From a virus (Duplodnaviria; Caudoviricetes), in the IMG/VR virus record IMGVR_UViG_3300044507_000063, positions 1 through 38,040 of that record: DNA of 38,040 nucleotides. The stretch is one strand, 5' to 3'. Each line of letters opens with the position of its first letter. Within the stretch, counting starts at the first letter, position 1. The notes beneath the pieces were generated by a model. That model searched no databases, was not told where the DNA came from, and was given only the letters and a program-made list of their open reading frames with translations. A program made the position numbers and the translations under genes. This document shows, piece by piece, positions 1 through 38,040 of this stretch.

Positions 1-127
1 CACTCAAAATGTTAACGGTTGATGTGCCTGTATTCGATGCTGCATTGCTAATATTAATGCTTTCAGCGGCTGTTGAAATGCCCACAGATATATCACCTGT
101 TTGTAATGCTCCTCCAATTTGGATTGT
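1..127. repeat. 127-bp terminal overlap (circular assembly)
   Basis: 1-127 is identical to 37914-38040, and the reading frame of the fibre gene continues across the junction. Confidence 0.97.
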
Positions 128-1237
128 TCCTATAGTAGTAGACGGGCCGATTTGATATGTTGACGATGTAATACCATCAATCAAAAGATCAGGTGAAGAA
201 CCTGTACCAACTTTGATATTAACCGCTGATGAAGTAGCTGCCGTCGCATTACCAATGTTGACTTGGTGGTTTGTTGCACCTGTACCGATGTTTACTGTAC
301 CACCTGTGGTTGCTGCTGCTGCACCGAATAAGTTAAATGTTAGAGTACCGCCGATAGCATTTCCATCGAGGATGTTAACGGTGTTATCTCCGTTTACTGC
401 ACCAGTGCAAAGGTTGAACACGTTTGCAACTGTGTTTACACCTTCCATAATATTTACGGTTGCACCAGCCGTGGTCACGTTGGCAATCGAAACAGTCGTA
501 GAACCTGAACCGTTAGCGATAAGAACGCTATTTGATGCGCCCGATGATGACCCGATTGTTATCGCACCTGTTTCGGTTGTTCCACCAACTAAGATTGTGC
601 CTATTGTCAAGCTCTTACCAATAACGATTGTCGAATTAGTAGTTCCTTCAACAAGGAAGTCACTTGCACCCGTATGACCAACTTTTAAATCAATTGTAGT
701 TGTTCCCGATGTCGTACCCCATGTATTTACCGTGTTTCCTGTAGTTGCCAGTGTTGTGTTTCCTGTTGAAGTAAGCGTATCAACTGTCAAGCCACCTGTG
801 ATGGAGATACCAGCCAAAAGAGTAAGAAGACCTGTTACAGTCATTGTACCAGGCGTTGTAATCGCGGCAGGTAAGCTGAATATGATTTCATGTAGGCCAG
901 CATTTGATGCAACATTAATTTGACTTGCTGTCCCTATCAATTTGATATTTCCACCAGAAGGAGAAACTACTATTGATCCATCAGACAGAGTATTTAAAAT
1001 CCCTGCACTACCTGCTGTAACTGATGTCCAGTTAGGTAAACCTAAGCTGTTCCCAGATTGTACAAAAAGATTACCAGTACCGCCTTGCGATAAATCAGAG
1101 AGCCATGTGTAACCCGATGCATATTGTGTATCTATTGTATCGCTAGGATCACGCCCTGCGATAATCATCGGCATCACAACACCCCCCTGGGGTGAATCTC
1201 CATAAGAAAAGCTACTAGGAATAAATGGGCTAGTCAT
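1..1237 (-). CDS. N-terminal part of a 929-aa Gly/Thr/Ala-rich tail fibre/adhesin; joins 37913-36361 across the origin
   Basis: ATG at 1237 (MTSPFIPSSF...) preceded by GAGG; open to position 1 and in frame with ORF 36361..37998; missed by the ORF track because it runs off the window edge. Confidence 0.85.
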   Translation of the reverse strand, partial: MTSPFIPSSFSYGDSPQGGVVMPMIIAGRDPSDTIDTQYASGYTWLSDLSQGGTGNLFVQSGNSLGLPNWTSVTAGSAGILNTLSDGSIVVSPSGGNIKLIGTASQINVASNAGLHEIIFSLPAAITTPGTMTVTGLLTLLAGISITGGLTVDTLTSTGNTTLATTGNTVNTWGTTSGTTTIDLKVGHTGASDFLVEGTTNSTIVIGKSLTIGTILVGGTTETGAITIGSSSGASNSVLIANGSGSTTVSIANVTTAGATVNIMEGVNTVANVFNLCTGAVNGDNTVNILDGNAIGGTLTFNLFGAAAATTGGTVNIGTGATNHQVNIGNATAATSSAVNIKVGTGSSPDLLIDGITSSTYQIGPSTTIGTIQIGGALQTGDISVGISTAAESINISNAASNTGTSTVNILS

Positions 1238-1373
1238 GAAAAACCTCTTGTTAAGTTATCCCAACAATAAAAAATAAAAATATATAATAAAACATGAAAA
1301 TAAAAAAATGTTTAACATATTCACAATGGTGATATTCTGTTAACAAGGATTAACAACGATAAGGGATAATTTG

Positions 1374-1580
1374 ATGGAAAAAGAGTTCTACACAATCAAC
1401 GAAACAGCTATAATTTTTGGTGTGCATGCAAATACCATTCGCAGGGCTGTCAAAAAAGGTTTTTTGATCGCTATAAGAATAGGCCTTGGAAAGAAAAGCC
1501 CTTACAGAATCTCTAGAAAAGAGATTGAGGCTATCCATAACTCAATCATTAAAGATTTAGCAACCAAAGCAGGAAAATAG
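1374..1580 (+). CDS. excisionase/MerR-like HTH DNA-binding protein
   Basis: FYTINETAIIFGVHANTIRRAVKKG..A.R.G....YRI is the typical HTH_17 pattern; AAGGGA upstream. Confidence 0.8.
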   Translation: MEKEFYTINETAIIFGVHANTIRRAVKKGFLIAIRIGLGKKSPYRISRKEIEAIHNSIIKDLATKAGK

Positions 1581-1584
1581 AGAT

Positions 1585-1830
1585 ATGAAGGATATGAATC
1601 ATTTAAAAAAAACAATCCAAGACATGATTGGAAATGCTTCTTATGAACAGATTATTTTACTTTTATTAATGGGATTAGGAAATACTTTTAAAACTATTTC
1701 TGAAAAATTTTCCGAACGGGAATTTAATGACCTTATGAAGGATCCTGTTATATCAATAAGTGCGAGTATGGCACAAAAATTAATGCAAGAAGGGGATGAA
1801 GTTTTAAAGAATTATGGGGTGAGAAAGTAA
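1585..1830 (+). CDS. hypothetical protein
   Basis: 81-aa ORF tightly packed in the operon. Confidence 0.65.
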   Translation: MKDMNHLKKTIQDMIGNASYEQIILLLLMGLGNTFKTISEKFSEREFNDLMKDPVISISASMAQKLMQEGDEVLKNYGVRK

Positions 1831-2339
1831 TGAGAAAAGAACTACGAGCTAAATTAATAGATAGAGAAGAAGGTAAATCATACCAAGAATGTGATCCTTG
1901 TGCTGTTCCTATTTATGAAGAAGAATCTAAGAAAACAGATGAACGTACATGGATATCGCTAGGCAATCGAATGTTCCATATCGAAGACGTACAGAGTATG
2001 TACATCCAAGCAAATCATTTAATCATAAATTTTGATTACACAGAAAAACAAGTAGTGATTCATTTTGGTCATGGAGAAGAAGGTAAGAAAAATGCAGAAA
2101 CGGTTTTTGAATGTTTAAGAGAAATGTATGGAGCCTACAAACTTAATCTTCCTGAAGGGGCAAATTTATATCCTAATCTGATGGAAACTGCATATGGTGA
2201 TCAAGTAAGAAGAGAAATACAATCTCGTGTACACTTTGAAACAACGAAATTTAAAGAAAGACATAAAAATAAATTAAGAAAGCTTACAGATGAATTAACT
2301 GAACTAAAGAGAAAAATGTTAAAAGATGAAGGTAAATAA
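1830..2339 (+). CDS. hypothetical protein, C-terminal coiled coil
   Basis: 169 aa; TAATG stop/start coupling at both ends. Confidence 0.7.
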   Translation: MRKELRAKLIDREEGKSYQECDPCAVPIYEEESKKTDERTWISLGNRMFHIEDVQSMYIQANHLIINFDYTEKQVVIHFGHGEEGKKNAETVFECLREMYGAYKLNLPEGANLYPNLMETAYGDQVRREIQSRVHFETTKFKERHKNKLRKLTDELTELKRKMLKDEGK

Positions 2340-2503
2340 TGGGAATAGCTGAAATCATTACAGTTTTTGCAGTAGTTGCCACAAATTTAGGCACAGTTAT
2401 TGCCTTGTATTGTCAAACCGATAGAAAATTGGATGCAATACATGCAGAAATAAAAGATTTTCATGGTCGTCTTTGCGCTATCGAAGAGAGGAACAAGAAA
2501 TGA
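2339..2503 (+). CDS. small membrane/coiled-coil protein, DFHGRL family copy 1 (54 aa)
   Basis: MGIAEIITVFAVVATNLGTVIALYCQTDRKLDAIHAEIKDFHGRLCAIEERNKK; below the ORF-track cutoff; paralogous to its neighbours. Confidence 0.8.
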   Translation: MGIAEIITVFAVVATNLGTVIALYCQTDRKLDAIHAEIKDFHGRLCAIEERNKK

Positions 2504-2647
2504 GATCAGGGAAATAAGAAGATTTGCTCTATATGTAATGTAGAATTTAAAGCATCAAAAAATACAAGAAAATTTTGCTCAAAAAAATATTACTATACCT
2601 CAATAAAGAATGAAAGGAAAATAAAATGGACTGGATACAATTTATAA
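2500..2647 (+). pseudogene. frameshifted zinc-finger remnant
   Basis: ATG at 2500 stops after 5 codons; another frame reads KICSICNVEFKASKNTRKFCSKKY, resembling the CxxC...CS repeats of 28009..28290. Confidence 0.4.
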
Positions 2648-2838
2648 TTTTCATTGGGTCTACAGTTGGTCTATTTTTTTGGAATAGATCAGAATCACGA
2701 TCAGATATGAGGCAGATTTTAGGTATGATTGATGCTATACAAAAAGAAATAAAAGATTTTCACGGAAGACTTGAACGTCAAGATGCCGAATTTAAATCGC
2801 ATTTGATGTTTTATCATCAAGAAAGGAATAAGAAATAA
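2626..2838 (+). CDS. small membrane/coiled-coil protein, DFHGRL family copy 2
   Basis: N-terminal hydrophobic helix, WNRSESR.D.R and KDFHGRL motifs; AAGGA RBS. Confidence 0.85.
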   Translation: MDWIQFIIFIGSTVGLFFWNRSESRSDMRQILGMIDAIQKEIKDFHGRLERQDAEFKSHLMFYHQERNKK

Positions 2839-3047
2839 TGGAAGATACAAATATTTTAACATTAATCTTAGGTAATGCAGCTATCATTTTGCCTCTTTTC
2901 CTATGGAACAGGTCAGAATCTAGAGCAGATATCCGACACATGGATGCAAAATTGGAATCTACCAGGGAACTAGTTAGAGCTATCTATGAAGAAAGTAAGG
3001 ATTTTCATGGTCGATTATTAGCTATTGAAGAAAGGAATAAAAAGTGA
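2838..3047 (+). CDS. small membrane/coiled-coil protein, DFHGRL family copy 3
   Basis: WNRSESRADIR...KDFHGRLLAIEERNKK; translationally coupled. Confidence 0.85.
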   Translation: MEDTNILTLILGNAAIILPLFLWNRSESRADIRHMDAKLESTRELVRAIYEESKDFHGRLLAIEERNKK

Positions 3048-3229
3048 ATAAAGAAAACTTTTTAAAAAATCACGCTGATACATTAGCGATTATAGGTGTG
3101 AATATTGCTATTGCTGCAATTCTTATTACAATGAGTTTATCAAATTCGAGTAGAATAGATGCGGCAAATTCTAGAATGGATACTTTGCATGTGATGTTTT
3201 ACGATCTTCTAAAAGAATGGAAAAAATAA
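3044..3229 (+). CDS. small membrane/coiled-coil protein related to the intron-1 cargo ORF
   Basis: TM helix followed by SRMDTLHVMFYDLLK; GTG start overlaps the upstream stop. Confidence 0.75.
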   Translation: MNKENFLKNHADTLAIIGVNIAIAAILITMSLSNSSRIDAANSRMDTLHVMFYDLLKEWKK

Positions 3230-3300
3230 TCACTTCTTTTTTTTCTTTTTTTTACCGTGCTGCTGAAGAAAATAAAGAAGTTTTATCAATAGATTGTCGC

Positions 3301-4548
3301 TCATTTTTTCTTCTTCTTCTTTTTAGCTTTTATGGCTGGTTCTAGATAATTGTAAACTGTGTCGAACTTTTCTTCATATTCGTTACCTTTTCCACCCCTT
3401 TCAGCCTGTAACCGCTTAATTAAGGCTGACATGGCTGCACCTATGGGTGACTTAGATTTAGCCTTCCAAGCGCCTATAAAGTTACTTCCTGATGTCTTAC
3501 GAGTAGAAAGGACATCGGTGAGCTGTGTAACATCTTCTGGCGAAAGGTTGGAATAGGTATACAAGCCGCCATCATGAGGAAGAAAAGCTAGTTTACCTGT
3601 ATTGGGATCATATCCAGCCCAATTCACCATTCTCGAAACATCTTCTTCAGTTTCATGTTCTACGCCTGAAATAAGATCATCATAAAGATCAGCAAGTTCT
3701 TTTTCAGGTAATGGAGAATCTATTAATTCATCTTCATTAACTTGATGCTTCTTGCCATCTATTTCTACAATAGCTTTTCCATTGCGAATTTCTTTGACTT
3801 CTCCGACACCCTGAGGAGAAGCCACTATTGATGATTTTTCAATCTTTGGCATTTCAGTTTCAGTAATAGCTTCATCTTTTGGCTGCTTCGAATATGCTTC
3901 AATGTTTGCAAGTAGCTCAGGATCGGTCTTAGCTTTACCCATTCCACCTTTTAACTGTAATGCTGCCATTACGCCTTCTGGAGTATTTCCACGCTTTAAA
4001 AGATCGTCAACTGAATTTTTTATTCCTAATTTTTCAAGATATTCCTTAGGATTAGAAATTACTTCAGGTTGCACAGTTTCAATAGGTTGTGTTATATTAG
4101 GCTGAACTTGATTAACTGGAGGTTGTTGTGTATTTTGTTGCGGCGTTCCTTCTACTTGGCCTAAATTACTTCCTATGGTTTGTGCTGTCAAAGATGGCAC
4201 GAGAGACGATAGGGAACTCGGTAGGGCTCTTTGTAGTGCTGATGCTGCTATGGGTGCTGCTAGGGATGTGGCTGCCAACGTGCCTGCTGCTAGAGCTTTT
4301 TTACCCCGTTCTTGTTGGCCTTGTATATCTTGGCCTCTCATTTGTTCAAATTCCGTGGATGGCTCTTCAATATTTCCCTTCCCTGAGGACTGCTTTGATA
4401 AATAAGTTAGAATCTGAGAAGCATTAAATCCTCCTGAAATAGCTTTTTCTATCTTTTTCTTATGGGAAGGAAATTTTTTTAAAATATAATCAAGAACTTG
4501 ATCGGCTGTAAAACCTTCTGATAAAGCTTTAGAAAGTTGTGCGAGCAT
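3301..4548 (-). CDS. putative internal virion/ejection protein
   Basis: 415 aa; last gene of the structural operon; Ala-rich hydrophobic segment and Q/P-rich linker; function inferred from position. Confidence 0.55.
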   Translation of the reverse strand: MLAQLSKALSEGFTADQVLDYILKKFPSHKKKIEKAISGGFNASQILTYLSKQSSGKGNIEEPSTEFEQMRGQDIQGQQERGKKALAAGTLAATSLAAPIAASALQRALPSSLSSLVPSLTAQTIGSNLGQVEGTPQQNTQQPPVNQVQPNITQPIETVQPEVISNPKEYLEKLGIKNSVDDLLKRGNTPEGVMAALQLKGGMGKAKTDPELLANIEAYSKQPKDEAITETEMPKIEKSSIVASPQGVGEVKEIRNGKAIVEIDGKKHQVNEDELIDSPLPEKELADLYDDLISGVEHETEEDVSRMVNWAGYDPNTGKLAFLPHDGGLYTYSNLSPEDVTQLTDVLSTRKTSGSNFIGAWKAKSKSPIGAAMSALIKRLQAERGGKGNEYEEKFDTVYNYLEPAIKAKKKKKKK

Positions 4549-5945
4549 TATCTACCTGTTAAATTTAATCCGCTTAGAAACTTGTCTAAAAAACCTACTG
4601 GAGGAGTATCTAGATAACCTTGCATATCCTTTTGATCCCCTGTTAATTCAAATCCTTCGTTTAAAAGTTCATTCCAAGCATTTTTAAAAGATCTCCAATC
4701 ATAATTAAGATCTTCAAAAGCTCTTCTTGCAAGCAATGGACTAAAGTTAGGATCAACTTCTTTAATTTTCTTTAAAGTATCTTTTATAGAATTTATATCT
4801 GGTTTTGGTGCAGAAATACCTCTTTTTCCAACTCTTTGAGTAGGGTTAAGATCAGGTAATTGTCTTATCAAAGAAACAGATTGGTCAGAAAGAGGATGTA
4901 TAACCATTTCTCTTTCCTCTGGTCCATAATCTTTATCTTGAAGAATAGATCTAGCCTTATTATATAATCCTAAATCAATAAGAGGTTGTAAATGTTTTCT
5001 AGCATCTTCCGCTGATTCATCAAAACTTTTATATGTTCCATTCAGCAATCTTTGCGGTAAATTATAAGTTCTTGGAGCATCTAAATCAGATTTAACGTTT
5101 GCTATCGCATTTTTGTATCTTTCTGCTTCTTTAACTAAAGCGCGATTTATATCAGCTTCACTCTCACCTAATTTAGATAGTTCTTCGCCTTTCTTTTGAA
5201 AAATAGTTTGAATTTCAGAAGTGGCTTTTGGATCAACTTCTTTTAAATATTCAACAGCCTTATCGCCATAAGACTTTTGACCTTTCACACGTTGAGAAAG
5301 TTCTCTATCAACTTCAGCGTTATATAATTTTTTATCTTGTTCTACTCCTTTTAATTCTTCCAGAGCTTCTTTAACCGTAGTAGGAATGCCATTAGCTGTT
5401 CTTTCTTTAGATAATTCTTTAGCTTGAGGGATTAATTGTTGAGGTGTTAAAATTGGTAATTTTTGACCTGTTGTTGCAGGTTGGGGAACCTGACCTGGAC
5501 CACCTTCAGGACCGATATTTGTAGGAAATGATTGTTCTGTTTGTTTTTTTAAAGCATCTACAAATTGAGGTAATTGTTGTTTTTGTGCCATAGGCTCAAC
5601 AGCAGATCTATCTCTTGATTGCATTTCTTGGTTTACTTGTTCACCAGCAACAGGAGCTTTCTGAGAAGCATTAGCTGAAGCTAATTGCTGAAGCATGGGT
5701 ATAATTTGCCCCATATATCTTTCACTACCAGGAATTCCAGCACCTGCTTGCATTGCAGCTAAAGTTACATCTAAAGGTGAAGCACCGCTTTTAGCAAGTT
5801 CTGCAAGTTCACCCAAACTATTTTTAAGTTGTCCTCTATTATAACCTTGCTGAACAGCTCCAGGAAGAGTTTTCTGTAAATTTTGTCCAATAGACGAGCC
5901 GATTACGTCCCAAGGAGATCGCTGAGAGGGCAGGATGGATACCAT
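4548..5945 (-). CDS. putative internal virion/ejection protein
   Basis: 465 aa, helical and Gln-rich, IGSSIGQNL N-terminus; located after the tail genes. Confidence 0.55.
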   Translation of the reverse strand: MVSILPSQRSPWDVIGSSIGQNLQKTLPGAVQQGYNRGQLKNSLGELAELAKSGASPLDVTLAAMQAGAGIPGSERYMGQIIPMLQQLASANASQKAPVAGEQVNQEMQSRDRSAVEPMAQKQQLPQFVDALKKQTEQSFPTNIGPEGGPGQVPQPATTGQKLPILTPQQLIPQAKELSKERTANGIPTTVKEALEELKGVEQDKKLYNAEVDRELSQRVKGQKSYGDKAVEYLKEVDPKATSEIQTIFQKKGEELSKLGESEADINRALVKEAERYKNAIANVKSDLDAPRTYNLPQRLLNGTYKSFDESAEDARKHLQPLIDLGLYNKARSILQDKDYGPEEREMVIHPLSDQSVSLIRQLPDLNPTQRVGKRGISAPKPDINSIKDTLKKIKEVDPNFSPLLARRAFEDLNYDWRSFKNAWNELLNEGFELTGDQKDMQGYLDTPPVGFLDKFLSGLNLTGR

Positions 5946-5947
5946 TG

Positions 5948-6649
5948 TTAACCTCCAAAAAGAAATGGACTTGTTGCTGCATTAGAAGCGGAAGGCAATG
6001 AAACATTTGTTTTCAATCCTCCTCCATTCATACCACCTGCCATACTTTGACCCCACTGTTGGCCATAACCTTGACCCATACCACCAGCAAATGCTCCTAA
6101 AATATCACTAAAAGGGCCACCAGAAGGCGGTTGATAAACGTTTTGTGTGGGTGTCATTGCTTGTTGCAGTAATTGAGCATAATTGCTAAATGGCTGTTGA
6201 GCATATCCTAAAGATTGATTTACACCTTGCTGTTGCATTCCCCCTCTTAAAGCGGCAATAGCTTCTTGTAATTTAGTTCCTTCTCTCAACGCTTGATTTC
6301 TAAATGCAGTACCACCTGTAGAACCTCCAGAACCCATTCCTGCAAATTGATTTGATAATTCAGGTATCGTCTGCTCTTTGAATTGTCTTTGTAATGGTGC
6401 TTCAAATTTTTCAAAAAATGAAGGATCATTAAAAAGACTCTGCAACCAATCTTGACCTTGCATATAGTTTTGATTTTGAGTGATATCTCCAGCACCTTGT
6501 TGACCCATTCCTTTGACTTGCTGTTGAATCTGATCTAGTGTACTAAGAGCTCCTTTACCATAAGTAGATTTCGTTTCACCTTTACTTCCTAATGCTCCAG
6601 AAGCAGCACTTGCAGCACCCATAATAAGCATCATTGTCATTGGATCCAT
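5948..6649 (-). CDS. putative DNA transfer/ejection protein
   Basis: MDPMT..hydrophobic G/A-rich N-terminus and G/Q-rich body, as in podovirus pilot/ejection proteins. Confidence 0.6.
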   Translation of the reverse strand: MDPMTMMLIMGAASAASGALGSKGETKSTYGKGALSTLDQIQQQVKGMGQQGAGDITQNQNYMQGQDWLQSLFNDPSFFEKFEAPLQRQFKEQTIPELSNQFAGMGSGGSTGGTAFRNQALREGTKLQEAIAALRGGMQQQGVNQSLGYAQQPFSNYAQLLQQAMTPTQNVYQPPSGGPFSDILGAFAGGMGQGYGQQWGQSMAGGMNGGGLKTNVSLPSASNAATSPFLFGG

Positions 6650-7189
6650 TCAAACACCATTCCTTATGTATTCTACCACGATAAACCCACTATAGGCGGT
6701 CATATCTGTTGTCGTGGTTATCACGATTCTCTTGTTACTCATTGTAAAACTTATTTTACTGTTTCCTTCAGAAAAAAACGAGAAATAATCACCTGTTCCA
6801 TTTACTGTATTGTCAGGATTTGTGCAAGGTTTGCTCGCTGAACCCCAAACATGGGTCGCAACAAATTGAGGAAGAATATCTATAATAGGAAATTTGGGAA
6901 TGCTCGACAAAGTTAATATTAATGTTCCCACGTTGGGAAAACTCGGTATATAAGCTATTGTCTGAAAACCTGTTCTCACTGTCTGTGGAATCTTATAATA
7001 CCATTTTTCCCCATTAAAACTTTCATTTGATTGAGCATATGTTCCAATCTTTTTGTCATTTACAACGTCCGAAATGATGTTCAGATTATCTGTGAGATAA
7101 GATTTAATTCTGTCATCTTCTTCAGGAAGATTATAAGTAGAAGGAAGAAAAGGAGTAAATAATTCTGAAGGATTCTGTGGAATACTCAT
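6650..7189 (-). CDS. putative tail-associated structural protein
   Basis: 179 aa, coupled to the nozzle gene. Confidence 0.55.
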   Translation of the reverse strand: MSIPQNPSELFTPFLPSTYNLPEEDDRIKSYLTDNLNIISDVVNDKKIGTYAQSNESFNGEKWYYKIPQTVRTGFQTIAYIPSFPNVGTLILTLSSIPKFPIIDILPQFVATHVWGSASKPCTNPDNTVNGTGDYFSFFSEGNSKISFTMSNKRIVITTTTDMTAYSGFIVVEYIRNGV

Positions 7190-9690
7190 ACCAATCTACC
7201 ACCTTTTTTGACTATCATCATCAATGAAATGATTTCTAAATCTGTTTGATTTATCGTAGGAACGGCCATTTGTCGGTCAGAAAGTGTGAATTGAAGTTGT
7301 ACCGTCTGTGCTATGGCATCGCAATAAAGCCTATAAATCGTCTGTTCACCTTTACCGAATTGATATGGATTTGTAGAAGTCAAAACAACATTGCTCTGGA
7401 GATTGTCTGGAAGTGGAGTATTAACCACAGCATTACTACTATCTGCAAATACATTACATGTAAATTGACCATTTGCCGTTTCATTCGTGTAAAAATCAAT
7501 CCTACTTAATCTGCTACGTTTGTTATCTTTAAAGAAATTAAAGATCTTAGTTTGAATATTGAAATTACTAACGACAGTGATTTGACCACCACCACTGTAT
7601 GCACCTGTTGTGGATACTGGGATAATCGTTTGCAAGTCATTGTATCCTACCACGTAAATATTAACTTGAGTATTTGTGTAAGGGATACCGAAGGAGATAG
7701 AAAAGGCTCCTGTATCGTAATCAATTATTCCCAATCCATTAGGACCAGATAAAATTCCTTGATTATCTGTATAAAGATCATTTCCTATGTAAATTTTCAC
7801 AGAATAAGGAATGATCGGCACAAAATCAATCTGGAAGCTATAAGAAAGTTCTGTACTTGTCGGTGAGGCATTTGGTGCAGTTCCTGGAGAAAATTGACTT
7901 ATAGAGAATGTATTAAGAGTTAAAGGTGTTACTTTAAAACTTTTCCCATTTAATGTTGTTCCATCTGCATCGGTCGTTCCTGTAACTCCGCTTAATATTA
8001 TCCATGAACCTAGTCTTAGATTGTGGTTAGCGCTTGTAATCGTTGATCCAAGAATTCCCGTTATTGATAAAGAAGGAGAGTTCTGAGAAGAATCCTGTTC
8101 CAATGCAAAAACATATCCTTGTTGATTGCCTGCGATAACCACTTCTTCAGAGAATGAATCTAGACCAGAATCCCAAGTTAAATCGTAAGTGCTCCAATTA
8201 TCTGTCATATCTGCCCATGTTTGAGCAGCAGCAGCAGGATAAAAATAACCAAAACACGTGAAACTGTCGTCAAAATACGACCAGTTTTTTGTATCATAAT
8301 TATAAACTAAAACCTTATCTGGGAATATACCATTTGGAACTTCTTCGCTAGGATAAGTCCAATAACAAAGTCTCGTTCTGAATGTTCGAATACCATAAAT
8401 TCTTTCAAATCCATTGTTTTCAGCTCGTATATCAAAAACATCACTAGGAATTTTATCATCAAAACGAATGACATCATTTGTGTCAGATATGATTATTCCT
8501 CGATTTCCTACTGTCATTAAACCTTTATCGAATGGAATCGCGCTGAAAGTGCTATCTGAACCATATTCTATATTTGTACGTTCCCATACAAATGGATTTT
8601 GAGCGTTGTTTACAAAACGCAATCTCCATGTAGACCTCTCAAACTCTACAACTAGTATATCTTTTATAAATCCAGCACTAACAATTGCTTCATTTGTAGG
8701 AGCATCAAGAGCTGCTGCACCATTGAATAAATCATCCCTCATGGCCTCAGGATTAAAACCAACTTGAGACGGAGAATTAGGTGTAGGATTTGTATAAAAG
8801 GGGGTTCCCAAACTCGTCCATCTTGCTCTATTAGGAAAATTAAACACACCTTGGTCATTCCCCTCCCATGTGTTTAAAAACACAAGGTAACCACGATAGG
8901 CAAATATCAAGAGTGCGCCTGCTAATGCAAATGCAACATCAATAGGAGGATTATAATTAACCCAACTTTTACCAATTGGTGTTGTCACTCCTGCTATAAC
9001 ATTGCTAACGTTAGCGTAAAACCTAATCCCGTCTTGACCTGTTTTTGAACGGGTCGAAGATAAAACAATTCCTGGACTCACAGCTTCATCTGTAAATGCT
9101 CCTTTTCCGTCGATAGCCTTCACTGTAAATGGATTTCCAGCAACAGTGACTTGAGCCTGTCTTAAATTATTTAAAGATGTTCCACTATTAATGTTGAGGA
9201 AATAAACAATATCATTTACTTGAAAATTGTTACCTGCGGCTGTCACATTTGTTATAAAAGGTGGTCCTGCTGACCCTGCAAACAATGTTACAGCATATCC
9301 ATGAAGTCCTGGAACATAATTTGTTTCCCAAAAAGCTAAGGCATAATTTGTAGTCCAAAAAAACTGATAGTTTGTCCCTGTCCATACAGTCGGCATTACA
9401 CTTGGAAGAGGGATAAATGCACCAGCAGAAAATAAATAGGAATTTGTTAAATCAAATGCTATAAGTTCCTGTAAATTTATCCCAAAAAGCTCTCTAGTAC
9501 GCAATCCCATTACAGGAGTACCATTAGCAAGATTTCCAAGTAGAGTATAACCGAGACGTCGTTTTATTCTTCCTCGCCATTGGTATGCATTATTCAAAAC
9601 CTCAAAAGCATCTTCAGGAATAGCAAATGGCTTTACATCTTTTCTTAAACCATCATTTACCGGCCCTATAAGAAATGAATTTGTCGTCAT
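7186..9690 (-). CDS. putative tail nozzle/stabilisation protein
   Basis: About 834 aa, beta-rich; NAYQWRGRIKRRLGY N-terminal motif and VLVYNYDTKNWSY propeller-like motifs; ATG at 9690 overlaps the upstream stop. Confidence 0.65.
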   Translation of the reverse strand: MTTNSFLIGPVNDGLRKDVKPFAIPEDAFEVLNNAYQWRGRIKRRLGYTLLGNLANGTPVMGLRTRELFGINLQELIAFDLTNSYLFSAGAFIPLPSVMPTVWTGTNYQFFWTTNYALAFWETNYVPGLHGYAVTLFAGSAGPPFITNVTAAGNNFQVNDIVYFLNINSGTSLNNLRQAQVTVAGNPFTVKAIDGKGAFTDEAVSPGIVLSSTRSKTGQDGIRFYANVSNVIAGVTTPIGKSWVNYNPPIDVAFALAGALLIFAYRGYLVFLNTWEGNDQGVFNFPNRARWTSLGTPFYTNPTPNSPSQVGFNPEAMRDDLFNGAAALDAPTNEAIVSAGFIKDILVVEFERSTWRLRFVNNAQNPFVWERTNIEYGSDSTFSAIPFDKGLMTVGNRGIIISDTNDVIRFDDKIPSDVFDIRAENNGFERIYGIRTFRTRLCYWTYPSEEVPNGIFPDKVLVYNYDTKNWSYFDDSFTCFGYFYPAAAAQTWADMTDNWSTYDLTWDSGLDSFSEEVVIAGNQQGYVFALEQDSSQNSPSLSITGILGSTITSANHNLRLGSWIILSGVTGTTDADGTTLNGKSFKVTPLTLNTFSISQFSPGTAPNASPTSTELSYSFQIDFVPIIPYSVKIYIGNDLYTDNQGILSGPNGLGIIDYDTGAFSISFGIPYTNTQVNIYVVGYNDLQTIIPVSTTGAYSGGGQITVVSNFNIQTKIFNFFKDNKRSRLSRIDFYTNETANGQFTCNVFADSSNAVVNTPLPDNLQSNVVLTSTNPYQFGKGEQTIYRLYCDAIAQTVQLQFTLSDRQMAVPTINQTDLEIISLMMIVKKGGRLV

Positions 9691-10307
9691 TGTTTTGCTA
9701 TTGCCAACCAAGTTAATGAATAATTCTGACCAGCCCCAGGAGATTGCATTGTGATGTCGAAAGTTGATGCTAGAACATTACTTACCATAATCGCACAGGG
9801 GATCGGTGTTCCAACTGTTGTCATGCTATTTGTATAAGCTATCGGGCATACAATCGATGTTGGTGTAGGACTTAATGTAATATTAAACACAAGATTTGCT
9901 GCGCTTGGAGCAACTCCAGTTATATTTTCAAAATATAAAACATATCCTCCTGGCAGGAAACTCTGATATTGCGGTCCTGCTGTATTTACAGCGTTATAAG
10001 TAAGTTGCATTGGACTATTGATTACATTCGCAATAAATTCAGGAATCTGCAAAAAAAGTTGTGGAGTTATCCCAAAAGCTGTTGATGTTGTGTTTTTTGA
10101 ATAAATGACGTCATAATCATTCGTTACACCTGGATCTGATATCTGCAATTTCAATTTTATCGCTTCATGCTTACCTTGGTCAGCAATCGTTAAATCTCCG
10201 TGCTCTGTTCCGAAAATAGTATTAAACGAGGAAAAGTTCGTTTGTATTTTTGTCACTTGATTAGCTGGAGAATCGTTATCAACTGGTATATTCGGATTAT
10301 AACTCAT
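9687..10307 (-). CDS. minor tail protein, paralogue 3 of a triplet
   Basis: YNPNIP..D...NF...H...G.H N-terminus, FLPGG motif, WLAIA C-terminus. Confidence 0.65.
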   Translation of the reverse strand: MSYNPNIPVDNDSPANQVTKIQTNFSSFNTIFGTEHGDLTIADQGKHEAIKLKLQISDPGVTNDYDVIYSKNTTSTAFGITPQLFLQIPEFIANVINSPMQLTYNAVNTAGPQYQSFLPGGYVLYFENITGVAPSAANLVFNITLSPTPTSIVCPIAYTNSMTTVGTPIPCAIMVSNVLASTFDITMQSPGAGQNYSLTWLAIAKQ

Positions 10308-10951
10308 GTCTGTGTCACCACCATGTAATAAGAAGGAGGGACACCCACTGTTAAATTACCTGTAAAACCCACTTGCAGTTGTTTAGCTATTTGATTTTTT
10401 GTGTCCCACACAATATTAGCTATTCCTAAAGGAAACGCCAATACACCAATAGAGCAGAAATTAACGGATAAAATATTTTTTGATATGTAAGGATCTAATT
10501 CAAGAAAATCAACTTTATTCAATGTGTCGATTTCTCCAAAATACACTAATAAATTTCCGGGAAGAAATGTTATGAATGTCGTTTGTGTTCCTCCTCCAGA
10601 AAGTTTTTTATCATCTAAAGGATAAATTTGATAATTAGAATATTTAAATTCGGTTGCATTATTTTGATATCGCATTAAAGTCTGTATAGAGGTGAGATCC
10701 GATCCATTTACATTATAAGTGACAGGTCTAGTATAAACAGCTATCTCATCTAAATTCGTTTGAAAATTCTGTTTTTGTTGTGTCATTTGAACGATTGTAT
10801 GTTCACCTATAGATGTTCCAGAATCCAGAGGAATATGATTTACTGCATATGAATCATAAAGAATACCGAAATTATTCAAAAACGGCACATCAGACGTGTT
10901 AAAACGATCTTTTGGCTGAGGTATGTTTGGATTATAAATTGGTGCACTCAC
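10304..10951 (-). CDS. minor tail protein, paralogue 2 of a triplet
   Basis: YNPNIPQ..D...NF...NH...G.H; FLPGN motif. Confidence 0.65.
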   Translation of the reverse strand: MSAPIYNPNIPQPKDRFNTSDVPFLNNFGILYDSYAVNHIPLDSGTSIGEHTIVQMTQQKQNFQTNLDEIAVYTRPVTYNVNGSDLTSIQTLMRYQNNATEFKYSNYQIYPLDDKKLSGGGTQTTFITFLPGNLLVYFGEIDTLNKVDFLELDPYISKNILSVNFCSIGVLAFPLGIANIVWDTKNQIAKQLQVGFTGNLTVGVPPSYYMVVTQT

Positions 10952-11523
10952 GGTTTACCTATAGCAAAAAAATACATAAATGCAGCTGTTACACCAGTTT
11001 GAAAACGAATTGTAAAAGTATTTCCAGATAAATTTGTTGGAATCATCACTGTTAAAACATTATTTCCACGAGGAGATAAAGCGTTCGTTCCTACGTAAAT
11101 TAATGTTGAAGCTGGTGTGAGAGTAACAACTTGTCCATTTGTTGGATTACTTATAAATCCAGCATAAATCATAAAGGGCCCTGCAACAAAACTAACAACC
11201 GATTGAGGAATACCTCCTGTATTTGGAGCAGTCATTTGTATAGGAGTTCCTGTACTTTGCGGTCTAAAAAAAATCTGAGGAACACTATTGACCAATTTGT
11301 TGTAAAACGCCACTTCATTTGCTGCTGTTACAGGATCTCCAGCCTGTTTAATCATTGTTAAAACTTTATGCATTCCTTCAAATGGTGATGGTGAATTTGC
11401 ATCCGAATTTAAAGACATATGATTAATAGAAAAACCTGCATTTATAGCAGAAAAGTTAGTGAGAATTTGAGATTGAGATTGTGCTCTGGGGTCTGTAGAT
11501 TGAGGTATAGCAGGATTGAACAT
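10948..11523 (-). CDS. minor tail protein, paralogue 1 of a triplet
   Basis: FNPAIPQ..D...NF...NH...G.H; FFAIG C-terminus. Confidence 0.65.
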   Translation of the reverse strand: MFNPAIPQSTDPRAQSQSQILTNFSAINAGFSINHMSLNSDANSPSPFEGMHKVLTMIKQAGDPVTAANEVAFYNKLVNSVPQIFFRPQSTGTPIQMTAPNTGGIPQSVVSFVAGPFMIYAGFISNPTNGQVVTLTPASTLIYVGTNALSPRGNNVLTVMIPTNLSGNTFTIRFQTGVTAAFMYFFAIGKP

Positions 11524-11526
11524 ATT

Positions 11527-12600
11527 TTATCCCGATGTACCGCTGTACTCAGTTCCCCAGAACCAGCTTGCAAGAGGTCTTCCTGGCTGACTAAATATTG
11601 TAGCCGCCCTCTGTGTCCCTAACTGTTTTAAAGTGCGTCTCTGAGCCAACTGTAGCTGTTCTTGCCATATAGGCATTAAATATGCCATTCCTTCTTCATC
11701 AGGAAAATCTGTATAAATTAATTTAGCAGCTCCTGCACAAATAAAAAGGTACCATTCGTCAAGTTCTGGATAACTATTATCAGTCAACAAAGCTAAAGGC
11801 TGCTGGCTAATCTGAAATTCTACATTATATACTTGTCGTGGACATGGTCTAAAAATAATTTGTTGATTATAGAAAATAACATCCGTTGGTCTTGATGATT
11901 GGTAGGGAACTACAGCAGAAAAAATATTAGCACTTGCTGGGATCGTTTGCGTTCCTGAAGGAGTAAAATTAAATACACCCGTCAAATAATTTATGTTTCC
12001 AACAATAATCCCAGTTGATTCTTCTACTAATTTACCAGCATCAGATCCAACTATTGGTTTATCAGTCAAAACATATGTAAACCCAGAAGTTGCATCTCCT
12101 GAATTGTCAAAAGCAGATATGTAAACCATTGCTTCAGTTACATTACCAAAAATATCCATCTGTGCTCTATAAAATGGCGTAGAAGGTATTTTTCCAGTAT
12201 ACGCTGTTGCTAATGATTTTCCACCAGTACCTACTTGCTGATTCACAGAAAGATTTGGCCAACGATTATAAAATGTTGTCTTATCTTGATAAAATCTTAG
12301 AATATATCCCTGACAATATACTGGTGGGCTTATTTGTATATTTCCTGGAGATGCAGTAGAAGTTTGTCCTGTTTCATTTCCAGGATTAGCTTCGTAAATG
12401 AAAGAATATGTATCTACGTTAGGAACTGTTGTGAGAATATATGGTTTTGTTAATTTTATATTTTTGAAATGTTCTGGAAGCATCAACGTCATAAAATTGT
12501 TGATGTAAGTGTCTATTTGTTCATCCGTCATCTGCTGAGTCGTGTAACGTGCAGACATGCGTCTTACAGTTGTTCTTAACTGTGAAAGTGGAATAGCCAT
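11527..12600 (-). CDS. putative head-tail adaptor
   Basis: LSQLRTTVRR...TDEQIDTYIN helical N-terminus and I..RP.P...Y...ICAGAA helical C-terminus, typical of adaptor proteins. Confidence 0.65.
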   Translation of the reverse strand: MAIPLSQLRTTVRRMSARYTTQQMTDEQIDTYINNFMTLMLPEHFKNIKLTKPYILTTVPNVDTYSFIYEANPGNETGQTSTASPGNIQISPPVYCQGYILRFYQDKTTFYNRWPNLSVNQQVGTGGKSLATAYTGKIPSTPFYRAQMDIFGNVTEAMVYISAFDNSGDATSGFTYVLTDKPIVGSDAGKLVEESTGIIVGNINYLTGVFNFTPSGTQTIPASANIFSAVVPYQSSRPTDVIFYNQQIIFRPCPRQVYNVEFQISQQPLALLTDNSYPELDEWYLFICAGAAKLIYTDFPDEEGMAYLMPIWQEQLQLAQRRTLKQLGTQRAATIFSQPGRPLASWFWGTEYSGTSG

Positions 12601-13010
12601 CAAACTTCCCCGTTATTGTATATTACCCCCTCAAAACTATCTTGGTTGCCATAAGGTAAAGGTAAAGGAGGTAGATATTTACCGCTAGAATTAGGAATAA
12701 TGCTTGGCGGCGTATACGCCCCTGGCAATGGCGAAGGGTATGCAAAAGGCGTATAATTACTTGAATCTACGTTAATACTTAAAGTATTATTTGTCACCGA
12801 CAAAACCTGTAGATTTTGACCATTGAGTTGCACCATTCCAAATTGCGTCGGAATCAAAAAAGTGACATTCATCCCTGCTACATATCCATGATCTTTAACA
12901 GTAGTAACTACCATAGGAAAAGACTGGGTAATAGAAGCAATATCCTGCACTCTCAAGTTTTCTTGAACCTGAATCTGTGAATAGCCCGGATAATATATTA
13001 CAGAGGTCAT
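12600..13010 (-). CDS. structural protein with E1-FCCH-like beta module
   Basis: IASITQSFPMVVTT..DHGY..G..V.F...GM..LNG motif, shared with 14159..15301 and the nozzle. Confidence 0.6.
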   Translation of the reverse strand: MTSVIYYPGYSQIQVQENLRVQDIASITQSFPMVVTTVKDHGYVAGMNVTFLIPTQFGMVQLNGQNLQVLSVTNNTLSINVDSSNYTPFAYPSPLPGAYTPPSIIPNSSGKYLPPLPLPYGNQDSFEGVIYNNGEV

Positions 13011-13018
13011 ATTAATTG

Positions 13019-13047
13019 TTGCCTTAAATTCAATGGCCTGTTAATCT
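13019..13047 (+). promoter_or_regulatory. sigma70-type promoter for the nuclease-tRNA unit
   Basis: TTGCCT-17-TAATCT; ATG at 13054 lies 7 nt after the -10 with no RBS (leaderless candidate). Confidence 0.5.
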
Positions 13048-13053
13048 ACCTTC

Positions 13054-13431
13054 ATGAACGACTTCATAAAAGGCAAAGGTTCGGTAGGTATAGCAATATC
13101 CTACTATTCATTAAGAGGGATGGTTAGCATCCCACTAGAACCTTGTGATTACAATCTTATATTTGACGATGGCACAAAACTTCATACAGTAAAAGTAATT
13201 TCTTGTTCCTATAAGACAAAATATGGAGTTTACTCAGCTTCAATAAAAACATCCGGCGGTAATCAGCCTACTACTCAATCAAAAATATTTAATCCGAAAT
13301 CATGTTCTACTGTATTTATTGTTACTGCTGAAATGCATCTTTACGAGATACCTTCTAATGTAATTCAATCCACTAGACAAATTTCTTTATGTAAATATCA
13401 CGAATATAATGTTTCTATTATTCCGAGTTAG
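13054..13431 (+). CDS. group I intron-associated-type PD-(D/E)XK endonuclease, free-standing
   Basis: KG..G..I...G..VSIP....DYNLIFD.G.KL..V.V pattern of the I-Ssp6803I-like family; catalytic motif looks altered. Confidence 0.65.
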   Translation: MNDFIKGKGSVGIAISYYSLRGMVSIPLEPCDYNLIFDDGTKLHTVKVISCSYKTKYGVYSASIKTSGGNQPTTQSKIFNPKSCSTVFIVTAEMHLYEIPSNVIQSTRQISLCKYHEYNVSIIPS

Positions 13432-13493
13432 CTCAGCGGTAGAGCAGTGCGCTGTTAACGCATTGGCCGTAGGTTCGAATCCTACACTCGGAG
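13422..13493 (+). tRNA. tRNA-Asn(GTT)
   Basis: Acceptor TCCGAGT/ACTCGGA, D arm GCTC/GAGC, anticodon stem GTGCG/CGCAT with GTT at 13454-13456, T arm GTAGG-TTCGAAT-CCTAC; CCA not encoded. Confidence 0.95.
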
Positions 13494-13498
13494 TCCTT

Positions 13499-13519
13499 CA
13501 TGTAAAGCGGCTTTACATG
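13499..13519. terminator. hairpin between the convergent tRNA and late operon; contains the 15-bp palindrome
   Basis: CATGTAAAG-CGG-CTTTACATG followed by caatttt. Confidence 0.45.
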
Positions 13520-13526
13520 CAATTTT

Positions 13527-14105
13527 CTAAAAATTTACAGGCGTAAAGGCATATTTCTTATTGCTAGTATCAATATCATGGATTGCACTAGTAGGTGCAT
13601 TTGGATCCATTAATCCTTGTTTCTGCGTGAAATGTGGAGTGTAGTAATGTTCATTAATTTGGTCGGCAAAACCCCTAGGAAGAGTATAAACTTTTCCATC
13701 TTCAAGCGTATACCATTTTACAGGATCATCTTCATATTTTAAGTAAGTCAGTTTTGCTGGCTGGCCTGGTGCACGTCTATTAATAAATTTACCAGTTACC
13801 ATCACATTATCAGATGCTTTCTTTTTCTCAATCATATCAGCAGCAGCTTTTCCTGCTGTCGATCTGCTTTGCTGCTTCTTTACCAATATCATCTCATCAG
13901 CATCAACTTCACGCATAGGCAAAGCTTTTGATTGCTGTTTCTTTTCTTCCAATTCTAATTTTACAGCTTCAAGCTCTGCACGCGTACGATCAATTTCACT
14001 TTCCAAACTTTCCAATGTATTCACTTGATCTTCAGTATCAACAGCCATGACTACCTCTCGTTTTTCTTCCAACTGTATATTTTTTATTTTTTTATGTCTT
14101 CCCAT
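13527..14105 (-). CDS. hypothetical virion-assembly protein, coiled-coil N-terminus
   Basis: ATG at 14105 with GAGGT RBS; Y.L.DG..Y.LP C-terminal domain. Confidence 0.65.
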   Translation of the reverse strand: MGRHKKIKNIQLEEKREVVMAVDTEDQVNTLESLESEIDRTRAELEAVKLELEEKKQQSKALPMREVDADEMILVKKQQSRSTAGKAAADMIEKKKASDNVMVTGKFINRRAPGQPAKLTYLKYEDDPVKWYTLEDGKVYTLPRGFADQINEHYYTPHFTQKQGLMDPNAPTSAIHDIDTSNKKYAFTPVNF

Positions 14106-14158
14106 TTTTACCTCATATAAGGGTGGGAACGACATGTCCCCACCCAATTCACATATTT

Positions 14159-15301
14159 CTATGAGAACGTTTGCGTACTTGTGATTGCACGCCACCACCA
14201 GAGATCAACGGTAGTCCCGATAATGCCCCCTGTAGTAGTTGTATCATCACCAGTTCCCGCACCAATTAGGATACCACGCGAACCAATGTTCTGCTTAGCA
14301 AAACTAAGCACGTTCTGGTTAGCATATGGCAATGGAGCCGGTGTAATCCCGAAGCCTTGGAAATTATTAATATTCCCTTCGCCTTGCGGTACCATCACAG
14401 GGAAAGTGAATGGATAACCAGAAGCAAGCGGCCAGTGTGTCGGGTTGCTTGCTGATCCGGAACTAGTAGCAAATACACCAAAACTTGTGCTATCCACTGC
14501 CAATGTGACAGTCTGAGTACCAACAGCATTATTAGCAGCAATAACAGTCGCCTGGAAAGGAAGACCGCTAATTGAGTTAGTAAGCTGAGGCACACCAAAA
14601 ATGGATGGCATATCAAAGGTTACAACATCACCAACATAATAGTTTTGTTGAACCAATGTAGTGACAACCATTGGATTAGCATTAGTAATTTTGGCAATTA
14701 CTCTATTTTCTGGGTATACACCTATTTCATCTGCTACATAGGCATTGCCTACTTTTTGGACAAAACCGACTGATGTTGTAGCACCAGTGCTGTCTAGCAA
14801 TGTAGTAAATGTCGTACCACCACCACCAACAGCTGTTACAGTCATACGCAGCCCCCCAAATTGAGGTGCGCTTGTAAGACCATAAACACGTACATTATCC
14901 CCTACTTGCAATGTATGTCCGCCTGTCGTCCAAACTGTGGTTGTACCAGGAGAAAACGAAGTAATCGCAACTGCAGGATATGTAATAGGTGTGTAACTAT
15001 TATAAATGGTAAAACCATTCTGAGGCAGGTAACCAATGGCCAAAGCAGCAACGTTCGCTTGTGTTGCTGAATAAGCCGCAATCGTCTCTTCAACAATCGC
15101 TGTCCCTTGTGTCAAAGCATTGTTGTAATACGCTTTAACAATCCTTGGAACTGTTGTAATGCCTGAAACACCTTGCGCTGTCACGTCCATTGCACTCAAA
15201 TTAAACAATTCAAAACTGTTAATCTGCTGTTGCAATGGCAAGAAATAAGGAGTGGAAGCTACGTTCTTAAACGTGCCAGTAGTAACAAATGATAAACTCA
15301 T
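14159..15301 (-). CDS. capsid-associated/decoration protein with two E1-FCCH-like modules
   Basis: Directly follows the capsid gene; AAGGGGG RBS; H.L.VGD.V and ITNANPMVVTT...VGDVV repeats. Confidence 0.65.
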   Translation of the reverse strand: MSLSFVTTGTFKNVASTPYFLPLQQQINSFELFNLSAMDVTAQGVSGITTVPRIVKAYYNNALTQGTAIVEETIAAYSATQANVAALAIGYLPQNGFTIYNSYTPITYPAVAITSFSPGTTTVWTTGGHTLQVGDNVRVYGLTSAPQFGGLRMTVTAVGGGGTTFTTLLDSTGATTSVGFVQKVGNAYVADEIGVYPENRVIAKITNANPMVVTTLVQQNYYVGDVVTFDMPSIFGVPQLTNSISGLPFQATVIAANNAVGTQTVTLAVDSTSFGVFATSSGSASNPTHWPLASGYPFTFPVMVPQGEGNINNFQGFGITPAPLPYANQNVLSFAKQNIGSRGILIGAGTGDDTTTTGGIIGTTVDLWWWRAITSTQTFS

Positions 15302-15311
15302 GACTACCCCC

Positions 15312-15728
15312 TTATAATGCCACTTGGAGAGTGCAACGCAAGTTGACAATCCAAGATGTGTTAGTAATGTTAAACACCTGCGCCATCTTCCAACCAGCTG
15401 TTTGATACAATCTCAAGCGTGGCGATGCAATCTCTGGTGGTGCATAGATAAATTGAGCGGAATAACCGTCCAAATCAACCATGTCATATGATTCTTGACC
15501 AGGCAAGAATACGTTATATACATCTGCACCTTTTTCAGAAGCATTAGGCGTTACCGATCCAACTGAAGACAGAAGGAAACGAACGTTTCTTACTGTACCC
15601 CATTCGGATTGAAGCAGGTTAGACTGATTAGCGTAGTTAGCTACGTTAATAAATCCGACCATTTGGTCTAGATCTGCCGACAGATTCGTGTGGCCAAGGC
15701 CAAAGAATGCTGTACGAACTGGAGCTGT
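15312..15728 (-). CDS. major capsid protein exon 4 (138 aa)
   Basis: TAPVRTAFF...EWGTVRNVRF...DVY...GWK; joins exon 3 to give EGELKFG|TAPV. Confidence 0.9.
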   Translation of the reverse strand, partial: TAPVRTAFFGLGHTNLSADLDQMVGFINVANYANQSNLLQSEWGTVRNVRFLLSSVGSVTPNASEKGADVYNVFLPGQESYDMVDLDGYSAQFIYAPPEIASPRLRLYQTAGWKMAQVFNITNTSWIVNLRCTLQVAL

Positions 15729-16344
15729 CAATTCTGTTACTTTTTATTGACCTATTTGATACAACTATCCATTGCTATCTAAGCAAAGTTGCTCACTCCC
15801 ACCAGACCGGTACTTGTTGTGGGGCAGCTCTTCACTTTTCGCCTGATGAGTCATCTGACGAAACTCCTCGGAGTCGCGAAGCGCTACCAAGAAGAGTAGG
15901 TTGTAGCAGTGGCCGGTCATTTTTCAAATAGGCGGAGGGTCTTGTTATTCCCCTCTCACTGCCTTTATTTATTCGCAGTGTTCGGACTATCGCATCCTTG
16001 ATGCAGTGATGACCATCTTTCTAACCCACAAATTTCACAAGGTGGATTAATTAAAATTCCTTCACTATCATACAAGGCTTCGGGACTTAGTCTCTCAGGC
16101 TGTGAATTAATTAAATCATATTCTTTTATAGATCTACTTTCATACATTGTGGCTAAACTTTTCCATTTTATTGCATATTGGACATTTAATGTTATTCCAA
16201 TATCATTTCCGTGATCTCCGTTTTCACCACTACTTTCGTTCAATAAATATGCTTTTTTCATCACTTGCCCCTTGTTAACCTCCCACTTTACGCAGCGAGG
16301 CACTCCAAGTCAATCACCCAAAGTTTTAATTCGGCACACACTTT
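15729..16344 (-). mobile_element. group I intron 3 (616 nt)
   Basis: P1 AATTCGGT/GCCGAATT with U.G at the splice site; P7 GAGACTA (about 16088-16094) and GATAGTCC (about 15984-15991); terminal G after GTAACAGAATT. Confidence 0.92.
15828..15896 (+). ncRNA. type I hammerhead ribozyme, antisense to intron 3
   Basis: CTGATGA 15843-15849; stem II GTC-atct-GAC; GAAA 15860-15863; stem III ACTC-ctcg-GAGT; GTC cleavage triplet ending at 15875; stem I TTTCGC/GCGAAG extended by CTCTTC/GAAGAG. Confidence 0.88.
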
Positions 16345-16455
16345 ACCGAATTTCAATTCACCTTCGATCAAGTCCATAATGAACTGAGCGTTAGCCGTTC
16401 TCAATAACCGTACCGCTTTCGAGCAATCCAATGGGCTGATGTTTGTTGGGTTGTC
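16345..16455 (-). CDS. major capsid protein exon 3 (37 aa)
   Basis: DNPTNISPLDCSKAVRLLRTANAQFIMDLIEGELKFG; bounded by an omega-G and a P1. Confidence 0.88.
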
Positions 16456-16473
16456 CCACCCATCTATTACTTG

Positions 16474-16502
16474 TTGACTTAAACATTTTCAGTAGGTATA
16501 CT
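16474..16502 (+). promoter_or_regulatory. promoter of the antisense LAGLIDADG gene
   Basis: TTGACT-17-TATACT; ATG at 16509 is 7 nt downstream, with no RBS. Confidence 0.7.
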
Positions 16503-16508
16503 ATGCCT

Positions 16509-17390
16509 ATGAAAAACACATTATCATATTTAGCAGGATATATTGACGGGGATGGTTGTTTCTTCCTTAAAAAGGAGACAAATCCTCTCAAATATCGAGC
16601 GTATATTGTTATTTCCTCTACTAATGAAGAGGTTCTTAAAACCTTTGAACTTTCTTTTGGGGGAAGCATATACGCTTGCACTCCTAGAAAAGAACACTGG
16701 AAAAGATCTTATCATTGGAATTGTAGAGGAAAATTTGCTTTGGAAATAACTAATGCAATGCTTGAATTTCTCACAGAAAAGAAGAGCGATGCTCTTATCT
16801 TCATAGATTATATTAAAACTTCTTGCAAAAACCACAAACAGGAATTGATTCAAAAAATGAAAAATAATAGAGATAAAATTAGAGAAATTAATGAATCTGT
16901 TGTTGAACAGATTAAACAAACAAAAACAATTGGAGTTTCTAACGAATTGGATTATCCTTATCTTGCTGGTTTTATTGACGCTGAATGCTGTCTGGGAGTC
17001 TCTAAATACAAGCCTAAAAACAAACCCAATTTTACATACAAAATCATCCTTCAATGTCAAAACACTAATCCTATCATTTTCTTTTGGCTTATGGAGAGAT
17101 TCGGAGGAAGTATTTCGCATGTCAAACGCAATATTAAAAATCCTAATCATCGAGATCAAATAATCTGGAATATTAGTGCTGCTAAATTGGCTGACATACT
17201 TCCTAAGATCTTGCCTTTTTTGAGATCTAAAAAATCCGTTTGTGAAAAGCTTATTGAACTTCATAACACTAATATTCCAATAGGAATAAGCAGAAAAACA
17301 CAAGAATTCAGAGATTCTTATGCTCTTGTACTTATCCAGAGGGATAAAATTGTTGATGATATTCATAAACTCAATTCCAAAGGTGTATAA
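16509..17390 (+). CDS. double-motif LAGLIDADG homing endonuclease (293 aa)
   Basis: YLAGYIDGDG and YLAGFIDAEC motifs, each followed by FGG.I and W...L.FL..KK. Confidence 0.92.
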   Translation: MKNTLSYLAGYIDGDGCFFLKKETNPLKYRAYIVISSTNEEVLKTFELSFGGSIYACTPRKEHWKRSYHWNCRGKFALEITNAMLEFLTEKKSDALIFIDYIKTSCKNHKQELIQKMKNNRDKIREINESVVEQIKQTKTIGVSNELDYPYLAGFIDAECCLGVSKYKPKNKPNFTYKIILQCQNTNPIIFFWLMERFGGSISHVKRNIKNPNHRDQIIWNISAAKLADILPKILPFLRSKKSVCEKLIELHNTNIPIGISRKTQEFRDSYALVLIQRDKIVDDIHKLNSKGV

Positions 17391-17596
17391 TGTTTAAGCG
17401 GGTAGTCATTTCTGCTACCTCTCCATATTACTATGGAGGCTGGACTATCGCATATGCTATTTACATAGCATCCTCAGGGTTTAGTCTCTCAGGCTGCGCA
17501 TTACCGCTTGCCCCTTATTGTCCTTTGCTGTATACTTTACGCAGCAAGTGGGAGTTTTAAGTCAATTACCCAAGGTTTTAAAACGGCAACAATTCT

Positions 17597-17923
17597 ACCG
17601 TTTGTACCACTTGTACAATTAATTGGTGGGGCACCTCCTTCCATCATTGACCTGGCTAGCTGATCCTCAGTCTCTCTTAATGACTGACCCAAAACGGATA
17701 CAGCCGAATTTAAAACCGGGTCTTCGTTAATCAACATTACCTGTTCCTGAAGTATGATATAGGTGCCATACCAATCGATCCTGGCGTCTATGTCAAGTGC
17801 GGTAAGTTGCTGCGCTGGAGGATCTACGATACCGTTACCTAATGGTACAGGTGCAGTTTGCAAGTTTTGATATCTACGACGACGTAGAATATCGCCAGCT
17901 TGCTGATCCATCGTAATGGGATA
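17597..17923 (-). CDS. major capsid protein exon 2 (109 aa)
   Basis: YPITMDQQAGDILRRRRYQNL...YGTYIIL.EQV...EDPVLN...CTSGTNG, an N4-gp56-like capsid pattern. Confidence 0.9.
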
Positions 17924-18086
17924 CATTCTGTTACTTTATGACCTAATGTTACATCGCATTACATTGCTCACATATAGGCGACCACCTCATTTCTGGGTGG
18001 TTCCCTGATTTTATTTATTGTCAGGGGTCGGACTATCACATATCATATTGTTATTATCATCAATATGATCCTCTGGGTTTAGTCTC

Positions 18087-18245
18087 TTACGGTGTGTTTT
18101 TGGTTTTTATTAAATCAATAAACATTTCATAAAGTTTATCTGTTCTTGCAGTTTGCTGTCTCATGTCTGCTATAATATCCCTATGTATGAAATATGCAGA
18201 TCCTAAAACAGTAAATATGATCGATAAAGTTTGTATCCATTCCAT
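18087..18245 (-). CDS. intron-encoded small membrane protein (52 aa)
   Basis: MEWIQTLSIIFTVLGSAYFIHRDIIADMRQQTARTDKLYEMFIDLIKTKNTP; GGAGG RBS; stop codon abuts P7. Confidence 0.85.
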   Translation of the reverse strand: MEWIQTLSIIFTVLGSAYFIHRDIIADMRQQTARTDKLYEMFIDLIKTKNTP

Positions 18246-18267
18246 AAATCCTCCATTTTTTCGGAAG

Positions 18268-18296
18268 ATTATATCATGTTTATCGTTTATTTTCAA
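18268..18296 (-). promoter_or_regulatory. intron-internal sigma70-type promoter
   Basis: TTGAAA-17-TATAAT with extended -10 TG. Confidence 0.8.
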
Positions 18297-18365
18297 ACAC
18301 TTCCGCCATGTCACCCTGTCGGGCTTCCATGTCAATTACCAAAGGTTTTAAATGGGCTATCGTTA

Positions 18366-18473
18366 ACCCATTGTAGTATGGATCAAGTCTGGCATAGGAC
18401 GTGCAAGCAACTTCATCGAAAGCTGTTGTTGTACAGCTGGAGGAAGAATGCTTGTGGTTGTTGGACCTGACAT
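18366..18473 (-). CDS. major capsid protein exon 1 (36 aa); spliced product 320 aa
   Basis: MSGPTTTSILPPAVQQQLSMKLLARPMPDLIHTTMG; GGAG RBS; follows the scaffold gene. Confidence 0.88.
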
Positions 18474-18508
18474 TATTTATCTCCATGATTTTATCATAGA
18501 GACGAAGA

Positions 18509-19228
18509 TTACTTACGAGCTGCTGCCAAAGTTTCTTTCCAAAGGGCATTACGCTGATCTTTGGACATCGTTGAATTGGACATTTTTGCCGCTGTTGTAA
18601 CTGCTTCGGAACGGACTCCTAGGCTTCCTAACTTGGGCTTTCCTTCCTTTTCATCGACTCTTTGCTGTTCCTGAGAAACAGGCTGTTTTTTTGCGGTATT
18701 TTGTGCCTTATCGGCTTGATAACGCGCATCTTTTTTAATAAGATTATAGACCTTTCTCAAAGGATTGGCAGCTTTTTCGACAGCTTCTCGGTTGTCTTCG
18801 TCACTTTTGATATATTTTTCAATATTCTCAGCCGTGACGACCTCTTTGAAGTCAGGAAATTCCGTGGCAGTTTCCAAAATTGCAAGCTTTTGATCTTTTT
18901 CGATTAGTTTTTGCTCATAAGCAGATAGTTTTTTATTTACCTGATTAAAAGCTTTAACAAGTTTCTTTCCGTCGGGAAATTCTTCTTGTTCTAATTGTCT
19001 GAAATCAAAATCTTCTTCGGGTTGTGCTTGAGGGCGTTGCATTTGCTGTTGCATTTGCATTTGCTTCTCGTACATTTCCCTTTCTTTTTGGGCTTGCCAT
19101 AGCTGACGTTCGAGGTCTTCTTTGGCTTTTCGAAGTTCTGCAAAACTTTCTTGCGGAGACTTCTTTTCATGGTTTTCAGCTGCCTGGTTGACCACTTCAG
19201 GTGCTTGGGTCTGTTCAGTTGAGTCCAT
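18509..19228 (-). CDS. putative capsid scaffolding protein
   Basis: Acidic, Gln-rich coiled coil immediately upstream of the capsid gene; AAAGGA RBS before ATG at 19228. Confidence 0.75.
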   Translation of the reverse strand: MDSTEQTQAPEVVNQAAENHEKKSPQESFAELRKAKEDLERQLWQAQKEREMYEKQMQMQQQMQRPQAQPEEDFDFRQLEQEEFPDGKKLVKAFNQVNKKLSAYEQKLIEKDQKLAILETATEFPDFKEVVTAENIEKYIKSDEDNREAVEKAANPLRKVYNLIKKDARYQADKAQNTAKKQPVSQEQQRVDEKEGKPKLGSLGVRSEAVTTAAKMSNSTMSKDQRNALWKETLAAARK

Positions 19229-19364
19229 TTTTTCCTTTGAGATTGGCGATATCTCGGTTTGCGCCAGTTTGAAGATTGCTTGGACTCGCGAAAATCCTTG
19301 CATATCTGATTGATGTATATCTAATATTTAAATTTGATACAACAATAAAACTTTAAGGTTACAG

Positions 19365-19541
19365 ATGGGCGATGATATGGATAGTCTGAAATATTTTATG
19401 GCTTCAGAGAAGATGGTGAACTTGATATTTATTGTTGAACAGACTTTAGAATTTATGAATGAATATTCTATTAAGCCTGACGATGAAGTAAGAAAGGCTT
19501 TGATACCGATTATAGATGATTTAAAGAAGTGGCTTGGTTAA
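19365..19541 (+). CDS. hypothetical protein (58 aa)
   Basis: Fills the gap, convergent with 19538..20038. Confidence 0.4.
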   Translation: MGDDMDSLKYFMASEKMVNLIFIVEQTLEFMNEYSIKPDDEVRKALIPIIDDLKKWLG

Positions 19542-20038
19542 GCAATATATTCTATTTTTTTGCTTAAATTATATTTATCATACGATTCTTTATCTAGGAT
19601 ATAATCGGATGTTTTTTCCAATGTATCATTAACATATTTTTTAAGAAGTCTTACATATTCCACATTAAATTTGTGAGGATTTTTTAAGATAAATGCAAGA
19701 GTTTCTTTATTTGGAATACACCATTCAAAATCTACTTTACAATAATTTGTAACAGAATAAAGATAATGATCTTGTCCTTGATATGGACTAGGACGGGTAA
19801 TTCTATTATGGCAATGGATGTGAATATTATTGTTTGAATAAGGTTCTTTGGTAGCCCACAAATGAATATAGAAATTTTTTATTGGATTTTTTTCATATTG
19901 CTCTTGAACAGCTTCATCTATTTTGTCTTTAAAAGCCTTAAATAGACCTGGAGTAGCTTCACCTATTTCCATTCTATCAGTTACATTTCGAGCTTGTAGC
20001 ATCAGCTCGCCGTATTTTTTGTCGCTATTCTTTACCAT
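19538..20038 (-). CDS. hypothetical phage protein
   Basis: 166 aa; R.TRPSP...LY...WCIP pattern; lies between portal and scaffold. Confidence 0.7.
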   Translation of the reverse strand: MVKNSDKKYGELMLQARNVTDRMEIGEATPGLFKAFKDKIDEAVQEQYEKNPIKNFYIHLWATKEPYSNNNIHIHCHNRITRPSPYQGQDHYLYSVTNYCKVDFEWCIPNKETLAFILKNPHKFNVEYVRLLKKYVNDTLEKTSDYILDKESYDKYNLSKKIEYIA

Positions 20039-20182
20039 ATTTCTCTAGTTTTGGGAATTCACGTGGTTCGTCTGATATTTTCTGTATTTCCAAATATTCA
20101 TAATGATCATGTTTTCCATCATTTAAATATTCAAAAGCAATCCATCCTTTTTCTAGATCAATCCATAGTAATTTTCTTTCCA

Positions 20183-20317
20183 TTACGCATTCTTCATCTT
20201 TGCGCCGCCCATATAAAGGCTGCGATTAGAATGGCTTGAACCCTGTTGAGGCTTATTGATGTAGCCTGTCTGCATCTTGTGCAGTTGAGGGAGCTTTTTT
20301 ATCTTCGGAGGTATCAT
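20183..20317 (-). CDS. small basic protein (44 aa)
   Basis: MIPPKIKKLPQLHKMQ...; below the ORF-track cutoff. Confidence 0.4.
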   Translation of the reverse strand: MIPPKIKKLPQLHKMQTGYINKPQQGSSHSNRSLYMGGAKMKNA

Positions 20318-20319
20318 TG

Positions 20320-20505
20320 TCATTTTTCAATCCTGAATTTATGCAATAAATCTATAATTTCACTTAAAACTTGATAACAACCTACATCATCATGGTAACA
20401 TAAATAACCACTATCAAATATTATTTTATATAATGGTTCCCATAATTCTTTTGGTAATTTGTTACGTTGATGTGTATGAGGATCATATTTTGGATCAAAA
20501 CTCAT
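20320..20505 (-). CDS. hypothetical protein
   Basis: 61-aa ORF in operon orientation. Confidence 0.5.
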   Translation of the reverse strand: MSFDPKYDPHTHQRNKLPKELWEPLYKIIFDSGYLCYHDDVGCYQVLSEIIDLLHKFRIEK

Positions 20506-20656
20506 TTATGCACCATGTTTTTTCATCTGCATTCATCGCTATTTCAAACATATCTTCAAGATCCAAACCTAAATCTATCATTAAATCGTGCTGTTCTTCA
20601 GCAGTAAGATTCTTATTTAAGCATATTTCTAAAGCTGTTTTTCTGTTTTTTTTCAT
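20495..20656 (-). CDS. hypothetical protein (53 aa)
   Basis: AAGGAG RBS; MKKNRKTALEICL... Confidence 0.5.
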   Translation of the reverse strand: MKKNRKTALEICLNKNLTAEEQHDLMIDLGLDLEDMFEIAMNADEKTWCINEF

Positions 20657-20749
20657 TGTTAACTCCTTCGTAATATCATAAGTGTTAGTGATTTACGATT
20701 TAATGTCAACTTTATTTCATATGTTTACGCATATGCGCATGCGCTTCTT

Positions 20750-20944
20750 TTAATTGTTTTGTAATAATTTGCTTACATGATAAATGTGATCCTCAATACA
20801 ACTCAGAATTGTAGAATCCTCATCAAATGTCTGCCGATAGTCTCTTATATCTTCTGCTATTATTTGAAGTTCTTTAATAGCCATTCCTTGTCTTTCACAT
20901 ACTTTTACAAAATATTTTATCTCATTTGTATCAAAACGCATCAC
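20750..20944 (-). CDS. hypothetical protein
   Basis: 64 aa, coupled to the upstream gene. Confidence 0.5.
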   Translation of the reverse strand: MMRFDTNEIKYFVKVCERQGMAIKELQIIAEDIRDYRQTFDEDSTILSCIEDHIYHVSKLLQNN

Positions 20945-21180
20945 CCACCATGTTTCTTCATGTGTTCATTAGCTTTAGCAAGGTCTTCTTTAGAATGTTT
21001 TTGGGTCCCTGTTCCTTTTTTAAGGCCAGCGTTTTTCCCTCGTGTGATAACACCTTTTCCATGAACCATTTCTCTATTTTTCTTTCTAATTGCTTTAAGC
21101 TTTTCTGCTTCTCCAGGGCGTTTATTAAATTCTTTCATATCGGCTTTGGCTTCTTTTTTAGACATCGGCTTATGTTCCAT
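20941..21180 (-). CDS. small Lys-rich protein
   Basis: 79 aa, highly basic. Confidence 0.65.
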   Translation of the reverse strand: MEHKPMSKKEAKADMKEFNKRPGEAEKLKAIRKKNREMVHGKGVITRGKNAGLKKGTGTQKHSKEDLAKANEHMKKHGG

Positions 21181-21200
21181 ATTAATTCTCTCTTTGCTTG

Positions 21201-21380
21201 TTAGCTTAAGTTCTTTTTGCTTGCTGGTGCGCCGTCAGTACCCTGACGATTATAACTCTCCTGCAATGGCAATGGAGGCTTTCCGCCTGGAGGAGTAAAT
21301 CTTGGTCTTGTATCGCTTAAGTTTTTATTCTTTGGCACCATCGGCTTGGATTGTGCACCTATGATTGGTATACGTGGCAT
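21201..21380 (-). CDS. small Pro/Lys-rich protein (59 aa)
   Basis: AAAGGA RBS; MPRIPIIGAQSKPMVPK... Confidence 0.55.
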   Translation of the reverse strand: MPRIPIIGAQSKPMVPKNKNLSDTRPRFTPPGGKPPLPLQESYNRQGTDGAPASKKNLS

Positions 21381-21534
21381 GATTTGTCCTTTTTAAAATA
21401 GCAAACTGGCAATTGCTGCCGCCTTATTCATCTTATTTTGCATATAAGATCGGTTTGTCGGTACATCTACCAACTGAGAATGTCTTCCCCAACCTACACG
21501 AATTACGAATCAAACGTATCCAGTTTGCTAAAAA

Positions 21535-21747
21535 TTATTTGTTAGCCATTTTTTCACGTGTGTATGGACGTTTTGCCAATGATGCTTCATCATGACGATC
21601 AATCTTTTCACGTACTTTCTCATATGAATTAGATGCACCGGCAGGTGGCTTTGGATCATGATTTTCTTTAATCTTAGAATAATCTGGACCACTATTTCCA
21701 TGACCTTCACGACCACCCATAGATGTGTTTTTATGGCTATGTGACAT
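21535..21747 (-). CDS. small basic protein downstream of the portal
   Basis: MSHSHKNTSMGG...; AAAGGT RBS just after the portal stop. Confidence 0.6.
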   Translation of the reverse strand: MSHSHKNTSMGGREGHGNSGPDYSKIKENHDPKPPAGASNSYEKVREKIDRHDEASLAKRPYTREKMANK

Positions 21748-21751
21748 AATT

Positions 21752-23773
21752 TTACCTTTTATTTGATTGTTGTACAACGTTTTCATCTTGCCTGTTTTGA
21801 ATATTTTCTATCAAAGTAAATACTTTAACAAAGTCATCAATATGCATTGACTCTACTTCTTTAGCAGCTTTCACTTTGTCAAGAACGGCAAGAGATTTCA
21901 TATGCTCGGATTCATTCTGTTTTGTAACGATTTCGTATTGTTCGAGACGTCCGCGCATTTCTCGTTCAGCAGCAAGACTACGATCTGATTGAGCTTTTGA
22001 TTGTAGAGATTCGTTGACGATTTGTTGATTCTCCATTTGAAGCTTGGCCATCTGCTCTTGCTGTTGAGCTTGTTGTTGTTGTTGTTGTTGAATAGATTCC
22101 ATAAGCTTATCTTTATCTTGGATATCAAGATCAACCAAAACCTGATCTGGAGGTATTGGGAAGCCATCTTTCCACAAGAAATATCGTTCACGGAAGGCGA
22201 GTTGTCTTGATGTATCTGTGAGAGGTGCGCGTGAGACGACTGCATCGTATTTCTGGAATGATTTGTCACGGAATTCATTTGTAGGCTCCTCCTCGATCAT
22301 TCTTCTAACTTTACCAAGGGTATAATTCTTTTGGATAATAGCCCAATGTAAACGGCCAGCATTAGATTGGGACAAATCAAGATTGTCGAACAATTCTTGA
22401 AGAGTGGTAAGTGCAGCGCCTTGACGAAGTTGTTCGGTGATTCCCACATCAGAATCTTCCGCTTGGCCCAATAGCTCCGGCGTGACACCTGCATTTGATT
22501 GAATATCCTGTTTAAGCATTTCTGTGACTTGGAAATTAGCCGGATTTATATTAGCTCCAGGCTTATCCATGATAGATTGTAGTCGACCTTTCTTAAAGAA
22601 TCTTACTTTACCTGGTCCGACTTTGAATGCGTCATTGTCGTCGATAAGTGCATCTTCTTCCACATCCACTCCAGAAAATTGAGCGGCGAGTAAGTCCATC
22701 TCCAATTGCTTTCTGTAGTTATAAAGGTATTGAGGGTCTCTGATGTTCCTGATAATGCCTTGATACCTAAAACTATAATTGTTGTTTGCAAGGTCATGGT
22801 AGCCCACAAAAGGAGTGAAAGGATAGTAGTCAATACCCAAAGGATTGGGGCCATCATAAAAGCAAACATTATTAACAATAATCGCAAGATGTACAGTTGG
22901 CACCTTCTCTTTGACTATAACTATTTGAGGAAATTGGGCCTTCAGATGTGCCATTTCCTCTTTATTAAAGTCTACTTCCGTTGATTCATAGGTCTGTGGG
23001 TCAACTATAAATGTTCCCATTCGTTCAGTCAAATGCCAATATTCATCATAAGCAAGAAAATCTTTTCTGCGTATGTTGTATTGTTGAGGCATAAATGTGA
23101 ATTTTGTATCGAAATAAGCCTGATCATTAAGCATATCTACATCATTAGCACGACCAGGGAGTAACTGCTTGACTTGATCTTTATGAAGATATTTACGCGT
23201 TCTGATGAATTGGCAATCTGATAGATCCATTTCACGCCAAAAAGCGTCCATCATTACCATGTCAGCGGAGAAACATTCTGTCTTAAGATCGCCACAAATA
23301 GGATCACGTCTATAATCTATCCAAGAATGCATTAAAGATAAACCAGTAATACCAGCAGCCTCTTTGAAGCAATTAGAGATGGTATTATAGGTGTTGTCTT
23401 GAGAATAGGCCGATTGAATAACTTTAGTAGCTTGAGAAGCAGTTTGAGAACTAGAACCATGCACAGGGATCATCTTTGTCCCTTTCCGGTGCTGTCTCTG
23501 TCGACCGCATACCATATTCACAACAGGCATTGATACGTTAAAGACATACTTCTGATGTTCGTAATTTAGACCGGAATAAAGATTGAGATAACGTTGGTCA
23601 CCAAGATATACTTTTCTATCAATGAGTTGTTCCCAGAAAAATAATTGCCAAGCGGATAAGTTTTGTTGGTATCTTTCGTCAGCTTCCTTTACTATATCTG
23701 GACGACCATCCGTGTAGAAATTATTATACACATTAGAAACAACTTGAGATCTTTCCAGCATTCCGCTCGTCAC
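21752..23773 (-). CDS. portal protein (P22-like)
   Basis: 673 aa; YLGDQ, FN...V..V.G.QR, GIIRNIRDPQ..YN, GVTPELLG motifs and Gln-rich C-terminal barrel; GAGGTG RBS. Confidence 0.88.
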   Translation of the reverse strand: MTSGMLERSQVVSNVYNNFYTDGRPDIVKEADERYQQNLSAWQLFFWEQLIDRKVYLGDQRYLNLYSGLNYEHQKYVFNVSMPVVNMVCGRQRQHRKGTKMIPVHGSSSQTASQATKVIQSAYSQDNTYNTISNCFKEAAGITGLSLMHSWIDYRRDPICGDLKTECFSADMVMMDAFWREMDLSDCQFIRTRKYLHKDQVKQLLPGRANDVDMLNDQAYFDTKFTFMPQQYNIRRKDFLAYDEYWHLTERMGTFIVDPQTYESTEVDFNKEEMAHLKAQFPQIVIVKEKVPTVHLAIIVNNVCFYDGPNPLGIDYYPFTPFVGYHDLANNNYSFRYQGIIRNIRDPQYLYNYRKQLEMDLLAAQFSGVDVEEDALIDDNDAFKVGPGKVRFFKKGRLQSIMDKPGANINPANFQVTEMLKQDIQSNAGVTPELLGQAEDSDVGITEQLRQGAALTTLQELFDNLDLSQSNAGRLHWAIIQKNYTLGKVRRMIEEEPTNEFRDKSFQKYDAVVSRAPLTDTSRQLAFRERYFLWKDGFPIPPDQVLVDLDIQDKDKLMESIQQQQQQQAQQQEQMAKLQMENQQIVNESLQSKAQSDRSLAAEREMRGRLEQYEIVTKQNESEHMKSLAVLDKVKAAKEVESMHIDDFVKVFTLIENIQNRQDENVVQQSNKR

Positions 23774-24075
23774 ATTTCACCTCTTATCAATTTAAAAATA
23801 ACAATAGCAGATTCACTGAAATAAGAGGAAGAGTCAACCTTTCGATATTGGTGTAATAAGAACAAGAACTTAACAGAAAATATTGAGAATTATCCGAAAA
23901 CAGATGTCTTTGGTGTCAACGTCTGATAATATAGCTTAAGTAGACTTATATTGGTGATTTCTCAGTATTAATTATTTCAAAAAGCTTCACAGCCTCTAAA
24001 TGTGTCAACTTAAATTTTTGTTGCAAAAATGTCACAGATATACGTCCATGAATGGATAAATATTCACGACATTTG

Positions 24076-24315
24076 TCAAGCATTTCTTTTTTCATGATCC
24101 TCAAATTTAATCGGATTTACATCATGCCCAATATTTTTAACTTCTTCTTTGGATATATATTGATGTTCTAAAATCAAAGGATTTTCAAAACATTCTTTGC
24201 AGACACTTCCATCGCTTTTTATTCTTTGCCATCCATCTTTTATACCATATCTTGAATCATATTCGCAGAAAAATAATTTACAACACCCTTCCTTTATAGG
24301 CATTCTTCCCTCCAA
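24076..24315 (-). CDS. hypothetical Cys-containing protein
   Basis: 79-aa ORF. Confidence 0.45.
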   Translation of the reverse strand: MEGRMPIKEGCCKLFFCEYDSRYGIKDGWQRIKSDGSVCKECFENPLILEHQYISKEEVKNIGHDVNPIKFEDHEKRNA

Positions 24316-24435
24316 TTATCCGTATACATCACTTCAAGATCTTCTTTTAACTTTTCGGCTTGTGCTTCGTAGAAATCGATCATCTTCTATATGAATATGG
24401 TTGGTTTGTGTTTCCAGTAAATCCTTGTTGCGGTC

Positions 24436-24762
24436 CTAATCTAGGTTGCGTTTTAGGTCACTTTCTCTAATCGTGATTCCTTCGCATTTATCATATTCAC
24501 CACAATATCTCCATTCAAATTCAATAATTATTTTCAAATACATTGATGAATATTGAGCTAATGCACTCATCATTGTAGCAGGAATTTCGCCAAATTGTTC
24601 ATCAATTATTTTCACATCATAAGTATCTCTCTGAAGCCTTCTTAATAGATATTTTTTCCATGAATTAAGATAGGATCTTGCTTCATCTTTTTCTCTTTCA
24701 TCTCTAATAAGAGCATATTCACCAAACAACTTTAAAATTCTTTCTTTAGTGGGATGTTCCAT
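24436..24762 (-). CDS. hypothetical protein
   Basis: 108 aa, immediately after the terminase. Confidence 0.6.
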   Translation of the reverse strand: MEHPTKERILKLFGEYALIRDEREKDEARSYLNSWKKYLLRRLQRDTYDVKIIDEQFGEIPATMMSALAQYSSMYLKIIIEFEWRYCGEYDKCEGITIRESDLKRNLD

Positions 24763-24764
24763 AT

Positions 24765-26144
24765 TTATCTTCTATTTGAATAAGGTTGGTTGTTTCCAGT
24801 AAATGGAGTCTGTGGCCCCAATCTTGGCATCGGCTTAGGTCCATAACCAGCAACAGTTTTCATTTGCATTAGCTTCTCTGGTGTTAAAGATCCCGGACCT
24901 CTTCCAAAATGAATACGAGCATTAGCCATCATTCTGACGGAATCTGCACAATGGCTAGTCCAATCATGTTTTGGGGAATCGGAATAACTTTGATTTTTTT
25001 CGTTATATTGTTTGTGATAATTTTCTAGACACTTGATTAAATGTTTACATCTTGTCTGATCTATATAGACAGTTGATAACATGGCTCTGACTGCTTCTAT
25101 ACCAATTTGTATATCTGTTTCACGTTCCAGAACCACTGTTTTGATTCCTTGTTCCCAAGCCACATCTTGAAGCGTACGTCCTGTTTGTATGCTTCCTGAG
25201 CCTGCGTCATGAGGTAAATAATGTGTTCCATAAACATATGGTTTGTTCTGTAAGATTTTAGCATAATGCGCTATCCCCTCTCCTTGTGCTTCGTAGAAGT
25301 CGATAATTCTGAGTTCACCACCGATCTCTTGCCAGAATGTGATACTTGTACTATCGCCATAGCCAATATCCCAAGCAGTATGCACAGGACTACGAGTTTC
25401 GTAAGAAATATTACAAATTCGCTTTTCATCTCTGGCTCGTTCGATAAGTCTCCCATAATATGAACCTTCTACACCCCTATTGAAGCTGCAATAATATTCT
25501 TGTTCAATGAGTTCTTCAGAAACACCTTCTTTACGTATCTGTGCAATATCATCATCATTTAAAACTCCAGTATCTCGAATAGAAAGTATCTCACAATACC
25601 ATTTAGGATCATTTCTAGCCATATTTACAAGATCAAAGAAATGATTTTTACCTCTAGGAGTGGAGATGAAGAGAGCGTATCCTTTATTAACATCGAGAAT
25701 AGGACGAAGATAGTCCCATGCAGCGGGAGATTGAATAGCATATTCCGAGAAGATGATTATTTTAGGGTTTGTACCGACAAGACTATCAATATTATCAGAA
25801 CCAATAAGCTGATAAAGAGAGCCATTTGTAAACCTTATTTTCATTTCCTGTCCGTTTTTCGACTCTATTAATTCGGAAGGAATATAATCAAGTAAACGTT
25901 TTGAATCGTTTGTAGAGCTATCCCAGATGACTTTTTTTGCTTGGTTATAAGTAGGAAGAATATGAAATGCAGTCCAACCTGGATTAAGCAATAGCTGCAT
26001 GATACACCAGTTAAAAGCTAGTATGTCTTTACCAGCTCTACGGTGTGCAACGAATACAGCGCGCTTTATACCGCTATTTAGAGCCTTTATCAGGGGAATT
26101 TGATATGGACGAGGCTGAAAGGTTAAGGCCAGCGGCAAGGTCAT
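24765..26144 (-). CDS. terL: terminase large subunit
   Basis: PRPYQ, HRRAGKD Walker A, IIFSE Walker B, ISTPRG, WDIGYGD nuclease motif, HDWTSHCADS. Confidence 0.95.
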   Translation of the reverse strand: MTLPLALTFQPRPYQIPLIKALNSGIKRAVFVAHRRAGKDILAFNWCIMQLLLNPGWTAFHILPTYNQAKKVIWDSSTNDSKRLLDYIPSELIESKNGQEMKIRFTNGSLYQLIGSDNIDSLVGTNPKIIIFSEYAIQSPAAWDYLRPILDVNKGYALFISTPRGKNHFFDLVNMARNDPKWYCEILSIRDTGVLNDDDIAQIRKEGVSEELIEQEYYCSFNRGVEGSYYGRLIERARDEKRICNISYETRSPVHTAWDIGYGDSTSITFWQEIGGELRIIDFYEAQGEGIAHYAKILQNKPYVYGTHYLPHDAGSGSIQTGRTLQDVAWEQGIKTVVLERETDIQIGIEAVRAMLSTVYIDQTRCKHLIKCLENYHKQYNEKNQSYSDSPKHDWTSHCADSVRMMANARIHFGRGPGSLTPEKLMQMKTVAGYGPKPMPRLGPQTPFTGNNQPYSNRR

Positions 26145-26529
26145 GAGGAACCGTAATGTAGTAAGTGGATTGTTTAGTGCCCTCTTCATCTTTTCTCAAT
26201 GAAGATTCAAATTTCTTTTCATCGCGTATGTCATGTTTAATATCGTAATCGTAGTGATGCAGAGTGCCTCTATATGTTGAATCACTAATAGTTAACTGAG
26301 AATTTGGTTGTGTACACTTTAATCTATTAATTCCAATTAATTCTTTAGCTTTTCTGTACAACTGGCGAAATTCTATATCTATTTCACACCAAGTAATCAT
26401 AGTATCTGAAGACATTCCAATAGTTTTTGCAAAGTGAGGAACAGTTACACAAGTTGGATTTTCTTCAGCATATTTAATGAAAGCTTCACCAACGCTTATT
26501 CTATCTGGAGTAGGTCTACCTGCAGTCAT
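26074..26529 (-). CDS. putative terminase small subunit
   Basis: AGRPT N-terminus, HTH-like segment, F...Y.KAK; directly upstream of and overlapping terL. Confidence 0.7.
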   Translation of the reverse strand: MTAGRPTPDRISVGEAFIKYAEENPTCVTVPHFAKTIGMSSDTMITWCEIDIEFRQLYRKAKELIGINRLKCTQPNSQLTISDSTYRGTLHHYDYDIKHDIRDEKKFESSLRKDEEGTKQSTYYITVPHDLAAGLNLSASSISNSPDKGSK

Positions 26530-26711
26530 TGAATCACCATATTTGTTCGAATTGCAACTTCTTCTGGTTCGCCAACGAAATTTTGTTTGGCTTCCATGAT
26601 ACATTTAATAATTTCAGGATCATCAGGAGACATAGAATAAGCAACATACATAATAAATTTTTGTCTGTAAGTTCTTTCTGAATCTTTAAGAATGACGGTA
26701 AGCTCAGACAT
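26526..26711 (-). CDS. hypothetical protein
   Basis: 61 aa; ATGA overlap with terS. Confidence 0.65.
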   Translation of the reverse strand: MSELTVILKDSERTYRQKFIMYVAYSMSPDDPEIIKCIMEAKQNFVGEPEEVAIRTNMVIQ

Positions 26712-26783
26712 GATATATATACTTATATAAGGTTATAGGAGAAGAACGTTATAACTTCACAGTATTAAATATTTAAATATCAG

Positions 26784-27044
26784 TCAAGAGGTAGGTTTTT
26801 TAATTTTTTTGAGAGGTTTTATAGAAGGAAGCAAAGAAGGTTTTATTTTTGATTCGAGAACATACATACGAGATTTAAGCGTTTCGAAATCATTAATGAG
26901 TTGTTCGATAACACTTTCGAGGCGTTTAATGATACGAATGGAATCGCTAATTTCTGAAGAAAAATGATGGAGTTGAATCCGATTTGATTCAGCAGCTGTA
27001 AGAATCTTTTTAATTTGATCGCGATCGTTTTTTGAAAAAAACAT
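26784..27044 (-). CDS. hypothetical coiled-coil protein
   Basis: 86 aa. Confidence 0.55.
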   Translation of the reverse strand: MFFSKNDRDQIKKILTAAESNRIQLHHFSSEISDSIRIIKRLESVIEQLINDFETLKSRMYVLESKIKPSLLPSIKPLKKIKKPTS

Positions 27045-27051
27045 GATGACA

Positions 27052-27366
27052 TTATGTTATAGATTGAGCGAAAGGAATGATCTCTTGAATCTTAATTCTG
27101 TTATTTTTCTCTATATTCTGGAAAAGTTTTTTGTGTTTGTAACATATTTCAGTGTCGATTTTCGAGATTAAAATAGACTCTATAAAGTATTTAAGAGGGT
27201 TTTTATGCCATTGTATTTTTTCGTCATTGGAAAGGTCAAGTTTATCAATATTCATCGAATTGTAAAGGTTTGACAGAGTGAGATTAAGCATGTCTTCCGA
27301 TTCAAACTTATATTTATTTAAGACGCCAAGAGGTGGAAATAGGCGAAGGATGTAATAATATTTCAT
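27052..27366 (-). CDS. hypothetical protein
   Basis: 104 aa; AAGG RBS. Confidence 0.55.
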   Translation of the reverse strand: MKYYYILRLFPPLGVLNKYKFESEDMLNLTLSNLYNSMNIDKLDLSNDEKIQWHKNPLKYFIESILISKIDTEICYKHKKLFQNIEKNNRIKIQEIIPFAQSIT

Positions 27367-27388
27367 AAAACCTTATCAAATAAAACGA

Positions 27389-27410
27389 CGGCTAGGACCA
27401 AACCTAGCCG
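27389..27410 (-). terminator. intrinsic terminator candidate
   Basis: CGGCTAGG/CCTAGCCG stem followed on the minus strand by tcgttttattt. Confidence 0.5.
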
Positions 27411-27533
27411 CCACCAAACAACGAAAAAAAAGCTATGGAATTTGTTTAATTTTAGATGTAAAGTATTTCTTTTTTTTATGCAAGAAAGATTTATTTTTAC
27501 ACTTTAAGAAGGTTGTAATTTTTAAGATATTTC

Positions 27534-27701
27534 TTAAATATTATTTTTTAACCATTTAGAATTGGTAAGGGATATTTTTTCTGTTTTTGAAAGTGAACCG
27601 TATTTTTTTCGACAAATAGAATCGCAATAACTGTTGCCTGTTTTTGGTTTAGGAATGGGTGTGGAACAGAAAAGGCAATGATAGTTTGATGGAATTTTCA
27701 T
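27534..27701 (-). CDS. small zinc-finger protein (55 aa)
   Basis: HCLFCSTPIP......YCDSIC. Confidence 0.5.
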   Translation of the reverse strand: MKIPSNYHCLFCSTPIPKPKTGNSYCDSICRKKYGSLSKTEKISLTNSKWLKNNI

Positions 27702-27713
27702 TGTAAAGCGGCT

Positions 27714-28031
27714 TTACTTGGAGATGACTTTGATTTCGATAGGATAAAGATCTTCGACTTGTTTTTTCTTTAGGATGAACATAGGGGTTGATAAACCTTT
27801 TACGTCGATCCATTCGATATCGCCATTAGAGTAGAAAACGGCATAATCTAGGACGTAACGTGTGTTACCTGGTAGGTGGAAAGGTAATTGCCTTAAGAAG
27901 AACAAAACTTCACCAGCAGCCTGTAATAGCTTTAGCTTTGAATAAAACGAAGCCTCAAGCTTTGAAGAGAATTTGATGCCATCCTTTTCAGTGCGTTTAG
28001 CATTGAACTTATGTTTTCGTACTTTTAGCAT
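27714..28031 (-). CDS. DUF1064-family PD-(D/E)XK nuclease
   Basis: HKFNAK.TE.DGIKF.SK.EA, Y..D, DVKG..T..F.LKKK. Confidence 0.85.
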   Translation of the reverse strand: MLKVRKHKFNAKRTEKDGIKFSSKLEASFYSKLKLLQAAGEVLFFLRQLPFHLPGNTRYVLDYAVFYSNGDIEWIDVKGLSTPMFILKKKQVEDLYPIEIKVISK

Positions 28032-28290
28032 TTTTTTTTGTTTCCCTAAATTTACGCATATTGAGACTATCGGCAACATAAGTACATAAAGGGGAACAAT
28101 AGAATTTCTTGCCAAAATATTCAAATTCTTTTTTACACATTAGGCATATTTTATTCTTTTTTTTTCTTGGGCTGTGGATAAGGCAATATTTTTTTCTTCT
28201 GGAAATATAACAATCGATAGAACAAATGGAAGTCTTTCCTTTTTTGGGGAAAGACTTACCGCATTGAGAGCAGGTGGATAAATCTGTCAA
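28009..28290 (-). CDS. double zinc-finger protein
   Basis: Two CxxC.K.F...CSxxC repeats. Confidence 0.65.
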   Translation of the reverse strand: MTDLSTCSQCGKSFPKKGKTSICSIDCYISRRKKYCLIHSPRKKKNKICLMCKKEFEYFGKKFYCSPLCTYVADSLNMRKFRETKKNAKSTKT

Positions 28291-28652
28291 AATGGCAATT
28301 CCTCATCTTTTTCTTGTTTAGCAGGCTGAGGAGCAGCTTTCGGATAATCAAAAGCTGAAGGAGATGCATTAGGATTTGGACGGCTGTTAAGTTTGTTAAC
28401 ATTATCTCGGATGAAATTCAGAAGAAGAGTTGATTTCATTCTGCTATCAGTTTCGAATCCTTCGTAATATTTTTTCATTCCTGCAAGGTCGGTTTCAGAG
28501 ATTGAAGGTGGAGCGAAATATTGTCCGGAACCGTCTTTCTTTTGCATGTGGCGGAAGCGCATAATCCAATCGTTAACGAGAATGACGGCGATGCCAAGTT
28601 GGAGGTTGTCATTTGGTGTTTTAATGTAATCAATAAATTGATAATCGTTCAT
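28287..28652 (-). CDS. putative ssDNA-binding protein (SpoVG-like fold possible)
   Basis: Y.APPS core, P/Q linker, acidic DEELPF C-terminal tail. Confidence 0.55.
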   Translation of the reverse strand: MNDYQFIDYIKTPNDNLQLGIAVILVNDWIMRFRHMQKKDGSGQYFAPPSISETDLAGMKKYYEGFETDSRMKSTLLLNFIRDNVNKLNSRPNPNASPSAFDYPKAAPQPAKQEKDEELPF

Positions 28653-29030
28653 GAGTTCCTATAAGTTTAAAATATTTATTTGTTTTGAATAAGCTTTTGG
28701 AAATGGCCGCATTGGAAGAAGTGAAATAATGTAAAACTCGCCATTTGCCTTTAAATGATCTATTTTCTGTAAAACGTCTCTAGACATCTAAGTTTTCCTT
28801 TTTAAGCTTGTAGCCCTGTTTATGTGCGAATTAGAGCTATTCCTGTTAATCATCACAACTTTCCAACTCATCAATCAGCTTATTTAGCAAATCTAAGTCA
28901 ATCATCGTTTGATCTTCGAGACATTCACCCCATTGGATGAGGATTTCAATTTCGTCGGCAGAGAGATCAATTTTCATAATTTTTCCTTTTCGATCAGGTT
29001 AAACAATGGTAAATTATTTGGCAATTGTTT

Positions 29031-29813
29031 TTAACTTGCAATATCTTTTTTTAATTTTTGATATTCCTGCATTTTTATAGATTCTTTTAATAACCATCGA
29101 TCTGGAATTTTTAGATTTTTCTGGTTAGGTTCGCGATCTTTAAATAATTTTAAAACTTCTTGAACAGCATAAGGCGAAGAAGACTTAACAGCTTCGCTTA
29201 TTCCAAGCTCAGAAAAAGGCATTTTAGCATTGAGAGAAGCTTGAATAAGATTTAGGATTTTTTTTATTTCTTCAGTACCGACCCTCCATCCATCTTTTTC
29301 TAAATATGAACCGGAGGGAGGGATGTTCTTCTTAAAAGGGTTCTTCTTAAAGGGTTCTTCTTTGTGTGACGTTTCTGGACTAGGGTGGTGACGATTCTGG
29401 ACTACCCCTGGTGTCAATTCTGGACTAGGTAGTCCAAATTCTGGACTACCTTTAATTTTATTTTTAAAGTATTCGTAATTATCAGGCCAAATGTCTACAA
29501 TAGTCAAAAGATTTGTATCTTGATCTCCATGTTCAGTATATCTAGATTTACAGATTATGAGAGGTTTTTTTAATATTGGATTAACTTGACAAAGTTTAGG
29601 AATTATAATGAAAAGAGTGGCTCGACCAACCCCCGCAGAAGAACATAATTTTGGATATGATTTTGTACATTCACCTTTATCTCCAGCAGCTCGTTTTATA
29701 GCGCAATAAACTGAAATCTCATTACATTTCAAACCAATCTCGAAGATTATATTCGGTAATTCTGTTCTGTAAATATGGTTTGAAGAATTATCTTTGATAG
29801 TAAAATCAGACAT
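29031..29813 (-). CDS. replication initiator (lambda O-like, winged HTH)
   Basis: T.LPN.I...VY..IK..AG..G.C..S...L...G N-terminus; TN..TI motif; internal iterons. Confidence 0.8.
   Translation of the reverse strand: MSDFTIKDNSSNHIYRTELPNIIFEIGLKCNEISVYCAIKRAAGDKGECTKSYPKLCSSAGVGRATLFIIIPKLCQVNPILKKPLIICKSRYTEHGDQDTNLLTIVDIWPDNYEYFKNKIKGSPEFGLPSPELTPGVVQNRHHPSPETSHKEEPFKKNPFKKNIPPSGSYLEKDGWRVGTEEIKKILNLIQASLNAKMPFSELGISEAVKSSSPYAVQEVLKLFKDREPNQKNLKIPDRWLLKESIKMQEYQKLKKDIAS
29373..29448. repeat. iteron array, putative replication origin
   Basis: TTCTGGACTA at 29373, 29395, 29418 and 29439 (spacing 22, 23, 21), a near-inverted copy at 29430, and an adjacent AT-rich tract. Confidence 0.8.
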
Positions 29814-29958
29814 ATGAGCGCGCCTTTTTAACAATTTTAAGGTCAACGCTTGAGTGAAATTCTCGGAATTGGTATAGTGGGGATAGTCAGTCCCACTTGC
29901 TTCACACAAGCATACGAACAGCCGACCCCGCAAAGGTCGGCTGTGTCATTTCTATACT

Positions 29959-30261
29959 CTACGCTTCATCTGGTTTAAACTCAATCAAAGTTCTCTCGCA
30001 ATTACCAGAGCAGCATATTTCCGTTGTTCCATCATCAAGCGCGATTATTCTTGGCCGAGCGAGTAGCATTTCAAGACCTTCTTCATGTGTATAAATGTAG
30101 CCGTACAATTCCAAAAATCTTAGCATTTCTGAAAAATATGGTTCATAGAATGCAATGGAATCATGATGTTGAAGATAGTACTCACAAATCATTATGTATA
30201 CGTCGCAAACTACCCCGTAATTATTAACTTTTTGATAACAAGAAGGGCAAAGCATTTGCAT
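29959..30261 (-). CDS. hypothetical Cys-rich protein
   Basis: 100 aa; CPSC and LRFLE..GYI.T.E. Confidence 0.65.
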   Translation of the reverse strand: MQMLCPSCYQKVNNYGVVCDVYIMICEYYLQHHDSIAFYEPYFSEMLRFLELYGYIYTHEEGLEMLLARPRIIALDDGTTEICCSGNCERTLIEFKPDEA

Positions 30262-30348
30262 GTAAGTAATTAATTTAAATATAGTTGTGGTAGGAAATTC
30301 GCGCTTGAAGTATCATGGAAGGCGGAAATTTCCTAATAATTCAATTTT

Positions 30349-30383
30349 CGTGTGTTCGGTTACAGCCGGACACACGCCTTTTT
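30349..30383 (+). terminator. intrinsic terminator
   Basis: CGTGTGTTCGG/CCGGACACACG stem followed by ccttttt. Confidence 0.6.
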
Positions 30384-30468
30384 CTTATATTCACTATTTT
30401 TTTTTAGATCAACCACAAAACATTTGCGCTAATGTGTTCAGAGCGTTAATTTGAGTTTGAGGTGAACC

Positions 30469-30600
30469 ATGAAAAAAGTATTAGAAGAGTTAATCTATGC
30501 TTTCGAGAACAGCCTAGAATTTCGAGTTTTTGTGTTAACATTTGGGTTTATTTTCATAATGTTTCTTATCTGTATTTATTTTCTTATTTGCATTCAATGA
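30469..30600 (+). CDS. small hydrophobic peptide (43 aa)
   Basis: GAGGTG RBS; MKKVLEELIYAFENSLEFRVFVLTFGFIFIMFLICIYFLICIQ; overlaps the cro 3' end in antisense. Confidence 0.45.
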   Translation: MKKVLEELIYAFENSLEFRVFVLTFGFIFIMFLICIYFLICIQ

Positions 30601-30783
30601 AGCCTTATAAAGATCTTCAAGTGTGATCTTGTGTTTTGAAGCTATGCAAATTTTCATTGCCGTTGATAATTTTATGTCAGCTCCATTCAACATTTTAAAT
30701 ATTGTCGATTGAGTTACTTTAGAGCGTCTAGACAATGTCGCTTGTGTCATACCAGAATCGTCTAAAAATTCCCTTAAATCCAT
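30535..30783 (-). CDS. Cro/XRE-family HTH regulator
   Basis: MDLREFL...GMTQATLS...VTQSTI...G....L.TA.KI....ITLEDL. Confidence 0.85.
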   Translation of the reverse strand: MDLREFLDDSGMTQATLSRRSKVTQSTIFKMLNGADIKLSTAMKICIASKHKITLEDLYKASLNANKKINTDKKHYENKPKC

Positions 30784-30889
30784 AATTATTTTCCTTTTGT
30801 GAGTTTATTTTCTTGCTTTACTTATTCTTTAAGTGTTATATTTACGGATTAAAGTACACAAAACGCGGATTGTCCGCAAGGAGTTTTAA

Positions 30890-31072
30890 ATGACATCAGT
30901 ATCAGAAGCTATCGAAAATCTTCGCAACGCCTATTCAATTTTAGAGGAGCATGTCAATAACCCACAAAATTTCAATTCAGATTATGCGAATGATTTTGAA
31001 ATAATATCTTGGGAGCTTTACAAACATATGAACGATATAAAATATATTTCTAATCGGTATGGAGTCCTATGA
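30890..31072 (+). CDS. hypothetical protein
   Basis: AAGGAG RBS; divergent from cro. Confidence 0.65.
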   Translation: MTSVSEAIENLRNAYSILEEHVNNPQNFNSDYANDFEIISWELYKHMNDIKYISNRYGVL

Positions 31073-31275
31073 ATCAGCAACTTTATAATCAGATTGCCGA
31101 TAATTTTTACGAGATCGTTGAAGAACTTTACAACTCTAAAAATGCGATCTCGGAAGAAAGAATAAATTTTAATGTAGAACAACTCTGCAACACATTTGGA
31201 ATAGACACGGATATTTTAAAAGATGGTCTTTGCGTTAAGCATAAAAATAAAAGGTATATTTATGAATCTACATAG
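31069..31275 (+). CDS. hypothetical protein
   Basis: GGAG RBS; ATGA coupling. Confidence 0.65.
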   Translation: MNQQLYNQIADNFYEIVEELYNSKNAISEERINFNVEQLCNTFGIDTDILKDGLCVKHKNKRYIYEST

Positions 31276-31915
31276 TGAACAAATCAATGAAATCTCTACT
31301 GCTTTATCTAAGGCACAAGGGGAAATTAAAGCGGCTCAGAAAGATGGAACTAATCCTCATTTTAAGTCTAAGTTCAGTACTTTACATAGTCATTGGGAAG
31401 CTTGTCGTCCGATCTTGTCTAAAAACGGATTAGCGGTCACTCAGTTAGCAAATATGCTAGAAGATGGACGAGATGTGCTTGTGACCATTTTATCGCATTC
31501 TAGCGGCCAATGGTTCAAGTCTTCGATGGTTCTTAAACCTGTAAAAAACGATCCGCAAGGAATGGGATCTTGTTTGTCATATGCTAGGCGTTATATGTTA
31601 TCTGCCATCGTAGGCACAACATCCGATGACGATGATGATGATGCGGAGGCTGCTTCCGGTCGTGGTAAAGATACTAAACCTGTACCTAAGCCTGCTAAAG
31701 TAGAAGCATCCCCAGAAGCTATAAAAATAGTCGATGCTAATCAAGCTCTTGAATTATTGACCTTGAGATTGAAGCTTGATAGTCCTGATAGGAAATTGTT
31801 TGACGATTGGGTTGTGAAAACCTATATGATTAACTCACTTGAATATCTTCCAGAATCAGGATATGACAAAGTTTTGCTAATTCTGAGAAAGAAGGTGCCT
31901 AATGAAGATAATTAA
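31262..31915 (+). CDS. ERF-family ssDNA annealing protein
   Basis: AL.KAQ....A.KD..NPHFKS, T.L.H.SGQW, PQ..GS..SYARRY.L...G...DDD. Confidence 0.92.
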   Translation: MNLHSEQINEISTALSKAQGEIKAAQKDGTNPHFKSKFSTLHSHWEACRPILSKNGLAVTQLANMLEDGRDVLVTILSHSSGQWFKSSMVLKPVKNDPQGMGSCLSYARRYMLSAIVGTTSDDDDDDAEAASGRGKDTKPVPKPAKVEASPEAIKIVDANQALELLTLRLKLDSPDRKLFDDWVVKTYMINSLEYLPESGYDKVLLILRKKVPNEDN

Positions 31916-32474
31916 TATGTCTCAAGACACTCCTGAATGGTTGGCATGGCGTCGTAGTTGTGTGACGGCAACAGACGCCAGCGTCATTATGGGTGTTAAT
32001 CCTTATTGCAAGATTGATAAGCTCCGACTAAAAAAGTTGGGGCTTCTTCCTGAAGAGGAAGTTAATCAATTTATGCAAAGAGGTAAAAATCTTGAACCTG
32101 AAGCCCGTAATAAATTTAATAAAGATAATGCAATGGATATGGTTCCGATGATTGTTGAATCGTCGGAACATCCATTTTTAGGAGCTTCTCTTGATGGTTT
32201 TTATAAAATTGCTGATGACACATCATTTATTTTAGAAGTCAAATGCCCAATGAAGAATAGTATGGATGAAGCAAAATCTGGTATTGTAAAGCCGCTTTAC
32301 ATTGCTCAAATGCAGCACCAATTGCTTGTCACAGGTACAGACATATGCTATTACTATTGCTACGATGGATCAGAAGGTCATACAATCGAAGTATACCCTG
32401 ACAAAGAATGGCAATCTGAATACTTGCCAAAAGCAGAAGAGTTTTGGATGAGTTTGATATTTTACAAGGAATAA
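31902..32474 (+). CDS. YqaJ-like viral recombinase exonuclease
   Basis: Q.TPEW..WR...TA.D, RG..LEP.AR, ASLDG, EVKCP, Y.AQ.QHQ. Confidence 0.92.
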   Translation: MKIINMSQDTPEWLAWRRSCVTATDASVIMGVNPYCKIDKLRLKKLGLLPEEEVNQFMQRGKNLEPEARNKFNKDNAMDMVPMIVESSEHPFLGASLDGFYKIADDTSFILEVKCPMKNSMDEAKSGIVKPLYIAQMQHQLLVTGTDICYYYCYDGSEGHTIEVYPDKEWQSEYLPKAEEFWMSLIFYKE

Positions 32475-32475
32475 C

Positions 32476-32634
32476 ATGAAACTTATACATTTATCCGCAT
32501 TGGCGCTTTTAACAAGCTGTACTTTTAGTGTAAATCTCGTCCATACTGAAGGTTCGGCTTCTGATGTTGTAGATGAAAATCAAAGAGCTGATCCCGATGT
32601 AAATACATCACTAGAAATTCCAGCTCATATATAG
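32476..32634 (+). CDS. small lipoprotein (52 aa)
   Basis: MKLIHLSALALLTSC lipobox; AAGGA RBS. Confidence 0.7.
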   Translation: MKLIHLSALALLTSCTFSVNLVHTEGSASDVVDENQRADPDVNTSLEIPAHI

Positions 32635-32794
32635 ATTTTCGTGAGATTTGGAAATGAAATAATCGTTATACATAAAATTTAACGATTTTTGAGCACATCC
32701 ATCCGAAAAGTGGAAGCTGTTTGTATTTGCATTCGCAATGTTTAACATGTTTATCGCAACCTTTACATTGTTCCATAATTTTACCTTTTAAATA

Positions 32795-32831
32795 AAAAAC
32801 CCATATTGAGGTTAATCAATATAGGTTTTTT
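32795..32831. terminator. bidirectional terminator candidate
   Basis: aaaaaCCcATATTGA-ggttaa-TCAATATaGGtttttt. Confidence 0.55.
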
Positions 32832-32864
32832 ACTCTTCGAGGTCAATCAAAGATAACTTTTAGA

Positions 32865-32993
32865 CTATTTTTTCTTCATTTTATCATATTTTTCTATTTT
32901 TTTGTCATGTTTCTTATCTTCTTTTAACAATGATTTTGTGCCTTTGAGAAGCTGTTTTTCTTTTGATTCTAATTTTTTAATTTTTTTGTCCAT
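32865..32993 (-). CDS. small Lys-rich protein (42 aa)
   Basis: MDKKIKKLESKEK...MKKK. Confidence 0.6.
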   Translation of the reverse strand: MDKKIKKLESKEKQLLKGTKSLLKEDKKHDKKIEKYDKMKKK

Positions 32994-32994
32994 T

Positions 32995-33147
32995 TTATTT
33001 ACCTTTTTTCTTTGGAATCTTAGCACCAGCCTTACGAGCTGTAGAAAGAGCAATTGCTATCGCTTGTTTCTGAGGTTTGCCATGTTCCATTTCAGTTTTT
33101 ATATTTTTTGATACCGCTTTTTTTGATTTACCTTTATCTAATGGCAT
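32995..33147 (-). CDS. small basic phage protein (50 aa)
   Basis: MPLDKGKSKKAVSKNIKTEMEHGKPQKQAIAIAL, a pattern I recognise from other phages. Confidence 0.7.
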   Translation of the reverse strand: MPLDKGKSKKAVSKNIKTEMEHGKPQKQAIAIALSTARKAGAKIPKKKGK

Positions 33148-33173
33148 TTTAGAGTGTTCCTAAACGAGGTTAT

Positions 33174-33338
33174 ATGAAATATTTATTTGTCGCTTTAATG
33201 TGTATCTCATCTTTTCTTTTTTCAAAAGAATATAAGTATGATTTATCCATTTGTACCATGTACAGAAGAAAATTTAAAAAAATGAAAAGGATATTTAATG
33301 ACGTTTATGACGACATGTTAAGCGACAAGCATAGATGA
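33174..33338 (+). pseudogene. possible internally deleted glycosyltransferase remnant (54 aa)
   Basis: GAGGT RBS; signal peptide, then YKYDLSICTM, joined to FNDVYDD. Confidence 0.35.
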
Positions 33339-33372
33339 AATTCTTCTATCTTTATAAAGATAAATTGAATAT

Positions 33373-34725
33373 TTAACCCATTAGAAATCCCGACATCATA
33401 GTGGAAGCGCCTTCAGTTGTACTTAATATATCGACAACTTTGCTTCCTCCAGTAACAGAAAGCGTTACGGTATAAGTATCCGCGGCATCCAAATCTGCTA
33501 ATACTGATCCAGTAATTTGAATACTTCCAAAATTATTAGCAACGTTTGCAGCATTTGCTGTATAAATTAGATAAGTTCTGTTAGATGTTACCATGCTTAC
33601 GGTAACATTTACTAGACCTGCAACAACTCCACCCACAGCTACAGCACATGTAAGCATATATCGACCAGTAACGGGCGCTGTGAAAGTACCTGTTGCAAAA
33701 TTATTTGCCTGATCGAATATTTTTGTTAATGCTGTCGTTGTTCCAAGCGTGAAGACGGTTCCATCTCCAGTAACATTTGAAACTTGAGTTGGCAGAATGG
33801 CTAAAAAAGCAGGTTGATTCTGACTTTTCCATTTACCAAGATTCATGAAATTGGCATTTTGAGTTGTTGTATTGATTACACTAGAAGAACCTGAAAATGC
33901 AATACCGGAAATAACAATAGTTCCAGCTCCTGTTATAGCATTCGTATTTGTGCTTGAAACATCACAAAGGGTTAAAGTCAATGTAGCATTAACACTAACG
34001 CTAATAGCACTAGATGAACCACCTGAAAATCTACATTCAGATAATATATTGTTTGATGATGATGCTCCATGAGTAATGCATGTAACACCTAAACCCATGT
34101 TAACATACAACATATTTAAAACGCCAGTTGATGACGTTGTAATAGCAAAAGCTATTGTACTATATCTTATGCTGACAGTACCACCAGAAATTGTCGATGT
34201 TCCAATATTATTAGTATCGTGATAAAGAAAAAATAAATTCAATGTTCCTGCGCTAACGTCAAAGAAAGCATTTGTATTTGTAAAATTTACACCTACGCAA
34301 TGAAGCAAATCAAGCGTTGCATTTGCATTGGATAAACTTATTCCTGTTGCTGTTGTAACAATCACTTCGCAGTTTATTAAATTTAAACTTGTCGCATTTG
34401 ATCCTGAACATGTAATTACGTTTGCTGAATTAGTATTTTCCAGATTTATTCCAGATATGTTAACGATTCCTGTATATGTAGCTGTTAATGTTCCGTTAAT
34501 TACAACGTTCCCAAAAAAAATTCCATCGCATGTATAAGATGTTAAATTAACCCCGGCTTTGAGTGAAAGGTTCTCTATAAATGTCCCGGGCATTATAAAA
34601 ATCGTATCGCCTGCTGATGCGCTTGTAATTGCTGTGGCTATGGTCGTGTGCGTGCCTTCACCGGCTACCGTAGAAACTACCCATTTTGCAGGGCTATAAA
34701 AATTGATTGCATTGGCTTGAACCAT
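33373..34725 (-). CDS. tail fibre/spike with beta-helix-like body and C1q-like C-terminus
   Basis: TTIATAI..A..GDTI.I.PG.F.ENL.L start of a beta-helix; FTAPVTGRY C1q motif. Confidence 0.75.
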   Translation of the reverse strand: MVQANAINFYSPAKWVVSTVAGEGTHTTIATAITSASAGDTIFIMPGTFIENLSLKAGVNLTSYTCDGIFFGNVVINGTLTATYTGIVNISGINLENTNSANVITCSGSNATSLNLINCEVIVTTATGISLSNANATLDLLHCVGVNFTNTNAFFDVSAGTLNLFFLYHDTNNIGTSTISGGTVSIRYSTIAFAITTSSTGVLNMLYVNMGLGVTCITHGASSSNNILSECRFSGGSSSAISVSVNATLTLTLCDVSSTNTNAITGAGTIVISGIAFSGSSSVINTTTQNANFMNLGKWKSQNQPAFLAILPTQVSNVTGDGTVFTLGTTTALTKIFDQANNFATGTFTAPVTGRYMLTCAVAVGGVVAGLVNVTVSMVTSNRTYLIYTANAANVANNFGSIQITGSVLADLDAADTYTVTLSVTGGSKVVDILSTTEGASTMMSGFLMG

Positions 34726-34754
34726 TAGATTTTAATCCTTTTCTTAACGATTTA

Positions 34755-35765
34755 TTATGCAGATAATGTCCAAGATCCTATTGAAGATACTGCGTAGAAG
34801 AACCCATCTGTTGCATTAAATCTCAAAGTTAAACTATCGCCTATTGCAGTACTTGTAGCTGAACCTGCTGCTCCAGTTATAGAAGCACCAACACGTATTT
34901 TTTGAGCAGTAACTGACTGAATAATTAAGGCCCCAGCAGTGGTGCAAACAAAAATGAAGAGATCTCCATCTGCCAACCCAGCGGACGCAGGAAGTGTGCG
35001 TGTTACTGCTGCAGTAACGAATTCACCGGTATTAAGGGAAGATGTAGCACTGGCACCAACTTGAGAGAATGGAGGGCTTTTAACGGTTAGTGTAGATCCT
35101 GATCCTGATGTTTTAGATCCAGAAAGTCCTAGAATATTCCAATTTCCGAGTAATGGACTAAGCGCACCTCCTGAATCACCAGTAATTTTTTCACCGATTC
35201 CAGATCCATTAACGGAAACAAAACCATTTGCATCACATGTAAATCGCGCACTATCAAAATTAGCTAAACCTATTTTGTTTCCGTCACTAGCTGCCAATGC
35301 TTGACTTATTTGCACTTGTAAAGCCATTGTATTGACTCCAGTGCCTTTTGTACTTACTGGATTTGTGCCAGAACTGACAGTGACACCATTAAAAGTCACA
35401 ACACCAAAAGAAGGCACAACAGGAGTGATTCCGCTTTGTAATGCGAATTTTTCTACTGCAGCACCTCCTCCAACAAGTGTAACAAATCCATTAGAATCTA
35501 CTGCAAAAATAGTCGAATCAAAAGCTGCTACGCCGACTTTAGTAGCATCAGTAGCAAGTATCGCTTGTGATAATTGGATTTTACCCGTAACTGTATTACC
35601 TGATCCTGTTGTACTGAAAGGCGTAGAACCTGCTACAGAAGTTGCTCCAAAAATATTCAAAACATTTAATGCTGGAATTGCAGTTCCAGAATTAGTAACA
35701 AAACTTGTCGGAACATCGGGAGGTAATATGGAATCAGCAATTTTTAAAATTCCAGCTTGGCTCAT
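34755..35765 (-). CDS. tail fibre protein with internal duplication
   Basis: Two copies of Q.SQA..A.D..K.G.A.FDS..F..D.NGFV; TLPA...GD...GDSLTL....W C-terminal module. Confidence 0.7.
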
Positions 35766-36110
35766 TTATTCACCTTTACCGTATATGGCTACCAAATATA
35801 CTGTACCTGTAGCCGGAAGAGTTGGAGCTGTTAAATATTTAACATATACTTGCGTTCCCAATTCATATCTAAACATTTCATTAGCATCTTCGTCACTCGT
35901 CAAGTCATAAAGCGAAAAAGAATTAGATAATACGACAGTATTTATTGTGGTTCCATCAAAACTGATAGCCATATCTCCATTCGTATTATTTATGAAATGG
36001 AGCACGCGCATAGCGTGCCCAAATGAAGAACCTAAAGTTTTAAATGAAGATGTAATATCTGCTAATGCTATAGTGCGAATAGCATCAAATCTAACTATAT
36101 TACTAGCCAT
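35766..36110 (-). CDS. hypothetical structural protein
   Basis: 114 aa, within the fibre operon. Confidence 0.65.
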   Translation of the reverse strand: MASNIVRFDAIRTIALADITSSFKTLGSSFGHAMRVLHFINNTNGDMAISFDGTTINTVVLSNSFSLYDLTSDEDANEMFRYELGTQVYVKYLTAPTLPATGTVYLVAIYGKGE

Positions 36111-36112
36111 GT

Positions 36113-36304
36113 TTACTCTGTTTTTTCTTGTTCAGGCTCATTTTTTTTATCTACATTTTGAGCTTCGTTAATCTTACCGACAACAAAAGATCTCATTTGA
36201 AATAGTGCATCATGTACTTCTCCAAGTGGTGAATCTGAAGGAAGAAGCAATTGATAAATTCTTTCACCGATTTTCACTTCTAACATTGCTGATTGTTTTA
36301 ACAT
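36113..36304 (-). CDS. hypothetical protein (possible fibre chaperone)
   Basis: 63 aa, follows the long fibre gene. Confidence 0.6.
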   Translation of the reverse strand: MLKQSAMLEVKIGERIYQLLLPSDSPLGEVHDALFQMRSFVVGKINEAQNVDKKNEPEQEKTE

Positions 36305-36360
36305 AAAAACTCTCTTTTAAAAGGTTAAAGGAATATTTTGTATATCCTTTAACTTATTTA

Positions 36361-38040
36361 TTATGCAATAAGTTGACCACAGAAATATGTTTGTGCCGAT
36401 GCTGCACCAACAATATCATCTGTATCGCCACCTTCACCTGTTACAGCAATCGTTACGTGTGCTGTATCTGTTGCTGTCATACTTACCAAAGCACTAATTT
36501 GTACAGACTCATCTTGAGAACCTGCTGCTTTAGTGAATGTGTTAATATAAGTTCTACCAGTAGCAACGATTGATATAACAAAAGTTGTAGCAATTGTCGT
36601 CCCTGTTACCGTTACTTGTGATCGCAGATCATATATACCTGTTACTGGGGCAGTAAATACGCCTGATGTTGTTGCATTTGAACCTTTATCAAAATCAGAT
36701 GTTAAAGTGGCACCTGTTCCTAAAGTATAAGCTGTCCCCGTTCCAGTGACATTTGTCTGAGTACTATTCAATCTAAGGAAGAAACAAGGATTGGTAGATT
36801 TAAGAACGTTACCAACCATTGTGACATTGCCAGTACCAGAGTTAATCGTGGTAGAAGCAGCACCATTTGTGGAACCGAGAATTAACACGTGTGCAGCAGC
36901 TCCATTGGCTATTGATACAGCACCTGCGCGCGTAGCACCTGTAGAAAGAATATTAACAGTTTGAGTACCTGCTGAGGCTGCTCCGTTCATAATATTTAGG
37001 GTTGTACTTGCTCCAGGTGTTGTACCATTTAAGATATTTACAGTTTGAGCAGAGGACGAAGATGTCCCTGACGCAATGTTAAGAACCTGAGCACCAGCAG
37101 CTACACCATTCATAATATCTACAGCTGGCATAGCAGCTGTAGAATCTGCAATACTAATCTTACCAGTCTGTGCCGCTGCTCCAATAGTGATTATCTGAGC
37201 TGCGTTACCACCTAGACCAATGCCAATAGTTGCTGCTGAACCACCAATAATTGTTACGTTACCACCCGCATTTGATCCGATAGAGACTGTATGTGCTGCA
37301 CCTGTTCCAGTGGCTATTTTAACAGCGGCAGCTTGTGATGCACCGTTATTCGATATGATATTAACGGCATTTGTACCGCCTGTGAAAGCACCAGCAAACA
37401 GATTAAATGTATTTGTTCCTGATGAAATCGCACCACCGAATATATTTGCTGTGTCGGTTGCGCCGGCAATAATACCATTAAACAAGTTAAAGTTTTGTGA
37501 TCCTGTAGTATTTGCACCACCGAGAATATCAATTTGCTGTGTACCTGCACTTGCAATCCCTGCCATAATTGTTAATTGCTGGCTTGCAGCAGGTGTTGCA
37601 CCATCAAGAATATGCACTGTGCTGGTTTGTGTTGCTGTTGCGCCTCCAGCAATTGAAATGACTTGGGCAGTTGTATTCGTACCATTTCCAATAGATATTT
37701 GGTTACCTGATACACCATCGCCAATCGAGATAGTTTTAACGCCTGCGCCTGTTCCACCAAGTTTGATAGTAATAGGTTGAGAACCTGTACCCACGTTTAC
37801 CGCTGATGTACCTGTTGCAACGTTTCCTGTCATTAGGTTTAATGTTTGCGCTACTGCTGCACTGGTAACGCCGTTCATGATATTAAGCGTTTGTGCAGCC
37901 CCTGGGGTTGCACCACTCAAAATGTTAACGGTTGATGTGCCTGTATTCGATGCTGCATTGCTAATATTAATGCTTTCAGCGGCTGTTGAAATGCCCACAG
38001 ATATATCACCTGTTTGTAATGCTCCTCCAATTTGGATTGT
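36361..38040 (-). CDS. C-terminal part of the 929-aa tail fibre; C1q-like tip
   Basis: About 13-aa repeats of type T.NI..G; FTAPVTGIY motif; continues from 1237 across the origin. Confidence 0.85.
   Translation of the reverse strand, partial: TIQIGGALQTGDISVGISTAAESINISNAASNTGTSTVNILSGATPGAAQTLNIMNGVTSAAVAQTLNLMTGNVATGTSAVNVGTGSQPITIKLGGTGAGVKTISIGDGVSGNQISIGNGTNTTAQVISIAGGATATQTSTVHILDGATPAASQQLTIMAGIASAGTQQIDILGGANTTGSQNFNLFNGIIAGATDTANIFGGAISSGTNTFNLFAGAFTGGTNAVNIISNNGASQAAAVKIATGTGAAHTVSIGSNAGGNVTIIGGSAATIGIGLGGNAAQIITIGAAAQTGKISIADSTAAMPAVDIMNGVAAGAQVLNIASGTSSSSAQTVNILNGTTPGASTTLNIMNGAASAGTQTVNILSTGATRAGAVSIANGAAAHVLILGSTNGAASTTINSGTGNVTMVGNVLKSTNPCFFLRLNSTQTNVTGTGTAYTLGTGATLTSDFDKGSNATTSGVFTAPVTGIYDLRSQVTVTGTTIATTFVISIVATGRTYINTFTKAAGSQDESVQISALVSMTATDTAHVTIAVTGEGGDTDDIVGAASAQTYFCGQLIA
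37914..38040. repeat. 127-bp terminal overlap
   Basis: Identical to 1-127. Confidence 0.97.

Follow-up and report, generated by a model that had tools for sequence, protein, structure and literature searches.

The window analysed here, a stretch of 38,040 nucleotides of phage DNA, very probably carries a major capsid gene into which three related group I introns are inserted, behind codons 36, 145 and 182; these are predicted to splice themselves from the late transcript and so to leave a message for an N4-gp56-type capsid protein of 320 aa. The layout is shared with a few other phages; here the introns additionally bear small gene cassettes of their own.

The gene lies on the minus strand in four exons that sum to 963 nt, that is 320 codons and a stop. 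Exon 1 (18366..18473, codons 1-36) ends in ATG GGT and exon 3 (16345..16455, codons 146-182) in TTC GGT; both are 92% identical to the corresponding residues, 1-36 and 146-182, of the intronless homolog P0001. Exon 2 (17597..17923, codons 37-145, ending in AAC GGT) and exon 4 (15312..15728, codons 183-320 and the stop) match the major head protein family PHROG 1357 with E values of 3.3e-07 and 5.6e-12, at profile positions 59-159 and 212-343, respectively. Exon 2 on its own scores 16.8 in Pfam, under the cut-off of 27. Exon 4 is 87% identical to intronless 320-aa proteins and 78-87% identical to P0001-P0013, the 13 nearest among the 153 longer homologs found; several of these bear PF25209 or are named 'N4-gp56 family major capsid protein' at the source. 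A first-pass annotation of the letters had placed these exons and proposed an in-frame 320-aa capsid product; all its coordinates are correct, and the alignment to intronless N4-gp56-like capsids that it suggested is continuous. The predicted spliced product runs without a gap over all three junctions against intronless proteins of 319-320 aa (P0001, P0002, P0004, P0005 and P0009) and aligns end to end with PF25209-bearing proteins, which together with PHROG 1357 assigns it to the N4-gp56 type. Among 50,697 known phage records, blastn with the 4-kb region found no match, and tblastn with exon 4 found only five distant capsid matches at 26-29% identity.

Intron 1 (17924..18365, 442 nt), intron 2 (16456..17596, 1141 nt) and intron 3 (15729..16344, 616 nt), all on the minus strand, each follow a GGT codon. 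In every case a six-base guide pairs with the last six exon bases to form P1, with a G opposite the final U (AUGGGU/GCCCAU, AACGGU/GCCGUU and UUCGGU/GCCGAA, in intron order), and P10 adds four, five and three contiguous pairs (UAUC/GAUA, GACAA/UUGUU and ACA/UGU). All three end in G, and intron 2 has a P9 with a GUAA loop. The motifs AAAAC..GG..ATTGAC, GAGACTA and GATAGTCC, which had been quoted together with the GGT codons, the U.G pair and the terminal G, are present in each of the three. An in-frame TAA forms the first codon of intron 1, and in-frame stops follow 19 and 18 codons into introns 2 and 3; on unspliced RNA, ribosomes arriving from the upstream exon would halt there.

Natural alleles without each intron exist in the DNA of other samples. 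Intron 1 is missing from contigs of runs X2 and X4, in which 17923 is joined to 18367 and the letter of position 18366 has been replaced; intron 2 is missing from an X4 contig in which a single letter separates 16455 from 17598; and one X2 contig and two X4 contigs join 15727 to 16344, omitting exactly 616 bases. The sizes missing from these contigs (442, 1141 and 616 bases) match the intron lengths. Splicing itself we infer from the DNA.

The fold of the family is established by covariation. An alignment of 22 related introns from six sites shows P1 and P3-P8 with the P3/P7 pseudoknot in the topology P3-[P4-P5-P6]-P7-P3'-P8-P7', and 99.6% of the 748 cells in its seven helices are paired; when the partner strand is slid by one to three positions, pairing falls to only 38-48%. 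Compensatory changes on both sides occur in 28 of 34 pairs, a count reached in none of 500 shuffles. The U.G pair stands at the splice site in 22 of 22 introns, five of the six P1 pairs covary with the exon over the six sites, and a P10 of at least three pairs is found in 23 of 37 distinct family introns, against 123 of 1076 (11%) when introns are set against the exon of another site. P2 and P7.1/7.2 are absent from the window introns. A long-range pairing of J3/4 with the 3' tail (UUGAC/GUCAA) was considered and dropped: in GGUCA the GG is part of P9b, and the intron of relative L021 has no partner for it. Separately, the related intron at site 145 of L064 has an apparent last base A rather than G.

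Because the family alignment (A4) is structurally misaligned in P3' and P6, profile HMM blocks searched with nhmmer were used instead of a family covariance model. Built from relatives' introns only, with no row from the window, they match exactly the three introns and nowhere else in the 38,040 bases (block A, E 1.6e-11 to 8.9e-09; block D, E 4.9e-16 to 2.9e-06; next matches at E >= 0.2). An Infernal search with a group I covariance model, the check put forward in the first-pass annotation, found nothing: RF00028, Rfam's only group I model, has no match in the window at its gathering score or in the 4 kb at E<=10, and likewise none in nine loci of relatives (gathering score) or in the 196-nt ORF-less L021 intron (E<=10), and the identification is thus not backed by a curated model. 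The three group I introns are borne out instead by covariation of the family core, by guides that fit their exons and by the intron-lacking DNA alleles.

The membrane-protein cargo claimed for intron 1 is a minus-strand ORF (18087..18245) of 52 codons, predicted to encode one N-terminal hydrophobic helix and a charged tail. Upstream of its GGAGG and of the ATG at 18245, within the P6 loop, lies a promoter-like site (18268..18296, minus strand; TTGAAA-17-TATAAT, 11 of 12 positions, TG before the -10 box), which is a consensus match only. The protein matches no Pfam or PHROG family, and Atlas gave weak, sub-threshold holin-like leads of the BhlA-holin and YvrJ types (0.85-0.87). It has 107 homologs at E<=0.01, mostly of 50-53 aa. 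Copies of the gene occur in the site-98 intron of L055 and, free-standing and on the opposite strand, in L005 and L033. The P6 loop of this intron likely serves as a dock for a cassette made of promoter-like site, Shine-Dalgarno sequence and 52-aa gene.

Intron 2 carries the antisense nuclease that had been read there, an intact LAGLIDADG homing-endonuclease gene (16503..17390, plus strand) of 295 aa from its ATG; the mechanical ORF starts at a TTG at 16443. The predicted protein matches PF00961 in two stretches (47.1 bits against a cut-off of 23.1; E 4.7e-12), holds the motifs LAGYIDGDG and LAGFIDAEC, matches PHROG 5046 at E 2.2e-42 and matches I-MsoI weakly (E 3.7e-08). The gene sits in the 3' peripheral loop on the strand opposite to the capsid gene, and its product would drive homing into intronless alleles. 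A promoter-like site (16474..16502, plus strand; TTGACT-17-TATACT, 10 of 12 positions) abuts the ATG, its -35 box being the complement of the intron's conserved 3' tail; the L064 intron has TTGACT-18-TATCAT in the same place. Since the site abuts the ATG, the gene would be transcribed independently of late capsid transcription, and its mRNA would probably be leaderless. Over the whole region promoter-like sites show no excess (11 found, 10.4 expected from shuffled sequence), and the evidence draws its weight only from the placement of the sites and from the comparison of antisense genes with random windows: a 10-of-12 match lies just upstream of 11 of 14 antisense endonuclease genes, which form about five lineages and are therefore not independent, against 117 of 3000 random windows.

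Opposite the endonuclease gene and codon-aligned with it, the capsid-sense strand holds an open frame of 278 codons (16530..17366, minus strand). The idea that this is a mere shadow ORF was overturned by codon avoidance. TTA, CTA and TCA make up three of the 296 endonuclease codons, all within the first 10, where 15.2 are predicted from the codon usage of the window, and none of 20,000 resamplings was as low; the remaining two sense frames over the gene contain 13 and 38 stops. One lineage of antisense genes, at site 133 (L051, L052, L055 and L063), shows no such avoidance (37 of 640 codons). Avoidance of these three codons suggests that ribosomes traverse the sense strand over some 840 nt, and this translation may, as a guess, keep the long intron RNA from being terminated early or degraded. 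Antisense cassettes with promoter-like sites and a stop-free mirror frame point to a rule by which the late gene of highest expression can tolerate a long intron insert that is not translated.

In intron 3, the P9b loop holds an orphan insert of 166 nt (15759..15924, minus strand), whose G+C is above that of the flanking sequence. It is missing from the introns of six relatives at the same site (alignment A2), and in run X3 189 bases of this region are skipped and 28 other letters stand instead. On its antisense strand lies a hammerhead-like motif (15837..15881, plus strand) in the type I layout, and the chances that this strand folds into a self-cleaving hammerhead are about even. The other half of the balance falls to a chance resemblance, the insert then being either a lengthened P9b stem on the sense strand or a fragment of foreign DNA. 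Every invariant core base is present (CUGAUGA and GAAA), the three stems are there, GUC precedes the cut site, and the open stem I resembles that of natural hammerheads in its internal loop and its distal extension of 6 bp. The motif scores 26.7 bits with RF00163, below the gathering score of 34, with E 7.3e-05 in a 171-nt search, or by simple arithmetic about 0.016 for the whole window; the RAGATH-1 hammerhead model gives 21.4 bits. RF00163 is listed neither in the whole-window gathering scan nor in the 4-kb scan. In contrast to RF00163 members, the motif has very short stems II and III and lies antisense within an intron. The sense strand of the insert folds better (z -3.29, against -1.41 for the antisense strand), and the antisense minimum-energy fold is not a hammerhead. 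No relatives of the motif were found by a regular expression over 78 loci or by exact-pattern scans of viral, metagenome and genome contigs. The antisense ribozyme announced in the first-pass annotation is thus not established. Intron 3 also contains a 111-aa sense ORF (15965..16300, minus strand), absent from that annotation, which starts in the P6 loop, crosses P7-P8-P7' and reaches the P9 loop; it matches neither a Pfam nor a PHROG family, its best hit among the 78 loci is not significant (E 0.005), and it is probably not a conserved gene. Taken over the three introns, the peripheral loops are likely docking sites for autonomous cassettes.

Such introns are widespread in the clade. Between one and four interruptions occur in 44 of 59 complete relatives, three or four of them in nine, at no fewer than ten sites that all fall within the capsid gene. 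Many relatives' introns hold small Cys-rich ORFs in the P6 loop. If the introns need a protein helper to splice, it could be a host factor or an intron-encoded maturase such as the LAGLIDADG protein or the product of one of these ORFs. LAGLIDADG proteins do serve as maturases in organelles, and the core is minimal, without P2, the shortest relative intron measuring 196 nt; ORF-less relatives of 196-212 nt nevertheless retain the full core, and the endonuclease is absent from two of the three window introns, and we regard dependence on a helper as unlikely. That the inserts are dead mobile elements in a capsid pseudogene of a defective phage, or the product of a mis-assembled contig, is very improbable: there is no Rfam match, no RNA run among the sequencing runs that hold the stretch, and the contig is metagenomic, but none of the four exons is damaged or out of frame, their identity to intronless homologs is 87-92%, the covarying ribozyme core is retained with guides that fit their own exons, the 44 relatives with such inserts come from many samples, and a single contig of run X1 (possibly the source sample) spans the whole stretch with zero differences. 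As to annotation, gene callers fragment the capsid gene, and the Rfam model gives no sign of the reason; among the database proteins several are visibly cut short or have N-termini that stem from intron sequence, P0006 being one.

In the intron-bearing alleles the 5' exon always ends in T. Uninterrupted alleles have a T at the same position in 15 of 36, 16 of 45, 18 of 61, 9 of 68 and 52 of 68 cases at five sites, and in a tree of intron cores the different sites are intermixed. We tentatively propose, as a possibility that we rate well below even, that a single group I family confined to one capsid gene of 960 nt colonised at least ten sites by repeated retargeting of its guide, through reverse splicing or promiscuous homing, and that autonomous cassettes would settle in its introns, namely antisense endonuclease genes that are driven by promoters and whose codons leave the sense strand open to translation, a relocated phage membrane-protein gene, and a hammerhead that cleaves itself.

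The self-splicing introns of the T4 genes td, nrdB and nrdD are of group I, lie in nucleotide-metabolism genes and carry sense-strand GIY-YIG or HNH ORFs in their loops with expression signals of their own; the gene orf142 of phage Twort reportedly holds three introns. By description, the window resembles T4 in loop ORFs with expression signals and Twort in having three introns per gene; it differs from T4 in the host gene and in the strand of its endonuclease.

Spliced or split phage capsid genes have published precedents in LittleE, the crAss-like phages and Tuc2009. The novelty claimed in the first-pass annotation was overstated: capsid introns, bottom-strand LAGLIDADG frames and multi-intron capsid genes were already in print, and three introns are one of many states in this clade. 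The capsid intron of mycobacteriophage LittleE, described as 'most likely group I', was demonstrated to splice by RT-PCR and protein sequencing (Pope et al. 2013; PMC3706429). As in the window, the exon ends in U, the intron ends in G and a LAGLIDADG-like frame lies on the bottom strand within it, and a related ORF-less intron is reported in another structural gene. LittleE has one intron of demonstrated splicing, whereas the window has three whose splicing is predicted from DNA; a promoter, codon avoidance and a multi-site family are not described in the available text of that report (PMC3706429).

Within the N4-gp56-like lineage, crAss-like capsid genes have been reported with several introns, one being in five fragments, and LAGLIDADG is listed among intron-encoded proteins (Yutin et al. 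2021; PMC7886860). Those introns were, according to the available text, recognised through protein domains in gut phages of 145-192 kb with alternative codes, whereas here the genome is 38 kb, the code standard, the ribozyme fold backed by covariation and the introns confined to one gene. The nuclear rDNA group I introns Dir.S956-2 and Dsq.L2066 carry antisense endonuclease genes, in a P9-type peripheral loop and with their own promoter (PMC9548176; PMC3073962), an arrangement matched in the window, where a promoter-like site takes that place. The endonuclease genes there are described as eukaryotic, of the His-Cys box type, interrupted by spliceosomal introns and provided with poly(A) tails, unlike the bacterial-type cassette with its sigma-70-like promoter site. 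Jug jumbo phages hold many short group I introns per genome, and metatranscriptome reads are reported to confirm splicing of 37 of 76 predicted ones; those introns were detected with subgroup covariance models and are spread over many genes, such as terL, nrdD and polymerase genes (PMC12880540). A 2014 review states that related introns at two rDNA positions gave the strongest circumstantial case for group I introns transposing to new sites (PMC3984707). Against those two positions stand related introns at ten or more sites within about 550 nt of one gene, and the site-intermixed core tree, combined with natural empty alleles, makes the question of transposition to new sites directly testable. 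If true, this multi-site colonisation would document the ectopic transposition of group I introns more densely than any other natural case.

The window is a whole phage contig of 38,040 bases encoding a portal protein, a large terminase, Erf and RecE-like recombination genes and otherwise mostly unknowns on the minus strand. The capsid gene occupies that strand from 18473 to 15312 in four exons (18473-18366, 17923-17597, 16455-16345 and 15728-15312), separated by introns 1, 2 and 3 of 442, 1141 and 616 nt that follow codons 36, 145 and 182. The first-pass annotation had claimed that these exons join in frame into a 320-aa capsid protein, and their translation bears this out, since they sum to 963 nt, or 320 codons and a stop. 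Taken separately, exons 2 and 4 match PHROG 1357 (major head protein) over positions 59-159 and 212-343 of its 356-position profile. As a query for longer proteins, exon 4 retrieved 153 matches, the best 13 of which (P0001-P0013) are 78-87% identical; most of these 13 are 319-320 aa long and several carry PF25209 or the source name 'N4-gp56 family major capsid protein'. Alignment of the spliced product to these intronless N4-gp56-like capsids, the check proposed for it, is continuous and free of gaps at all three junctions (HTTMG/YPITM, GTNG/DNPT and KFG/TAPV). Introns cause some of this clade's capsid proteins to be mis-called in databases: P0006 has a foreign N-terminus as far as junction 36, where exons 1 and 2 meet, and other such proteins, the group of P0003, P0007 and P0008, measure 280-295 aa.

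Elsewhere in the genome, the RecE-like exonuclease ORF (31902-32474, plus strand) encodes just 190 aa, which match a PHROG profile of 372 positions from 50 to 235, and the gap that follows (32474-33373) runs for about 900 nt without any ORF of at least 90 aa; this may be a truncated gene, or one interrupted by another element. A tRNA-Asn (GTT) at 13421-13496 and the 125-aa ORF it follows are both on the plus strand, most of the other genes being on the minus strand.

Natural alleles lacking each insert were encountered when contigs from four public DNA runs (X1-X4) were compared with the capsid region. Intron 3 is absent from one X2 contig and two X4 contigs, which skip exactly 616 bases (15727 to 16344). 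Absence of intron 1 joins 17923 to 18367 and absence of intron 2 joins 16455 to 17598; at each of these two joints a single letter is replaced, so that the GGT codon reads GGA. The alleles confirm the intron boundaries and demonstrate that the inserts need not be present; being DNA, they bear on boundaries rather than on splicing.

The assignment to group I, also claimed in the first-pass annotation, found no echo in the covariance model search suggested there: Rfam RF00028 gave nothing at its gathering score or at E<=10 across the window, nine relatives' loci and a 196-nt ORF-less relative. The structure nevertheless says that these are group I introns, with splicing predicted, and the assignment is upheld by core covariation, P1, P10 and family HMM matches. 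Seventy-eight related phage loci (L numbers below) were fetched and their exons mapped; 22 introns of at most 430 nt from six insertion sites, with the window sequence left out, were aligned by MAFFT, and a structure comprising P1, P3, P4, P5, P6, P7 and P8, in which P3 crosses P7, was derived by eye from one alignment row. Over the 22 introns, 99.6% of 748 cells are paired and 28 of 34 pairs change on both sides, a level of pairing and covariation reached by 0/500 shuffles. Sliding the partner strand by 1-3 positions leaves 38-48% paired, which argues against circularity of a structure read from an alignment row. P1 varies along with the exon from site to site while its splice-site U.G pair is invariant (22/22). 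P10, between the 3' exon and the guide, forms 4, 5 and 3 contiguous pairs in window introns 1, 2 and 3, and reaches at least three in 23 of 37 distinct family introns versus 123 of 1076 combinations with another site's 3' exon substituted. Profile HMMs of five conserved blocks from the relatives had matches in the window at the three introns and nowhere else, in the correct order. The family is devoid of P2 and of P7.1/7.2 and ends in a conserved 3' tail, AGUAACAG..G.

With junctions mapped by protein alone, the 5' exon ends in T in every intron-bearing allele; the same position holds T in 15/36, 16/45, 18/61, 9/68 and 52/68 uninterrupted alleles at five sites. Selection for P1 would account for this, and so would co-conversion in the course of homing. 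One site-145 intron (L064:2860-4000), of 1141 nt like window intron 2, ends by protein-guided mapping in A (...GAGATA/GAC), the other mapped introns ending in G; the intron may be decaying, its splice site may have shifted, or the A may be a sequencing error.

The related loci show many states besides that with three introns. The whole gene is present in 59 of them: in 15 it is uninterrupted, in 21 it has a single interruption, in 14 two, in 7 three and in 2 four. In total 90 interruptions were counted over the 78 loci, which were picked by similarity and are not a random sample. Sites were resolved at CDS nt 108, 235, 262, ~293, 315, 353, 399, 435, 546 and 651, each supported by a 6-bp P1, a U.G pair, G as the last intron base and an unbroken protein; some junctions near residues 88-101 are not in this list. 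The S/P9 block, a conserved stretch of the family, matched 76 times in the 78 loci, each time within the capsid gene or immediately ahead of a truncated version of it, and 0 times in about 419 kb of their flanking DNA. On a tree of the core blocks built without guide columns, insertion sites are intermixed: well-supported branches imply three or more origins for the site-182 introns, and one clade with 97% SH-aLRT (a likelihood branch test) unites introns of sites 105, 133, 145, 182 and 215. This intermixing indicates that intron cores moved or recombined between sites. A subset of relatives (L030, L032-L034, L036-L040, L043, L048, L050, L055, L056, L067 and L068) carries ~11-16 extra capsid residues just before the site-98 intron, in the exon region of residues ~88-98 (...DWFDHANRL...VTDGTYLILQEQV); these residues may be a genuine insertion in a surface loop or else a trace left when an intron was gained or lost, and they make several junctions hard to map.

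The P6 loop of intron 1 displays, in order, TTGAAA-17-TATAAT (11/12 matches, TG before the -10), GGAGG and an ATG at 18245 opening a 52-aa ORF, promoter calls here being consensus matches and ORF starts mechanical. The predicted protein has a single N-terminal hydrophobic helix and a charged tail; 107 relatives were found at E<=0.01, mostly of 50-53 aa and many from 37-43 kb contigs. It matched no named family, holin-like leads falling below any threshold. We read this ORF as a putative conserved small phage membrane-protein gene, carried here by intron 1. Within the 78 loci, L055 has the gene inside its site-98 intron; L005 and L033 have it free-standing, upstream of the capsid gene and on the other strand. 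The L005 copy (2781-2954), about 1 kb upstream, was compared with window positions 19365-19541 (+); tblastn over the whole window found no second copy outside intron 1. The P6 loops of many relatives' introns (L016-L078) contain ORFs of 70-100 aa starting directly after the P6 5' strand, in a ribosome-binding-site-like context (AAGGGGCAAG..ATG), for example L075:415-630, L054:4636-4866, L050:4165-4401 and L041:4379-4654. Several encode zinc-ribbon-like CxxC...CxxC peptides, one matching Pfam FYDLN_acid (E 6.3e-06), and in all of them the conserved R element is translated as QPER(L/S).

Intron 2 carries on the plus strand a LAGLIDADG ORF with two motifs, in agreement with the antisense nuclease announced for it. 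A TTGACT-17-TATACT site, whose -35 box is complementary to the conserved tail at the intron's 3' end, abuts the ATG of this gene; a promoter-like site ending right at the start codon suggests that the endonuclease mRNA may be leaderless. Pfam LAGLIDADG matches occur in 28 of 92 intron ORFs of the related loci (18 sense, 10 antisense), and four further antisense ORFs show the LAGLIDADG motif only. A 10/12 promoter-like site lies just upstream of 11 of the 14 antisense genes, which represent about five lineages, versus 117 of 3000 random windows. A 278-codon minus-strand frame mirrors the window's endonuclease gene, the remaining two sense frames containing 13 and 38 stops. TTA, CTA and TCA account for 3 of the 296 codons of the endonuclease gene, all among the first 10, compared with 5.1% in ten other window genes; resampling Leu and Ser codons from window usage gave a mean of 15.2, and 0/20,000 resamples were as low as 3. 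Nine antisense genes of relatives likewise avoid these codons (15/2119); avoidance was found neither in the site-133 lineage (37/640) nor in sense genes (194/3856). Such frame-specific avoidance implies that ribosomes would read the sense strand across the endonuclease stretch, and we infer that mirror-frame translation might shield the long insert from termination or decay. A literature search found no paper linking an antisense LAGLIDADG gene with Rho-dependent termination.

In intron 3, the catalytic core is spanned by a 111-aa sense ORF that extends from the P6 loop to the P9 loop; neither a family nor a relative was found in Pfam, PHROG or the 78 loci. Read-through ORFs of this kind are partly a by-product of the conserved R element, through which one frame only is open. 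The P9b loop holds a 166-nt insert of higher G+C than the surrounding sequence, absent from same-site introns of six relatives. The antisense ribozyme proposed for this intron stands as a candidate. The antisense strand of the insert has every core base of the type I hammerhead model; its score is 26.7 bits against a gathering score of 34 (E 7.3e-05 for a 171-nt search, ~0.016 by our own arithmetic when scaled to the whole window), the sense strand folds better, and no relatives that could reveal covariation were found in the 78 loci or in exact-pattern scans of viral, metagenome and genome contigs. We give this candidate hammerhead about even chances.

In the portions of the literature accessible to us, no precedent was found for one intron family confined to a single gene at ten or more sites, for a relocated membrane-protein cassette within an intron, for mirror-frame codon avoidance or for a possible hammerhead. 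Other traits have close counterparts. Pope et al. 2013 (PMC3706429) report splicing, predicted in the window, for the capsid-gene intron of LittleE, which has a LAGLIDADG-like frame on its bottom strand as does window intron 2, and cite the capsid-gene intron of lactococcal phage Tuc2009. In crAss-like phages, according to Yutin et al. 2021 (PMC7886860), capsid genes are split by several group I introns as in the window, one of these genes lying in five fragments. Nuclear rDNA introns, according to two articles (PMC9548176, PMC3073962), contain antisense endonuclease genes driven by their own promoters, an arrangement resembling that of the window, where the promoter is a consensus match. Given LittleE, Tuc2009, the crAss-like phages and the rDNA introns, the core finding of introns in a capsid gene is already of a known sort.

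Follow-up and report, generated by a model that had tools for sequence, protein, structure and literature searches.

P1 guide pairing is a hallmark of group I introns, which can circularise after excision and some of which, the twin-ribozyme introns, combine a splicing ribozyme and an endonuclease gene with GIR1, a group I-derived branching (lariat-capping) ribozyme that caps the endonuclease gene next to it. The intergenic hammerhead (HH) ribozymes of phages PaP3 and Bcep176 lie between genes on the coding strand, as described by Perreault et al. 2011 (PMC3088659). Hammerheads and group I introns are each well known; an antisense HH inside a group I intron, common to two phage lineages as in the case presented here, is not described in the literature searched. 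Neither full-text searches nor passages of Perreault et al. 2011 (PMC3088659) gave a description of an HH nested backwards in a group I intron, in agreement with the preliminary description of this locus, which knew of no phage example of such an arrangement.

The DNA studied here, called the window throughout, is a complete virus record of 38,040 bases with terminal repeats whose long open reading frames (ORFs) are nearly all on the minus strand. A tblastn comparison with intact 320-aa capsid proteins revealed an N4-gp56-type capsid gene that is split into four exons by three paralogous inserts of 442, 1141 and 616 nt:

18366..18473, minus strand: capsid exon 1, aa 1-36 (tblastn)
17924..18365, minus strand: intron 1, 442 nt, group I type, without a P9.2 insert (exon map; intron comparison)
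17597..17923, minus strand: capsid exon 2, aa 37-145 (tblastn)
16456..17596, minus strand: intron 2, 1141 nt, group I type, with an antisense LAGLIDADG gene at the P9.2 position (exon map; intron comparison)
16503..17390, plus strand: LAGLIDADG homing endonuclease gene (ATG at 16503, ORF listed from TTG at 16443; Pfam PF00961, E = 4.7e-12)
16345..16455, minus strand: capsid exon 3, aa 146-182 (tblastn)
15729..16344, minus strand: intron 3, 616 nt, group I type (exon map; intron-less joints; P1; terminal G)
15745..15933, minus strand: variable P9.2 domain of intron 3, which holds the HH module, with closing helix 15751-15758 / 15925-15932 (replaced by a hairpin in relatives; intron 1 without insert)
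15315..15728, minus strand: capsid exon 4, aa 183-320 (tblastn, 87% identity to P0001/P0005)

Among GenBank phages, megablast of positions 15300-18600 gave no match, and tblastn of exon 4 detected 5 distant capsids only.

We assign the introns to the group I class because of their P1 pairings, their terminal G, exact intron-less alleles and core motifs recognised by eye. The exons flanking intron 3 abut at aa 182/183 of the intact 320-aa homologues, and intron-less alleles in contigs of runs X2, X4 and X5 have 15727 joined to 16344 with exactly 616 nt skipped. In P1 of intron 3, the exon sequence AAUUCGGU pairs with the guide GCCGAAUU with a U.G at the splice site; the exon-final U is paired with a G of the internal guide in introns 1, 2 and 3 alike, and all three end in GUAACAG-N-G with the terminal G before the 3' exon. 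By eye, each of them also carries GAGACUA...GAUAGUCC (putative P7) with a hairpin between (putative P8) and a candidate P3 partner, with no group I match from Rfam at E <= 10. Across 29 distinct introns of at most 450 nt from 79 related capsid loci, guide and exon change together at seven sites (after aa 36, 79, 98-101, 105, 133, 145/146 and 182) when the printed intron ends are compared by eye. Given a complete phage genome with the split capsid gene as its only copy, we infer that the introns are probably self-splicing. A 112-aa minus-strand ORF at 15965-16303 was considered as an endonuclease gene and rejected, as it has no Pfam match and runs through the ribozyme core.

Beyond P7', intron 3 contains two hairpins, followed by CGCCUAUUUG, which pairs with CAAAUAGG near the 3' end and thereby encloses ca. 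180 nt. The strands matching this pair are almost adjacent in intron 1 and enclose the antisense LAGLIDADG gene in intron 2, and relatives in runs X3 and X5 carry a hairpin of 27-28 nt in place of 15745-15933 (15745-15926 for X5). Since these relatives have a mere hairpin there and intron 1 has no insert, the module sits in a variable peripheral domain that is P9.2 by position. It had previously been placed in the 3' P9-region peripheral loop of minus-strand intron 3, and both the intron comparison and the relatives agree; the proposal that the same site holds the antisense homing endonuclease gene of intron 2 is confirmed by the comparison of the paralogous introns, and the distance to this gene, put at about 630 nt, is 628 nt from the predicted cut to the ATG at 16503. 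Contigs of runs X2 to X5, which do not include 15751-15914, yielded no further variants of the module.

Direct reading of the plus-strand letters at 15828-15896 gives a complete type I HH in the order CUCUUC, a short internal loop, UUUCGC, CUGAUGA, GUC-AUCU-GAC, GAAA, CUC-CUCG-GAG, C17, GCGAAG, CGCUACCAA and GAAGAG, with every core element at the place where the preliminary description had seen it. The topology is type I with an open stem I and closed stems II and III, both in the sequence and in the structure used for a covariance model of the family (R1, see below). This HH forms the core of a larger module of ca. 118 nt (15803-15921, plus strand) with the following parts:

15803..15921, plus strand: whole HH module with outer clamp, long stem I, core and stems II and III (R1 match of 138.6 bits, model positions 1-118; homologous modules in contigs L110, L131 and L144)
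15805..15810, plus strand: outer clamp, 5' arm, GACCGG (pairs with 15913-15918; an A-U pair is G-C in L144, pair 8/123)
15828..15833, plus strand: distal stem I, 5' arm, CUCUUC (compensatory changes at 3/6 pairs among four sequences and 6/6 pairs among nine)
15837..15842, plus strand: proximal stem I, 5' arm, UUUCGC (U15837.G15881 wobble)
15843..15849, plus strand: HH core C3-A9, CUGAUGA (invariant in 9/9 family members)
15850..15859, plus strand: stem II, GUC 15850-52 / GAC 15857-59, loop AUCU (G10.1-C11.1 present)
15860..15863, plus strand: core G12 A13 A14 and A15.1, GAAA (sequence reading; family alignment)
15863..15874, plus strand: stem III, ACUC 15863-66 / GAGU 15871-74, loop CUCG (A15.1-U16.1 is A15863-U15874; a U-A pair is G-C in L131 and L144)
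15875..15876, plus strand: C17 and the predicted cleavage site 15875/15876 (position from the HH consensus; H17 is C or A across the family)
15876..15881, plus strand: proximal stem I, 3' arm, GCGAAG (pairs with UUUCGC 15837-42, one U.G pair included)
15891..15896, plus strand: distal stem I, 3' arm, GAAGAG (pairs with CUCUUC 15828-33)
15913..15918, plus strand: outer clamp, 3' arm, CCGGUC (a U-run at 15920-15924 comes next)

The cleavage triplet N-U-H reads GUC in the window (15873-15875), and its H is C in five and A in four family members. The stem I internal loop of 9 nt (CGCUACCAA) is conserved, and loop II is variable (AUCU in the window, GCCU in L110, GAAA in L131 and L144). By nearest-neighbour energy, the HH pairs are not part of the minimum-energy fold of the plus strand, with the best HH-containing fold lying 3.3 kcal/mol higher; the corresponding gap is 1.2-2.1 kcal/mol for L121, L131 and L144. 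Judged by its sequence, the motif of the window is very probably a real member of the HH family, and a plus-strand transcript would likely undergo the predicted self-cleavage after C15875.

The HH motif is not a chance occurrence. A descriptor composed of CUGAUGA, GAAA, U-H and three stems with minimum lengths of 4 pairs (stem I), 3 pairs (stem II) and 4 pairs (stem III, A15.1-U16.1 among them) matches exactly once on both strands of the window, the single hammerhead in its 38,040 bases, and at least once in 14 of 2000 dinucleotide shuffles. A looser gapped pattern has one forward and no reverse match in the window, but its backwards control matches 9 times, so the loose HH core alone carries little meaning. 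No hammerhead model of Rfam reaches its gathering score on the window, where only a tRNA passes, and the only HH-type match at E <= 10 is a weak one to RAGATH-1-hammerhead (21.4 bits vs. a gathering score of 56.3, E = 5.1). We give this miss little weight because the Rfam models also miss control hammerheads: across eight HH-bearing loci, two of them plain intergenic, the gathering score is reached in 0/8 and any HH match at E <= 1 is obtained in 2/8. The search with hammerhead models that had been suggested as a check on the motif therefore has little power in this case. On the relatives of the window, Rfam gave no usable hammerhead or group I match, be it at the gathering score or at E <= 10.

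Homologues of the module were found by several routes. A scan for the core with the stem II of the window returned L110, which carries a homologue of the whole module. Another scan, run on the metagenome contigs, used two anchors outside the HH and left the core unspecified; its 10 stretches comprised L133 and L138 (both with exactly the module sequence of L110), the new variant L131 and 7 chance matches. L144 was obtained by a pattern that fixed part of the HH core. Two further pattern scans gave only the L110 contig, another returned 18 stretches among which only the L144 contig matches R1, and the single match of a scan of genome contigs was a chance one inside a bacterial coding gene. We also located 25 ordinary intergenic phage hammerheads, which are unrelated to the module and served as context and controls.

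The four distinct close members differ only in loops II and III, in the stem I internal loop and at paired positions that change together. Their alignment has 97% of 100 cells paired (34-51% in slid controls) and 5/25 compensated pairs, and its covariation score is reached by 0/500 shuffles. The covariance model R1, built from these four sequences, also matches more distant hammerheads, namely L121 (68.8 bits, full length), L111 (41.5), L125 (34.5), L129 (30.8) and L126 (25.3). In the resulting nine-row alignment, which was fitted to R1 and whose five distant members came from a pattern fixing the core and stem II, 98% of 204 cells are paired, 15/25 pairs are compensated and the covariation score is again reached by 0/500 shuffles. 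Poor conservation of core nucleotides in homologues had been named as evidence that would speak against the HH, and the core is invariant in all nine members. The A15.1-U16.1 pair is A-U in 9/9, and G10.1-C11.1 is G-C in 7/9 including the window and A.A in L131 and L144. The U.G wobble of stem I (U15837.G15881 in the window) is kept in 7/8 sequences with letters there and fits the HH strand only, because the opposite strand would read A.C. Most members have a GC stem and then a U-run at the end of the module. At their thresholds, the Rfam models miss this long-stem-I HH family of ca. 118 nt, which includes a natural A10.1.A11.1 variant.

The ordinary place of this family, a point absent from the preliminary description, is on the coding strand between genes. 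The modules of L144, L121 and L125 share the strand of the ORFs on either side of them, and the downstream ORF begins 15 nt, 21 nt and 25 nt after the module, respectively; that of L144 separates the portal block from three small genes, and AGAGGA and ATG come after it. The setting is ambiguous for L131, L111, L129 and L126, with L131 ending 43 bases upstream of the module. Cutting mRNA just ahead of a gene appears to be the family's ordinary job. Within the family, only the window and the L110 lineage (L110/L133/L138) have a module that is both antisense to all neighbouring genes and nested in an intron.

The module of L110 lies antisense in a homologous intron at the same site (aa 182/183), next to a capsid exon 4 with 36.8% identity to P0005. 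The introns of the window and L110 share 81.2% identity over 266 nt and 83.7% over 92 nt, and their modules 85.6% over 139 nt; since 81.2% is an overall figure, the 3' part of the L110 intron must be below it outside the module. Among the window, L110 and L131, 0/13 core columns vary, compared with 9/48 stem columns and 18/54 other unpaired columns (27/102 together, with one helix mis-registered by a column). The unchanged core of the two intron copies is by itself weak evidence, because 13 unchanged bases at ca. 14% divergence are expected about once in 8 cases. Both intron copies keep G10.1-C11.1, though the close relatives outside introns, L131 and L144, have A.A. A search of homologous introns for the insert, proposed earlier, thus found it in the L110 lineage (85.6% module identity) and in 0/79 related capsid loci: neither the HH motif nor a blastn match to the module occurs in any of these loci (449,465 bases, both strands), many of which carry introns at eight or more insertion sites, site 182 among them, and site-182 introns without the module exist. 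A blastn search of GenBank phages with the module also gave no match. A tRNA scan of five related loci was empty, so the module is not linked to tRNAs in these five.

Plus-strand promoter-like sites are as frequent as in shuffles (18 vs. 18.4 +/- 4.1, no excess), and the sequencing runs listed for this stretch include no RNA run. A promoter-like TTGACT-17-TATACT at 16474-16502 lies ahead of the LAGLIDADG gene, and no ORF directly follows the module on the plus strand of the window. Downstream of the module in the L110 lineage (L130), the plus strand has no ORF of at least 75 aa except one of 78 aa, and no LAGLIDADG gene. The option that the HH processes a transcript running toward the LAGLIDADG gene, raised in the preliminary description, is therefore not conserved, as the L110 lineage has the module and no comparable downstream gene. 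Nothing supports its other option of a viroid- or retrozyme-like element: each genome has one copy, and both a repeat unit and a further ribozyme of like polarity are missing. A MITE-like repeat was considered and set aside as the module is single-copy in each genome.

We favour, at about even confidence, the explanation that the antisense module in P9.2 is an ectopic copy of a mobile intergenic phage HH that is carried as a tolerated passenger. Recombination between phages infecting the same cell would have brought the module into the intron loop, where it would have survived in antisense orientation only: with the HH in sense, the capsid pre-mRNA would be severed between the 3' splice site and the ribozyme core and its exons could not be ligated, so that only antisense insertions would be tolerated in this essential gene. 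The complement of the module would be an equally compact three-way junction that a peripheral loop could tolerate, and the plus-strand RNA, if it is transcribed at all, would fold and cleave itself after C15875. Both the capture by recombination and the counter-selection against sense copies are argued here, not observed. The passenger explanation is supported by the absence of the module from all 79 related capsid loci, the site-182 introns without it, the lack of a plus-strand ORF after it, promoter-like sites at chance level and its single copy. Against it stands a module identity between the window and L110 (85.6%) that is at least as high as in the rest of the intron's 3' part, and this conservation together with the unvarying core could reflect selection on the HH in its intron setting. 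It is also odd that the intron copies keep G10.1-C11.1 if they are idle, because L131 and L144 outside introns have A.A.

Alternatively, as the preliminary description had also considered, the HH may act in vivo on antisense (plus-strand) transcripts through the capsid gene by cutting them after C15875, which we regard as possible, though clearly less probable than a passenger. The GC clamp and the U-run at 15913-15924 might also stop such transcripts and leave less duplex with the capsid pre-mRNA, and in this phage a transcript extending to the LAGLIDADG gene would receive a 5'-OH end from the cut. This fits the intact and canonical core of both intron-borne copies, a module that is conserved no less than the intron core, the plus-strand gene 628 nt downstream in the window, the apparent role of the family in cutting mRNA just before a gene and the GC stem and U-run at the end of most members. 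It fits poorly with upstream promoter-like sites that show no excess, with a LAGLIDADG gene that has its own promoter-like site (16474-16502), with an L110 lineage that keeps the module without a downstream plus-strand gene of at least 75 aa (bar the one 78-aa ORF) and with the absence of the HH from all 79 related capsid loci, many of which have antisense-prone introns. In the fullest version, which we hold to be rather unlikely, both ribozymes of opposite polarity would work: the intron would splice the capsid message and the HH would cut, and perhaps stop, antisense transcripts that enter the capsid gene, which would keep the late message single-stranded like an RNA fuse and in this phage would free the homing-endonuclease transcript.

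The position of family members 15-25 nt ahead of a start codon and the antisense LAGLIDADG gene in the same loop of the paralogous intron 2 could alternatively mean that the module is the remnant of an antisense cassette of HH, ribosome-binding site and homing endonuclease gene in the P9.2 loop whose gene was later lost, and its 3' flank CAUUUUUCAAAUAGG is similar to the sequence ahead of the ribosome-binding site in L144 and L121. We consider this doubtful, as the loss of the gene would need to have been exact because the intron's own P9.2 closing strand, which is also present in intron 1, directly follows the module; moreover, intron 2 has no hammerhead before its gene, and none is found beside any gene in the 79 capsid loci. 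It is very unlikely, finally, that selection acts on the minus (intron) strand as a folded P9.2 extension with the opposite-strand HH core as a leftover or coincidence. The minus strand of 15800-15925 does fold better than shuffles (z = -2.19, 5/200 as good) and the plus strand does not (z = -0.77, 44/200 as good), compensatory changes are compatible with either strand, and the minimum-energy fold of the plus strand differs from the HH fold by the gap of 3.3 kcal/mol. Yet L144 and, more distantly, L121 and L125 have this module outside introns, on the coding strand and with the HH in sense, the junction bases are an invariant HH core in 9/9 members, the conserved U.G pair suits the HH strand only and relatives manage with a hairpin of 27-28 nt at this place.

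If the module is a passenger, phages pass small ribozyme modules to one another as units, the peripheral loops of introns are landing pads for such modules just as they are for endonuclease genes, and the orientation of such insertions is filtered by what the host transcript tolerates. Activity on antisense RNA, in turn, would represent a new phage means of policing antisense transcription in late genes.

Among known systems, the module family shares a canonical core, short stems II and III and a home in tailed-phage genomes with the intergenic phage and prophage hammerheads of Perreault et al. 2011 (PMC3088659), and L144, L121 and L125 have the intergenic, coding-strand setting that the same study describes for PaP3 and Bcep176. 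The module of the window is unlike these hammerheads in its place inside a group I intron, in being antisense to all genes next to it, and in having a long stem I (two helices and an outer clamp, ca. 118 nt) with scores below the Rfam thresholds. The RAGATH-1 hammerhead (RF03152), its best Rfam match, has CUGAUGAG, a very short stem II and CGAAACUCC...GGAGUC in common with the window, but the 5' hairpin of RF03152 is absent there and 21.4 vs. 56.3 bits make it no member by the Rfam criterion. The twin-ribozyme group I introns of myxomycetes and Naegleria resemble intron 3 in having a second small ribozyme in a peripheral loop and in belonging to an intron family with homing endonuclease genes. 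Their GIR1, in contrast, shares the strand of the intron and immediately precedes the endonuclease gene, and we rejected a twin-ribozyme intron for the window because its second ribozyme is an HH on the opposite strand with no ORF or gene after it and the LAGLIDADG gene is in intron 2. With viroid-like RNAs and retrozymes, the window shares an HH associated with an RNA able to circularise, but it has a single HH of the wrong polarity for intron RNA and no repeat unit, with no RNA replicase known for such a setting. Capsid-gene group I introns with an antisense homing endonuclease gene, such as intron 2 of the window, are like intron 3 in carrying an opposite-strand functional unit in a peripheral loop and differ from it in their cargo, which in intron 3 is a ribozyme module and not a protein gene.

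The N4-gp56-type capsid gene is an intron hotspot in this group of phages. Across the capsid gene of the window (15315-18473) and 79 related capsid loci (L027-L105), clean insertion sites were found after amino acids 36, 79, 87, 98-101, 105, 110-112, 118, 133, 145/146 and 182, with the position after amino acid 36 occupied in 25 loci and the one after amino acid 133 in nine. Some of these loci carry up to four introns and many carry none. Two of the capsid introns in the window contain small open reading frames, neither of which found a match in a Pfam search:

16261-15965, minus strand: 98-aa ORF of intron 3, running from the P6 loop to the P9 loop
18335-18087, minus strand: 82-aa ORF of intron 1, in the P6 region

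The ORF of intron 3 has its AUG in the P6 loop, 7 nt downstream of AAGGGG, and its frame crosses P7/P3'/P8 (encoding ...ERLSPE...) before reaching a stop codon in the P9 loop. A 70-aa ORF in the homologous capsid intron of another phage lineage (L110) starts and stops at matching places and is otherwise unrelated in sequence. The ORF of intron 1 contains a hydrophobic stretch (MEWIQTLSIIFTVLGSAYFIH...).

The antisense LAGLIDADG gene of intron 2 is preceded by a promoter-like site that lies antisense to the 3' end of the intron:

16474-16502, plus strand: promoter-like TTGACT-17-TATACT, 10 of 12 positions matching

Because this site ends one base short of the ATG at 16503, any RNA initiated from it would either lack a leader or begin at the second AUG. 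Elsewhere, 13054-13519 forms a plus-strand unit within the minus-strand genome. Its 125-aa ORF, which matches PD-(D/E)XK only weakly (E = 0.0054, below the cut-off), overlaps by 10 nt with a tRNA, and a hairpin completes the unit:

13422-13493, plus strand: tRNA with anticodon GUU, 72.9 bits
13499-13519, plus strand: terminator-like hairpin 3' of the tRNA

Two close relatives of the hammerhead module replace the almost universal G10.1-C11.1 pair with A.A, and one of them, in an ordinary sense setting, is directly followed by small genes:

L131 2499-2618, minus strand: module with A.A at 10.1/11.1, stem II AUC-GAAA-GAA
L144 2461-2578, minus strand: module with A.A at 10.1/11.1, stem II AUC-GAAA-GAA
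L144 2446-1816, minus strand: a row of three small genes of 70, 62 and 78 aa

These modules may represent a naturally occurring variant, altered next to the core, that has kept its activity. All three small genes share the ending NECDH, and their stop and start signals overlap within a repeated junction, AATGAGTGTGA(T/C)CATTGA. A different, well-conserved hammerhead, UGCA-CUGAUGA-GUCUUGGGAC-GAAAC-ACAUUUAUUUGU-GUC-UGCA, is common to twelve short viral contigs of 1-10 kb (L107, L109, L115, L117-L120, L122-L124, L127 and L128).

Directly 3' of the module's GC-rich outer clamp lies a U-run (CAUUUUU, CAAUUUUU and similar), at 15913-15924 on the plus strand of the window for the clamp's 3' arm and the run together and at the equivalent place in L110, L131, L144 and the further module relatives L121 and L129. 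Read on the hammerhead strand, this arrangement resembles an intrinsic terminator whose structured loop is very large.

Follow-up and report, generated by a model that had tools for sequence, protein, structure and literature searches.

The L6a loop of a group I-type intron in the major capsid gene of this phage rather probably houses an expression cassette, itself likely mobile, from which a small peptide would be made independently of late capsid transcription. The window analyzed here is the whole virus record, 38,040 bases in length, and all positions refer to it unless another locus is named. Phage group I introns are usually regarded as empty or nuclease-bearing; in several introns here, both the place and the regulatory layout of the nuclease gene have passed to a non-nuclease accessory gene. 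If the peptide is expressed, introns of essential genes can be protected, exchangeable sites for accessory genes, and annotation pipelines miss such intron-borne genes.

Architecture of the interrupted capsid gene

The major capsid gene (18473 to 15312, minus strand) consists of four exons and three introns, all on the minus strand. Joining the exons from 18366 to 17923, from 17597 to 16455, and from 16345 to 15728 yields 320 codons, with a product 94% identical to the intronless capsid protein of locus L005. Exon 1 (18366 to 18473) supplies 36 codons, exon 2 (17597 to 17923) matches the PHROG 1357 major head protein, exon 3 (16345 to 16455) continues the spliced frame, and exon 4 (15312 to 15728) again matches PHROG 1357 (E = 5.6e-12). 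Intron 2 (16456 to 17596), also of group I type, has a short L6a and a long insert after P7′. Antisense within it lies a double-motif LAGLIDADG gene (16443 to 17390, plus strand; Pfam PF00961, E = 3.9e-12), which could mobilize neighboring introns by co-conversion and for which a promoter-like site is present at 16474 to 16502. The L6a loop of intron 3 (15729 to 16344, group I type) contains the start of an orphan open reading frame (ORF) of 98 codons (16261 to 15965, minus strand) that begins 5 nt after P6 and runs through the catalytic core; its loop part had no homologue in the protein collection.

Across the phage group (loci L001 to L119), introns occur at many sites of the capsid gene, some of them in tandem, and exons can be very short (examples are L124, L104, and L143). 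Antisense in the P9 region of intron 3 of the window, we also noted a hammerhead-like ribozyme motif with a complete core and three helices (15838 to 15880, plus strand). Its Rfam match is weak, the 1.03 Mb of loci examined contain no second motif of this kind, and it does not fold by itself within the tested fragment.

Intron 1 has the anatomy of a group I intron

Intron 1 (17924 to 18365, minus strand; 442 nt) was delimited by comparison with uninterrupted alleles. We fetched 80 capsid loci, 47 of which could be scored at the codon of intron 1 (site 1): 27 of these relatives are intronless there, and the other 20 are interrupted by an intron at this codon. The boundaries are fixed because intronless alleles exist. 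The last base of exon 1 is a U paired to a G in P1 (18352 to 18371), the helix that spans the 5′ splice site, and the terminal base of the intron is G; the 21 introns at site 1 all share this final G and follow an identical exon end. The fold of intron 1 also stands out from those of shuffled sequences (z = −5.8).

With helix names (P1 to P9, L6a, and J6/7) that follow the group I nomenclature, the 5′ part of the core (18303 to 18344) comprises the 5′ arm of P3 (18344 to 18339), J3/4, P4 (18332 to 18328), P5, P4′ (18310 to 18306), and the 5′ arm of P6 (18305 to 18303). The 3′ part (18030 to 18092) comprises P6′ (18092 to 18090), J6/7, P7 (18086 to 18081), P3′ (18076 to 18071), P8, and P7′ (18034 to 18030). 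P6 is CGG/CCG. The two arms of P6a are GTGTTT (18295 to 18300), which overlaps the −35 box described below, and AAACAC (18094 to 18099).

We assessed covariation in 68 distinct introns of the same type (85 with duplicates) recognized in the loci examined. The core helices P3, P4, P6, and P7 occur in order, with compensatory changes, in the lineage of intron 1. In P7, a compensatory change divides the introns into pair types found in 37 and 23 of them; the arms of P3 form a mean of 6.69 pairs with their own partners versus 4.99 when partners are swapped (maximum, 5.39; 49 distinct pairs), and P6 has six pair types across the introns, its complementarity having been part of the search. The Rfam group I model gave no match in the window or in 12 sister loci, most of them with short loops, so that the model fails to recognize this intron lineage altogether; the group I label therefore rests on anatomy and covariation. 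Intron 1 is likely self-splicing. The preliminary description, which placed a self-contained gene other than a nuclease gene in the P6-region loop (L6a) of a group I intron, is supported on these points.

The cargo belongs to a large family of mostly free-standing genes

The cargo gene (18087 to 18245, minus strand) encodes 52 amino acids. Its last codons are the P6a′ and P6′ arms, and its stop codon, TAA (18089 to 18087), constitutes J6/7 and directly precedes P7. We recovered this ORF, its stop abutting P7, the P6a arms, the promoter, and the GGAGG motif on the minus strand exactly where they had originally been reported. The GC content of the ORF is 0.30, lower than the 0.37 of the window and the 0.44 of exon 2.

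AlphaFold2 models the peptide as one helix (residues 2 to 49; pLDDT, 94). Its initial designation as a membrane protein stands as far as a helix with a hydrophobic N terminus is predicted, but the hydropathy is modest: the best 19-residue mean, which is N-terminal, is 1.39, compared with 1.47 to 2.44 in the four array proteins described below. We regard the cargo peptide as a predicted membrane protein. A homo-trimer prediction scored 0.19 against a mark of 0.42, and a fold search with the one-helix model against viral structures returned 0 matches.

The peptide itself had no match in Pfam, PHROG, or NCBIfam; 14 of 74 relatives match the unnamed family phrog_22965, and 0 of 74 family members match PF10960 (BhlA/UviB). 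Together with the cargo, the family numbers 110 proteins, most of them 60 to 88% identical; the ORF is conserved, and the preliminary description had named lack of conservation as a refuting result. Two longer relatives merely repeat the helical motif. Of the 90 distinct family genes in the loci examined, 84 do not lie in an intron core of this kind; the family is large, often multicopy, and normally free-standing in these phages. Between all pairs of family genes compared, synonymous differences (0.49 to 1.01) contrast with nonsynonymous ones (0.11 to 0.46), which shows purifying selection, a signal that covers the free-standing history too and is no proof of selection inside the intron. Of the 4 DNA sequencing runs examined (8 were listed), only those of the possible source sample gave reads across the cargo ORF.

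The window also holds an array of four small genes with hydrophobic N termini (2339 to 3229, plus strand), and a neighbor gene of this kind is present in 22 of 76 free loci. The cargo had been linked to this array from the outset. Profile tests, which covered two of the four genes (those at 2626 and 3044), support the link: the N-terminal half of the cargo matches 2626 to 2838 (hhalign E = 1.9e-6) and the C-terminal half matches 3044 to 3229 (E = 9.7e-7), values from single-target profiles that the hydrophobic-plus-helix makeup may inflate. The relationship is nonetheless distant. Since pairwise identity is just 21 to 27%, we view the array genes as distant paralogue subfamilies and not as the source of the cargo, the nearest relatives of which are free-standing genes of other phages.

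A predicted promoter and a predicted Shine-Dalgarno-pairing hairpin precede the cargo gene

A sigma-70-like promoter is predicted at 18268 to 18296 (minus strand), with TTGAAA (18296 to 18291), a 17-nt spacer, TATAAT (18273 to 18268), and an extended −10 element (TG), followed by a GGAGG Shine-Dalgarno (SD) sequence (18250 to 18254, minus strand) upstream of the cargo ORF. At 11 of 12 consensus positions, it is the best of 15 promoter-like sites between 15000 and 20000 and the only one with that score; the count of sites alone, 15 found versus 15.4 expected by chance, is no evidence. Among the six intron-borne copies of the family described in the next section, the promoter reaches 11/12 in the window and L143 and 6/12 to 8/12 in the other four, and a strong two-box promoter is present in just two. 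Several free-standing copies have a −10 box of their own.

The SD sequence pairs within a predicted hairpin of eight base pairs (18247 to 18270, minus strand). The 5′ arm of this hairpin shares bases with the −10 box and is located upstream of the transcription start predicted at ∼18261. The predicted cost of opening the SD region in the window is 9.8 kcal/mol in a long context versus 0.7 in a transcript that starts after the −10 box. The median cost is 6.0 kcal/mol in the intron-borne copies (n = 6) versus 1.9 in free ones (n = 37) (P = 1.3e-4 by a Mann-Whitney test, in which the six copies are not independent), and in four of the six it drops to 0.2 to 0.8 after the predicted start. Hairpins surpassed shuffled sequences at a P value of 0.1 or less in 4 of 6 intron-borne versus 4 of 37 free copies, with differing stem sequences; those of L120 and L126 were not above shuffles. 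Free-standing copies thus mostly appear, from predicted folds, to be without an SD-locking hairpin. As the SD is predicted to be locked in intron-borne copies and mostly unlocked in free ones, the cargo looks like a tuned passenger and not like neutral debris.

We propose that intron 1 still splices with the cassette in L6a. On the capsid pre-mRNA, the hairpin would hide the SD sequence and keep ribosomes out of P6 and P7 while the ribozyme folds, whereas transcripts from the internal promoter would start within the hairpin, so that the SD sequence would be free and translation could proceed up to the stop in J6/7. Transcripts of the latter kind could not splice because P1 to P5 would be absent from them. 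By geometry, the promoter would fire into exon 2, as had been pointed out before, but nothing suggests that a transcript unable to splice contributes to capsid expression. No terminator-like site was found on the minus strand of intron 1. An in-frame ATG overlaps its 3′ splice site; this ATG has no clear SD sequence and also stands at the end of cargo-free introns such as those of L001 and L032.

The cargo family is present in other capsid introns

Because the Asn-Thr-Pro end of the cargo is spelled by intron helices, relatives with the same end are predicted to be intron-borne, and 8 of the 110 family proteins have such an intron-type C terminus. We additionally used a targeted DNA pattern in which the ORF end is joined to the P6′-P7 core, a search that is aimed at intron-borne cases and gives no frequency. 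It produced 23 matches in metagenomes (6 real and 17 chance) and a single match, which was real, in viral sequences. The real matches represent five further distinct intron-borne sequences: L120, L121, L124 (identical to L136 and L138), L126, and L143. Among the eight proteins with an intron-type C terminus, P0080 is the product of L121.

The capsid genes that host intron-borne copies are 38 to 94% identical to that of the window in exon 4, and the copies occupy four capsid sites in all, three besides that of the window (exon context judged by eye; the contigs L120, L121, and L126 have the 3′ exon only). P6 and the P6a arms are common to all six copies, and all six ORFs are intact. The stop lies at J6/7 in five of them, the window included, while the ORF of L120 runs on through the core. 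The association of cargo and intron is rare: protein-based viral scans recovered 0 intron-borne copies among 16 and 68 loci. The 5′ cassette motif had 59 matches in viral contigs, one of which was a true intron (L143), and no other cargo was found behind such a P6a; every P6a of the cassette type that we found carried the cargo family.

Cassette and coding sequence appear to have separate histories

The introns that most resemble intron 1 in their cores contain other cargo (identity of 0.87 to L114, 0.86 to L102, 0.85 to L064, and 0.84 to L031), and those of L102, L064, and L031 occupy the same site. The core identity of intron 1 to the introns of L143 and L124, both of which carry the cargo family, is 0.65 (rank 40 of 64), and the core of L143 is in turn closest to an empty intron at L143's own site. 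The cargo family is absent from all 20 other introns at site 1, of which 9 have a LAGLIDADG-like ORF (motif assigned by eye) and the remainder have short or other inserts. Swapping of cargo, to be looked for in homologous introns according to the preliminary description, is thereby apparent, as inserts differ between sister introns at one and the same site. In L001, L006, L023, L024, L030, L032, L033, L034, and L065, site 1 is occupied by another intron lineage, unrelated to the first and ∼700 nt long, in which the LAGLIDADG-like ORF has a single motif.

The cargo tree was built from 50 columns and 29 rows chosen from 69. One clade of the six intron-borne ORFs was rejected (p-AU = 0.001), and with it the idea that the cargo had been captured once and then inherited. 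The window ORF groups with free-standing genes and the L143 ORF with the free gene of L220; P0111, which has a free-type C terminus, nests among intron-type proteins. The leaders of the window and L143 match at 39 of 48 nt in the 50-nt leader, while the ORFs differ at 88% of synonymous sites, and the best three of 42 leaders compared are all intron-borne.

From these sequence relationships, we infer that recombination in the conserved P4′-P6 and P6′-P7 flanks moves the P6a-promoter cassette from intron to intron. Its coding part would be replaced from the free pool by exchange with free-standing paralogues through the ends they have in common, with the ERF/RecE-like system of the phage as the probable agent. 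ERF/RecE-like systems use short homologies, and the ERF-like and RecE-like genes of the window (31223 to 32474) are plausible agents of this exchange.

L6a inserts across sister introns

L6a is 40 nt or shorter in 36 of the 68 introns, 41 to 300 nt long in 25, and longer in 7. Nuclease-like genes, recognized by eye, are present in L6a of seven introns (five antisense LAGLIDADG-like and two HNH-like). The 25 loops of 41 to 300 nt contain the cargo family in 5 cases, ORFs that read through the core in 17, and neither in 3 (the truncated L126 is not counted). These 17 among the 20 other midsize inserts, 16 of them in one frame, begin 3 to 8 nt after P6 and stay open through the core. The ORFs are mutually dissimilar, many have CxxC pairs, and no clear free-standing homologue was seen among the loci examined. 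Captured genes and remnants of nucleases are both conceivable as their origin, and a purine run in P4′/P6 could serve as their SD sequence. Read-through loops were noted in L002, L003, L019, L029, L031, L036, L043, L064, L067, L080, L102, L104, and L114. Coding-like inserts also occur in L5 of L002 (2637 to 3146), L067 (3590 to 4006), and L031 (3424 to 4003); those of L002 and L067 look similar when translated, and L067 stays open from P3 to P9.

Somewhat speculatively, L6a of capsid introns in this phage group might serve generally as a slot for cassettes of accessory genes, and two modes would be built into it. One would be the self-promoted cassette, with its SD sequence locked on the capsid pre-mRNA; the other would consist of promoterless short ORFs placed right after P6, with the P4′/P6 purine run as the SD sequence and translation competing with splicing. 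The introns would then act as traffic points for phage-conflict genes, spread by the homing endonucleases of neighboring introns.

Possible function and alternative explanations

A small, fast-swapping, multicopy predicted membrane peptide with a host-type promoter suggests, by analogy and tentatively, superinfection exclusion of the HK97 gp15 kind. The peptide might sit in the inner membrane and block the entry of competing phages, as small moron proteins do, a guess that we hold with equal reserve. Holin-like or toxin-like roles are alternatives.

The cassette might instead be neutral, which we consider unlikely. A common, often self-promoted gene family would then have entered a tolerant loop without benefit, and the hairpin and the J6/7 stop would be what a splicing filter leaves. 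A large, often multicopy family (84 distinct free copies), several members of which have their own −10 box, the hypervariable length of L6a, and the rarity of intron-borne copies (8 of 110 by C terminus) would all be expected under such hitchhiking. The intactness of all six intron-borne ORFs, the retention of the window/L143 leader while synonymous sites are near saturation, and the presence of the cargo family in each P6a of the cassette type found argue against it. The preliminary term “neutral landing site” also fits poorly with intron-borne copies that show an SD-locking hairpin, a J6/7 stop in five of six cases, and a conserved leader.

It is improbable, in our estimate, that the arrangement serves the capsid gene itself, with internal transcription or ribosomes stopping at J6/7 tuning splicing or giving a transcript from exon 2 onward and the peptide being incidental. 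The cargo stop codon does belong to the catalytic core, intron 1 is without a minus-strand terminator-like site and has an in-frame ATG across its 3′ splice site, and the other midsize L6a inserts are mostly read-through ORFs in one frame. Yet purifying selection acts on the peptide sequence as it does on the free paralogues, the hairpin would bar ribosomes from the pre-mRNA, the splice-site ATG is without a clear SD sequence and also ends cargo-free introns, and the cassette is found at four different capsid sites. Still far less credible is a cargo derived from a homing endonuclease or maturase: nuclease-like genes do occupy L6a in 7 of 68 sister introns, and the promoter-plus-hairpin layout is that of the nuclease genes in T4 introns, but the cargo matches no LAGLIDADG, HNH, GIY-YIG, or other nuclease family. 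Its model is a single helix, a motif that the two longer relatives repeat, and the family is complete and free-standing elsewhere. Our preferred reading remains an expression cassette that is likely mobile.

Relation to known systems

The nuclease I-TevI also lies in L6a. On td transcripts of phage T4, the SD sequence of I-TevI is hidden, and it is freed on transcripts from the intron promoter, according to the available part of the source (PMC2988022). The same partial account gives the introns of td, nrdB, and nrdD, with I-TevI, I-TevIII, and I-TevII, respectively, their own promoters and an SD-sequestering hairpin on the long transcript, as in intron 1; the T4 cargo is a homing endonuclease with middle/late promoters, whereas that of intron 1 is a 52-residue non-nuclease with a predicted sigma-70-like promoter (PMC2988022). 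The exchange of cargo with free-standing paralogues proposed here is a further difference from the T4 introns.

Capsid-gene group I introns are known from the mycobacteriophage LittleE and the Lactococcus phage Tuc2009, and LittleE has an antisense LAGLIDADG gene like that of intron 2 in the window; as far as the sections available go, the cargo in both phages is a nuclease and no accessory gene is present, unlike in intron 1 (PMC3706429). Fungal mitochondrial introns do contain non-nuclease genes (rps3, aminotransferases, and N-acetyltransferases), as intron 1 does, but these introns are organellar, their cargo consists of enzymes or ribosomal proteins, and the portion of the source at hand describes neither phages nor cassette exchange between introns (PMC8393795). 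IStrons likewise join a bacterial group I intron to genes other than a classical homing endonuclease; from partial texts, that cargo is part of an IS element, the mobility of which it supports, and nothing similar is found here (10.1101/2023.11.20.567912; PMC2504315). Swapping of nuclease genes in homologous introns has already been described (PMC2504315, in the part available). A Bastillevirinae survey classed all intron loop proteins as endonucleases, including one group without a detectable domain (PMC11878797, available part), and 90 to 99% of annotated ORFs in CPR rRNA insertions are homing endonucleases (PMC11270868, available part). In the literature, covered partially and without supplements, we found no report of a non-nuclease accessory (membrane-peptide) cassette in phage introns. 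If its peptide is expressed, intron 1 offers a compact 442-nt test case for translation and self-splicing sharing one RNA.

The HK97 gp15 moron is a gene for a small inner-membrane protein with its own promoter in a structural operon, an arrangement similar to that of the cargo; in the part of the report available, morons sit between genes and have terminators, while the cargo lies inside an intron where no terminator was found (PMC3594210). The earlier comparison to morons is accordingly apt for the predicted promoter, the variable presence among close phages, and the lower GC content, but not for the terminator, and a moron role presupposes lysogeny, of which no sign in the form of an integrase was seen among the ORFs scanned. 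The BhlA/UviB holin-like and YvrJ families resemble the cargo in having a short hydrophobic N terminus followed by a helical tail; their ESM Atlas scores of 0.85 to 0.87 (0.85 to 0.86 for BhlA/UviB) fall below the 0.9 line of the tool and serve as a lead only.

Phage and genomic setting

The window encodes a P22-like portal protein, a terminase, ERF-like and RecE-like proteins, helix-turn-helix regulators, and the PHROG 1357 major head protein; no integrase was found among the window ORFs scanned. A capsid search of cultured phages revealed no close relative, with the window capsid 26 to 29% identical to five records, and the cargo peptide had 0 matches among cultured phages. Chlamydiota records account for 2 of 10 genome matches to the cargo family, one of the two being located on a 1.3-Mb contig, and the rest are in assorted bins, a weak hint of a chlamydial host for the window phage. 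The family member on the 1.3-Mb Parachlamydiaceae contig (L144, 2459 to 2662) is surrounded by genes that do not look phage derived, which suggests transfer of a family member into a host chromosome. Elsewhere in the window, a tRNA gene with the anticodon GTT (13422 to 13493, plus strand) lies between head genes and adjoins a small plus-strand gene (13054 to 13431). Two long minus-strand genes with C-terminal C1q-like domains (33373 to 37998) are candidates for unusual tail or receptor-binding proteins.
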